This document shows, one piece after another, positions 1 through 32,000 of a stretch of 32,000 nt of DNA (position 1 is the stretch's first letter; every line of letters begins with the position of its first letter). Made by a program: the position numbers and the translations under genes. The notes under the pieces are model-generated. The model did not search any database. It worked only from the letters and a program-made list of their open reading frames with translations, and was not told the origin of the DNA. The stretch covers positions 1,170,001-1,202,000 of the forward strand of contig NC_015931.1 in assembly GCF_000223395.1 (NCBI RefSeq). The letters run 5' to 3'. The stretch is from Pyrolobus fumarii 1A. Its GTDB lineage: Archaea; Thermoproteota; Thermoprotei_A; Sulfolobales; Pyrodictiaceae.

Positions 1-1
1 T

Positions 2-529
2 CCTCTGGGTTATGCCTCGGCTCGCACTCTCGAGGCTATTCTCGAGGCTCTCCTGGCTCTCGAGTATATCCGTGAAGGGTATACGAGGAACGCTGCTGGA
101 AAGGCTTTCCAAGCTTGGAGGGCCTTGACGGCCGCGTTGCTAGTCCTTGAGAAGAGCCGCATCACCAGCTTGTTGGAGAGCAGCGCTGAGAAGAGGTGGT
201 TGACCGAGAGGGCTGTGCCGAGGGTACCGACGAGCAGGCTAAAGAGGCTGGCAATGCTCCTTGAGGAGGTGGGATACAGGTACTATAGCCCCTTGACGGA
301 CAAAGCTCTAGACCTCTACGATTACCAGTACCACGGTCCCGACCCCGACCTAGAGCTCTCGAAGTACCGTAGCCGTGAAGAGGCAGTAAGCGACATCATC
401 TACCTGCTCGAGAGGCTAGTCGAGATCATCAGTGACAGATTGAAGCCGGTGCTAGTCGAGAAGAGAGTCTGGAGTAGCATGCATGAGGAGGCGCTAGAGA
501 CGCTGAGGGAGAGGCTGAAAGGCGTGTAA
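2..529 (+). CDS. PaREP1-family protein, 5' end outside the window
   Basis: The frame is open from the window edge. The translated upstream extension PLGYASARTLEAILEALLALEYIREGYTRNAAGKAFQAWRALTAALLVLEK carries the RNAAGKAFQAW signature I recognise from the PaREP1 (Pyrobaculum aerophilum repeat protein 1) family. The ORF track only shows the part from codon 125. Confidence 0.65.
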   Translation, partial: PLGYASARTLEAILEALLALEYIREGYTRNAAGKAFQAWRALTAALLVLEKSRITSLLESSAEKRWLTERAVPRVPTSRLKRLAMLLEEVGYRYYSPLTDKALDLYDYQYHGPDPDLELSKYRSREEAVSDIIYLLERLVEIISDRLKPVLVEKRVWSSMHEEALETLRERLKGV

Positions 530-670
530 TGGGGCCTCGCCGCATAGTATCGCGCATCCAGGCTCGATCTCGCAGCGAGACAAGTTGCGACTTGGTTAGC
601 CCGCCACCGGTTAATTCTAAGCGCCGCTCACCCCAGCTCTCTAGAGAGTACCCATAGCCAAGGTCAGAGA

Positions 671-1666
671 GTGTATCTACTTGCGAGGGTAATGGGGCAT
701 CTCTCAGTCTGGTGTGACTGCTTGCAAGGGTTACGTATAGTTCCCGTGCTCCACGGGTCTAGTATTGCCACACTTGTGGCCGTAGGAGCATTTGCCTTCA
801 TTCTACTCCTCTTTGTTTTTGCTTCTATTTTTGCTGCTGGTGCTCCTCTACCCGCTGTTGCTTTCATACTGGTCTTTGGCTTGCTCCTAGGCTTGATCAT
901 TATCCACGAGCTTGTTGTGCATAGGCGCTTTGAGAGACTATACTCTCGAGCTGTCGAACTCATAGCCGGGTTTGACGGCTCTGTGTTGAGGTTCTCTAGG
1001 AGCGTCGCTGCCAGGAGGGTTCTGATCGCGTCTAGCGGCTGGTGGGTTAGCACGGGGCGCTCGAGGAGCTACCGTTTCGAGGCTCGCGTGGAGCCCCTTG
1101 GCGAGGTTACTGTTGGCGACTCGTTCCGGGTTGGCGGGTCGTGGGGTGTCGTCGTGGATAAGGATGGTTCTGGTGCTGTTGTCCTGGAGGGTGTTCTACT
1201 CGAGGAGCCCGGGCTTGATGGTGTGGTTATAGCTGTGGTGCCTGCTGTGCCCCCGGTGTTCCGCTACACGAGGCTCGATGCCGTTGACGAGGGCGATGCT
1301 GGGTTTCTGGAGGTTGCTAGTGGAGAGGGGCTACGGGGGCGTCTCGTGCTTGTCTCGAGGTCGAGGGCTAGGGGTGCGAGGGCTGAGCTTCTGGCTAGCC
1401 TCGAGGGGCGCTCCGCTAGGCTCGTGTTGTGCCGGGTGCATGGCACGGGTGAGGCTCGTTTCGAGGAGAGGCTCGCGCCCGGCGAGCACCTGGTTGTGGT
1501 GAGTATCCCTCGCCGCTTCTCCCCCATGGCGTTCGCCGAGGCTACTGGCTTGCGTGTCGGCGGGGTGCTGCCCGCGTACCGTGTGCGGCTGGTGCTCGAC
1601 ATTCCCTTCGCGAGGGACATTGTCGTCGAGAGGGAGTTGCAGGCTAGCGCGGCGAGCCGGGCTTGA
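671..1666 (+). CDS. Hypothetical membrane protein: two N-terminal TM helices plus a soluble Gly/Val/Arg-rich C-terminal part
   Basis: 331-aa ORF with a GTG start. It has hydrophobic stretches ATLVAVGAFAFILLLFVFASIF and AVAFILVFGLLLGLIIIHELVV. I recognise no family motif. The start is uncertain. Confidence 0.4.
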   Translation: MYLLARVMGHLSVWCDCLQGLRIVPVLHGSSIATLVAVGAFAFILLLFVFASIFAAGAPLPAVAFILVFGLLLGLIIIHELVVHRRFERLYSRAVELIAGFDGSVLRFSRSVAARRVLIASSGWWVSTGRSRSYRFEARVEPLGEVTVGDSFRVGGSWGVVVDKDGSGAVVLEGVLLEEPGLDGVVIAVVPAVPPVFRYTRLDAVDEGDAGFLEVASGEGLRGRLVLVSRSRARGARAELLASLEGRSARLVLCRVHGTGEARFEERLAPGEHLVVVSIPRRFSPMAFAEATGLRVGGVLPAYRVRLVLDIPFARDIVVERELQASAASRA

Positions 1667-1741
1667 CGCGACTTTGTGTTTGTTGCCGCGCCTCGCGGGG
1701 TGTTTTAGGAGGGTTGGGCAGACGCGTCCGATGGTGGGCTG

Positions 1742-2713
1742 GTGGTGGGCGAGGAGCTCGGCAGGGCCCTGAGGGAGCTTATCGAGGCTGCCGTGAGGCT
1801 AGAGGAGGTTGCCCGGCGTGTTGGGCCACCCCCGGTGCCGGAAGACACACCGGGTTGGCTTCGCCCTGCTCTTGTGAGGCTCGTGGGGTTGGCTGCTGGG
1901 GGGTCGCCGAGGGTCTCGTTCCTGGGGCCTCGCGGGAGCTTCTCCCACGAGGCTGTCCGTGCGGTCTTTGGCGGCGCTGCCAGGGAGATGCCGGCTCATA
2001 GCATATCCGCGGCGGTCACGATGCTCGTCGAGGGTGTTGTGGATTACGCGGTGGTACCCTACGAGAATAGCATTGAGGGCCCGGTGGGCGAGACGCTGAG
2101 AGCCCTCGCGGAGAGCGCGGATGTCGTGAGGGTCTGGGCGGAGTACGTGCACCCGATCGTGCTGGTGCTCGCGGCTAGGAGCGATGGCGAGGTGCGCAAG
2201 GTGTATGGGCACCCGCATGCGCTGGGAGAGGCGAGGGACTGGCTTGAGCGCAACCTGCCGCACGCTGAGCTGATACCCGTGGCCTCCACAAGCAAGGCGG
2301 CTGAGATGGCTGCGCGCGAGGATGGAGCGGCGGCCGTCTGCTCGAGGCTAGCGGCTGAGCTCTACGGGTTGCGCATAGTGGCCGAGGGGCTAGCAACACG
2401 GCCGAACTTCACACGGTTCCTCGTGCTGCACCACAGGGATAACCCGGAGACGGGCTCGAAGACGAGCATAGTGGCTGCTGTCCGGCACGAACCCGGGAGC
2501 CTCTATAGGCTGCTCGAGGTGTTCGCGGAGAGGAGGATAAACCTCACCATGATCTACTCGTACCCTGTGCCGGGCAGCCCCTGGAGCTACTACTTCTTCA
2601 TAGACATGGAGGGGTCTAGGCGCGACGAGAAGATCCGGGAGGCCCTCGAGGAGGCCGAGAAGAGGGCATTGTGGCTCCGCGTCCTGGGCTCCTACCCCGT
2701 CCTCCACGGGTAG
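1742..2713 (+). CDS. pheA: Prephenate dehydratase with C-terminal ACT domain
   Basis: FLGPRGSFSHEA (GPxGxFS motif), TRFLVL (TRF motif), and an ACT-like KTSIVAAVRHEPGSLYRLLEVFAERRINLTMIYSYP. The first ~45 codons are probably over-extension; in-frame GTG/TTG codons occur around 1874-1889. Confidence 0.85.
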   Translation: MVGEELGRALRELIEAAVRLEEVARRVGPPPVPEDTPGWLRPALVRLVGLAAGGSPRVSFLGPRGSFSHEAVRAVFGGAAREMPAHSISAAVTMLVEGVVDYAVVPYENSIEGPVGETLRALAESADVVRVWAEYVHPIVLVLAARSDGEVRKVYGHPHALGEARDWLERNLPHAELIPVASTSKAAEMAAREDGAAAVCSRLAAELYGLRIVAEGLATRPNFTRFLVLHHRDNPETGSKTSIVAAVRHEPGSLYRLLEVFAERRINLTMIYSYPVPGSPWSYYFFIDMEGSRRDEKIREALEEAEKRALWLRVLGSYPVLHG

Positions 2714-2771
2714 AGGCTCAACCAGGTCGCAACCGTCTATACGCGCCTACCCTCCACGAGTATCGAGCGAG

Positions 2772-3131
2772 GTGCGTTACGCGTTGGGTCGCGCCAAGAG
2801 GGTCCTCCTTGGGCTTCTCGTTCTGCTTGTCGCTGGGTATCTTGGTATGGATCTTGTTGTGAGCCTCCCACCCTTCATCTTCTACGAGAACATCGTGTTG
2901 GCGGTCACGTACGCTGTCTTCGCCGCGATGATCGTGCGTGGTCGTAATGTGTACCCGTGGCTGGCGCTCGTAGCGGGGTTTAACGCGGGTAGAGTCTCGA
3001 GGAGCGTCGTGACATCCCTGGGCGAGCCGGGTAGGCTAGCGCTGCAGCACACACCGCTACTCATCATGCTACTCCTGGTGGGCACCCTGGCAGCCTACTT
3101 GTCGTACAGGCAGGAGCACGGCCAGGGTTAA
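2772..3131 (+). CDS. Small polytopic membrane protein, hypothetical
   Basis: 119 aa with 3-4 hydrophobic helices (LLGLLVLLVAGYLGMDLVV, IVLAVTYAVFAAMIV, LLIMLLLVGTLAAYL). No motif recognised. Confidence 0.45.
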   Translation: MRYALGRAKRVLLGLLVLLVAGYLGMDLVVSLPPFIFYENIVLAVTYAVFAAMIVRGRNVYPWLALVAGFNAGRVSRSVVTSLGEPGRLALQHTPLLIMLLLVGTLAAYLSYRQEHGQG

Positions 3132-3203
3132 CACCCGACGGACACGCGTGACACCGTCTCTAGCCACGTGATTCTCTAGGGGCGTGCTGGGCGTGGCGAC
3201 ACC

Positions 3204-3506
3204 ATGGTTATGGTTGAATGTAAAAGAGGGTTCAGTGTGTATACCCGTGTATACGGTGCTCGTGGTTTGACGAGTTCTGTTGTGAGTGTGAGGGTTCCTG
3301 CGTGGGTGAAGAGGGTTCTTGAGGAGAAGAGGGTGGAGTACCAGAGTGTGGTGCGTGAGGTTCTTACTGGGCTTGCGGAGGCGGCTAGCGGTGAGGCACT
3401 CCAGAGGCTCCGGGAGGCGTTTAGGATAGCTGAGCGCGCGTGGGGCGACTCGAGGCTCTCAACCGATGAGGTTGTAGAGGCTGTGAGGTGTGCACGAAAC
3501 GACTAA
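3204..3506 (+). CDS. vapB: VapB-like antitoxin, ribbon-helix-helix (CopG-like)
   Basis: VSVRVPAWVKRVLEEKRVEYQSVVREVLTGLAEA fits strand-helix-helix. Its stop overlaps the GTG start (3490) of the downstream PIN gene by 17 nt. The true start may be GTG 3282 or 3288, giving ~74 aa. Confidence 0.55.
   Translation: MVMVECKRGFSVYTRVYGARGLTSSVVSVRVPAWVKRVLEEKRVEYQSVVREVLTGLAEAASGEALQRLREAFRIAERAWGDSRLSTDEVVEAVRCARND
3237..3254. promoter_or_regulatory. Tandem GTGTATAC repeat (two GTATAC palindromes 10 nt apart) upstream of vapB; candidate antitoxin operator
   Basis: GTGTATAC occurs at 3237-3244 and 3247-3254. This is downstream of the A/T box TGTAAAAGAG (3219-3228) and upstream of the likely GTG start at 3282. 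Confidence 0.3.
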
Positions 3507-3946
3507 GATAGCTGTTGTTGACTCGTCGCTTGTTGTAGAGGCTCTCGTTCCCAGCGAGCACACAGAGGCCGCTAGGAGGACTCTCGAGGCGCTGGCAACC
3601 ACGGCAGCCATGTTGGCACCGCAACGGTCTCTTCCAGGCGGAGGTCCTCAATGGGCTACGTAAGGCGCTACTCAGAGGCGCTATTAGGAGCATAACACCG
3701 TTACTAGAGGCTCTAGCGAGGCTACCCATAAGGCTGGTAGCAATTGACGACGTGACTTTGAGGCTTGCAGCAGAGGTGATGGTGGCCACCGGCGCTACGG
3801 GGCAAGATGCAGTCTACATAGCGCTGGCTGTGCTCACAAGAGGCGTTCTCTACACGCTGGACTCGGGGCAAGCCTCGGCCGCCGCCAAGCTGCTAGGCAA
3901 GGAACGCGTGGTCTACGTGCCCGGAGAGCACAGAACACAGAGCTAG
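3490..3946 (+). pseudogene. vapC: VapC PIN-domain toxin interrupted by a single +1 frameshift near 3619-3626
   Basis: Frame 1 (GTG 3490, stop 3661-3663) gives MHETTKIAVVDSSLVVEALVPSEHTEAARRTLEALATTAAMLAP. Frame 2 (open 3539-3946) continues NGLFQAEVLNGLRKALL...GATGQDAVYIALAVLTRGVLYTLDSGQ. Together they give a ~151-aa PIN domain with all four acidic residues in the expected order (VVDSS, QAEV, GQDAVY, TLDSG). Confidence 0.6.
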
Positions 3947-4398
3947 TCTCCTGCAACACCACTACGCATCCAGCATTGCAAACAACTAATCCCTCCTCGT
4001 CTACTACAAGCAAAACACGCCCAATGCACGCTGCCTACTAGGGAACTTCACGGTTTTGCGCGTCACTGGTTGCCGGGTATGGGGGAGGGGGTCAGCCCCC
4101 GAGATCACGCGCTCACCCCGCGGCGGGTCACCCTGGTAGCCCACTCATCAGCCCCGGTGGTAGAGTCAAGGCTCGGGCCGCCAAGCTAGTCATCACGCCT
4201 CTCAGCGTAGTTGGCGCTCCTCACCGCCAAGTGCACAACACGCCAAGAGAGGCTATTAAACATGGTTGCAAGGATACAAGCTACATACTCATCCCTATCC
4301 GGGCAAGATTATCCCTCCACTATGATGCGGGTTGTGTGCCGGGGCGCGACTCAATAGAGCGTCTCGTTCCCCGCCTGTAACGCTCGTGTTCGGGATGC

Positions 4399-6408
4399 TC
4401 ATCTTCCTCGGTGTTTGTTCGGCTTGCGTGTCGTCTTCCTGCCCGTGCTGGTTTTCGGCCTCTTTTGGCTCGTTACGCTCTCCTCTAGGAGTCTCACTGC
4501 GTGTGTTGCTAGTTTCCCGCCGGCTGGGCACACGTTGACGCATATGCTGCAGGATCTGCACTTGTTAGTGTCGACGGTGTGCGGCGCTATCATGGCGCCC
4601 GTTGGGCACGATGAGACGCAGACTGCGCATCCTCCGCACGCGCCTATCATGTAGAGTGGTGCTAGTACACGCCGCGCGAAGGCACCGAACTTGTTGGCGT
4701 CGCGCGGCTCGCCGATTATCTCGACGCGCGCGTCGCTATACACCCTGGCCTCTACTCCCAGCTCCTCGTCGGTTATCCTGACGTGGTCTCCTTCCCTACT
4801 CGCCCTGTCCCTGAGCCTCGTGGCGCTAAGCAGCCTCTCGTACGCATCCAGGTCGATGCGGTCGAGCCTCGTGCGGGGGTGTAGGACGCGAGCCACGCGG
4901 CCGTCTGGTGTAGGCTCTATGCTGAGGGTGGCGTAGAGTAGCATGCTCCTGCGCAGCAGCTCCCTGGGGTTAAGCCCGAGGCGCTTTGCGAGCGCCTCTA
5001 TCTCGGCGGGGTATGCGAACCTCCACCTCCAGAAGCCGTACTCCACCCACTCTCGGGGTAGGCTGGCCCTCTTGGCGAACCGGTGGAGTGCAGACTCCCA
5101 CCTCCTCCAGAGCCTCGCGTGCGTATCGCGAACCGCCTCTATCTCGGCGAGGCGCGAGGCCGGGCACAGGTAGCAGCCGACCCTCTCGTAGCCCATGGTG
5201 TATAACGGGTTGAGGGGTAGTCTCTTCCACTGGATGTACATGTGTACCTCGAGGCTGGTCCAGTGTTGTATCGGTGCGGCTACGAGGTCGCCGTGCCGCC
5301 CGGTGGTGGCGCTAGGCGCTAGGCGGCCAGCCTGGGCCCTAGCTGTAGACTCGAAGGCCCTCTGCCCGGTGATCGTGAGGAGGCTTCCCCTCACGTGGGG
5401 CCTTAGACCGCGCTCCAGGGGCCCGAACTTGACGACCTTACAGCACCAGCGGTAGTCGCGAGCAGGCGGCCCGTATATCTCGAGGGCCCTCCAGAACGTG
5501 TCTCCCGCGCTGATCTCGAGAAGCTCTAGGCCGAGCGCATCAGCCACCCTCTCCGCCGTCTCGACCGTCTCCGGGAACTCTATCCCAGTGTCGAAGAAGT
5601 AGCCGCGAGACACTCCAGCCTCAACGGCGATCGCCGCCGCCACAGTACTATCCTTGCCGCCGCTCAGCGCCACCATGGGCTCGCCGCGGTCGAGAACACT
5701 CCTCAGCCACCCTACAGCCTCCTCCTCCAGCGCCTCCAGGTGCTCCACGTTAGCCTCTATAATGTCGTCGAGCGTCGCCCTGCTAGCCTCCCACGACTCC
5801 AAGGCACGCCTCGGCGGAGCATCAAACACCTTCTGGACGCGGACAGCGCCAGTCTCCAGGAGCTTACCAACCCCAAACCTCCTGCCATCGCTAAGCACGA
5901 GAAAGAGGCCAGGCTCACGAGGCTCCTCGTACACCCTGAGATCACTACGCTCTATGACCGAGCCGGGCCTCAGCGGCACCCGAGACCGTGCACGCGGCCC
6001 GAGACCCTCACGGTAGAGGAGCACAGCGCCAAAGTAATCGGGCTTGAATACCCAGCGTCGCCTATACAAGTCGAACATACGCGTCCCGATAGTACGCCCG
6101 CCGACGATAACCTCATCCGCCGCATCAATAGCCTGCACACGGTTAAGCAGGACTAGAGACCCTCCAGGCAACAGCCTCTTCGCGGCCTCACCCCCAAGGC
6201 TATACTCGATAGCCTCGCGGGTAACCTCCACATCGCGCTCAAAAGCCGGGCGTAGATCGCCAGGCTGCGTCAACCGCAGCTTCCAACACACGCCTCTACA
6301 ACCGCCCTTATCGAAGACGGGCACCCCGAGCTCCTCAGACCACCAGACAACCCTCATTATACTACGGAATAGCCTCGTCGCAGCCTCGCCAGTAACCCTC
6401 CTAGCCAC
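4399..6408 (-). CDS. PP-loop ATP pyrophosphatase (PAPS reductase family) fused to an N-terminal domain of unknown function and a C-terminal 2x[4Fe-4S] ferredoxin domain
   Basis: SGGKDS PP-loop at aa 249-254 (nt 5647-5664). TGQRAFES motif. CC (aa 322-323) and CxxC (aa 412-415) pairs as in Fe-S APS reductase/DndC-type enzymes. CGGCAVCVSSCP and CRSCSICVNVCP at aa 591-628. Lys/Arg-rich tail. GTG start. Confidence 0.8.
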   Translation of the reverse strand: MARRVTGEAATRLFRSIMRVVWWSEELGVPVFDKGGCRGVCWKLRLTQPGDLRPAFERDVEVTREAIEYSLGGEAAKRLLPGGSLVLLNRVQAIDAADEVIVGGRTIGTRMFDLYRRRWVFKPDYFGAVLLYREGLGPRARSRVPLRPGSVIERSDLRVYEEPREPGLFLVLSDGRRFGVGKLLETGAVRVQKVFDAPPRRALESWEASRATLDDIIEANVEHLEALEEEAVGWLRSVLDRGEPMVALSGGKDSTVAAAIAVEAGVSRGYFFDTGIEFPETVETAERVADALGLELLEISAGDTFWRALEIYGPPARDYRWCCKVVKFGPLERGLRPHVRGSLLTITGQRAFESTARAQAGRLAPSATTGRHGDLVAAPIQHWTSLEVHMYIQWKRLPLNPLYTMGYERVGCYLCPASRLAEIEAVRDTHARLWRRWESALHRFAKRASLPREWVEYGFWRWRFAYPAEIEALAKRLGLNPRELLRRSMLLYATLSIEPTPDGRVARVLHPRTRLDRIDLDAYERLLSATRLRDRASREGDHVRITDEELGVEARVYSDARVEIIGEPRDANKFGAFARRVLAPLYMIGACGGCAVCVSSCPTGAMIAPHTVDTNKCRSCSICVNVCPAGGKLATHAVRLLEESVTSQKRPKTSTGRKTTRKPNKHRGR

Positions 6409-6607
6409 GACTGGTACAACACCTCATCCATAACACCTTGCAAGCACCAACTACTCCTTTATTCACTACTGTATGAAGCTAGCAAACTCGGCATCAATCA
6501 TAATATTCGGTAATACCATTGTCTTTCAATTAGGCGAGGAAAGAAGCATAGAAGTATGCCATATCGATTATGAAGTGCTACTGTTGTGTTGATATGAAGA
6601 GGGCGAT

Positions 6608-7579
6608 ATGGGTACAAACCAATATACATACGAAGATAGTGCGGTAACTAGCCTTATAGAAGCACTTGGGCATCTACGTGGAGCAGGTATTGTGAGTCAC
6701 GTTAATATTGCATACAAAGGTCAAACTCCTCCGAGAAAGTTAGGAGATGTCATATTAGGAGGCCTTTCACGCATCTTGTTAATTGAGCTCAAAGCACCTA
6801 TAGACGCGCCTTCTCCAACCGCTGGTTGGAAATACATAATAGACAAGACTAAAGTTAGTCTCCTCCACACCATATGTACACACAATTTACAGACCATTTT
6901 AAACACATATGCACTCGGATTTGTACATGCTACTGCTGATATAAATAGCGCTCCTAGCCCAGCCACAGCCGATGCGATAGTTTCTGGATATCTTGCACCA
7001 TTAACAACAGTTATAATTCAAACACGCAAGTGCATGTTGTGCGACATAATCGTAAATGTTGATAAAAGAGCAGACTTGGTGGTAAGGGTAAAAGATGTGT
7101 CAAACGCGCCAAAGAGAAAACTCAATAACATTACAATGTGGCGTATGAAACAACTTGGCCAAGATATCCTAAGAGTCTATGATGCTACAACATTTAGAGT
7201 ATGTTGCAATGGTGATAGAGTGCTGGAAATAACAATAGGCGGCAAGACGTACACTTGTAGGGGGCTCACTTATCTTCAACTCATCAAGTGCTTGGCTAGG
7301 CCAGATCGATGGGAAAAAGGCTGTATACAACAAGGTCCTCCAACTTTGCTCGAGTTTGCCCGCGAACTTGCTGGAATAATTGACGATAATGTGTTAAAGA
7401 ACGTATTAGATAGGTTCGTAGGTGCGGAAAGACAGGTTCTTGTCCTCATATCTAACTCGGGGTACGTAGCTGCTGTAACACCTTCGATGCTTATTCATAT
7501 ACTTCCGCAGTTGCTACGTGAAAAAGAGTATGTAGATCATGCCAGGAGACTTGAAAAGATATTGAGCGGTACAACATAG
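6608..7579 (+). CDS. Orphan protein in a low-GC island; the N-terminal ~90 aa resemble an Hjc-like PD-(D/E)xK nuclease core, and the C-terminal ~230 aa are unknown
   Basis: 323-aa ATG ORF with a GAGGG 5 nt upstream. Motif order is SAVTSLIEAL...GDVIL (D47)...ILLIELK (E60, K62). CxxC at C142/C145 and CC at 199/200. GC is ~40% against 55-65% in the flanks. Confidence 0.6.
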   Translation: MGTNQYTYEDSAVTSLIEALGHLRGAGIVSHVNIAYKGQTPPRKLGDVILGGLSRILLIELKAPIDAPSPTAGWKYIIDKTKVSLLHTICTHNLQTILNTYALGFVHATADINSAPSPATADAIVSGYLAPLTTVIIQTRKCMLCDIIVNVDKRADLVVRVKDVSNAPKRKLNNITMWRMKQLGQDILRVYDATTFRVCCNGDRVLEITIGGKTYTCRGLTYLQLIKCLARPDRWEKGCIQQGPPTLLEFARELAGIIDDNVLKNVLDRFVGAERQVLVLISNSGYVAAVTPSMLIHILPQLLREKEYVDHARRLEKILSGTT

Positions 7580-7605
7580 CTGGAACCACATAGAAGCTTG
7601 CTACG

Positions 7606-7851
7606 TTACTTCTTTACATATATCGCTAGGTCTGGGCAGATGTGTTCGCATAGGAGGCATCCTGTGCATCTGTCGGCGGGCTCTACGACTTCTACCACGG
7701 GGTAGCCCTGGTTGTTGAACTTCTGCCCGGTTATGGTTAACAGTGGCTTGTCGTACTTGCCCGCCTTGTGCATGGCGTTGACGGGGCAGATGCCTATGCA
7801 GAGGCCGCAGCCCTTACACAAGTCCTCTATCACGACGGGCCTGGGCATCAC
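7606..7851 (-). CDS. 2-oxoacid:ferredoxin oxidoreductase, delta (ferredoxin-like) subunit
   Basis: 81 aa with two CxxCxxCxxxCP motifs (CKGCGLCIGICP, CTGCLLCEHICP). Its start overlaps the gamma stop by 4 nt. Confidence 0.85.
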   Translation of the reverse strand: MMPRPVVIEDLCKGCGLCIGICPVNAMHKAGKYDKPLLTITGQKFNNQGYPVVEVVEPADRCTGCLLCEHICPDLAIYVKK

Positions 7852-8393
7852 CCGCTCACCTCCCCCTTGACCATCTTGTATCCCTCCCAGAAGGCCTTGG
7901 TGTTGAGCTCGGCGAACTTCGGGTATCTCTTTGCGATGGCGTCTGCAACCTTGTTCGGGTCGACTAGCGGGACCACCGCTACGAGTGCGCCGAGGACTAC
8001 CATGTTGGCTGCTCGTAGGTTACCGAGGCGTATGGCAGTGCTCGAGGCTGGTATGCTGTAGACCTTGGCGTTGAGATCTGGTAGTGTCTTAACCGCGTCC
8101 GAGTTCACGATGACGATGCTTCCGGGCTTCACTAGGTGCGCGTAGCGCGGCACCGTCTTCGGCGCTAGGAATACGGTGACGTCAGCCTCCTTGAATAGCG
8201 GGAAGTCTATGGGTTGCTCTGAGAGCCTCATCTCGGCGGTGCTCTCGCCGCCCGATATGAACGCGTCGAACTTCTGGATTAGCGTCACGTACCTGCCCTC
8301 CTGGACGGCGACGCTACCCAGTATCTTCGCGATTGTGAGCACTCCCTGCCCGCCTATCCCCGTTATCCTCACGTCGAGCGAGCGCGCCTCCAC
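7848..8393 (-). CDS. 2-oxoacid:ferredoxin oxidoreductase, gamma subunit
   Basis: 181 aa. ITGIGGQGVLTIAKILG and SGGESTAEMRLS match the gamma-subunit pattern (GxGGQG ... GG...vr.S). Confidence 0.85.
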   Translation of the reverse strand: MEARSLDVRITGIGGQGVLTIAKILGSVAVQEGRYVTLIQKFDAFISGGESTAEMRLSEQPIDFPLFKEADVTVFLAPKTVPRYAHLVKPGSIVIVNSDAVKTLPDLNAKVYSIPASSTAIRLGNLRAANMVVLGALVAVVPLVDPNKVADAIAKRYPKFAELNTKAFWEGYKMVKGEVSG

Positions 8394-8399
8394 CGCTCT

Positions 8400-9296
8400 T
8401 CACCCCTCGGTGAGCCCGTGCACCTGATACACCCTCTCGGTGTACTCGGGCTTCGAGTCGTCGCGGTGGAAGACTCCCACGAGTATAGGCTTGCCGAACT
8501 CGATGCTAGCCTCGAAGATCTCCTTCTCGGGGTCTCTCACAGGCCTACTGTTCTTCGCGAAGTACTCTACCATGGCCCAGGGCTCCCTGAAGTTGTTGTA
8601 CCTGCCGTAGAGCACCGGGCACTGCGAGATCACCTCGATGAAGCTGAAGCCTTTGCGTAGAAGCGCCTCCTTGATGCTATTCTTCAACTGGATGAGGTGG
8701 AATGTGGTCCACCTGGCCACGTATGTCGCGCCAGCGGTCTTGAGCAGCAACGGGACGTTGAACGGCCTCTCGATGCTCCTGCCTCCGGGCACGTACTTGG
8801 TCCTCGAGCCCTCCGGTGTGGTTACGGTGGGCTCGCCACCGCTCATCGCTATGTTGAAGTTGTTCACCATTATGACCGTCATGTCGATGTTGCGCCTCGC
8901 GGCTTGCAGCGTATGGTTAAGCCCTATGCTTAGCAGGTCGGCATCGCCGCTAATGACGACCACCTTCAGCTCGGGGTTTGCCAGCTTAACGCCCATGGCG
9001 AAGGCTATGGGGCGGCCGTGGGTAGTGTGCATGGAGTCAAAGCCCATGAAGCCGCTTAGCCTGCCCGTGCACCCGATGCCCGAGATGACCACTAGCTTCT
9101 TGGGGTCAAGCTTCCCCTTGTCTACAAGCTCCTTCACAGCATGCAGGAAGACGCTCATCACCGTGCCGGCGCCGCAGCCGGGGCATAGGGTGTGTGGCAG
9201 CGCCCTGGCTCTAGCGTAGCGGCCCACGGGGTGCTCTCTCGTTAGCCTCTCTCTGGCCTCGGAGAGCCAGTCACGCTTCGCCTCCACGAGCGCCAT
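8400..9296 (-). CDS. 2-oxoacid:ferredoxin oxidoreductase, beta (TPP-binding) subunit
   Basis: CPGCGAG, GIGCTGR, and the TPP motif VISGDADLLSIGLNH...NN. 298 aa. Confidence 0.9.
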   Translation of the reverse strand: MALVEAKRDWLSEARERLTREHPVGRYARARALPHTLCPGCGAGTVMSVFLHAVKELVDKGKLDPKKLVVISGIGCTGRLSGFMGFDSMHTTHGRPIAFAMGVKLANPELKVVVISGDADLLSIGLNHTLQAARRNIDMTVIMVNNFNIAMSGGEPTVTTPEGSRTKYVPGGRSIERPFNVPLLLKTAGATYVARWTTFHLIQLKNSIKEALLRKGFSFIEVISQCPVLYGRYNNFREPWAMVEYFAKNSRPVRDPEKEIFEASIEFGKPILVGVFHRDDSKPEYTERVYQVHGLTEG

Positions 9297-9312
9297 GACA
9301 CGCTCACCTCCT

Positions 9313-10518
9313 TCAGGCTTTGGATACGAGCCTCTCTGCTAGCTCCTCGGGGGTTGGTGGGAGTTCACCAATCCTAGGCTCTAGCTCGACCCTCTCCCAG
9401 CCGCCAACATGCTCGGCCACAAGGTGCACCACCTGCCCATAGTTCATCTCCGCCACGAGTATCTTCTCGGCGTTCCTCGCGAACCTTGCGAGCTCCGGAC
9501 CGGGGAACGGCCATAGCGTGATCGGGCGGAAGAGAGCCGCCTTCACACCCTTCTCGCGGAGCATCCTCACAGCTCTCCTCGCCGCGCGAGCCACGAACCC
9601 ATACGCGACTATCACGTGAGTCGGATTCTCGTCGCCGAACACCTCGTACTCGACGATCTTGTCGCGGTTCTTGCGTATCTTGTCACACAGCCTCTTGACC
9701 AGCTGGTGGTGCACGATCGGATCATCGCTTACCGCCACGCCAAGCTCGTTGTGCGTGACGCCCGTGACGTGGATGCCGTATCCCTCGCCGAACCTGGGCA
9801 TCGGTGGCACCAGGTCCTCCTCGGGCTCGAATGGCTTGAAGTTGGGGTCGCCTGGTGGCACACGCGGCCTCTTCCTATCGACGCGCACCACTTCAGACGG
9901 GTCTGGCACCTTCACGTTCTCCATTAGCAGGACGGTCATCTTATCCGCGAGGATGAATGCGGGCACCCTCCACCTCTCAGCAGCGTTAAACGCCTTGATC
10001 GTGTACTCGAGTAGCTCCTGGGCGCTAGACGGCGAGTAGGCTATGATCTCGTAGTCGCCGTGCGCACCCCACTTCGCCTGCATAACATCCTGCTGCGAGG
10101 CCTTTGTGGCCTGGCCCGTGCTAGGCCCAGCCCTCATACCGTCGATTATCACCACAGGGGTCTCGGTCATCACAGCATAGCTGATATGCTCCGTCATGAG
10201 GCTCATGCCGGGACCGCTCGTAGCCGTGAACGCCTTGACACCCGCCCACGAAGCTCCTATCGCGGCAGCCAACGCTGATATCTCATCCTCGGTCTGGATG
10301 ACCACTCCGCCGGCCCTCGGGAATAGCTCTACAAGCGCCTCGGCGATGTCGGTCGCAGGCTCTATCGGGTAGAAGGCGAAGAACCTGGCACCAGCCAGGA
10401 TAGCGCCTATCGCGATAGCCCACGCGCCAGACTCGAAGTAGTAGCCCGGCTTTACGGGCAGCTTTGGAGGCTCCTCCTGCAGCTTAACCAGGGGCTTTAG
10501 CTGCACGATGCCCCTCAC
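9313..10518 (-). CDS. 2-oxoacid:ferredoxin oxidoreductase, alpha subunit
   Basis: FFAFYPIEPATDI and TATSGPGMSLMTE motifs typical of OFOR alpha. 401 aa, GTG start. Confidence 0.9.
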   Translation of the reverse strand: MRGIVQLKPLVKLQEEPPKLPVKPGYYFESGAWAIAIGAILAGARFFAFYPIEPATDIAEALVELFPRAGGVVIQTEDEISALAAAIGASWAGVKAFTATSGPGMSLMTEHISYAVMTETPVVIIDGMRAGPSTGQATKASQQDVMQAKWGAHGDYEIIAYSPSSAQELLEYTIKAFNAAERWRVPAFILADKMTVLLMENVKVPDPSEVVRVDRKRPRVPPGDPNFKPFEPEEDLVPPMPRFGEGYGIHVTGVTHNELGVAVSDDPIVHHQLVKRLCDKIRKNRDKIVEYEVFGDENPTHVIVAYGFVARAARRAVRMLREKGVKAALFRPITLWPFPGPELARFARNAEKILVAEMNYGQVVHLVAEHVGGWERVELEPRIGELPPTPEELAERLVSKA

Positions 10519-10526
10519 CCCGGGCT

Positions 10527-12119
10527 TTACTCCTCTATGTCGCTCCTCCAGGGCTCGGGCTTCCCGCGTATCTCCTCGGGTAGCTCCTTCTCTATCCTAG
10601 CCAGGTACTTGGCGATCTTCTCGGCCTTCTCGAAGTCGTAGAGCCTGCCCATCATTATCCTCTGTGCGGCTGGGCTGCCGGCGCCGTGCAGACTCTCGAT
10701 CAGGAACATGACGCCAAGGCTAATGTTCTCTAGTAGCCTCACCATCCTCAGCCTGTGCTCGGCCGGGTAGTCTGGCAGGCACTGGAAGTACTTCTCGAGG
10801 AGTGGCTTGAGCTTCGGGTGCATGAAGTCCTTGGCGCTTGGCGCTGTGCCGAGCACGCCACCGGCGATATCGTGGCTTAGCCTCGCTATCTCGTATGGGA
10901 ACCTGGTGACTAGCTGTTTAGCGACGTTGGAGAACATGGGGTCTACCCAGTAGCACCCGCTGCCCATCTTCCTGCCGCGCCAGGATGCGGCGATGCTAGC
11001 GGCGTACATGGCCTCGGTGAGGAAGACCATCTCGACGAGCTTCTCGCGTATGTGGTGCTTATCGGCGATGCCCATCTGCTTGGCTAGGTTGTAGGCAGCG
11101 CCGATGATGATATCCGCTAGGCCTGACTTGCAGCCGCCGTACGCGTGGCGGTGGTAGCTGGAGAATATCTCGACGAGCGGGTAGGCGAACTCCCACTCCT
11201 TGAACATGAAGACCCTCTCCCATGGCACGAAGACATCGTCGAAGATTATCATTGCCTCGTGGTTGAAGGCGCCGGGTAGCGAGTCTATCTCGTTCTCCTC
11301 GAAGCGGCGGCAATCGTTCACCTGCCTGCCAACGATGATCTTTATGCCCTCGGTGTCGAGGGGCACGGCAAAGGATATGGCGTAAGCCTCGTCCTTCTCT
11401 GTCATTGCGCGCGTGGGCATGACTATAATCTCCTCGGATGTGACGACGCCAGTGATGCTCATCTTGGCGCCTCTAACCACTATGCCATCATCACGTACCT
11501 CGACTACCCTCACATAGGCGTCTGGGTTGGGCTGCTGGTGTGGACGGAGGGAGCGCACACCCTTAACATCGGTCATAGCGCCGGCTAGGGCAATGTCATT
11601 CTTCTGGACGTACTTGAGGAACTCTATGAACCTCTTGTGGTAATCTGACCCCTTCTTCTTGTCGATCATGTGGGTGACGATGTGAAGGGCGTTTATCGCG
11701 TCCCATCCGACACAGCGCTGGACGCACGCGCCTACCTTGTGGCTCAGGGCGCGCAGCAGCTTAACCTTAGCCTCGAGGTCCTCGCGAGACTGGTGAATAT
11801 GGTTGAACCTGTTAACTTCCTCGTTTATGTAGGGGCTGTAGGCCACAGCGAGCTTCCTGAGGGCAGGGTCCCACGCAGCCTCATAGGTTACCGCGTATGC
11901 CCTTACGGTGGGCTTTAGGAAGGGGTGCTTAGTCACATCCTCTACCTGCTCGCCAAGCACGTAGATCTCGGCCTTCTTCCTATGCCTTATAGCCTGGATA
12001 TACTCCTCGGGCTTCCTAAGCCCCAAAGAATCCCACCCGAGTGGATCGCCAGGCGAAGTGCGAGTAAACCCACTATTGAAAACGTTTGCTTGGGAATGCA
12101 CACGTGCAGCTCCCAGCAA
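10527..12119 (-). CDS. abfD: 4-hydroxybutyryl-CoA dehydratase (4-hydroxyphenylacetate hydroxylase-like fold)
   Basis: GACVQRCVG (C-x3-C) and YHRHAYGGC (H-x6-C) have the spacing I recall for the [4Fe-4S] ligands of the clostridial enzyme. Length is ~500 aa. The start is uncertain: TTG 12119, GTG 12101 or TTG 12026; the last gives MGLRKPEEYIQAIR. Confidence 0.8.
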   Translation of the reverse strand: MLGAARVHSQANVFNSGFTRTSPGDPLGWDSLGLRKPEEYIQAIRHRKKAEIYVLGEQVEDVTKHPFLKPTVRAYAVTYEAAWDPALRKLAVAYSPYINEEVNRFNHIHQSREDLEAKVKLLRALSHKVGACVQRCVGWDAINALHIVTHMIDKKKGSDYHKRFIEFLKYVQKNDIALAGAMTDVKGVRSLRPHQQPNPDAYVRVVEVRDDGIVVRGAKMSITGVVTSEEIIVMPTRAMTEKDEAYAISFAVPLDTEGIKIIVGRQVNDCRRFEENEIDSLPGAFNHEAMIIFDDVFVPWERVFMFKEWEFAYPLVEIFSSYHRHAYGGCKSGLADIIIGAAYNLAKQMGIADKHHIREKLVEMVFLTEAMYAASIAASWRGRKMGSGCYWVDPMFSNVAKQLVTRFPYEIARLSHDIAGGVLGTAPSAKDFMHPKLKPLLEKYFQCLPDYPAEHRLRMVRLLENISLGVMFLIESLHGAGSPAAQRIMMGRLYDFEKAEKIAKYLARIEKELPEEIRGKPEPWRSDIEE

Positions 12120-12123
12120 AACG

Positions 12124-13008
12124 TTACGGCGTGTAGTGCCTGGAGGCTATTCTCCACTCGCCGCTTGGCTCTACGACTAGCCTGGCGCGGCGGGCCGCCC
12201 AGCAGTTAAACGCCACAGCGACTGGGTATGTGGCAGGGTGCCTATGAGCAACCTCAATGTGCACGTCTAGCACTGTGGGGTAACCGCCCAGCCCCATGGG
12301 GCCAATCTCTAGCTTGTTCAGCTCCTCTACTAGCATCTCTTCGAGCCTCGCTATCCTAGGGTCACTGTTCCTGGAGCCAACCTCGCGTACCGTAGCCGCA
12401 TACTTCGCTAGGAACATTGTCTCCTCCACCGTGCCGCCGATGCCCACGCCAACAATGGTCGGCGGGCATGGGAGCCCACCAGCCTCAACAACCGCGTCAA
12501 TCACCTTCTCTAGCGCGGCCTCGAGGCCCTTGGCTGGCGGCACCATGTAGAGCCTAGCGGGGTACTCCGAGCCACCACCCTTGGGCACCACAACAATCTC
12601 GAGCCTTTCGCTTTTAGCTGGCAGCCAGTGTATTACGGGCACGTGGAGCCCGGTGTTGTCCCCCGAGTTCCTACCGGTGACCGGATGCACGGCGTTAGGC
12701 CTCAGCGGGACCTCCCTCGTAGCCCTCCTAACAGCCTCGATTATGGCCTCCTCAACCTCCCTCATTCCCATTGGGAAGCCGCTCGGGTACCACACGTAGA
12801 AGGTTAGGAGCCCCGTATCCTGGCAGATCGGGCGCCCCTCCCTCGCCGCCACCTCTATGTTCCTAAGCACCGCTTGCAGCTGCGCCTTCGCGGCACCCTC
12901 GCTCCTCTCCGCGGCAGAACGAATAGCCTCATAGACGTCCAGGGGTAGCCTCGTCTCGGCGATACGGATAGCCTCTACTATAGCGTCCACGAGGAGCTTC
13001 CTGTCCAT
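12124..13008 (-). CDS. fumA: Class I (Fe-S) fumarate hydratase, alpha (N-terminal) subunit
   Basis: PICQDTGLLTF (CQDTG motif). 294 aa fits the alpha chain of two-subunit Fe-S hydro-lyases. No beta-subunit gene is adjacent. Confidence 0.8.
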   Translation of the reverse strand: MDRKLLVDAIVEAIRIAETRLPLDVYEAIRSAAERSEGAAKAQLQAVLRNIEVAAREGRPICQDTGLLTFYVWYPSGFPMGMREVEEAIIEAVRRATREVPLRPNAVHPVTGRNSGDNTGLHVPVIHWLPAKSERLEIVVVPKGGGSEYPARLYMVPPAKGLEAALEKVIDAVVEAGGLPCPPTIVGVGIGGTVEETMFLAKYAATVREVGSRNSDPRIARLEEMLVEELNKLEIGPMGLGGYPTVLDVHIEVAHRHPATYPVAVAFNCWAARRARLVVEPSGEWRIASRHYTP

Positions 13009-13035
13009 TGTACTAGCCCCTAGCTATGCGCCCCG

Positions 13036-13063
13036 AGACCCACGGTATTAGAGGGGTGGGTCT
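13036..13063. promoter_or_regulatory. 8-bp inverted repeat AGACCCAC / GTGGGTCT bracketing the A/T-containing GGTATTAGAGGG in the divergent fumA / sdhA spacer
   Basis: The arms are at 13036-13043 and 13056-13063, perfectly complementary with a 12-nt spacer, ~30-55 nt upstream of the fumA ATG (13008). Confidence 0.3.
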
Positions 13064-13127
13064 TGCTCGCCCCGTAGTGTGTTTCAAAAACCGGCGTAAC
13101 GGTTCAAAGAGGGGCGAACGATAGGCC

Positions 13128-14843
13128 TTGAGCATCGAGGGTATAGAGAAGCTCGGAGTTTATGATGTCGTTGTTGTTGGTGCTGGGCTAGCGGGCCTAA
13201 TGGCCGCGATTCATGCTGCCCAGAGGGGTGTCAGCGTCCTAGTCGTATCCAAGAGTCACCCGGTTAGGAGTCACACGGCGGCCGCCGAGGGCGGTATAGC
13301 GGCGTGGATACCGGGTGCGAGCGACCCGCGAGACTCGTGGCTACAACACGCCTATGATACGGTGAAGGGTGGCGACTTCCTCGTGGATCAACACGCGGCC
13401 GAGATACTTGCTCGAGAGGCTTACCCGACGATAATGCTGCTCGAGAGGTGGGGCGTGCTATTCACGCGCGACGAGGAGGGTCGTATCGCCAGGAGGCCCT
13501 TCGGCGGCCATAGGTATCCGCGTACACGCTTCGTAGAGGACAAGACGGGAATGGCGATAATGCACGTTGTGTACGAGCAGGCGTTGAGACTCGGCATTGA
13601 TATGCTCGACGAGGTGTTTGCGCTCGATGTTGTAGTCTGGCAGGGTAGAGTCTATGGCGTTGTGGCGGTTGATCTTCGCGAGGCGAGGCCCCTCTACATA
13701 CAAGCGAAGGCCGTTGTATTGGCAGCCGGCGGTGCAGGCATGATATACAAGCATACCACCAACAACTACTTCAACACTGGCGATGGTTACGCGATGGCGC
13801 TTAGGGCTGGCGCTGCTCTCAAGGACATGGAGTTCATCCAGTTCCATCCAACCGCGTTATACCCCACCGACATACTCATCACGGAGGCTGCGAGAGGGGA
13901 AGGCGGCCACCTTATCAACGCCAAAGGAGAGAGGTTCATGGCGCGTTATGCACCCCAGTGGATGGAGCTAGCGCCTCGCGATGTCGTGGCGAGGGCGATC
14001 GCCACCGAGATCCTGGAGGGTAGGGGGTTCGAAGGCGGCTATGTGCTGCTCGATCTCACGCATCTAGGGGAGGAGAGGATTCGAGAGAGGCTCCCGACGG
14101 TGAGGGAGGCGGCGAGGCGCTACGCGGGCGTGGATCCGGCAAAGGAGCCTATACCGGTGAGGCCCGCGCAACACTACATGATGGGCGGTGTAGACGTAGA
14201 CATTGATGGCCATAGCCCGGATGTTACCGGGTTGTTCGCAGCCGGCGAGACTGCATGCATCTCTGTACACGGGGCTAACAGGTTGGGCTCGAATAGCCTC
14301 CTTGAGGCGGCGGTGTTCGGGAAGCGTGCTGGCCTCGCAGCGGCGTCTTATGCTCTCGGGAGGGGCTCGGGAGAGCCCCCTGCTGAGGCTGTGAGGGAGC
14401 CCGTGGAGAGGCTGTACTCGTTGCTGCGCCGCGAGAGGAGCGGTGTGGAGCTTGGCGAGGCTAGGAGAGAGCTACGCGAGGTGATGTGGGTTAAGGTGGG
14501 CCTGTTCCGCGAGGAGAAGGGGCTTGCAGAGGCTGTGTCCAGGCTAACAGACTTGTACAAGAGGGTTCTTGATGGCATCGTGGTGCCGAGTAGGGGGCGT
14601 GGCTGGTACGACCTGGCGTTGGCCTACGAGACTCTCAACATGGTGACTGTTGGCCTTGTTGTGGCTAGGGCTGCTCTTGAGCGGAGAGAGAGTAGAGGCG
14701 CCCACTATCGCCTCGACTATCCAAAGCGCGATGACGAGAACTACTTGAAGCACAGTCTTGTTCGTCTCCGTGGCGATAGCCTCGAGGTAGGATGGAGGAA
14801 GGTTGAGGTGAGGAGGTGGGAGCCCGGTGAGCGCGCCTACTAA
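13128..14843 (+). CDS. sdhA: Succinate dehydrogenase/fumarate reductase flavoprotein subunit
   Basis: VVVVGAGLAGLMAA FAD fold, RSHTAAAEGGIAA (His for covalent FAD), FHPT, GGHLIN and RESRGAHYR motifs. TTG start. Confidence 0.9.
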   Translation: MSIEGIEKLGVYDVVVVGAGLAGLMAAIHAAQRGVSVLVVSKSHPVRSHTAAAEGGIAAWIPGASDPRDSWLQHAYDTVKGGDFLVDQHAAEILAREAYPTIMLLERWGVLFTRDEEGRIARRPFGGHRYPRTRFVEDKTGMAIMHVVYEQALRLGIDMLDEVFALDVVVWQGRVYGVVAVDLREARPLYIQAKAVVLAAGGAGMIYKHTTNNYFNTGDGYAMALRAGAALKDMEFIQFHPTALYPTDILITEAARGEGGHLINAKGERFMARYAPQWMELAPRDVVARAIATEILEGRGFEGGYVLLDLTHLGEERIRERLPTVREAARRYAGVDPAKEPIPVRPAQHYMMGGVDVDIDGHSPDVTGLFAAGETACISVHGANRLGSNSLLEAAVFGKRAGLAAASYALGRGSGEPPAEAVREPVERLYSLLRRERSGVELGEARRELREVMWVKVGLFREEKGLAEAVSRLTDLYKRVLDGIVVPSRGRGWYDLALAYETLNMVTVGLVVARAALERRESRGAHYRLDYPKRDDENYLKHSLVRLRGDSLEVGWRKVEVRRWEPGERAY

Positions 14844-15753
14844 ACGCCGTGTGGTGATCCGCGTCAAGCGGTTTGACCCCGATACGGGCAGGATATGGTG
14901 GCAGGAGTACGAGGTAGAGGTGGATCGCTACCAGAGTCTCGCGACGGTGCTCCAGAGGATAAGGGAGGAGGTTGACCCGACGCTGGCTTTCCAGGCTGGC
15001 TGCCGCTTCGGCGTCTGTGGAGCATGTGCCGTGAAGGTGAATGGTATCCCGAGGCTGGCTTGCCAGACGCTAGTGCTCAACGAGGCTGGTGATGAGGGGG
15101 TTGTCACTGTTGAGCCTCTAGACTTCTTCCCGGTCGTGAGGGATCTCGTCGTTGACAGGAGGTTTATTGACGGTGCGTTTAGGAAGGCTAGGGCGTGGCT
15201 AGAGCCTGGCCCAGAGCCTCTCGAGGACGGCTTTCGGATTGAACCGGCGTTGCAGAAGAAGCTGTGGAAGCTGGACAAGTGCATCGTGTGCGGTGTATGC
15301 TTCTCGGTGTGCCCGCTTCTAGACGCTGGCTTGGACTACCCCGGGCCAGCTGCGATAGCGAAGCTAGTACGCTTCTCCATGGATCCTAGGGATGCTCTGC
15401 GCGACGCTAGGCTGGAGGACGCTAGCGAGTGGATATGGAGGTGCTTGAGGTGTGGGCTTTGCGCGCTACACTGCCCCTATAGTATACAGACGCCTGGTGC
15501 CGTCGCCGAGGCACGACGCCGTCTGATCGAGAAGAGGGTAGGGCGGCCTAGCGACATACGCCACGTTGAGGCTATCGTTGAGAGTGTGAAGAGGCTCGGA
15601 CGTATGAACGAGAAGCGGGTATTCATCGAGACTGCAGGGTTTGCACGTGCGTTGCGAGAGGCTATAGTATTGGCGAGGAAGGTGGGCTTGCCGCGTCCCC
15701 CCGAGCGTGTTAGTGGAGAGGTTCTCGAGTTGCTAAGGGGTGATGAGGCGTGA
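14827..15753 (+). CDS. sdhB: Succinate dehydrogenase/fumarate reductase iron-sulfur subunit
   Basis: CRFGVCGACAVKVNG ([2Fe-2S]), CIVCGVCFSVCP and CLRCGLCALHCP. The GTG start overlaps the sdhA end by 17 nt. Confidence 0.85.
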   Translation: MSAPTKRRVVIRVKRFDPDTGRIWWQEYEVEVDRYQSLATVLQRIREEVDPTLAFQAGCRFGVCGACAVKVNGIPRLACQTLVLNEAGDEGVVTVEPLDFFPVVRDLVVDRRFIDGAFRKARAWLEPGPEPLEDGFRIEPALQKKLWKLDKCIVCGVCFSVCPLLDAGLDYPGPAAIAKLVRFSMDPRDALRDARLEDASEWIWRCLRCGLCALHCPYSIQTPGAVAEARRRLIEKRVGRPSDIRHVEAIVESVKRLGRMNEKRVFIETAGFARALREAIVLARKVGLPRPPERVSGEVLELLRGDEA

Positions 15754-16466
15754 AGAGGGTGGGCTACTACCCTGGCTGTGCGGTCAAGAGCTTCACGCCA
15801 CACATTGTAGGGAGGGTTGAGGAGCTCCTAGGCAGACTTGGCCTCGAGGTGTTCGAGATACGCGACTGGGTTTGCTGTACGGGCGGCGTGGCAGAAGAGG
15901 CAAAGAAGGACTCCATAGAGAGGATCAGCGTCCTTAACGCTCTTCTCGCGAAGAAGCAGGGAGCAGAGATACTAGCCACCTCGTGCTCTATGTGCCTCTC
16001 GACGCTATACCGTGGCTTGCGCCGGGCACCAGCGAGCCTAGTGGAGAGCATAGCATCCAAGCTTAGCGTAGAGCCCAGCCCGCTACCCCGCGTAGTGCAC
16101 ATTGCCGATGTGCTTCTGGAGCACGCCTCGAGACTAGAGCTTGACGTTAGCGGACGTGTCGCCCTATACCCTGGCTGTGGCTACCTAGTGGCTCACGGTG
16201 CACGAGAAGCGCGTAAACGGATCAAGAGGCTAGCAAAGCTGGCGGGGCTCAAGAACTATGGGATTGTCGTGGGGTGCTGCGGGTTTACAATCTATGCTGC
16301 AAGGCCGAGAGAGGCTAGTGTCGTAGCCAAGCGGCTAGAGGAGAAGATGGGAGATGCAGACATGGTTGTGACGCTGTGCCCTCTATGCAAGCTCACACTA
16401 GCGCGGTTCACAGGGCTAAAGACAGTGCTACTCGAAGAGGTTGTCACCAGCGTCTCTCCACGCTAA
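15750..16466 (+). CDS. sdhC: E-type SDH subunit C, HdrB-like with two CCG domains
   Basis: YYPGC...VCCTGG...TSCSMC and LYPGCG...GCCGF...LCPLCK form two CCG-type cysteine motifs. There are no TM helices. 4-nt overlap with sdhB. Confidence 0.75.
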   Translation: MKRVGYYPGCAVKSFTPHIVGRVEELLGRLGLEVFEIRDWVCCTGGVAEEAKKDSIERISVLNALLAKKQGAEILATSCSMCLSTLYRGLRRAPASLVESIASKLSVEPSPLPRVVHIADVLLEHASRLELDVSGRVALYPGCGYLVAHGAREARKRIKRLAKLAGLKNYGIVVGCCGFTIYAARPREASVVAKRLEEKMGDADMVVTLCPLCKLTLARFTGLKTVLLEEVVTSVSPR

Positions 16467-16819
16467 GTGTGCATCGCTATGGGTGCACACCTAGACGCGG
16501 CTTCTTTACACGCGTCCTCGGCCAGCTTGTTAACCTCCTCGAGCACGAGCCCCACGAGAGCAGCATACGTGTACCTGACTCTCTCACGCACGCGCTCGGC
16601 ACTACAGTGGCACGGGTGCTCCCATGCTACAGCATAACGCGTTAGCAGCTTAGAAGCGACGAGCGCGACAATAGCCGCTAGCTCCTCGGGCGTAAACTGC
16701 GATAGATCGATAGACGCGAGCATCTTCGATACTGCCTCGCGCACGCGAGGCTCGTCTAGTCTCGAGCGTATCCTCTCACGCACCTCCTCCATGAGCGATA
16801 CAAGGGTCGTAAAGTCCAT
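16463..16819 (-). CDS. Hypothetical helical protein with an HPCHC motif
   Basis: 118-aa ATG ORF convergent with sdhC. No family recognised. Confidence 0.4.
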   Translation of the reverse strand: MDFTTLVSLMEEVRERIRSRLDEPRVREAVSKMLASIDLSQFTPEELAAIVALVASKLLTRYAVAWEHPCHCSAERVRERVRYTYAALVGLVLEEVNKLAEDACKEAASRCAPIAMHT

Positions 16820-16870
16820 CGGTTCAGTCGCCCCGTCTCACCCCCAGTAAGACTAACTAAGCCTAACCCT

Positions 16871-18004
16871 ATGAAGAGTGGCTTAAACGAAGGTCTTACT
16901 GCTCCTGATGCTGGGGGAGCGTTGTCAGAGTGCAACCTCGTGATCGTGAAGACGGAGCTTGGCGCTGAGCGCATTGCTGCTAGCAGGATACGTGACCTGG
17001 ACCCGCTAGCCAAGGTCGAGGCGGCACCTAGAGGGTTGCGCGGCATGGTTCTTGTGGAGCCGGGGGGCCTCAGCAAGGATGAGCTTGCGAGGCTGATAGA
17101 GGAGCGTGTACCCGAGGCAGGCCGCGTGATACAAGTCGATGCTTGTGTAAAGGCCGAGCTGGATGAGATGGCTCGTGTTGCAGCCGAGCTAGCCAAGACT
17201 AGGATATCGGCGTCGGAGACGTTCGCGGTTAGGACCACTAGGAGGGGGCGTCACCCATACACGAGTATAGACGTCAATGTAGTTGTGGGTGACGCAGTCC
17301 GGAAGGCGACCGGCGCCACTGTTAACCTGACGAGACCAGACAAGGTGGTCCTAGTAGAGATTATCCAGGATGAAGCCCTCATAGCGATAGTCCCGGGCTC
17401 GCTCTTCCACCGTAAGATGGGGCCGGGCAAGTACCCCCTCTACAAGCTATACCGGAAGATATCCCTCGTTCAGATGCCCTACCTAGGCCCTCTCGACGCT
17501 TGCCGCAACATGGGTGTGAGGATAGGCAGAGAGGTTCAGAACTTTGAGGTTGCCGAGCTAGTGATTGCGCCAGACGGGCCGGTTGACGCGCTACAACTCA
17601 AGACGTTCATAGAGGGCGTGTTAGAGGGTATTGAGTCGAGGTACGAGGTTCAGAGGAAGAGTTACGGCAGAGAGGCTCGCCGCGTGCCCGTCCTAGTCCA
17701 GGATATCTATCAGCTTGTTAGGGAGAGGCATGGGCGCGAGCCCATCATAGTATTGGAGCCGGAGGGCGAGCCCGTGACACGAGCCGCGTGGAAGCTATAC
17801 GAGATGTTCCGTAACGCGCGGAGAGTGTCTGTACTCGTGGGGTCGCGGCGCGGGATACCGCTCGGCATCTACCGGTTTGCCGATCTAGTGATAGACATAG
17901 CGCCTGGTATAACACTGTCAACAGATTATGCAGCTGCAGCCGCGTTGATAGCCATAGGCACGGTGGTGCACGATCTATTTGCGCGTGAGAACCAACACTC
18001 TTAA
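16871..18004 (+). CDS. THUMP domain fused to a SPOUT-like (knotted) methyltransferase domain; predicted RNA methyltransferase
   Basis: The THUMP-like core is FAVRTTRRGRHPYTSIDVNVVVGDAVRKATGATVNLTRPDKVVLVEIIQDEALIAI. The C-terminal VSVLVGSRRGIPLGIYRFADLVIDIAPGITLSTDYAAAAALIAI resembles the SPOUT SAM-binding knot. The start may lie downstream (TTG ~16921). Confidence 0.6.
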   Translation: MKSGLNEGLTAPDAGGALSECNLVIVKTELGAERIAASRIRDLDPLAKVEAAPRGLRGMVLVEPGGLSKDELARLIEERVPEAGRVIQVDACVKAELDEMARVAAELAKTRISASETFAVRTTRRGRHPYTSIDVNVVVGDAVRKATGATVNLTRPDKVVLVEIIQDEALIAIVPGSLFHRKMGPGKYPLYKLYRKISLVQMPYLGPLDACRNMGVRIGREVQNFEVAELVIAPDGPVDALQLKTFIEGVLEGIESRYEVQRKSYGREARRVPVLVQDIYQLVRERHGREPIIVLEPEGEPVTRAAWKLYEMFRNARRVSVLVGSRRGIPLGIYRFADLVIDIAPGITLSTDYAAAAALIAIGTVVHDLFARENQHS

Positions 18005-18023
18005 ACTGGGACCCTCTGGGTGA

Positions 18024-18923
18024 TACGCGCGGTGCAGGGTTATTGTCGAAGCCGCGTGGATCGACCCTATCGAGTGCCCCGCCTGTCTCGTAGTAAGCAG
18101 GACGTTCACCCTCCGCAAGGCACGTATAAGCTACGAGAAGTACTCCGAGTTCCTCGCGGCTCTAGCTAGGCTTGTTGCCCAGGGTGGAAGAACGCGCGCT
18201 TTTGTAGAGAGCTTTGTATTGATTTACACGCTAGCTGGTTATAACAATCCCAACCAGGAAGTGAAGGAGAAGATTAACCGTGTGATGATTGAAGCAGCCC
18301 CTCTCCTTCTCGAGAGGCTGCCGAAAAACCCCAGATTAGCTCTTGAAGTCTCAGCGGCAGCTAACGCTGTTGACGTTGAGATGTTGGATTACAGGTTCTC
18401 TGGTTCCCTCCTTGAGGCCCTGAGCGAGAAGCCAGAGTACCGCTACACCAGCGCCGATGAGGTTGACGAGATTCTGTCTAGGGCTAAGCGCATAGCAATA
18501 CTCCTCGATAATGCTGGCGAGGCTGTCGTCGACCTGATTGTTGCAGCTAGGCTGGTTGAACACGGGAAGAGTGTAACATTGTACGCCCGTAGCAAGCCCT
18601 ACGAGACCGACGTTACGGTTGATGAGGTACGCGAGCTGCTTGGCGTACTCGGCTTGCAGCTGGAGGTTCGAGGCTCCGGCACACACTACCCGCCGCATCA
18701 TCCCGCTTCTGAGGTCCGCAACGAGCTCGAGGAATACGACCTAGTGTTGGCAAAGGGCATTGCAAACTTTGAGACATTCCTTGAGGCACCGTTGAAGACT
18801 CAAACATTGTCCCTATTGCGGGCTAAGTGCTCACCACTAGCGAGGTTGTTCAATGTAGAGAAGGGCAAACCCATCATTGTGAACCCTCACCGCGTTCCTC
18901 TGCGACTCGCTGGCCGCGATTGA
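18024..18923 (+). CDS. DUF89 / damage-control phosphatase (ARMT1-like) family protein; start codon unresolved
   Basis: The C-terminal LAKGIANFETF...LLRAKCSPLARLF matches the DUF89 signature (GxxNFE...KC). The frame is open back to 18024 and encodes the family-typical N-terminal IECPACL motif at 18069-18089. The first canonical in-frame start is TTG 18219, which is what the ORF track uses. Confidence 0.75.
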   Translation, partial: YARCRVIVEAAWIDPIECPACLVVSRTFTLRKARISYEKYSEFLAALARLVAQGGRTRAFVESFVLIYTLAGYNNPNQEVKEKINRVMIEAAPLLLERLPKNPRLALEVSAAANAVDVEMLDYRFSGSLLEALSEKPEYRYTSADEVDEILSRAKRIAILLDNAGEAVVDLIVAARLVEHGKSVTLYARSKPYETDVTVDEVRELLGVLGLQLEVRGSGTHYPPHHPASEVRNELEEYDLVLAKGIANFETFLEAPLKTQTLSLLRAKCSPLARLFNVEKGKPIIVNPHRVPLRLAGRD

Positions 18924-19001
18924 CACCCACGTTTTAACAGCGAGTACTGCATCTAATACTGGGGATCAGCCCTGCCAGCTCTATGCCCTGCAGCCGAGAC
19001 C

Positions 19002-19445
19002 TTGGAGAAGATGTTCAGGAGACTCGTAGATGTTCACGGGGTACGAGCCGAGTCTATCGGGAGGGTAAGGGATAAGCTCGAGACACTGCTCTGTAGCCCT
19101 CTCCCCGAGCCCGTTGTAATCGAGCTAGAGCCTATCGAGGCCCTTCTCGAGGCAATGGATAAAGATGAGCTTCTCGACTTCTCCCTTGCTCTGCTCAAGG
19201 CACAAGGGCTGTACATAGAGAGGCCACACATCCAAGTGGCGATAGTAGACTCTGAGACAGTCTACGACGCGACTATAAAGAAGCATGTACAGCAGTACAC
19301 ACTACGCATATACACGGGCGACCTCATAGTGGACCTACACTTCGAGTATAAGATGGGCGAGTCGAAATACACGATATGCTACGAGGTGTGGCAGCGCAAC
19401 CCGCCACCCCAGTCACCGACGCTGCTACACAGCACATGCAAGTAA
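19002..19445 (+). CDS. Hypothetical protein
   Basis: 147-aa ORF (TTG 19002 or ATG 19011). No motif recognised. Confidence 0.4.
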   Translation: MEKMFRRLVDVHGVRAESIGRVRDKLETLLCSPLPEPVVIELEPIEALLEAMDKDELLDFSLALLKAQGLYIERPHIQVAIVDSETVYDATIKKHVQQYTLRIYTGDLIVDLHFEYKMGESKYTICYEVWQRNPPPQSPTLLHSTCK

Positions 19446-19568
19446 GCCCCGCACGATACAAAACCGGCACAGTAGCGGCTGATCCTTAGGGGCCGTGAAG
19501 AGGGGTCACGGGACCGAGCGGCACCGCGGCGCGATGAGGCTTACTGGTCCGGCAGGGATGCGGAGCCC

Positions 19569-19952
19569 CTACCTCACAATCACGACCGTTGCTGGCGCGA
19601 AAGCAGCTACCCACAGAGCCGAGGAGCCTATACTGACATCCTCTCTGCCGGTTACACCCTTAGCACCAACAACTATCACGTTAAAGCCCCTTTTCTCCGC
19701 CTCCTCGACTATCACGCTAGCCGGACTAGCAGCCGTTGGGACATACTTGCGGATCAACAGCTGTGCATCTACACCCTCCTCGTCTAGAATCCTCCTGACC
19801 TTTTCGACCAGTTGCTCCTCTGGATAGTCAGGTGGCAGGACTAGCAACACGGCTAGGCTCGCGTTGAGGCCGCGCGCCATCCTAGCAGCGAAGCGGAGCG
19901 CGTGTTCCGCGTGGATACTCTGGTCTACTGCGGCTAGGATGCGGAGCGTCAA
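19569..19952 (-). CDS. Universal stress protein (UspA family)
   Basis: ILAAVDQSIHAEHALRFA at the N-terminus and VIVVGAKGVTG...GSSALWVAAFAPATVVIVR at the C-terminus (G-x2-G-x9-GS ATP motif). Confidence 0.8.
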   Translation of the reverse strand: MTLRILAAVDQSIHAEHALRFAARMARGLNASLAVLLVLPPDYPEEQLVEKVRRILDEEGVDAQLLIRKYVPTAASPASVIVEEAEKRGFNVIVVGAKGVTGREDVSIGSSALWVAAFAPATVVIVR

Positions 19953-19994
19953 CCTACCCCCATGGCTCAGGATGTGTAGTGTGGGGAAAATAGG

Positions 19995-21023
19995 CTAGAG
20001 GAACTTCTTCAGCCCGAGTGTCTCGTCTGTCACACGTATAGTGTCCTCCGCCTTCTTGGCCAGCTTGAATATGGCGCGTATCGCGTCTATGTTCTCTGGC
20101 ACTACTATCGACTCCTGGTGGACAGCCTGGATCCATACTATCTCGTCGCCGTTTACCGTTATGCTCTCGCGCCATATCACGAGCTCGGGTATGTCGTACC
20201 TCCTCCTGCCGAGGTCCCTGGCGAGCTCCACTAGGTCGGCAGTGGACTTTAGCCCTAGGCTAGCGTCAACTAGGATTATGCGTGGCGCTTCCTCAAACAC
20301 TCTTATGACCTCCTCGCGTGTCGCGCTGCGCGCGAGCTTCGCGTATACGACATGGACGTGCATGAGCGTGGTTGGCACGACCACGGCCGCGGTCATTATG
20401 TCTAGATCCGGCACCACGGTCTTCACGTCAACGCCGTGGTGGCTTGGCAGCTTTGCCGGGTCGGGTACGATTGCGTTCACCGGGCCCCTCTTCACCTCCT
20501 TGGGGTCAGCAGCCCTCCTCACTATGGTTGCCCTCACCCACTTCAAGCCGAAAGCCTTGCGAAGCGTGCATAGTGCGCGTAGTAGGCCGGTAGTGTTGCA
20601 CGAGACTACGCGTATGTACCTCTTGCCTAGAGCCTCCTCGTAGTTACAGAGCGTCGAGAAGGAGATGTCGGCCACGTCTGCCTTCTCGCCGCCCTGGAAG
20701 ATGGCTGGCTTCCCCTTCTCGACGTAGAGCTTCTTGTACTCTGCGCCCTTACCGCCAGGAGTCGCATCGACGATGACATCCGCCTTCTCTATCATCTCCT
20801 CTATCGTCCCAGCCACCTTTATCCCGGCCTTCTCGAACTCCTCTATCTTGTCGGCTGGCACGTACAGGTTGTACCCGAGGATGCGCGTGGCTACGACGGC
20901 CGAGTAGTCGGGCCTCGTCTTCGAGACGCCGATGAGCCTCATGTCTGGTTGTCTCGTTACAGCCTCTGCAACACGCTTACCAATAGTACCGAAGCCGTTG
21001 ATAGCCACGTTTACAACGGTCAT
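19995..21023 (-). CDS. gap: Glyceraldehyde-3-phosphate dehydrogenase, archaeal type
   Basis: VAINGFGTIGKRVAEAV NAD(P)-binding N-terminus and the VVSCNTTGL catalytic Cys motif. 342 aa. Confidence 0.95.
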   Translation of the reverse strand: MTVVNVAINGFGTIGKRVAEAVTRQPDMRLIGVSKTRPDYSAVVATRILGYNLYVPADKIEEFEKAGIKVAGTIEEMIEKADVIVDATPGGKGAEYKKLYVEKGKPAIFQGGEKADVADISFSTLCNYEEALGKRYIRVVSCNTTGLLRALCTLRKAFGLKWVRATIVRRAADPKEVKRGPVNAIVPDPAKLPSHHGVDVKTVVPDLDIMTAAVVVPTTLMHVHVVYAKLARSATREEVIRVFEEAPRIILVDASLGLKSTADLVELARDLGRRRYDIPELVIWRESITVNGDEIVWIQAVHQESIVVPENIDAIRAIFKLAKKAEDTIRVTDETLGLKKFL

Positions 21024-21027
21024 GGCT

Positions 21028-22299
21028 TCACCACCCGTAGAACTTCGCCGCGGAGAGCTTTAGCGCTTCTATTCCGGGGAGGGGCTTCCCGCTGAGGTAT
21101 AGCAGGAGCGCACCGCCACCACTACTGATGTGGTAGCGGGCAGCTGGTATACCCTCACTTCTTATCACGCGCCTGGCGACGCTAGCTAGGTGCCCACCGC
21201 CGAATATCACGTATGCACCGCTCTTCAGCGCGTACTCGACCAGCTCTTCGGTACCCGCCCTGAACCTCTCATCCTCCATCACGCCCATTGGGCCCCTCAT
21301 CACGATAAGCTTGGCGCCCTCCATGCGCTCCTGGTAGAGCTTGACTGTCTCGGGGCCTATGTCCCTGATATAACCGCGTATAGGCTCGCCAACGTTGACC
21401 GTCTCGACTTCACCATCAATCTCGACCTTGAAGTCAACAGGAGTCACTATGACGTCCTTGTGAGCCTCTATTAGGCGCCGGGCCTTCTCGATAACAAGCT
21501 CGTTGACACCGGCGGATTTCAAGACCTCTACGTTCTTCTCGCCTATGTCGACGCCCTTCGCGTGTAAGAGGAGCGTTGCGAGCAACCCGCCAGTTAGTAT
21601 GTAGTCGGCGACCTTCCTCTCTAGTAGCGCCTCGACAATCTTGACTGAGTCTGTTACCTTGCCGCCGCCTAGTACGAACACTTTTGGCGCGACACTCGGG
21701 TTGAAGATCTTGCTGAGCGCGTCCATCTCACGCTGTACTAGCCGGCCTGCTGCCGACGGGAGTAGCATCGGGAAGCCTACTATGCTGGGCTGGCTGCGGT
21801 GTATGGCAGCAAAAGCGTCGTTGATATAACCGTCGAAGAGGGGAGCTAGCCTCTTAACGAATATTGTCTTCGCGTGTTTCTCTGGTGGCGCTTCGATAAC
21901 CTCCTCGGAGAGGAGCCTCGTGTTATCCAGCATTAGTATGGAGCCTGGCTCTAGCTTCTTAATGGCCTCGCGTGCAGCCGGACCGATAACGTCGTCCACG
22001 AACGCCACGTCAACACCAAGGAGTTTCGATAGTATGCTGGCGTGCTGCTCTAGCGTTATGAAGTCGCTCGAGCCTGGCTTACCCTGGTGCGATATGACGA
22101 CTAGTGCAGCCCCCCTCTCTAGCAGCTCACGTAGCGTTGGAACGTGTGCCTCAATCCTGCTGTAGTCTATGATTTCGCCTGTCTGAGGGTTAACGGGGGA
22201 GTTGAAGTCTACACGTACAAGCAGTTTCTTACCCTTCAAGCCGCCCAGGTGATTCTCGAGATCCTCTATGAGAGGTAGTCTAGCAGCGCCCGAACCCAA
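21028..22299 (-). CDS. pgk: Phosphoglycerate kinase
   Basis: VRVDFNSPV, VISHQGKPG, FVLGGGKV and ISSGGGALL motifs. It ends 4 nt upstream of gap. Confidence 0.95.
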   Translation of the reverse strand: MGSGAARLPLIEDLENHLGGLKGKKLLVRVDFNSPVNPQTGEIIDYSRIEAHVPTLRELLERGAALVVISHQGKPGSSDFITLEQHASILSKLLGVDVAFVDDVIGPAAREAIKKLEPGSILMLDNTRLLSEEVIEAPPEKHAKTIFVKRLAPLFDGYINDAFAAIHRSQPSIVGFPMLLPSAAGRLVQREMDALSKIFNPSVAPKVFVLGGGKVTDSVKIVEALLERKVADYILTGGLLATLLLHAKGVDIGEKNVEVLKSAGVNELVIEKARRLIEAHKDVIVTPVDFKVEIDGEVETVNVGEPIRGYIRDIGPETVKLYQERMEGAKLIVMRGPMGVMEDERFRAGTEELVEYALKSGAYVIFGGGHLASVARRVIRSEGIPAARYHISSGGGALLLYLSGKPLPGIEALKLSAAKFYGW

Positions 22300-22342
22300 T
22301 TACTCCCCCGTGTTCATCGGGAATGCCCCTTCGTGGGAAGGA

Positions 22343-23614
22343 TTAATTGGTATCCGTCGTTGGCTTCGCGAGCATACGGAGGCCAAGGAGCTCCGCTAAT
22401 GCCCCGAGAGTCTCCCTATTGACGTTAAATGCGAGGATGTGCTGAGAACCTGGTATATCCAACACACAACTACACCCCGATAATCTCACGGTGGTTAGTG
22501 GTGTGGCTTCGCTAGACTCTACGCTACACTCACAGACATGTAGCGTAGATATGTCTGGGTCCAGGCGTACAACGTGGACCCTACCACGCCAATCGATTGC
22601 TCCACGTATCACCACGCTATTCTCGCGTGGATGTATTGCCACACTGGCTTCCTTCAAGAGCGAGAGCGGGGGCGTATGTAGGGCGTACACTGCTGTGCCA
22701 TCGTCACGTATGTCTATGGGTTTGCCTATCCCTATGGGGGTTAGTGGCGCTAGTAGCGAGGCTGTTACAGCCGCCGTTACATCACTATCACACGTTAATG
22801 GTATATTGTCATATTCCTGCAGTAGTGTTGATGCGAGGTAGGCGCTAGTGTCTAGCCTGGAGTTTAGCTCGGCACAGTTAACGCTCAGCGCAACTGCATG
22901 GTTGTCACGCGCTATTTTCTTAAGCGCGACGTATAGCCTAGCAGCCTTTACAACCTCTTCCGTGCCAACCTCGAAGCGTATACCTCTAGACTCCAGTTGC
23001 TCGGCTATCTTCTCGGCCTTCTCCCTAGGCACTGCCTCTAGCCTGGCGACAACATCGTTAAGATCCATTTTTAGGATCGTTGAGTTTAGCTTCATACGCA
23101 CCCTGCTCTCATTGACTGCACCGTAGAGGCTCCAAGGTACAACGCTGCCAATGTGTATGTAGGCGGCGCCTTTATGCCTACCAAGTACCTCTGCCGCGAT
23201 CATGTAATTGTCTAGCACGTGTTTATCGCGTGGATATATGATTGGCTTTGAGACACCATAGCCGTCCTTACGGAGGGCCGTATAGGCCTCCAGAACGTCT
23301 GGCAACGCATCGCTAGACTCTAGGCTAACGAGTATGACGGGCCTCTCTGCCCTAACACCAATATTGTATATCAGTCTTGCCGTCCTCCCCGTAACCGCGA
23401 CAATGAGTATAGCAGTATACCTCCTAGCTTCAACTTCGACTATCTCAACGTCGCTCAGACTGGTTACCACTGGCTTGTGTAGCCTCGATGGTAGCGACAC
23501 TCTCTCTGCATACCCTGAGGCTATATTGTCGAGTACCTCGAGGGCTTCACGATAAGCGTTGGTATTGTAATCTGTGTTGGCAACTGCTATTGTGAGTAGC
23601 TGCGTCACTACCAC
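22343..23614 (-). CDS. Hypothetical protein, possibly L-fucose/L-arabinose isomerase-like fold
   Basis: 423 aa. The layout (N-terminal Rossmann-like part, C-terminal beta-rich part ending GSQHILAFNVNRETLGALAELLGL) is reminiscent of FucI/AraA-family proteins. This is a weak by-eye call. Confidence 0.35.
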   Translation of the reverse strand: MVVTQLLTIAVANTDYNTNAYREALEVLDNIASGYAERVSLPSRLHKPVVTSLSDVEIVEVEARRYTAILIVAVTGRTARLIYNIGVRAERPVILVSLESSDALPDVLEAYTALRKDGYGVSKPIIYPRDKHVLDNYMIAAEVLGRHKGAAYIHIGSVVPWSLYGAVNESRVRMKLNSTILKMDLNDVVARLEAVPREKAEKIAEQLESRGIRFEVGTEEVVKAARLYVALKKIARDNHAVALSVNCAELNSRLDTSAYLASTLLQEYDNIPLTCDSDVTAAVTASLLAPLTPIGIGKPIDIRDDGTAVYALHTPPLSLLKEASVAIHPRENSVVIRGAIDWRGRVHVVRLDPDISTLHVCECSVESSEATPLTTVRLSGCSCVLDIPGSQHILAFNVNRETLGALAELLGLRMLAKPTTDTN

Positions 23615-23648
23615 TTACCCGTGCAAAACGTCTATGATACGCGACTAG

Positions 23649-23656
23649 ATTAAAGG
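23649..23656 (+). promoter_or_regulatory. TATA-like box ATTAAAGG, ~35 nt upstream of the sRNA candidate at 23685
   Basis: An A/T-rich octamer in an otherwise GC-rich spacer. The same TTAAAGG heptamer sits at the same distance upstream of the second sRNA candidate. Confidence 0.35.
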
Positions 23657-23684
23657 ATGGGGGCAGTCTTAGCTAGTGGCGCCA

Positions 23685-23751
23685 CGCGGGGGTGACGAAA
23701 TACCCCGGGAACGAACTGATATGTGACGAAGTGGTCCTCTACTGACCCGCG
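23685..23751 (+). ncRNA. C/D box sRNA candidate with variant GUGACGA C and C' boxes
   Basis: The layout is: stem cgcggg (23685-23690), C GTGACGA (23692-23698), 17-nt spacer, D' CTGA (23716-23719), spacer tat, C' GTGACGA (23723-23729), 12-nt guide agtggtcctcta, D CTGA (23742-23745), stem cccgcg (23746-23751). The two stem halves form a perfect 6-bp terminal stem. Confidence 0.5.
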
Positions 23752-23771
23752 GTGGTGTATCTACGCTCGCC

Positions 23772-24614
23772 GTGCCCCGCAGGCTACTCGAGGAATGGCT
23801 CTTCGAGGATGTCGGTAGAGGTGACCTTACTAGCACTGTTCTCGGCTTGAGGAGTGTTAAGGGCGTAGCTGAACTCTATGTGAGAGAGTCGTGCATAGTC
23901 GCGTGTAGCGAGGAGGCTGGGGAGGTATACAGGATAGCTGGTGCCGAAAACGTAGAGGTTCTCGTGGAGAGCGGTTCAATGGTTGAACCAGGTACTGTCG
24001 TTCTTCGAGCCGAGGGCCGTGGCGACGCGCTTCACGCAGCGTGGAGGGTAGCGCAGGTCATTGTTGCACTGTGTAGCGGTGTTGCGACGAAAACCTGGAG
24101 GATGGTTCGCAAGGCACGCGAGGCTAACCCGAAAATAGCGATAGTCACCACGAGGAAGGCACCGCCAGGGCTTCGCCCACTCTACTTCAAGGCTGTAATT
24201 GCAGGCGGAGGCATGCCGCACCGCGCGGGTCTCGACGATACAGTACTTCTCTTTGATAATCATTGGGTCTTGTTGCGTGGAGGATTTAGCGAGGCTCTCG
24301 AGCGGCTCCGAGCTTCGAATGTTGGAGCACTTAGAAGCTGGGGTGTTGAGGTTAGGAGTGTGGAGGAGGCGTTAGAGGCTATCGCGGCGGGTGCACAATT
24401 CATACAGTTTGAGAAGGTGAAGCCTGACCTTCTACGCCAGTTTGTTAGGGTGGTACGCGAGAAAGCACCGCATGTGAAGATAGGCGTTGCGGGTGGTATT
24501 GACGATCATAATGTCGCGGAGTACGCGGCTACCGGTGTGGACTTCATAGTGACGAGTGCACCTTACCATGCCAGCCCCGTTGACGTTGGCACCAGGATGA
24601 AGCGATTGGAGTAA
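23772..24614 (+). CDS. nadC: Nicotinate-nucleotide pyrophosphorylase (quinolinate phosphoribosyltransferase)
   Basis: EDVGRGDLTS, TRKAPPGLR and HRAGLDDTVLLFDNHW motifs. 280 aa, GTG start. Confidence 0.9.
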   Translation: MPRRLLEEWLFEDVGRGDLTSTVLGLRSVKGVAELYVRESCIVACSEEAGEVYRIAGAENVEVLVESGSMVEPGTVVLRAEGRGDALHAAWRVAQVIVALCSGVATKTWRMVRKAREANPKIAIVTTRKAPPGLRPLYFKAVIAGGGMPHRAGLDDTVLLFDNHWVLLRGGFSEALERLRASNVGALRSWGVEVRSVEEALEAIAAGAQFIQFEKVKPDLLRQFVRVVREKAPHVKIGVAGGIDDHNVAEYAATGVDFIVTSAPYHASPVDVGTRMKRLE

Positions 24615-24887
24615 GCGACTTTCATCTCCGCGTTTCATATGGGAACTTGAAAGTGTGCCGGCTTCCAGAGAAACGCGTCTCTTTCCTTTACTCGTTCCAG
24701 TTTGGCATGTTAACGTTCAGGAGCTGGTGTTTGTGGTGTGGCTCAGTGCTTTGGCCCATCCTCACCGGTATCGGTACCCCCCGCATGCTTATGGCTGCGG
24801 GGTTCTACATCATCGCCTGGTTTTCACGTGACGCTGAGGACTGGGTTTATTCCTAGCGTTCTGTCGTTGCTGGTCGTGGGTGTTAGA

Positions 24888-25547
24888 GTGCCGAGGGTGA
24901 AGAAGCGCCAGAGGAGCGAAGATGAGGGCAAGAAGGTGAAGTTCCTTGGACGCCATTTGATGCTCAAGGGCGAGTACGTCGACGATATACTGTCGGGGAG
25001 GAAGAAGGCTACGATACGACTGGGCATTGTTAAGCTGAAACACTCGGAGCTTATAGTCCATGGTGGAGGTAGGCCTGTTGCAAAGATACGCGTGACAAAC
25101 GTCCGTTACAAGAAGGTCTCGGAGCTGACCGATGAGGATGCAGCCATAGACGGGTTTAGTAGTAGAGAGGAGCTCCTAGAGGCGCTTAGGAAGGCTTATG
25201 GGGAGGTGAAGCCCGACGACTATGTCACCATAATAGAGTTTGAGGTTATCCAGAGGCTAGACCAGCTTCCAGTCCAAGACCCCTACATGGGTCTTGAGCC
25301 AGCCGATATAGCTAGGCTGGCTCTGCGTTACCTCCAAGAGGAGTTCAACGAGGAGGATCGCAGAATACTCATGGAGCTAACACGTACCAATAGCATACGG
25401 GCCGTAGCGTATAGGCTCTACAAGGATCTGGGCAAACGGTGGCGGGTGAGAAGAGTACTACGCCGTGCATTGAGACTCCTAGTGGAGCGCGGATACCTGA
25501 GGGTTAAGAGCGCCCCAACGTTGGGTGAGAACGCGGGAGGTGAGTAG
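24888..25547 (+). CDS. ASCH (PUA-like) domain protein with a basic helical (wHTH-like) C-terminal extension
   Basis: LMLKGEYVDDILSGRKKATIRLG and YVTIIEFEV parallel the ASCH pattern seen in E. coli YqfB (FQDDILAGRKTITIR ... YVIEF). The probable start is GTG 24888 or 24897; the track ORF from 24738 looks over-extended. Confidence 0.75.
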   Translation: MPRVKKRQRSEDEGKKVKFLGRHLMLKGEYVDDILSGRKKATIRLGIVKLKHSELIVHGGGRPVAKIRVTNVRYKKVSELTDEDAAIDGFSSREELLEALRKAYGEVKPDDYVTIIEFEVIQRLDQLPVQDPYMGLEPADIARLALRYLQEEFNEEDRRILMELTRTNSIRAVAYRLYKDLGKRWRVRRVLRRALRLLVERGYLRVKSAPTLGENAGGE

Positions 25548-25553
25548 GTAAAA

Positions 25554-25766
25554 GTGACTAAATGGGTATTGAGGTGTACGAGGTGCGGGAGGACCTGGAT
25601 ACTTGAAGTCAGCTTCGACCTTGCCTCTATGGGCAAGTTGTACCACTTCTGTCCACACTGTAGGCGTAACGCGTTCCACGAGGTACTTCAAAGGATAGAA
25701 GACGATATCGATATACCCATAGATGGTAAGCATCAGCAAGGAGAATACTCTTCATCCACCAGTTAA
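25554..25766 (+). CDS. Small zinc-ribbon protein
   Basis: 70 aa with CTRCG ... CPHC (two CxxC pairs 32 residues apart). The GTG start is 7 nt after the ASCH stop. Confidence 0.5.
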   Translation: MTKWVLRCTRCGRTWILEVSFDLASMGKLYHFCPHCRRNAFHEVLQRIEDDIDIPIDGKHQQGEYSSSTS

Positions 25767-25769
25767 AGG
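25762..25769 (+). promoter_or_regulatory. TATA-like box GTTAAAGG, ~34 nt upstream of the C box of the sRNA candidate at 25797
   Basis: It shares the TTAAAGG heptamer and its spacing with the element at 23649-23656. Confidence 0.35.
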
Positions 25770-25796
25770 CGTCCGTAGACCGTCGTTTCATCACCC

Positions 25797-25844
25797 GTGA
25801 TGAGACGGGGTACCTGAGAGGGTGATGAAACCTGTCTCAGCTGA
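25797..25844 (+). ncRNA. C/D box sRNA candidate
   Basis: The layout is: C GTGATGA (25797-25803), 10-nt spacer gacggggtac, D' CTGA (25814-25817), spacer gagg, C' GTGATGA (25822-25828), 12-nt guide aacctgtctcag, D CTGA (25841-25844). All four boxes match consensus and have canonical spacing. The 3' end overlaps the deoC stop on the other strand. Confidence 0.6.
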
Positions 25845-26547
25845 GGAGCTTCTTAGCCTCTTGTAGATCCCGGATTAGCTTTGAAGGATTGCTCGTGCCT
25901 ATCACGTCCGCTCCTAGAGCTACAAGTAGGGATGCGTAAAACCCGTCTTTTATGCCGCCAGACGCTTTAATCATCATGCCTCGCGGCTTGACTATCTTGG
26001 CTGCAAGAGCGACTTCCAGCGGCTCGACACCCCTAGAGAACCACCCTGTGTTCATCTTGACATAGTCTGGTCTATCCTCCTTATCCAGAGCCGCTATTGC
26101 CTCCAGTATCTCCTGGAGTGTTGATAAGTCTAGAAGCGAGGACTCGATTATCGCCTTGCTCTTCACTCCTACCTCTCTAGCTATCCTTGAGAGAGCGCGC
26201 ACCTCGTTTATAACATAGTCTCTGTTGCCTTTCATCCACTGCCACACATTAACCACGAACTCAACCTCACCAGCGCCATGCGCTATTGCCTGCTCAACAG
26301 CCTTTACCTTTGGCTCGATGTGACTCGCCCCGCTCGGGAAGTCTATCACAACGGATATCAATACTCTACGCGATACACCCTCAAGCCATGTCAACATGGT
26401 GTGGAACACTGTTACTGCTCTCAGGCCTAGTTTCTCCGCCTCTTCTACAGCCTCTACGACTCTATGTGGTGTTGGGTCGCGAAGAATAGCATAGTCTATC
26501 CTCTTTGCGAGTTCCTCGGGGGAGAGGAGACGATACTCAAACCTCAC
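25837..26547 (-). CDS. deoC: Deoxyribose-phosphate aldolase family (DeoC/class I aldolase), divergent
   Basis: DYVKMNTGW (Schiff-base Lys region, cf. VKTSTG), MIKASGGIKDG and GADVIGTSN. The position of the usual Asp in E(V/L)D(M/V)V reads EVEFV. The GTG start overlaps the top6A stop (GTGA). Confidence 0.7.
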   Translation of the reverse strand: MRFEYRLLSPEELAKRIDYAILRDPTPHRVVEAVEEAEKLGLRAVTVFHTMLTWLEGVSRRVLISVVIDFPSGASHIEPKVKAVEQAIAHGAGEVEFVVNVWQWMKGNRDYVINEVRALSRIAREVGVKSKAIIESSLLDLSTLQEILEAIAALDKEDRPDYVKMNTGWFSRGVEPLEVALAAKIVKPRGMMIKASGGIKDGFYASLLVALGADVIGTSNPSKLIRDLQEAKKLLS

Positions 26548-27710
26548 TCTATGAAGTCACCAGTTTCTATCTTCTCTGGGATGTACTTAAAGGCTAGGAA
26601 GCGCAGGCCCTTGCCCGCAAGAGCCTCGATCTCTAGCTTAGCCTTCTTGCGCAGGAATATGTCGATCTCCTTCCTCCACTGTGGCGTCTGGAACCACTTG
26701 TAGTTGCGTAGCTCCTCGGCTCTCTTGATGTCAGCGTCTTTAGCCTTGATTATGAAGTTGCGTCTCTCAGTTTCTGTTAGGTACGGCTTTTTCCTCTCGT
26801 CGCCGAAGATGTCGGTCATGCTTACGCCGAGGAACCTGGCCTTTGGTGTTGCTAGGCGCTCGCTCTCGTACGAAAGGGTTATCGAGCCTATCTTGAAGAC
26901 GCTGTAGATGTACCATCCGTAGGGGTCGGCATCGGTTAGTATGTACACTGGTAGGCCTAGCTCCTCGTTGAGTCTCCTGACGAATCTCCTTGTGGCGCGG
27001 TCTGGCTGACCGGCGCTTGTCACGAGTATAGCGCGGTACTTTCTCCAGAAGCCTATGCGGTGTAGCTGCTGGAATACAGCGTCTTTCTCTATTACTAGGA
27101 CGAACTCTGCATCCACGTCCAGGAATTCTATGAGGTCTGGTGTTGGCTCGATAGCCCAGGCGCCGTGACCCATCTTGCTGAGGTCTATCACGTCGTTACC
27201 GCTCCTTATCCTCATGTTGCCTACGACTTTTCCCTTCTCCTTGCTGAGTATCAGCATCTCCTCTCTAAGCATCCCTGTGAATACCTCTATGTCGCGGATT
27301 ACCGCGTCGGACTCCTTCTGCTCGTCCCATGTGTTCTCCTCGATTCTCCTCCCACGGTCATCGACGAAGACTATGGTGTGTTTACCACGGTAGTAGAGAT
27401 CACGGATTGTTGGGTACTCGTCGTTAACGAGTGCCTCGTAGATTATCTTCGCCATCAGCATTGTCTGCATGAACTTCTTTGCCTCGTGTAGGTTGAAGAG
27501 GCTCCTTCTGAGCTTCTCTGGGCCTAGGAGCAGCATCTTCCTCTTCTCGTCGTATATTGTGTTTGATAGTGTACGCTTGGGTAGCACAAGGGTTGGATTC
27601 TCGCCCTTCTGTAGCTGGTCAAGTATCATCTTGAACCTCTCACGGAATACTTGGATTGCTCGCTTCCTTGCCTCTGCATCAACCTTGTCAATTACACGGT
27701 CGATGCTCAT
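26544..27710 (-). CDS. top6A: DNA topoisomerase VI subunit A (Spo11 homologue)
   Basis: TIRDLYYRG (catalytic Tyr, 5Y-CAP), Toprim VIEKDAVF and LTDADPYGWYI. 388 aa. Confidence 0.95.
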   Translation of the reverse strand: MSIDRVIDKVDAEARKRAIQVFRERFKMILDQLQKGENPTLVLPKRTLSNTIYDEKRKMLLLGPEKLRRSLFNLHEAKKFMQTMLMAKIIYEALVNDEYPTIRDLYYRGKHTIVFVDDRGRRIEENTWDEQKESDAVIRDIEVFTGMLREEMLILSKEKGKVVGNMRIRSGNDVIDLSKMGHGAWAIEPTPDLIEFLDVDAEFVLVIEKDAVFQQLHRIGFWRKYRAILVTSAGQPDRATRRFVRRLNEELGLPVYILTDADPYGWYIYSVFKIGSITLSYESERLATPKARFLGVSMTDIFGDERKKPYLTETERRNFIIKAKDADIKRAEELRNYKWFQTPQWRKEIDIFLRKKAKLEIEALAGKGLRFLAFKYIPEKIETGDFIE

Positions 27711-27728
27711 AGTGAGTCAGCCACCCCT

Positions 27729-29309
27729 CTAAGCTTCTATCTTCACCTTCGAAAGGTTTTTAACTTGTTGCTCGAACACTTGTAGCTCCTTGCCTTTCAT
27801 GCGGCGCCGTAGAGTGTCTAGTAGCAGCCTCTGAACCTTATCCGGCGTTACGCCATCCTCTCCTAGTATAGTGGCTATGCTCTGAGCAACTTCGGGGATG
27901 TATCGGAGGAACGTTGATATCTTCTCGCGTAGCTCCTCCTCCCTACGCTTCTCTATCAGGTAATGTCTCAGTTTCCTAGCTGCCTCTTGAAGCGCGAGGT
28001 GTAGCTCCTCCTTTATCTCTTCGCGCTCTGCAACAGCCTCTTTGCTACCAACCTTCCATGGTATCTTTGTGCTACAGATGTGTGTGAGGACTACGAGTGG
28101 TGCTGGGAAGTTCACGCCGTAATGCTTCCAGTTGAACTCCTCGAGGACCTTCCACGCCACATCGGCCTTCTCGTCGTATATGAGCGGGATACGGTTGGCA
28201 TAACGCAGTAGGAGCGGCTGCTCCCTAGGCTCTATCGCGCCACCGTAGGCTATGCCCACCTCGACTATGAAGGGGTGGCCGCCACTATGCATTCTCGGCT
28301 TCCTTGTCACCGCGACGACGAACTCCGGCTTGAGTATCGCTTTCAGGCCGGCTTCTATCAGCTCCGCGCCTATCGGTGCTAGCGCCTCGCTACTTGGTGC
28401 AGGGAACTTGTAGCTGCGTAGCGCCTTGTGGAGCCTCTCTATCTCCTCATCGGTTAGGCTCTGAGGTGGTTTGCTCGGGTCTATGCCTGCCAGTTTCAGC
28501 ACGTTTAGTGCGCTCTTCTCGCCTACGCGTTGGAACGTGGAGATTAGGAACTCCTTGATGGTCCTTGCTGTTGTGCGTTTAAGTAGCATCTGTAGCTCGC
28601 CTTTCTCGAGGCTTGCTGGGTGAGGCTTCACCTCCTTGGGCGGCCTTGGCATCTTCTCCACTATGCGTGGATAGTGGTGTATCGTTCCATCAGGTTCGAT
28701 GAACACTATGTCAGCGTAAGGCGTGACTATTGCGAGCATCTCGAAGTACTTTAGTATCCTGCTTCTCGCGTACGACCAGTTACACCTGATCCTCGCCCTA
28801 ATCCTGGTGCCGTGCCACTTGGTGCTCTTCCTCCACGAGCCCAGAGCGTAGATAGCTGGCTCGTTCGTCGAGAGGTCGATAGAGAACTTGACATAGTAGA
28901 CGCGTTCCGAGTCGAGCGGCGAGCTGTAAGCCTCTATGGGCGATCCCGTGGTGCTGAGCGCATATACAGTCACAGCCTTAGCGCCAAGACCGAACTGGCC
29001 CCTTGACTGTCTGATCTTGAACTTAGACGTGACTAGTGGCTTGCCGAGAGCCTCCGCTATCTTCTGCGGCGGGATACCTATACCATTGTCCTCCACGGTC
29101 ACCGTGCATATACTCTTGTCCTTCTCGTCCTGCTCTATGATTACGGTGACGTTGGGAAGTATACCGTAAAGGTCGGTGGCGTCCAGCGCGTTCTCAACAT
29201 ACTCTCGTATAGTCTGGTAGAGTGCTCTAGCAGGGTTCTCGAAACCCCAGAGCTGCTTCTCCTTGTAGAGGAACTCTGCAACAGTAATCTGTTTAAGCTC
29301 GTGATCCAC
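27729..29309 (-). CDS. top6B: DNA topoisomerase VI subunit B (GHKL ATPase)
   Basis: Bergerat fold boxes EYVENALDA, VEDNGIGI and GQFGLGAK. 526 aa. It ends 18 nt upstream of top6A. Confidence 0.95.
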   Translation of the reverse strand: MDHELKQITVAEFLYKEKQLWGFENPARALYQTIREYVENALDATDLYGILPNVTVIIEQDEKDKSICTVTVEDNGIGIPPQKIAEALGKPLVTSKFKIRQSRGQFGLGAKAVTVYALSTTGSPIEAYSSPLDSERVYYVKFSIDLSTNEPAIYALGSWRKSTKWHGTRIRARIRCNWSYARSRILKYFEMLAIVTPYADIVFIEPDGTIHHYPRIVEKMPRPPKEVKPHPASLEKGELQMLLKRTTARTIKEFLISTFQRVGEKSALNVLKLAGIDPSKPPQSLTDEEIERLHKALRSYKFPAPSSEALAPIGAELIEAGLKAILKPEFVVAVTRKPRMHSGGHPFIVEVGIAYGGAIEPREQPLLLRYANRIPLIYDEKADVAWKVLEEFNWKHYGVNFPAPLVVLTHICSTKIPWKVGSKEAVAEREEIKEELHLALQEAARKLRHYLIEKRREEELREKISTFLRYIPEVAQSIATILGEDGVTPDKVQRLLLDTLRRRMKGKELQVFEQQVKNLSKVKIEA

Positions 29310-29368
29310 GCGTTGACGTGTCCTGGTTGGAGGTAAGTTCCATCACCTCCCCGCGAGTGGCGCGTGAC

Positions 29369-29380
29369 CTTTTTAAAGAG
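29369..29380. promoter_or_regulatory. Near-palindromic A/T box CTTTTTAAAGAG in the divergent top6B / pilin spacer (possible bidirectional TATA)
   Basis: It is one of only two A/T-rich elements in the 154-nt spacer; a second, CTAATTAACCTTA, is at ~29396-29408. It lies ~60 nt from the top6B start. Confidence 0.25.
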
Positions 29381-29463
29381 CCTCCATGCGCCCCCTAATT
29401 AACCTTAGACCATTGCAATCGTCACAAGATAGCTTCTAGTGTCTTCTCCCATGGTGCGGCGGG

Positions 29464-29982
29464 ATGATGGGCTGGCATAGGGGTCTATCCCCCATACTCT
29501 CCACGATGATCCTGCTAAGCGCGGCGCTACTAGCTGGCATCGTGCTATACACGTACTTCTCCTCGACGATAACCGGCATGGTGAACACGCCGAACCCAGT
29601 GATAGAACAGGCTACGTACTACCCGCAGGTTGACATGCTATACGTCAAGGTAAGGAACTATGGTGGCGCACCTGTTCCGCTAAACGAGTCGCGACTTATC
29701 ATAGTCGGCAAGGGCGCCGAGTGCACCTGCGCCATAGTATGTAGCTCTACGAGCACCCCCAGCGGCAGCTATACAATACCGCCATCCGGCACATTGACGC
29801 TCAAAGTCTTTGTCTCTAGCGGCACTGGCACAACAAGCATCCCAGAGTGTAACATCACCTGCACTGGCGACCTAGCCGCCTGCACAACCGCACTACAAAA
29901 TAGCGTCGGGTACGTTGGCCTCGTCTACACCTACGCCGGCACCGAGCAAATGACGCAACTAGCGTCCGTCACACTAGGCTAA
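29464..29982 (+). CDS. Archaeal type IV pilin-like protein with class III signal peptide
   Basis: MMGWHRG/LSPILSTMILLSAALLAGIVLYTYF has a short basic leader, then G, then a hydrophobic helix (DUF361 / archaeal flagellin N-terminal-like). The mature part is Ser/Thr-rich with six Cys in two clusters and NxS/T sequons. Confidence 0.7.
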   Translation: MMGWHRGLSPILSTMILLSAALLAGIVLYTYFSSTITGMVNTPNPVIEQATYYPQVDMLYVKVRNYGGAPVPLNESRLIIVGKGAECTCAIVCSSTSTPSGSYTIPPSGTLTLKVFVSSGTGTTSIPECNITCTGDLAACTTALQNSVGYVGLVYTYAGTEQMTQLASVTLG

Positions 29983-29985
29983 CGG

Positions 29986-31497
29986 GTGGGTATCATGGTT
30001 GCGGGCGCCACCCCCTCCGAGCTCGTTTTTACGAAAAGCGTTCAGTGCAACTACGAGTGCCCAACCATTTACGCCTACACATTGGGCCTCGCGAAGGTAC
30101 GCATAGTATCCTGTGGACACCGACTCTTCTATTGTGTCGACGAGCCGAGCTTGAGCAGAGAAGATGAGAGGCTTGTCAGCGAGATAGCCCGTAGGAGCAT
30201 AGTCGCCGGCCTAGAGGTGATACCAAGCGACCCAGAGTCTCTCCGAAAACTAGCATCGAAGCTTGGAGTGCCGTACCCTATACTCGCAAGGAAGCTACCG
30301 ATACTGAAGTACTATGTCGAGAAGGCTGTGAGCGGATACGGACCCCTCTACCCGCTCATCCGTGACCCGGAGGTGGAGGAGATAGCTATTGATGGACCAG
30401 GGAGAGCCGTAAGCGTGGTACACCGCCGCTTTGAAGTAGGCTGGATGAGCACAAACATAGTACTCAGCGAAGAAGAGCTCGACGTTCTCGTTATGTACCT
30501 GGCTAGGAGGATCGGGAAACCTGTGAGCATAGCACACCCCTATGCTGAAGGCCTGACGCCAGAGGGGCACCGAGTAGCCCTGACCTTCGCCAAGGAGGTT
30601 AGCAGGCTTGGCAGTAGCGTAGTTATCCGCAAGCATTTGGAGAAGCCGCTCTCCGCCATACAACTGATAGAGCAGGGCATCGCGACAGAGTTGCTAATGG
30701 CGTATCTCTGGATGCTAGTGGATCACGGTAAGTCCGTGCTGATAGTCGGGCCCACGGCATCCGGGAAGACAACACTACTGCAGGCCATACTAGGCCTCAT
30801 ACCGAGCTACAAGAGGATAGTGACTATAGAAGATACGCCAGAGTTCAACCTCTTTGACCGACCGCACTGGGATAGCCTTGTAGCACGGCACAGCTACTCT
30901 AAGGACGTGGAAGACGTTACCCTCGAGAAGCTTGCGAAGTTCGCGCTTCGGAGGAGGCCAGATGTCCTGGTTATAGGCGAGATTAGGGGTGTCGAGGCTG
31001 AGGTTTTCCTTCAGGCGGCTGCAACCGGCCACGCTGCTCTAGCAACAATGCATGCCGATAGTGCACGCTCTGCTATCGACCGTCTGAAGGGTATGGGTGT
31101 TCCAGACTACCTGCTAGACGCGCTCGACTCTATTGTCGTTGTTAAAAGGATTCGGAGAGGCGATTCACAGGTACGTAGGGTAGTAGAGGTTGTAGAGTAT
31201 ATCGACGGTTCTCTAGTCAACGTGTTCCAGTGGAACCCGCGTGACGACCTACTAACACCAACGTCGATAGTGGAGGTTGTTAAGCGCTCTAGGGTACTCC
31301 GTAGGATAGCTGATGCTGAGGGTACTGGTGAAGAGGCTCTACGCGAGGAGCTAGAGCGTCTCGTAAGACTCTTGAGGCGGCTACGTGAAGAGGGGGTTTA
31401 TGAGTTTAAGGACGTGTACAGAAGGATAGACGAGATCTTTAACGTCTATGTTGCTGGTGAGTTCATTGCCACTACTCCTGCGCCTACTGGTAAGTGA
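29986..31497 (+). CDS. Type II/IV secretion-family ATPase (FlaI/PilB/VirB11-like) for archaeal type IV pilus assembly
   Basis: Walker A GPTASGKTT, Walker B DVLVIGEIRG, His box ATMHAD. The GTG start is 3 nt after the pilin stop. Confidence 0.9.
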   Translation: MGIMVAGATPSELVFTKSVQCNYECPTIYAYTLGLAKVRIVSCGHRLFYCVDEPSLSREDERLVSEIARRSIVAGLEVIPSDPESLRKLASKLGVPYPILARKLPILKYYVEKAVSGYGPLYPLIRDPEVEEIAIDGPGRAVSVVHRRFEVGWMSTNIVLSEEELDVLVMYLARRIGKPVSIAHPYAEGLTPEGHRVALTFAKEVSRLGSSVVIRKHLEKPLSAIQLIEQGIATELLMAYLWMLVDHGKSVLIVGPTASGKTTLLQAILGLIPSYKRIVTIEDTPEFNLFDRPHWDSLVARHSYSKDVEDVTLEKLAKFALRRRPDVLVIGEIRGVEAEVFLQAAATGHAALATMHADSARSAIDRLKGMGVPDYLLDALDSIVVVKRIRRGDSQVRRVVEVVEYIDGSLVNVFQWNPRDDLLTPTSIVEVVKRSRVLRRIADAEGTGEEALREELERLVRLLRRLREEGVYEFKDVYRRIDEIFNVYVAGEFIATTPAPTGK

Positions 31498-32000
31498 GGA
31501 GGACCTCATACCACTGCTTCTAGGGTTCACCGCTGTCAACGGCGACCTACGATTGTACACGCAGTATCTGTCAAGCTTATGTCACAATGGTAGGGGAGGG
31601 TCACGCAGGGTAGCCTGCAGGTTCCTAGAGCACATGGCTACCGTCAAGGAGCCTCTCCTCGCTCTCGAGAAGCTATCGAAGGAGCTTGGCGGAAGCGGAG
31701 CACTACTCAACGAGATTGTGAGGTCTCTACGGCTTGGTGTAGAGCCTGCCGAAGTTGCAGAGAGACTCGTTGAGAGGATAATAGCGAGGGTGCGAGCAAA
31801 AGCCGAGCTAGTCGACGATATAGCCAAGGCAATGCTAGAGGTACTGGCCCTAGTCTCTACCGTACTGACATTCTCTATACTCATGAGTGGTTTTCTTCTT
31901 GGCGGCGGCGCGGGTATCCAACTAGCAGCGTTTATACTAGCCGGTATAGTGGGCCTAGCCGCAATGTTCACACCAAGCGTCGTGAGACTCAGCGCTCCGC
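31448..32000 (+). CDS. TadC/FlaJ-like (T2SS-F family) pilus platform membrane protein, 3' end outside the window
   Basis: This ORF is not in the ORF track because it has no stop in the window. The frame is open from 31430 to the window end, with ATG at 31448 overlapping the ATPase end by 50 nt. It encodes a soluble helical part (LSKELGGSGALLNEIVRSLRLGVEPAEVAERL) followed by a TM helix (VLALVSTVLTFSILMSGFLLGG), as in T2SS-F domains. Confidence 0.6.
   Translation, partial: MLLVSSLPLLLRLLVSEEDLIPLLLGFTAVNGDLRLYTQYLSSLCHNGRGGSRRVACRFLEHMATVKEPLLALEKLSKELGGSGALLNEIVRSLRLGVEPAEVAERLVERIIARVRAKAELVDDIAKAMLEVLALVSTVLTFSILMSGFLLGGGAGIQLAAFILAGIVGLAAMFTPSVVRLSAP

Follow-up and report, generated by a model that had tools for sequence, protein, structure and literature searches.

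Locus and Gene Content

A low-GC islet lies within the 32-kb stretch of the Pyrolobus fumarii 1A genome analyzed here (the window), between a PAPS reductase-like gene and the last gene of a 2-oxoacid:ferredoxin oxidoreductase (OFOR) operon (Table 1). Domain assignment agrees with the names that a first-pass annotation, made from the letters of the window, had given these neighbors: a PP-loop/Fe-S gene and an oxidoreductase delta gene. The islet is filled by one open reading frame, Pyrfu_1270 (AEM39129.1, G0EGA4), the same single 323-residue frame that had been noted in the first pass, with an in-frame stop codon five codons upstream of its ATG. A literature search returned no paper on its locus tag or accessions.

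Table 1. Features at and around the low-GC islet, numbered from the first letter of the window
Feature	Position	Strand	Remarks
vapB-like antitoxin gene	3240-3503	+	
Frame-shifted PIN/VapC gene	3502-3588 and 3623-3943	+	Pseudogene
PAPS_reduct (PP-loop) + 4Fe-4S protein gene, 669 aa	4399-6408	-	Host flank; inverted relative to the orthologue in L014
Low-GC islet	6409-7605		41.9% G+C; edges at the PAPS-reductase/4Fe-4S start codon (left) and the OFOR delta stop codon (right)
Divergent intergenic spacer	6409-6607		199 bp, AT-rich (40% G+C); no alignable counterpart in L001
Pyrfu_1270, protein-coding gene, 323 aa	6608-7579	+	ATG start; founding member of a three-member uncharacterized family
N-terminal domain, ~135 aa, candidate PD-(D/E)xK core	6608-7012	+	Drawn from invariant columns and hhalign register
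Middle and C-terminal regions, family-specific	7013-7576	+	No family match
OFOR delta subunit gene (2x[4Fe-4S] ferredoxin-like)	7606-7851	-	Host flank; last gene of the operon
OFOR alpha-beta-gamma-delta operon, four-subunit 2-oxoacid:ferredoxin oxidoreductase	7606-10518		

Pyrfu_1270 is a real coding gene, as evidenced by its length, its codon structure, and its conservation at the protein level. None of 2000 mononucleotide shuffles of the islet contains an open reading frame this long (the largest is 245 aa), and the G+C content falls over the three codon positions (0.51/0.41/0.35). Protein conservation, seen as 34 invariant columns in a three-member alignment, begins at residue 8 and thus ahead of the GTG that RefSeq takes as the start codon. 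The product is basic, with a net charge of about +9, and all family members fall between +9 and +13. Its charged-minus-polar bias is 0.9 compared with about 12 in host proteins, a value that raises doubt about the stability of the protein at the growth temperature of the host.

The spacer between the two divergent genes must hold expression signals for both Pyrfu_1270 and the PAPS-reductase gene, and probably serves as their promoter region. A GAGGTG motif lies 12-17 nt upstream of the GTG start codon of the PAPS-reductase gene. Rfam models find nothing in the islet or in the flanks of the homologs above threshold; one sub-threshold match to a snoRNA model (E = 0.29) sits inside the delta gene.

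Foreign Composition and a Variable Slot

The G+C content of the islet is 0.419 versus 0.574 ± 0.037 for the other 1197-nt segments of the window (z = -4.2), among which there is no second such dip. The low-GC wedge described in the first pass, running from the start codon at 6408 to the stop codon at 7606, is thereby borne out, and the counts on which it was based (25, 22, 34, and 41 G+C per 60-nt row) are all reproduced. In 60-nt steps across the left edge the values run 0.62, 0.63, 0.55, and then 0.43 and 0.37, with the step beginning at 6408, the GTG start codon of the 669-aa gene. Across the right edge they run 0.43, 0.45, and then 0.58; here the low G+C extends about 60 nt beyond the TAA stop codon of the delta gene, with 0.45 still at 7606-7665 and 0.58 from 7666 onward.

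Codon usage sets the gene apart as well. Third-position G+C in Pyrfu_1270 is 0.35, compared with 0.53-0.83 in the other open reading frames and 0.74-0.83 in the adjacent genes, and Pyrfu_1270 is the only gene-sized frame in the window with a low value. Its codon adaptation index is 0.483 versus 0.710 ± 0.064, lower than that of all 24 host genes (z = -3.6).

Pyrfu_1270 is not a low-GC resident kept at one position in all relatives: five Pyrolobus-like contigs (L001 and L012-L015) lack it at the corresponding loci. At the orthologous locus of L001, which is 79% identical, similarity ends at the start codon of the PAPS gene. In the closest relatives, L014 and L015, the gap between the PAPS and delta genes is filled by an intact vapBC pair, and the PAPS gene has the opposite orientation. 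The slot between the PAPS gene and the OFOR delta gene is thus variable, and the direct adjacency of these two genes that the first-pass annotation had proposed looking for in relatives does not occur. The junction of PAPS start and delta stop is kept in none of the relatives. Because they carry vapBC in the gap and a reversed PAPS gene, they offer no empty site, and without an intact junction the insertion is not demonstrable by direct comparison. Three Logan contigs (L009-L011) considered as a second strain were set aside as the same locus of the same organism.

Composition, codon usage, and phyletic pattern agree on a foreign origin, and the lateral acquisition of Pyrfu_1270 as a single gene, which had already been suggested in the first pass, is supported. 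Integrative elements are recognized to leave ORFans of atypical composition as a signature of import (Cortez, Forterre and Gribaldo 2009, PMC2718499).

The means of import left few marks. No tRNA is present in the window or in the contigs of homologous loci (L007 and L008), nor does an integrase, methyltransferase, or partner gene adjoin a Pyrfu_1270-family gene in any of the three. Candidate element borders include a direct repeat (6547-6559/7589-7601, 13 nt, 11/13 matching), an inverted repeat (6540-6559/7596-7615, 20 nt, 70%), and a 21-nt inverted repeat around the homolog P0004 in L008; all are treated as chance because they are weak and not common to the loci. A classical integrative element (provirus, integrated plasmid, or IS) is rejected, given one gene, no tRNA, no integrase, and weak repeats. 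A known defense or restriction-modification system is likewise rejected, since PADLOC is blank for all members and the neighbors are metabolic.

A Family of Three

An exhaustive phmmer search (1.84 billion representatives; about 15 billion proteins) finds only two homologs of Pyrfu_1270, both distant and metagenomic: P0003 (E = 3e-7) and P0004 (E = 6e-4). The two homologs are at 25-27% identity. Proteins of Pyrolobus-like MAGs belong to the searched collection, and none of them is a homolog. P0004 comes from a deep-sea sulfide-chimney metagenome (PMC7329443), and its gene, too, sits in DNA of lowered G+C (0.39-0.42 versus 0.50-0.55 around it). A third candidate, P0002, was rejected as a tandem-repeat artifact. 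No further members emerge from a profile search of a 5.8-billion-protein set, from two profile scans each of viral and metagenome contigs, or from tblastn against phages and plasmids. The AT-rich tail of L007 has stop codons in every frame. The flanks of the three loci show no similarity to one another, and this lack of common flanking sequence leaves nothing to indicate a homing target.

In the N-terminal part of the protein, the invariant residues are Y8-E9-D10 (6629-6637), D47 (6746-6748), E60-x-K62-x-P64 (6785-6799), H107, and D111; the positions of D47 and of E60-x-K62 (6785-6793) match those given in the first pass. The limits of the putative N-terminal domain are suggested by this conservation pattern and by predicted secondary structure. 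Beyond it, the conserved residues are Y191-D192, C199, G202, L225, K227-C228, G243, R275, and T291, and the helical C terminus is poorly conserved. The cysteines listed earlier (142, 145, 199, 200, 217, 228, and 239) are all found, together with one at residue 90 that the list lacked. The Cys-rich C-terminal module read from them is not supported and is mostly not conserved: the CxxC at 142/145 falls in a gap in both homologs, and only C199 and C228 are kept.

A Candidate Nuclease Core

PD-(D/E)xK nucleases are recognized by an Asp on one hydrophobic strand and a (D/E)-x-K on the strand that follows; the helix before them often contributes a further acidic residue. The family shows this pattern of residues, and none of its three members departs from E9, D10, D47, E60, or K62. 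The spacing of 13 from D47 to E60 equals that from D33 to E46 in Pfu Hjc.

Profile comparison points in the same direction with marginal significance. In hhalign, the family profile places D47/E60/K62 on D33/E46/K48 of Hjc (score 17.4, P = 0.09, probability 0.6%), and it aligns the E-x-K strand and the next helix with PDDEXK_10 (score 18.8, P = 0.047). Against real-protein control maxima of 17.1 and 19.5, respectively, these scores stand at the upper edge of background; none of 40 column shuffles reaches them. The N-domain of the P. fumarii protein alone scores 20.0 against Hjc (P = 0.013), above all 44 real-protein control segments, whereas two of the three members lie within background in single-sequence comparisons. 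The strands involved are the same in all six pairings of a member with a template. Two true PD-(D/E)xK families score only 10-12 against each other, lower than this family scores against either, so the weak significance carries little weight: shallow profiles of true members do no better mutually, and at a depth of three sequences the comparison has low power. A motif expression matched none of 107 control segments and 0.04-0.8% of shuffles, figures to be read in light of its having been written after the sequence was seen and of its missing half of true Hjc sequences.

Library and structure searches recognize no nuclease. Pfam, at E<=10 with whole proteins, N-domains, and consensus, returns no nuclease family; PHROGs and PADLOC, with the protein and both homologs, and NCBIfam, with the protein, give no relevant match; and phmmer and hmmsearch against PDB sequences find no relevant match and no nuclease structure. 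AlphaFold2 models are unreliable (pLDDT 38.9 from the single sequence; 42.2, with pTM 0.41, from the three-sequence alignment), and Foldseek with these models against PDB and BFVD gives no match at E<=0.001. The low-confidence models place a helix at residues 11-25 and strands at 56-61, 74-78, and 105-110, an order compatible with, and not diagnostic of, alpha-beta-beta-beta-alpha-beta.

Taken together, a PD-(D/E)xK core in Pyrfu_1270 is plausible but unproven. The first-pass proposal of such a core keeps its residues, which are invariant and align with the catalytic residues of Hjc, at a statistical support that is borderline (P 0.013-0.09). The gene is an imported orphan that plausibly represents a new PD-(D/E)xK-type nuclease family.

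Origin and Role of Pyrfu_1270

The best explanation, given a probability of about one half, is that Pyrfu_1270 is a recently imported stand-alone gene for a selfish or conflict-related nuclease with a PD-(D/E)xK-type core. The import would be recent and would have drawn on an unsampled low-GC pool of mobile elements or foreign genomes in hot hydrothermal habitats; the gene would now occupy a rearrangement junction specific to the lineage, with the PAPS-reductase-like gene on one side and the OFOR operon on the other. The N-terminal ~135 residues most likely form a metal-dependent DNA endonuclease core, in which the first helix would carry E9/D10 and two successive strands D47 and E60-x-K62, respectively, and the family-specific remainder would provide DNA binding, specificity, or oligomerization. 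In the cell the protein would most likely act as a selfish or conflict-related nuclease, for example a methyltransferase-less restriction-type or a homing-type enzyme.

An imported orphan whose product is no nuclease is a possible, if tentative, alternative. The protein could then stem from an archaeal virus or plasmid not yet sampled, where it might, for example, bind DNA, regulate, or serve as a structural component; D...E-x-K would be conserved for structure or binding, and its likeness to the nuclease motif would be accidental. The evidence for import fits this equally, the proteins are basic throughout, the library and structure searches are silent on a nuclease, real-protein background extends to about the level of the hhalign scores, and a function is known for only a minority of the proteins that archaeal mobile elements encode (PMC2718499). 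It must nevertheless accommodate the placement of 5 of the 11 invariant charged or His residues in PD-(D/E)xK active-site order and spacing, best profile alignments to two independent PD-(D/E)xK families that all fall on those strands, and the equally low mutual scores of true families at shallow depth. Less credit still is due to an old Pyrolobus resident or a decaying or silent relic, with its low G+C arising from relaxed selection or local functional constraint, which is unlikely. The absence of integrase, tRNA, and att-like repeats would suit such a gene, as would the local decay seen in the neighboring PIN pseudogene, and sequence exists for a single P. fumarii strain, to which the Logan contigs also belong. 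Against it stand the frame kept intact over 323 codons in 42% G+C DNA together with the family-invariant residues, the sharp G+C step at the gene borders, and the lack of a homolog in the Pyrolobus-like contigs or other genomes of the collection; moreover, the sole homolog with context lies again in a low-GC patch, in a different genome.

The first-pass annotation had called the protein Hjc-like and possibly a resolvase paralog. As a statement of family membership this fails, and an Hjc/Hje paralog with an added C-terminal module, acting in host recombination or repair, is very improbable. The order of acidic and Lys residues and the D-to-E spacing of 13 recall Pfu Hjc, and the top hhalign match of the P. 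fumarii N-domain spans Hjc residues 12-57. Yet no Hjc sequence of Pfam or PDB is matched at E<=10, Hjc/Hje chains have 123-147 residues compared with 323 here, and the Hjc-invariant noncatalytic residues G5, R10, G20, F21, R25, and K81 have no counterpart in the invariant columns of the family. The spacing from the helix Glu to Asp is 38 rather than 24, and foreign composition and absence from close relatives are unlike a core repair gene. The product is most likely no housekeeping Holliday-junction resolvase.

The reading as an imported selfish or conflict nuclease could be carried further, at the price of becoming improbable. Pyrfu_1270 might found a new mobile nuclease family confined to vents, combining a diverged PD-(D/E)xK core with a novel C-terminal module for specificity. 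The family would spread as a single-gene low-GC cassette (homing-like or mediated by break and repair), and its DNA cleavage would have generated or exploited the lineage-specific junction, which is marked by inversion of the PAPS gene, displacement of vapBC, and loss of neighboring Cas genes.

If the nuclease reading is true, it adds a new and very rare family to the PD-(D/E)xK superfamily, with its source in a mobile gene pool that has hardly been sampled, that of organisms growing at 100 °C or more, a setting in which thermostable nucleases have some practical value. The locus offers a clean, datable example of gene import at a rearrangement junction, in a genome whose published description reportedly gives no CRISPR repeats. 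Because the nuclease fold could not be confirmed, Pyrfu_1270 is a fairly ordinary imported orphan, one of many compositionally atypical orphans in archaeal genomes, and it opens no long-standing question.

Comparison with Known Systems

The imported ORFans of archaeal genomes (PMC2718499) resemble Pyrfu_1270 in being AT-rich, in having as database relatives only a handful of metagenomic sequences, and in occupying a variable slot beside toxin-antitoxin genes. Pyrfu_1270 differs from them in being a single gene rather than part of a cluster, in exceeding the typical ORFan length with its 323 residues, and in having no element genes left around it.

Hjc and Hje (PDB 1GEF, 2WCW, 1OB8, and 4TKD) share the catalytic order E...D...E-x-K and the D-to-E spacing. 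The product of Pyrfu_1270 exceeds them in length by a factor of 2.3-2.6 and has none of the other Hjc-invariant residues, and the gene is foreign in composition, patchy in distribution, and outside the sequence definition of that family.

Free-standing selfish and defense nucleases include the methyltransferase-less, Type IV-like restriction enzymes and the free-standing homing endonucleases of phages. Pyrfu_1270 matches no PADLOC defense model; like them, it is a single gene between conserved host genes with no partner gene, and its putative nuclease domain is fused to an unrelated domain.

The crenarchaeal family PDDEXK_10 (PF07788), of the PD-(D/E)xK superfamily, gives no statistically significant profile match (P = 0.047), Pfam returns no family of its clan, and about 190 further residues of Pyrfu_1270 have no known counterpart. 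In both families an acidic residue of the N-terminal helix is followed by an Asp in a hydrophobic strand and then by a strand with hhhh-E-x-K, where '...ILVEFKAS...' of PDDEXK_10 corresponds to 'ILLIELKAP', 'ILFVEFKAP', and 'VVVEFKSP' in the Pyrfu_1270 family, and it is in this register that hhalign aligns the two best.

Pyrfu_1270 is a real gene in a low-GC islet

The 323-aa product of the ORF within the low-GC islet is identical to AEM39129.1 (Pyrfu_1270, UniProt G0EGA4), carried on the 1,843,267-bp contig of the Pyrolobus fumarii 1A chromosome. Pyrfu_1270 is a real gene, as evidenced by the stop codon upstream of its ATG, its length (none of 2000 mononucleotide shuffles of the islet yields an ORF as long as 323 aa; maximum 245), and protein-level conservation in two distant homologues. 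Its G+C at codon positions 1, 2, and 3 (0.51, 0.41, and 0.35) forms a coding-type gradient, opposite to that of the host, where adjacent genes have a GC3 of 0.74-0.83, and it is the only low-GC3 ORF of gene size in the window. Conservation sets in at residues 4-10, which supports the 323-aa model of the original GenBank entry, with its ATG at 6608. The RefSeq model WP_167827872.1 (295 aa) starts at the GTG of V29 and drops the family-invariant Y8-E9-D10 (window 6608-6694); a Logan gene call of 267 aa (P0006) starts further downstream still.

The observation behind the first-pass annotation is solid. Its counts of 25, 22, 34, and 41 G+C in four 60-nt rows are reproduced, as are the positions of D47 (nt 6746-6748), E60-x-K62 (nt 6785-6793), and the cysteines, to which C90 is added. 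G+C is 41.9% over 6409-7605 versus 57.4±3.7% for 1197-nt windows elsewhere in the 32 kb (z = -4.2), the sole dip of such depth. The left GC step is ~60 nt wide, from the GTG start of the 669-aa PAPS gene (PAPS_reduct plus 4Fe-4S). On the right, low GC persists through roughly the last 60 nt of delta, the gene for the delta subunit of a 2-oxoacid:ferredoxin oxidoreductase (OFOR; 0.45 over 7606-7665, then 0.58). Given the position of the islet between the PAPS start and the delta stop, the PAPS gene promoter and ribosome-binding site would now have to come from the foreign spacer; GAGGTG lies 12-17 nt upstream of the PAPS GTG. A weak direct repeat (CATAGAAGTATGC / CATAGAAGCTTGC, 11/13) and a weak 20-nt inverted repeat (70%) bracket the ORF within window 6540-6559 / 7589-7615. 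As element borders these repeats are rejected: they are compatible with chance and absent from the homologous loci.

Features of the Pyrfu_1270 locus and of the corresponding slot in relatives
Feature	Location	Strand	Remarks
Pyrfu_1270 ORF	window 6608-7579	+	323 codons; in-frame stop 5 codons upstream of ATG
199-bp spacer	window, between PAPS gene GTG (6408) and Pyrfu_1270 ATG (6608)		foreign
vapB-like antitoxin gene	window 3240-3503	+	intact; 74% identity to that of L014
PIN/VapC toxin gene	window 3502-3588 and 3623-3943	+	split over two reading frames
Gene after delta	L012		VWA_CoxE protein
Gene after delta	L013		THUMP-SPOUT methyltransferase
Genes after delta	L014, L015		PIN toxin and its antitoxin, then PAPS gene

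A family of three

Pfam, PHROGs, NCBIfam, and PADLOC hold no family matching Pyrfu_1270 at E<=10, PDB sequences give no meaningful match, and the only protein that a word-indexed search finds among 5.8 billion is Pyrfu_1270 itself. Exhaustive phmmer against 1.84 billion cluster representatives yields three further matches, among them the metagenomic proteins P0003 (284 aa, E = 3e-7) and P0004 (309 aa, E = 6e-4). The third, P0002 (E = 5e-18), is a false positive, a 1003-aa tandem-repeat protein matching a 36-residue hydrophobic stretch (query 278-313) 13 times; such proteins are a hazard in exhaustive searches. No further member comes from a profile search of the 5.8-billion-protein set, from profile scans of contigs (four in all, viral and metagenomic), or from tblastn against phage and plasmid collections, so the family has three known members.

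P0003 and P0004 align with Pyrfu_1270 over residues 4-231 at 25-27% identity. The 34 invariant columns include Y8-E9-D10, K37, D47, E60, K62, P64, W74, Y76, G104, H107, and D111; P131, T134, Y191-D192, C199, K227-C228, and R275 are likewise invariant. The Cys-rich C-terminal module proposed at first is not conserved: CxxC 142/145 falls in a gap in both homologues, and only two of the eight cysteines, C199 and C228, are kept.

The family gene stands alone at each of its three loci, which have no flanking sequence, tRNA gene, Rfam family, or terminal repeat in common. P0004 lies on a 15.9-kb contig (L008) from IMG metagenome 3300005095, an ID listed, with one other IMG Object ID, under data availability in an East Pacific Rise sulfide-chimney study (PMC7329443). 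The contig encodes TnpB, a TumE toxin, and a DUF3782-PDDEXK_10 protein, along with numerous short genes that lack annotation; 46% identity of the DUF3782-PDDEXK_10 protein to one in a Pyrolobus-like MAG suggests that the host is a related crenarchaeon. The P0004 gene sits inside a low-GC segment (0.39-0.42 over L008 1-2700 versus 0.50-0.55 elsewhere). Besides this low-GC patch, L008 (1-2700 and 5445-7446) contains an HTH protein together with TnpB, the TumE toxin, and numerous ORFans. P0004 is bracketed by an inverted repeat of 21 nt (1203-1223 and 2937-2957, 18/21) that the other two loci lack. The P0003 gene (~0.49 G+C) lies on a 1.65-kb contig (L007), followed 3' by ~740 bp (915-1651) of 0.37 G+C in which stops interrupt all six frames and Rfam matches nothing.

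A variable slot between old neighbours

The neighbours are as first described, a PAPS_reduct and 4Fe-4S protein and an OFOR alpha-beta-gamma-delta operon. On the PAPS-gene side, relatives at 79%, 50%, and 45% identity (L001, L003, and L004) each have different upstream neighbours, with no OFOR operon or Pyrfu_1270 homologue beside the PAPS gene, and the DNA of P. fumarii and L001 ceases to be similar at the PAPS start codon. On the OFOR side, four contigs with gamma subunits 84-88% identical (L012-L015) carry three different genes after delta. An intact vapBC pair separates the PAPS gene from delta in L014 and L015; L014 reads, in window orientation, PAPS→ vapB→ PIN→ ←delta, versus vapB→ PIN(frameshifted)→ ←PAPS, Pyrfu_1270→, ←delta in P. 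fumarii, where the split PIN gene is probably a pseudogene. The proximity of PAPS and OFOR in L014 and L015, together with the differing genes after delta, indicates that the two are old neighbours and the intervening gap a variable slot. Among the contigs compared, the PAPS-start/delta-stop junction is specific to P. fumarii, and the low-GC gene lies exactly there. The gene's absence from relatives and its position on a novel junction are shown; its proposed insertion between adjacent genes cannot be shown directly, because no relative has an empty junction.

Csx/CARF-like, Csa3, and Cas7 (DevR) genes lie upstream of the PAPS gene in the closest relatives (L001 5668-9123; L014 9594-12543). 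None is found there in P. fumarii, whose genome paper lists 0 CRISPR repeats (PMC3156397), and the rearrangement here may have gone together with the loss of a CRISPR-Cas locus. Beyond the OFOR operon, the carbon-metabolism cluster (window 7606-16466) includes a 530-aa HpaB-family protein, possibly of the 4-hydroxybutyryl-CoA dehydratase type, a fumarate hydratase subunit, and succinate dehydrogenase/fumarate reductase-like genes. Its gene order is conserved in L012-L014; extra genes separate fumarase from HpaB in some relatives (PDDEXK_10 in L012, HEPN/NTP-transferase in L013).

Is Pyrfu_1270 a nuclease?

The odds that Pyrfu_1270 contains the PD-(D/E)xK core first read from its sequence are about even. 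All five residues that such a core requires (E9, D10, D47, E60, and K62) are unchanged in the ~25%-identity homologues and stand in canonical order, and the D-to-E spacing of 13 equals that of Pfu Hjc. When the family is compared by hhalign with an alignment of four Hjc/Hje sequences of solved structure, D47/E60/K62 line up with D33/E46/K48 (score 17.4, P = 0.09); with two PDDEXK_10 domains, the E-x-K strand and next helix align (18.8, P = 0.047). Alone, the P. fumarii N-domain reaches 20.0 against Hjc, its residues 19-66 aligning to Hjc 12-57 (P = 0.013); none of 44 control segments taken from real host proteins scores as high. In each of the six member-by-template pairs the best alignment covers the same strands, and none of 40 column shuffles reaches the observed scores. 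On the other side, no library recognises a nuclease in any member or N-domain, and the family-profile scores lie close to the highest scores of real-protein controls (17.1 and 19.5), with two members inside that background. This non-significance carries little weight, because Hjc and PDDEXK_10, both true superfamily members, score just 10-12 against each other at the same alignment depth. Predicted models have pLDDT too low to inform on fold (38.9 and 42.2), and Foldseek of these models against PDB and BFVD gives no match with E<=0.001. Nuclease assignment is reasonable but unproven; the family is possibly a divergent PD-(D/E)xK nuclease.

The narrower label "Hjc-like" should be dropped. Pyrfu_1270 is not a member of the Hjc family: it has no profile match to Hjc, is 323 aa long versus 123-147 aa, has none of the non-catalytic Hjc-invariant residues, and differs in helix-to-D spacing, and its composition is foreign and its distribution patchy. 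Judged by searches for defence models and tRNA and by the neighbouring genes, it also belongs to no provirus, IS, restriction-modification pair, or defence system that can be recognised.

Pyrfu_1270 would most likely act as a stand-alone basic DNA-binding protein of two parts. In the N-terminal domain, D47 and E60 would bind a divalent metal, with E9/D10 assisting, and K62 would activate water for phosphodiester cleavage. The conserved middle elements (Y191-D192, C199, and K227-C228) and helical C-terminus would serve substrate choice or oligomerisation. C199 and C228 could pair in a disulfide, a bond often found inside the cells of hyperthermophilic Crenarchaeota. A selfish or conflict-related nuclease would fit better than a housekeeping enzyme, given single-gene mobility, a variable slot beside toxin-antitoxin genes, and no partner.

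An imported orphan gene

Lateral acquisition, as originally proposed, is well supported by atypical composition and absence from relatives. The codon adaptation index of Pyrfu_1270 is 0.483 versus 0.710±0.064 for 24 window genes, under their minimum of 0.615. All three family members are basic (+9 to +13), and the amino-acid bias typical of hyperthermophiles is missing from the family, whose charged-minus-polar index is 0.9 for Pyrfu_1270 and 1.8 and -1.9 for its homologues versus ~12-15 for most host proteins. Pyrfu_1270 represents a very small new family, yet one of a familiar kind, the compositionally atypical imported orphan gene; its composition follows the pattern described for ORFans acquired from integrative elements, of which 96% are compositionally atypical (PMC2718499).

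Follow-up and report, generated by a model that had tools for sequence, protein, structure and literature searches.

What does the short plus-strand segment between a small Zn-ribbon protein gene and a convergent aldolase gene encode in Pyrolobus fumarii 1A, an archaeon that grows at up to about 113 °C? We addressed this question within a window of 32,000 nucleotides of the genome (NC_015931.1, positions 1,170,001 to 1,202,000), to whose first letter coordinates refer where no other reference is named. A first-pass annotation, made from the letters of the window, had proposed a box C/D sRNA here and had pointed out an inverted repeat that might act as an alternative fold or as a terminator. 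In our judgement, the region 25797-25844 (+) is very probably a real archaeal box C/D guide sRNA gene of the sR3/sR411 family (subsequently designated sRNA-A), which is predicted to guide methylation of the 23S rRNA nucleotide equivalent to E. coli position 2599. This reading is based on the boxes and their spacing, on complementarity to the organism's own rRNA, on conservation, on guide-target covariation and on the presence of fibrillarin and Nop5 genes.

Read from box to box on the plus strand, sRNA-A (25797-25844) carries four perfect boxes and could be aligned with 24 orthologues (alignment A1). The C box GTGATGA (25797-25803) is followed by the 10-nt D' guide GACGGGGTAC (25804-25813), the D' box CTGA (25814-25817), the C' box TGATGA (25823-25828, with a preceding G at 25822), the 12-nt D guide AACCTGTCTCAG (25829-25840) and the D box CTGA (25841-25844). 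Re-reading of the sequence showed that the first-pass annotation had given the box positions and the 12-nt D guide exactly. As is typical for C/D sRNAs, the RUGAUGA-type C box lies near the 5' end and the CUGA-type D box near the 3' end, both flanked by CC/GG, and the mature RNA probably extends from ~25794 to 25847 with a CC/GG terminal stem of only 2 bp. The internal D' and C' boxes are separated by a linker of only 4-5 nt, as is characteristic of a k-loop. Among the spacers, for which about 12 nt are expected, the D guide comprises exactly 12 nt and the D' guide 10 nt (11 nt in two same-genus relatives). Work on spacing in archaeal sRNPs indicates that a D' spacer of 10 nt, instead of the usual 12, may lower activity. 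When both strands of the 1,843,267-bp genome (G+C content 54.9%) were searched with a regular expression, only four loci with four perfect boxes at archaeal spacings were found, while by our rough estimate the number expected by chance is well under 0.001.

In Rfam searches, the best match of sRNA-A was to the snoPyro_CD model (RF00095), which was matched over its full length with 27.4 bits (E = 7e-4) versus a gathering score of 45, and the sR3 model (RF01133) yielded 14.6 bits versus a gathering score of 41; these models rest on narrow Pyrococcus/Sulfolobus seeds and owe much of their score to the guide sequence. In the whole window, no match was detected at gathering thresholds, and only sub-threshold C/D matches appeared at E-value thresholds. 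Since the scores lie below the gathering thresholds, sRNA-A is kept out of the Rfam accessions and is filed under neither RF00095 nor RF01133.

The D guide was aligned with the organism's own 23S rRNA, which is encoded by a single gene (C1:81321-84448, minus strand) and reads ...UUUAGACCGUCGUGAGACAGGUCGGAC... around position 2800, with GUGAGACAGGUC at positions 2802-2813. Indeed, guide nucleotides N2-N11 form 10 contiguous Watson-Crick pairs with 23S 2803-2812 (UGAGACAGGU), while N1 and N12 are mismatched. The complementarity thus has the length expected of a guide (at least 8-10 bp) and includes the N+5 nucleotide. Runs of at least 10 bp covering N5 occur with P = 0.006-0.016 when shuffled or random guides are compared with 16S plus 23S rRNA. 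Nucleotide N5 of the guide (25836) is opposite G2806 of 23S rRNA, and by the N+5 rule G2806, i.e. E. coli G2599, is the predicted 2'-O-methylation site of sRNA-A. In E. coli, G2599 is located three nucleotides 5' of A2602; the latter corresponds to A2809 in this organism and likewise falls within the guide duplex. The E. coli numbering was anchored on the alignment in Additional file 3 of Dennis et al. 2015, according to which pan-archaeal position 2880 equals E. coli C2606, so that 2873 equals E. coli 2599 (E. coli row GUGAGACAGUUCGG; PMC4644070). The first-pass annotation had anticipated 10-11 bp starting at N2, the peptidyl-transferase-centre strand of 23S rRNA as target and the G of GAG directly 5' of ACAGG as modified nucleotide. 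Ten pairs starting at N2 were found and N5 falls opposite this very G, and the choice of target is upheld by the match in the organism's own 23S rRNA as well as by the conservation, covariation and published homologues described below. Pairing comprises 10 rather than 11 bp because 23S rRNA has a C, not a U, after GGU; the exact 11-mer TGAGACAGGTT, tried for an 11-bp pairing, matches sRNA-A alone in the genome. A literature search for direct mapping of Gm at the G2599 equivalent in Sulfolobus or its relatives returned nothing usable. We know of no eukaryotic methylation at the equivalent of G2599.

As in other members of the class, sRNA-A would form a k-turn with its C/D boxes and a k-loop with its C'/D' boxes, both of which would be bound by L7Ae, Nop5 and fibrillarin. 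The D guide would then pair with UGAGACAGGU in the peptidyl-transferase centre, on the 5' strand that runs into helix 93 and includes A2602, and fibrillarin would 2'-O-methylate G2806 (E. coli G2599), which faces guide position 5 as counted from the D box. Genes for two of the sRNP proteins are present in the genome (fibrillarin, 361.9 bits; Nop5, 267.3 bits). We infer sRNP assembly of sRNA-A as well as its expression, its RNA ends and the methylation, the latter three from homologues and class rules.

For the D' guide, no significant target was obtained. Its best match in rRNA comprises 8 bp at LSU 569-576 (P ~0.2), and the related D' guide of relative G010 (target GAACCCCTAT) gave no 10-mer match at the 23S locus of that genome near 1.66 Mb. 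Judged by these comparisons, the D' guide is treated as an orphan. With a D' guide of only 10 nt and no convincing target for it, sRNA-A is probably a single-guide sRNA.

Conservation of the element in relatives had also been raised in the first-pass annotation. Both the guide core and the boxes turned out to be kept class-wide. In BLAST comparisons of a 71-nt region with 30 relatives, the segment comprising C' box, D guide and D box was ~95% identical across the whole family and also in further families of the order. Of 301 genomes of the class, 199 contain the 15-mer pattern ACCTGTCTCANCYGA, which represents the guide plus D box, nearly all of them in a single copy; the reversed control pattern was present in one genome out of 301. 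At 43 of 44 fetched loci, the D-box end is preceded by a C box at a distance of 47-61 nt, and a C'-like box precedes the D box by exactly 12 nt. D' guide, linker, N1 and N12 vary freely among the orthologues (44 loci; alignment A1), and the D' guide differs from family to family. The core was fixed by the search pattern, and its invariance among the 44 loci is therefore not independent evidence, whereas the tally, the boxes and the variable flanks are.

Further support comes from family f13, in which the guide ending in CTCA was present in 0 of 44 genomes, while 40 of 44 possess a form ending in CTCG (ACCTGTCTCG plus one nucleotide plus D box) that is absent from every other family. The rRNA differs at the same place: all four f13 genomes with a match carry CGCGAGACAGG in 23S rRNA, while CGUGAGACAGG was found in 4/4 genomes of other families. 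The A-U pair at N2 of the guide is accordingly replaced by a G-C pair in f13. This compensatory change represents one evolutionary event in a single family, and it is the signature that one would expect of a guide held by its rRNA target. Class-wide conservation together with this single compensatory change provides unusually clean in-silico support for selection on guide-target pairing.

Comparison with published sRNAs places sRNA-A in a known group. Ignicoccus hospitalis sR411, which was detected with 1880 RNA-seq reads, has the D guide GACCTGTCTCAA and a predicted target at 23S G2873 in pan-archaeal numbering, and Sulfolobus acidocaldarius sR3 (2048 reads) has the guide TAACCTGTCTCGG followed by CTGA (PMC4644070, Additional file 1). 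Like sRNA-A, sR411 possesses the D-guide core ACCTGTCTCA and is predicted to target E. coli G2599 (Dennis et al. 2015, BMC Genomics 16:632). It differs from sRNA-A in its degenerate boxes (AUGAGGA, GUGAUCG, CCGA), which are perfect in sRNA-A, and in its D' guide, although both D' guides contain CACGGG/ACGGGG; moreover, sR411 has been seen by RNA-seq, whereas sRNA-A is predicted from the sequence. The sR3 RNA (RF01133) resembles sRNA-A in architecture and D guide (TAACCTGTCTCGG), but its D' guide is unrelated and its D guide has G at N2 where sRNA-A has A, matching the U-to-C difference in the 23S target. In addition, the same small Zn-ribbon gene is found upstream in the 12 fetched f13 loci carrying the sR3-type CTCG guide. 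With the sR3/sR411 group, sRNA-A shares the core ACCTGTCTC(A/G), which a single nucleotide separates from the D box, as well as the predicted target nucleotide, single-copy occurrence, a conserved position and guide-target covariation. By these shared features, sRNA-A is regarded as the orthologue of Sulfolobus sR3 and Ignicoccus sR411, i.e. as a member of a family known to be expressed.

The locus contains a second C/D box sRNA on the minus strand (25733-25794, subsequently designated sRNA-B), which is recognized by its boxes, its pairing with 23S rRNA and its orthologues and is arranged head-to-head with sRNA-A, the two C boxes being 2 nt apart. In minus-strand direction, sRNA-B consists of the C box GTGATGA (25794-25788), the D' guide AACGACGGTCTA (25787-25776), the D' box CGGA (25775-25772), an unusually long linker of 17 nt (25771-25755), the C' box TGAAGA (25754-25749), the D guide GTATTCTCCTTG (25748-25737) and the D box CTGA (25736-25733). 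The D' guide forms 11 contiguous base pairs with 23S 2793-2803 (UAGACCGUCGU), immediately 5' of the sRNA-A target, which corresponds to P = 5e-5 to 0.004. Its N5 is opposite C2797, equivalent to E. coli position 2590 and to pan-archaeal C2864, and sRNA-B is thus predicted to guide 2'-O-methylation of C2797 (E. coli 2590). Orthologues of sRNA-B with canonical boxes were found no more than 210 nt away from sRNA-A at 18 of 44 loci, always on the opposite strand (alignment A2). At most of these 18 loci they are upstream and head-to-head as here, and in three genomes they are located downstream in a tail-to-tail arrangement. Relatives also retain the D guide of sRNA-B (core UUCUCCUU); searches of rRNA, of the 39 tRNAs predicted by ARAGORN and of genome-wide 9- to 11-mers revealed no identifiable target for it, and a joint scan with ten orthologous D guides returned only G-U-rich, ambiguous sites, such as LSU 2844.

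The partner has published counterparts as well. The D' guide of Pyrobaculum calidifontis sR30 and the Ignicoccus sR27/sR124 RNAs have pan-archaeal C2864 as predicted target (PMC4644070), and therefore share the target nucleotide (E. coli 2590) with the D' guide of sRNA-B. In Ignicoccus, sR124 and sR27 carry the same guide as sRNA-B. In sR30, the 2590 guide is accompanied by a D guide directed at C2880 (E. coli C2606), while no target could be identified for the D guide of sRNA-B. The head-to-head arrangement recurs in Ignicoccus, where sR411 is paired with sR124, whose D' guide begins with AACGACGGT: the two RNAs start 2 nt apart, sR411 at 962502 (negative strand) and sR124 at 962500 (positive strand; PMC4644070). 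The family, the target and even the head-to-head arrangement are thus already contained in published supplementary tables for Ignicoccus and Sulfolobus, and their presence here will be unsurprising to a specialist. Outside the archaea, the snR73/SNORD35 RNAs direct formation of a Cm in 25S/28S rRNA at a position that, from our own offset calculation, we take to be the equivalent of E. coli 2590, the sRNA-B target. Unlike archaeal sRNA-B, snR73/SNORD35 are nucleolar RNAs of eukaryotes with degenerate C'/D' boxes.

Identification of sRNA-B bears directly on the inverted repeat. The perfect 12-bp repeat reported in the first-pass annotation is present: gtttcatcaccc (25785-25796) and gggtgatgaaac (25820-25831) are reverse complements of each other without a mismatch. 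Its existence has invited the explanation that the repeat itself is the functional element at this locus, either by terminating transcription of the convergent Zn-ribbon and deoC genes in both directions or by acting as a switch that sequesters the C' box, with the C/D boxes being secondary. In line with this idea, the minimum-energy fold of the minus strand uses the repeat, and the region folds somewhat better than shuffled sequences (z = -2.1 to -2.7). However, the 5' arm (25785-25796) is the complement of the sRNA-B C box and its first three guide nucleotides (25785-25794), extended by the 2-nt spacer between the two C boxes; its minus-strand sequence is GGGTGATGAAAC. The repeat can be broken down into the 7-nt box consensus present on both strands, the AAC with which both guides start, and two G residues. 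Complementarity hence arises because two C-type boxes lie on opposite strands. Moreover, the hairpin is not conserved, as only 6-7 box nucleotides remain complementary in relatives, and no such hairpin can exist in the three genomes in which sRNA-B is downstream of sRNA-A. In the minimum-energy fold of the plus strand, the partner of the arm is the C box of sRNA-A and not the C' box, and the 12-bp stem appears solely in that of the minus strand. Terminators in archaea consist of oligo-T tracts; behind the Zn-ribbon and deoC genes, only TTT occurs and T runs of four or more are absent. As the arm is accounted for by sRNA-B, and given the lack of conservation, the folds and the missing T run, a terminator or riboswitch-like role, which the first-pass annotation had entertained, is rejected as primary explanation and appears very improbable to us. 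We regard the repeat as a by-product of the tight packing of sRNA-A and sRNA-B and not as a functional element.

A guide RNA at this place could alternatively act on the neighbouring mRNA. The convergent gene (25837-26547, minus strand) encodes a DeoC/LacD-family aldolase by a marginal Pfam match (DeoC, 27.4 bits versus a cut-off of 23.8, residues 63-135), and its identity as a deoxyribose-phosphate aldolase gene is uncertain. Exactly as noted in the first-pass annotation, the D guide of sRNA-A contains the stop codon of this gene (25837-25839), so that 8 nt of sRNA-A overlap the ORF. In Pyrobaculum, where 97 of 526 C/D sRNAs overlap coding genes, 3'-antisense overlaps are frequent, and an action on mRNAs has been suggested for them (Lui et al. 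2018, NAR 46:5678; PMC6009581); the sRNA-A/deoC overlap belongs to this class. By analogy, sRNA-A might act in cis-antisense on the deoC mRNA, besides or instead of rRNA, by methylating the G after the stop codon or by affecting stability. The D guide is complementary to the deoC stop codon and the first nucleotides of the 3'-UTR at 12 of 12 positions, which is so by construction. But the overlap occurs in this genome only: synteny of the convergent deoC-like gene is confined to the family, and homology to deoC ends 5-147 nt beyond the sRNA in relatives. The guide, in contrast, is conserved across the class and covaries with rRNA, and therefore selection acts on the rRNA target. Accordingly, a cis-antisense role of sRNA-A is considered quite improbable, and the overlap, which is not under visible selection here, is viewed as a by-product of tight packing. 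In keeping with this, the overlapping guide of sRNA-A retains its rRNA target, while many of the overlapping guides in Pyrobaculum are orphans, although the published percentages refer to sense overlaps. There is also the trivial explanation that box-like motifs have assembled by chance in a 3' intergenic region devoid of an RNA gene. The scores below the Rfam gathering thresholds would agree with it, but the occurrence of only four perfect four-box loci in the whole genome led us to dismiss it. A single-copy element with preserved box architecture in about two thirds of the class, the covariation between guide and target and the RNA-seq detection of homologues in two other genera likewise oppose a chance origin, which we find barely credible.

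Accepting sRNA-A as a guide RNA gene and sRNA-B as its partner, two unannotated guide RNA genes would be added to the P. fumarii 1A genome, for which 52 RNA genes were reported and sRNAs were not mentioned (PMC3156397). Together they would direct two predicted ribose methylations at a distance of 9 nt on the A2602-bearing strand of the peptidyl-transferase centre. It is conceivable that both constitute a conserved linked 'PTC methylation module' for E. coli positions 2590 and 2599, the linkage being selected and not merely inherited synteny. We consider this rather unlikely, while granting it a modest chance of being right. Each precursor necessarily contains the antisense of the other; if the idea were true, sense-antisense pairing of the precursors, or the palindrome at the C-box junction, could coordinate their processing or stoichiometry.

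Directly upstream of sRNA-A lies the gene for the small Zn-ribbon protein (25554-25766, plus strand), identified from the ORF list and Pfam, whose last 34 nt (25733-25766) are antisense to sRNA-B. The succession of Zn-ribbon gene and sRNA-A is kept in families f1 and f5 and at 12 of 12 f13 loci, and the order ASCH-domain gene, Zn-ribbon gene, sRNA-A is kept in the organism's own family and in f5. This order suggests co-transcription or, alternatively, a promoter for the sRNA where the Zn-ribbon gene ends. The Zn-ribbon protein yields a weak, sub-threshold Pfam match to a NOB1-like Zn ribbon (window 24954-25766, plus strand; loci L005-L017 and L048-L059), and its old linkage to the sRNA may point to an RNA-related role. 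Approximately the last 19 codons of the Zn-ribbon gene (25709-25766, plus strand) run past the stop of some orthologues (after ...FHEILGKLED in L012 and L017); this C-terminal tail may be a by-product of the location of sRNA-B. A heptamer TTAAAGG (25763-25769, plus strand), which is at -34 relative to the C box of sRNA-A, lies inside the linker of sRNA-B and contains the stop codon of the Zn-ribbon gene, is a possible TATA-like box for sRNA-A. An A/T-rich box near -30 is present in about half of 14 relaxed C/D candidates of the genome; no A/T-rich box was found at the same place in the same-genus relative L005.

A few observations concern the genome at large. In many archaea, the fibrillarin and Nop5 genes are adjacent; here, they are located ~950 kb apart (C1:739128-739802 and C1:1691299-1691976). 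A relaxed regular expression returned thirteen further C/D sRNA candidates, of which five are on the plus strand of C1 (48529, 359991, 772927, 794305 and 1303733) and eight on the minus strand (1693837, 1596062, 1425608, 943908, 914431, 858124, 857301 and 766566). Two of the latter, 857301 and 858124, are less than 900 nt apart.
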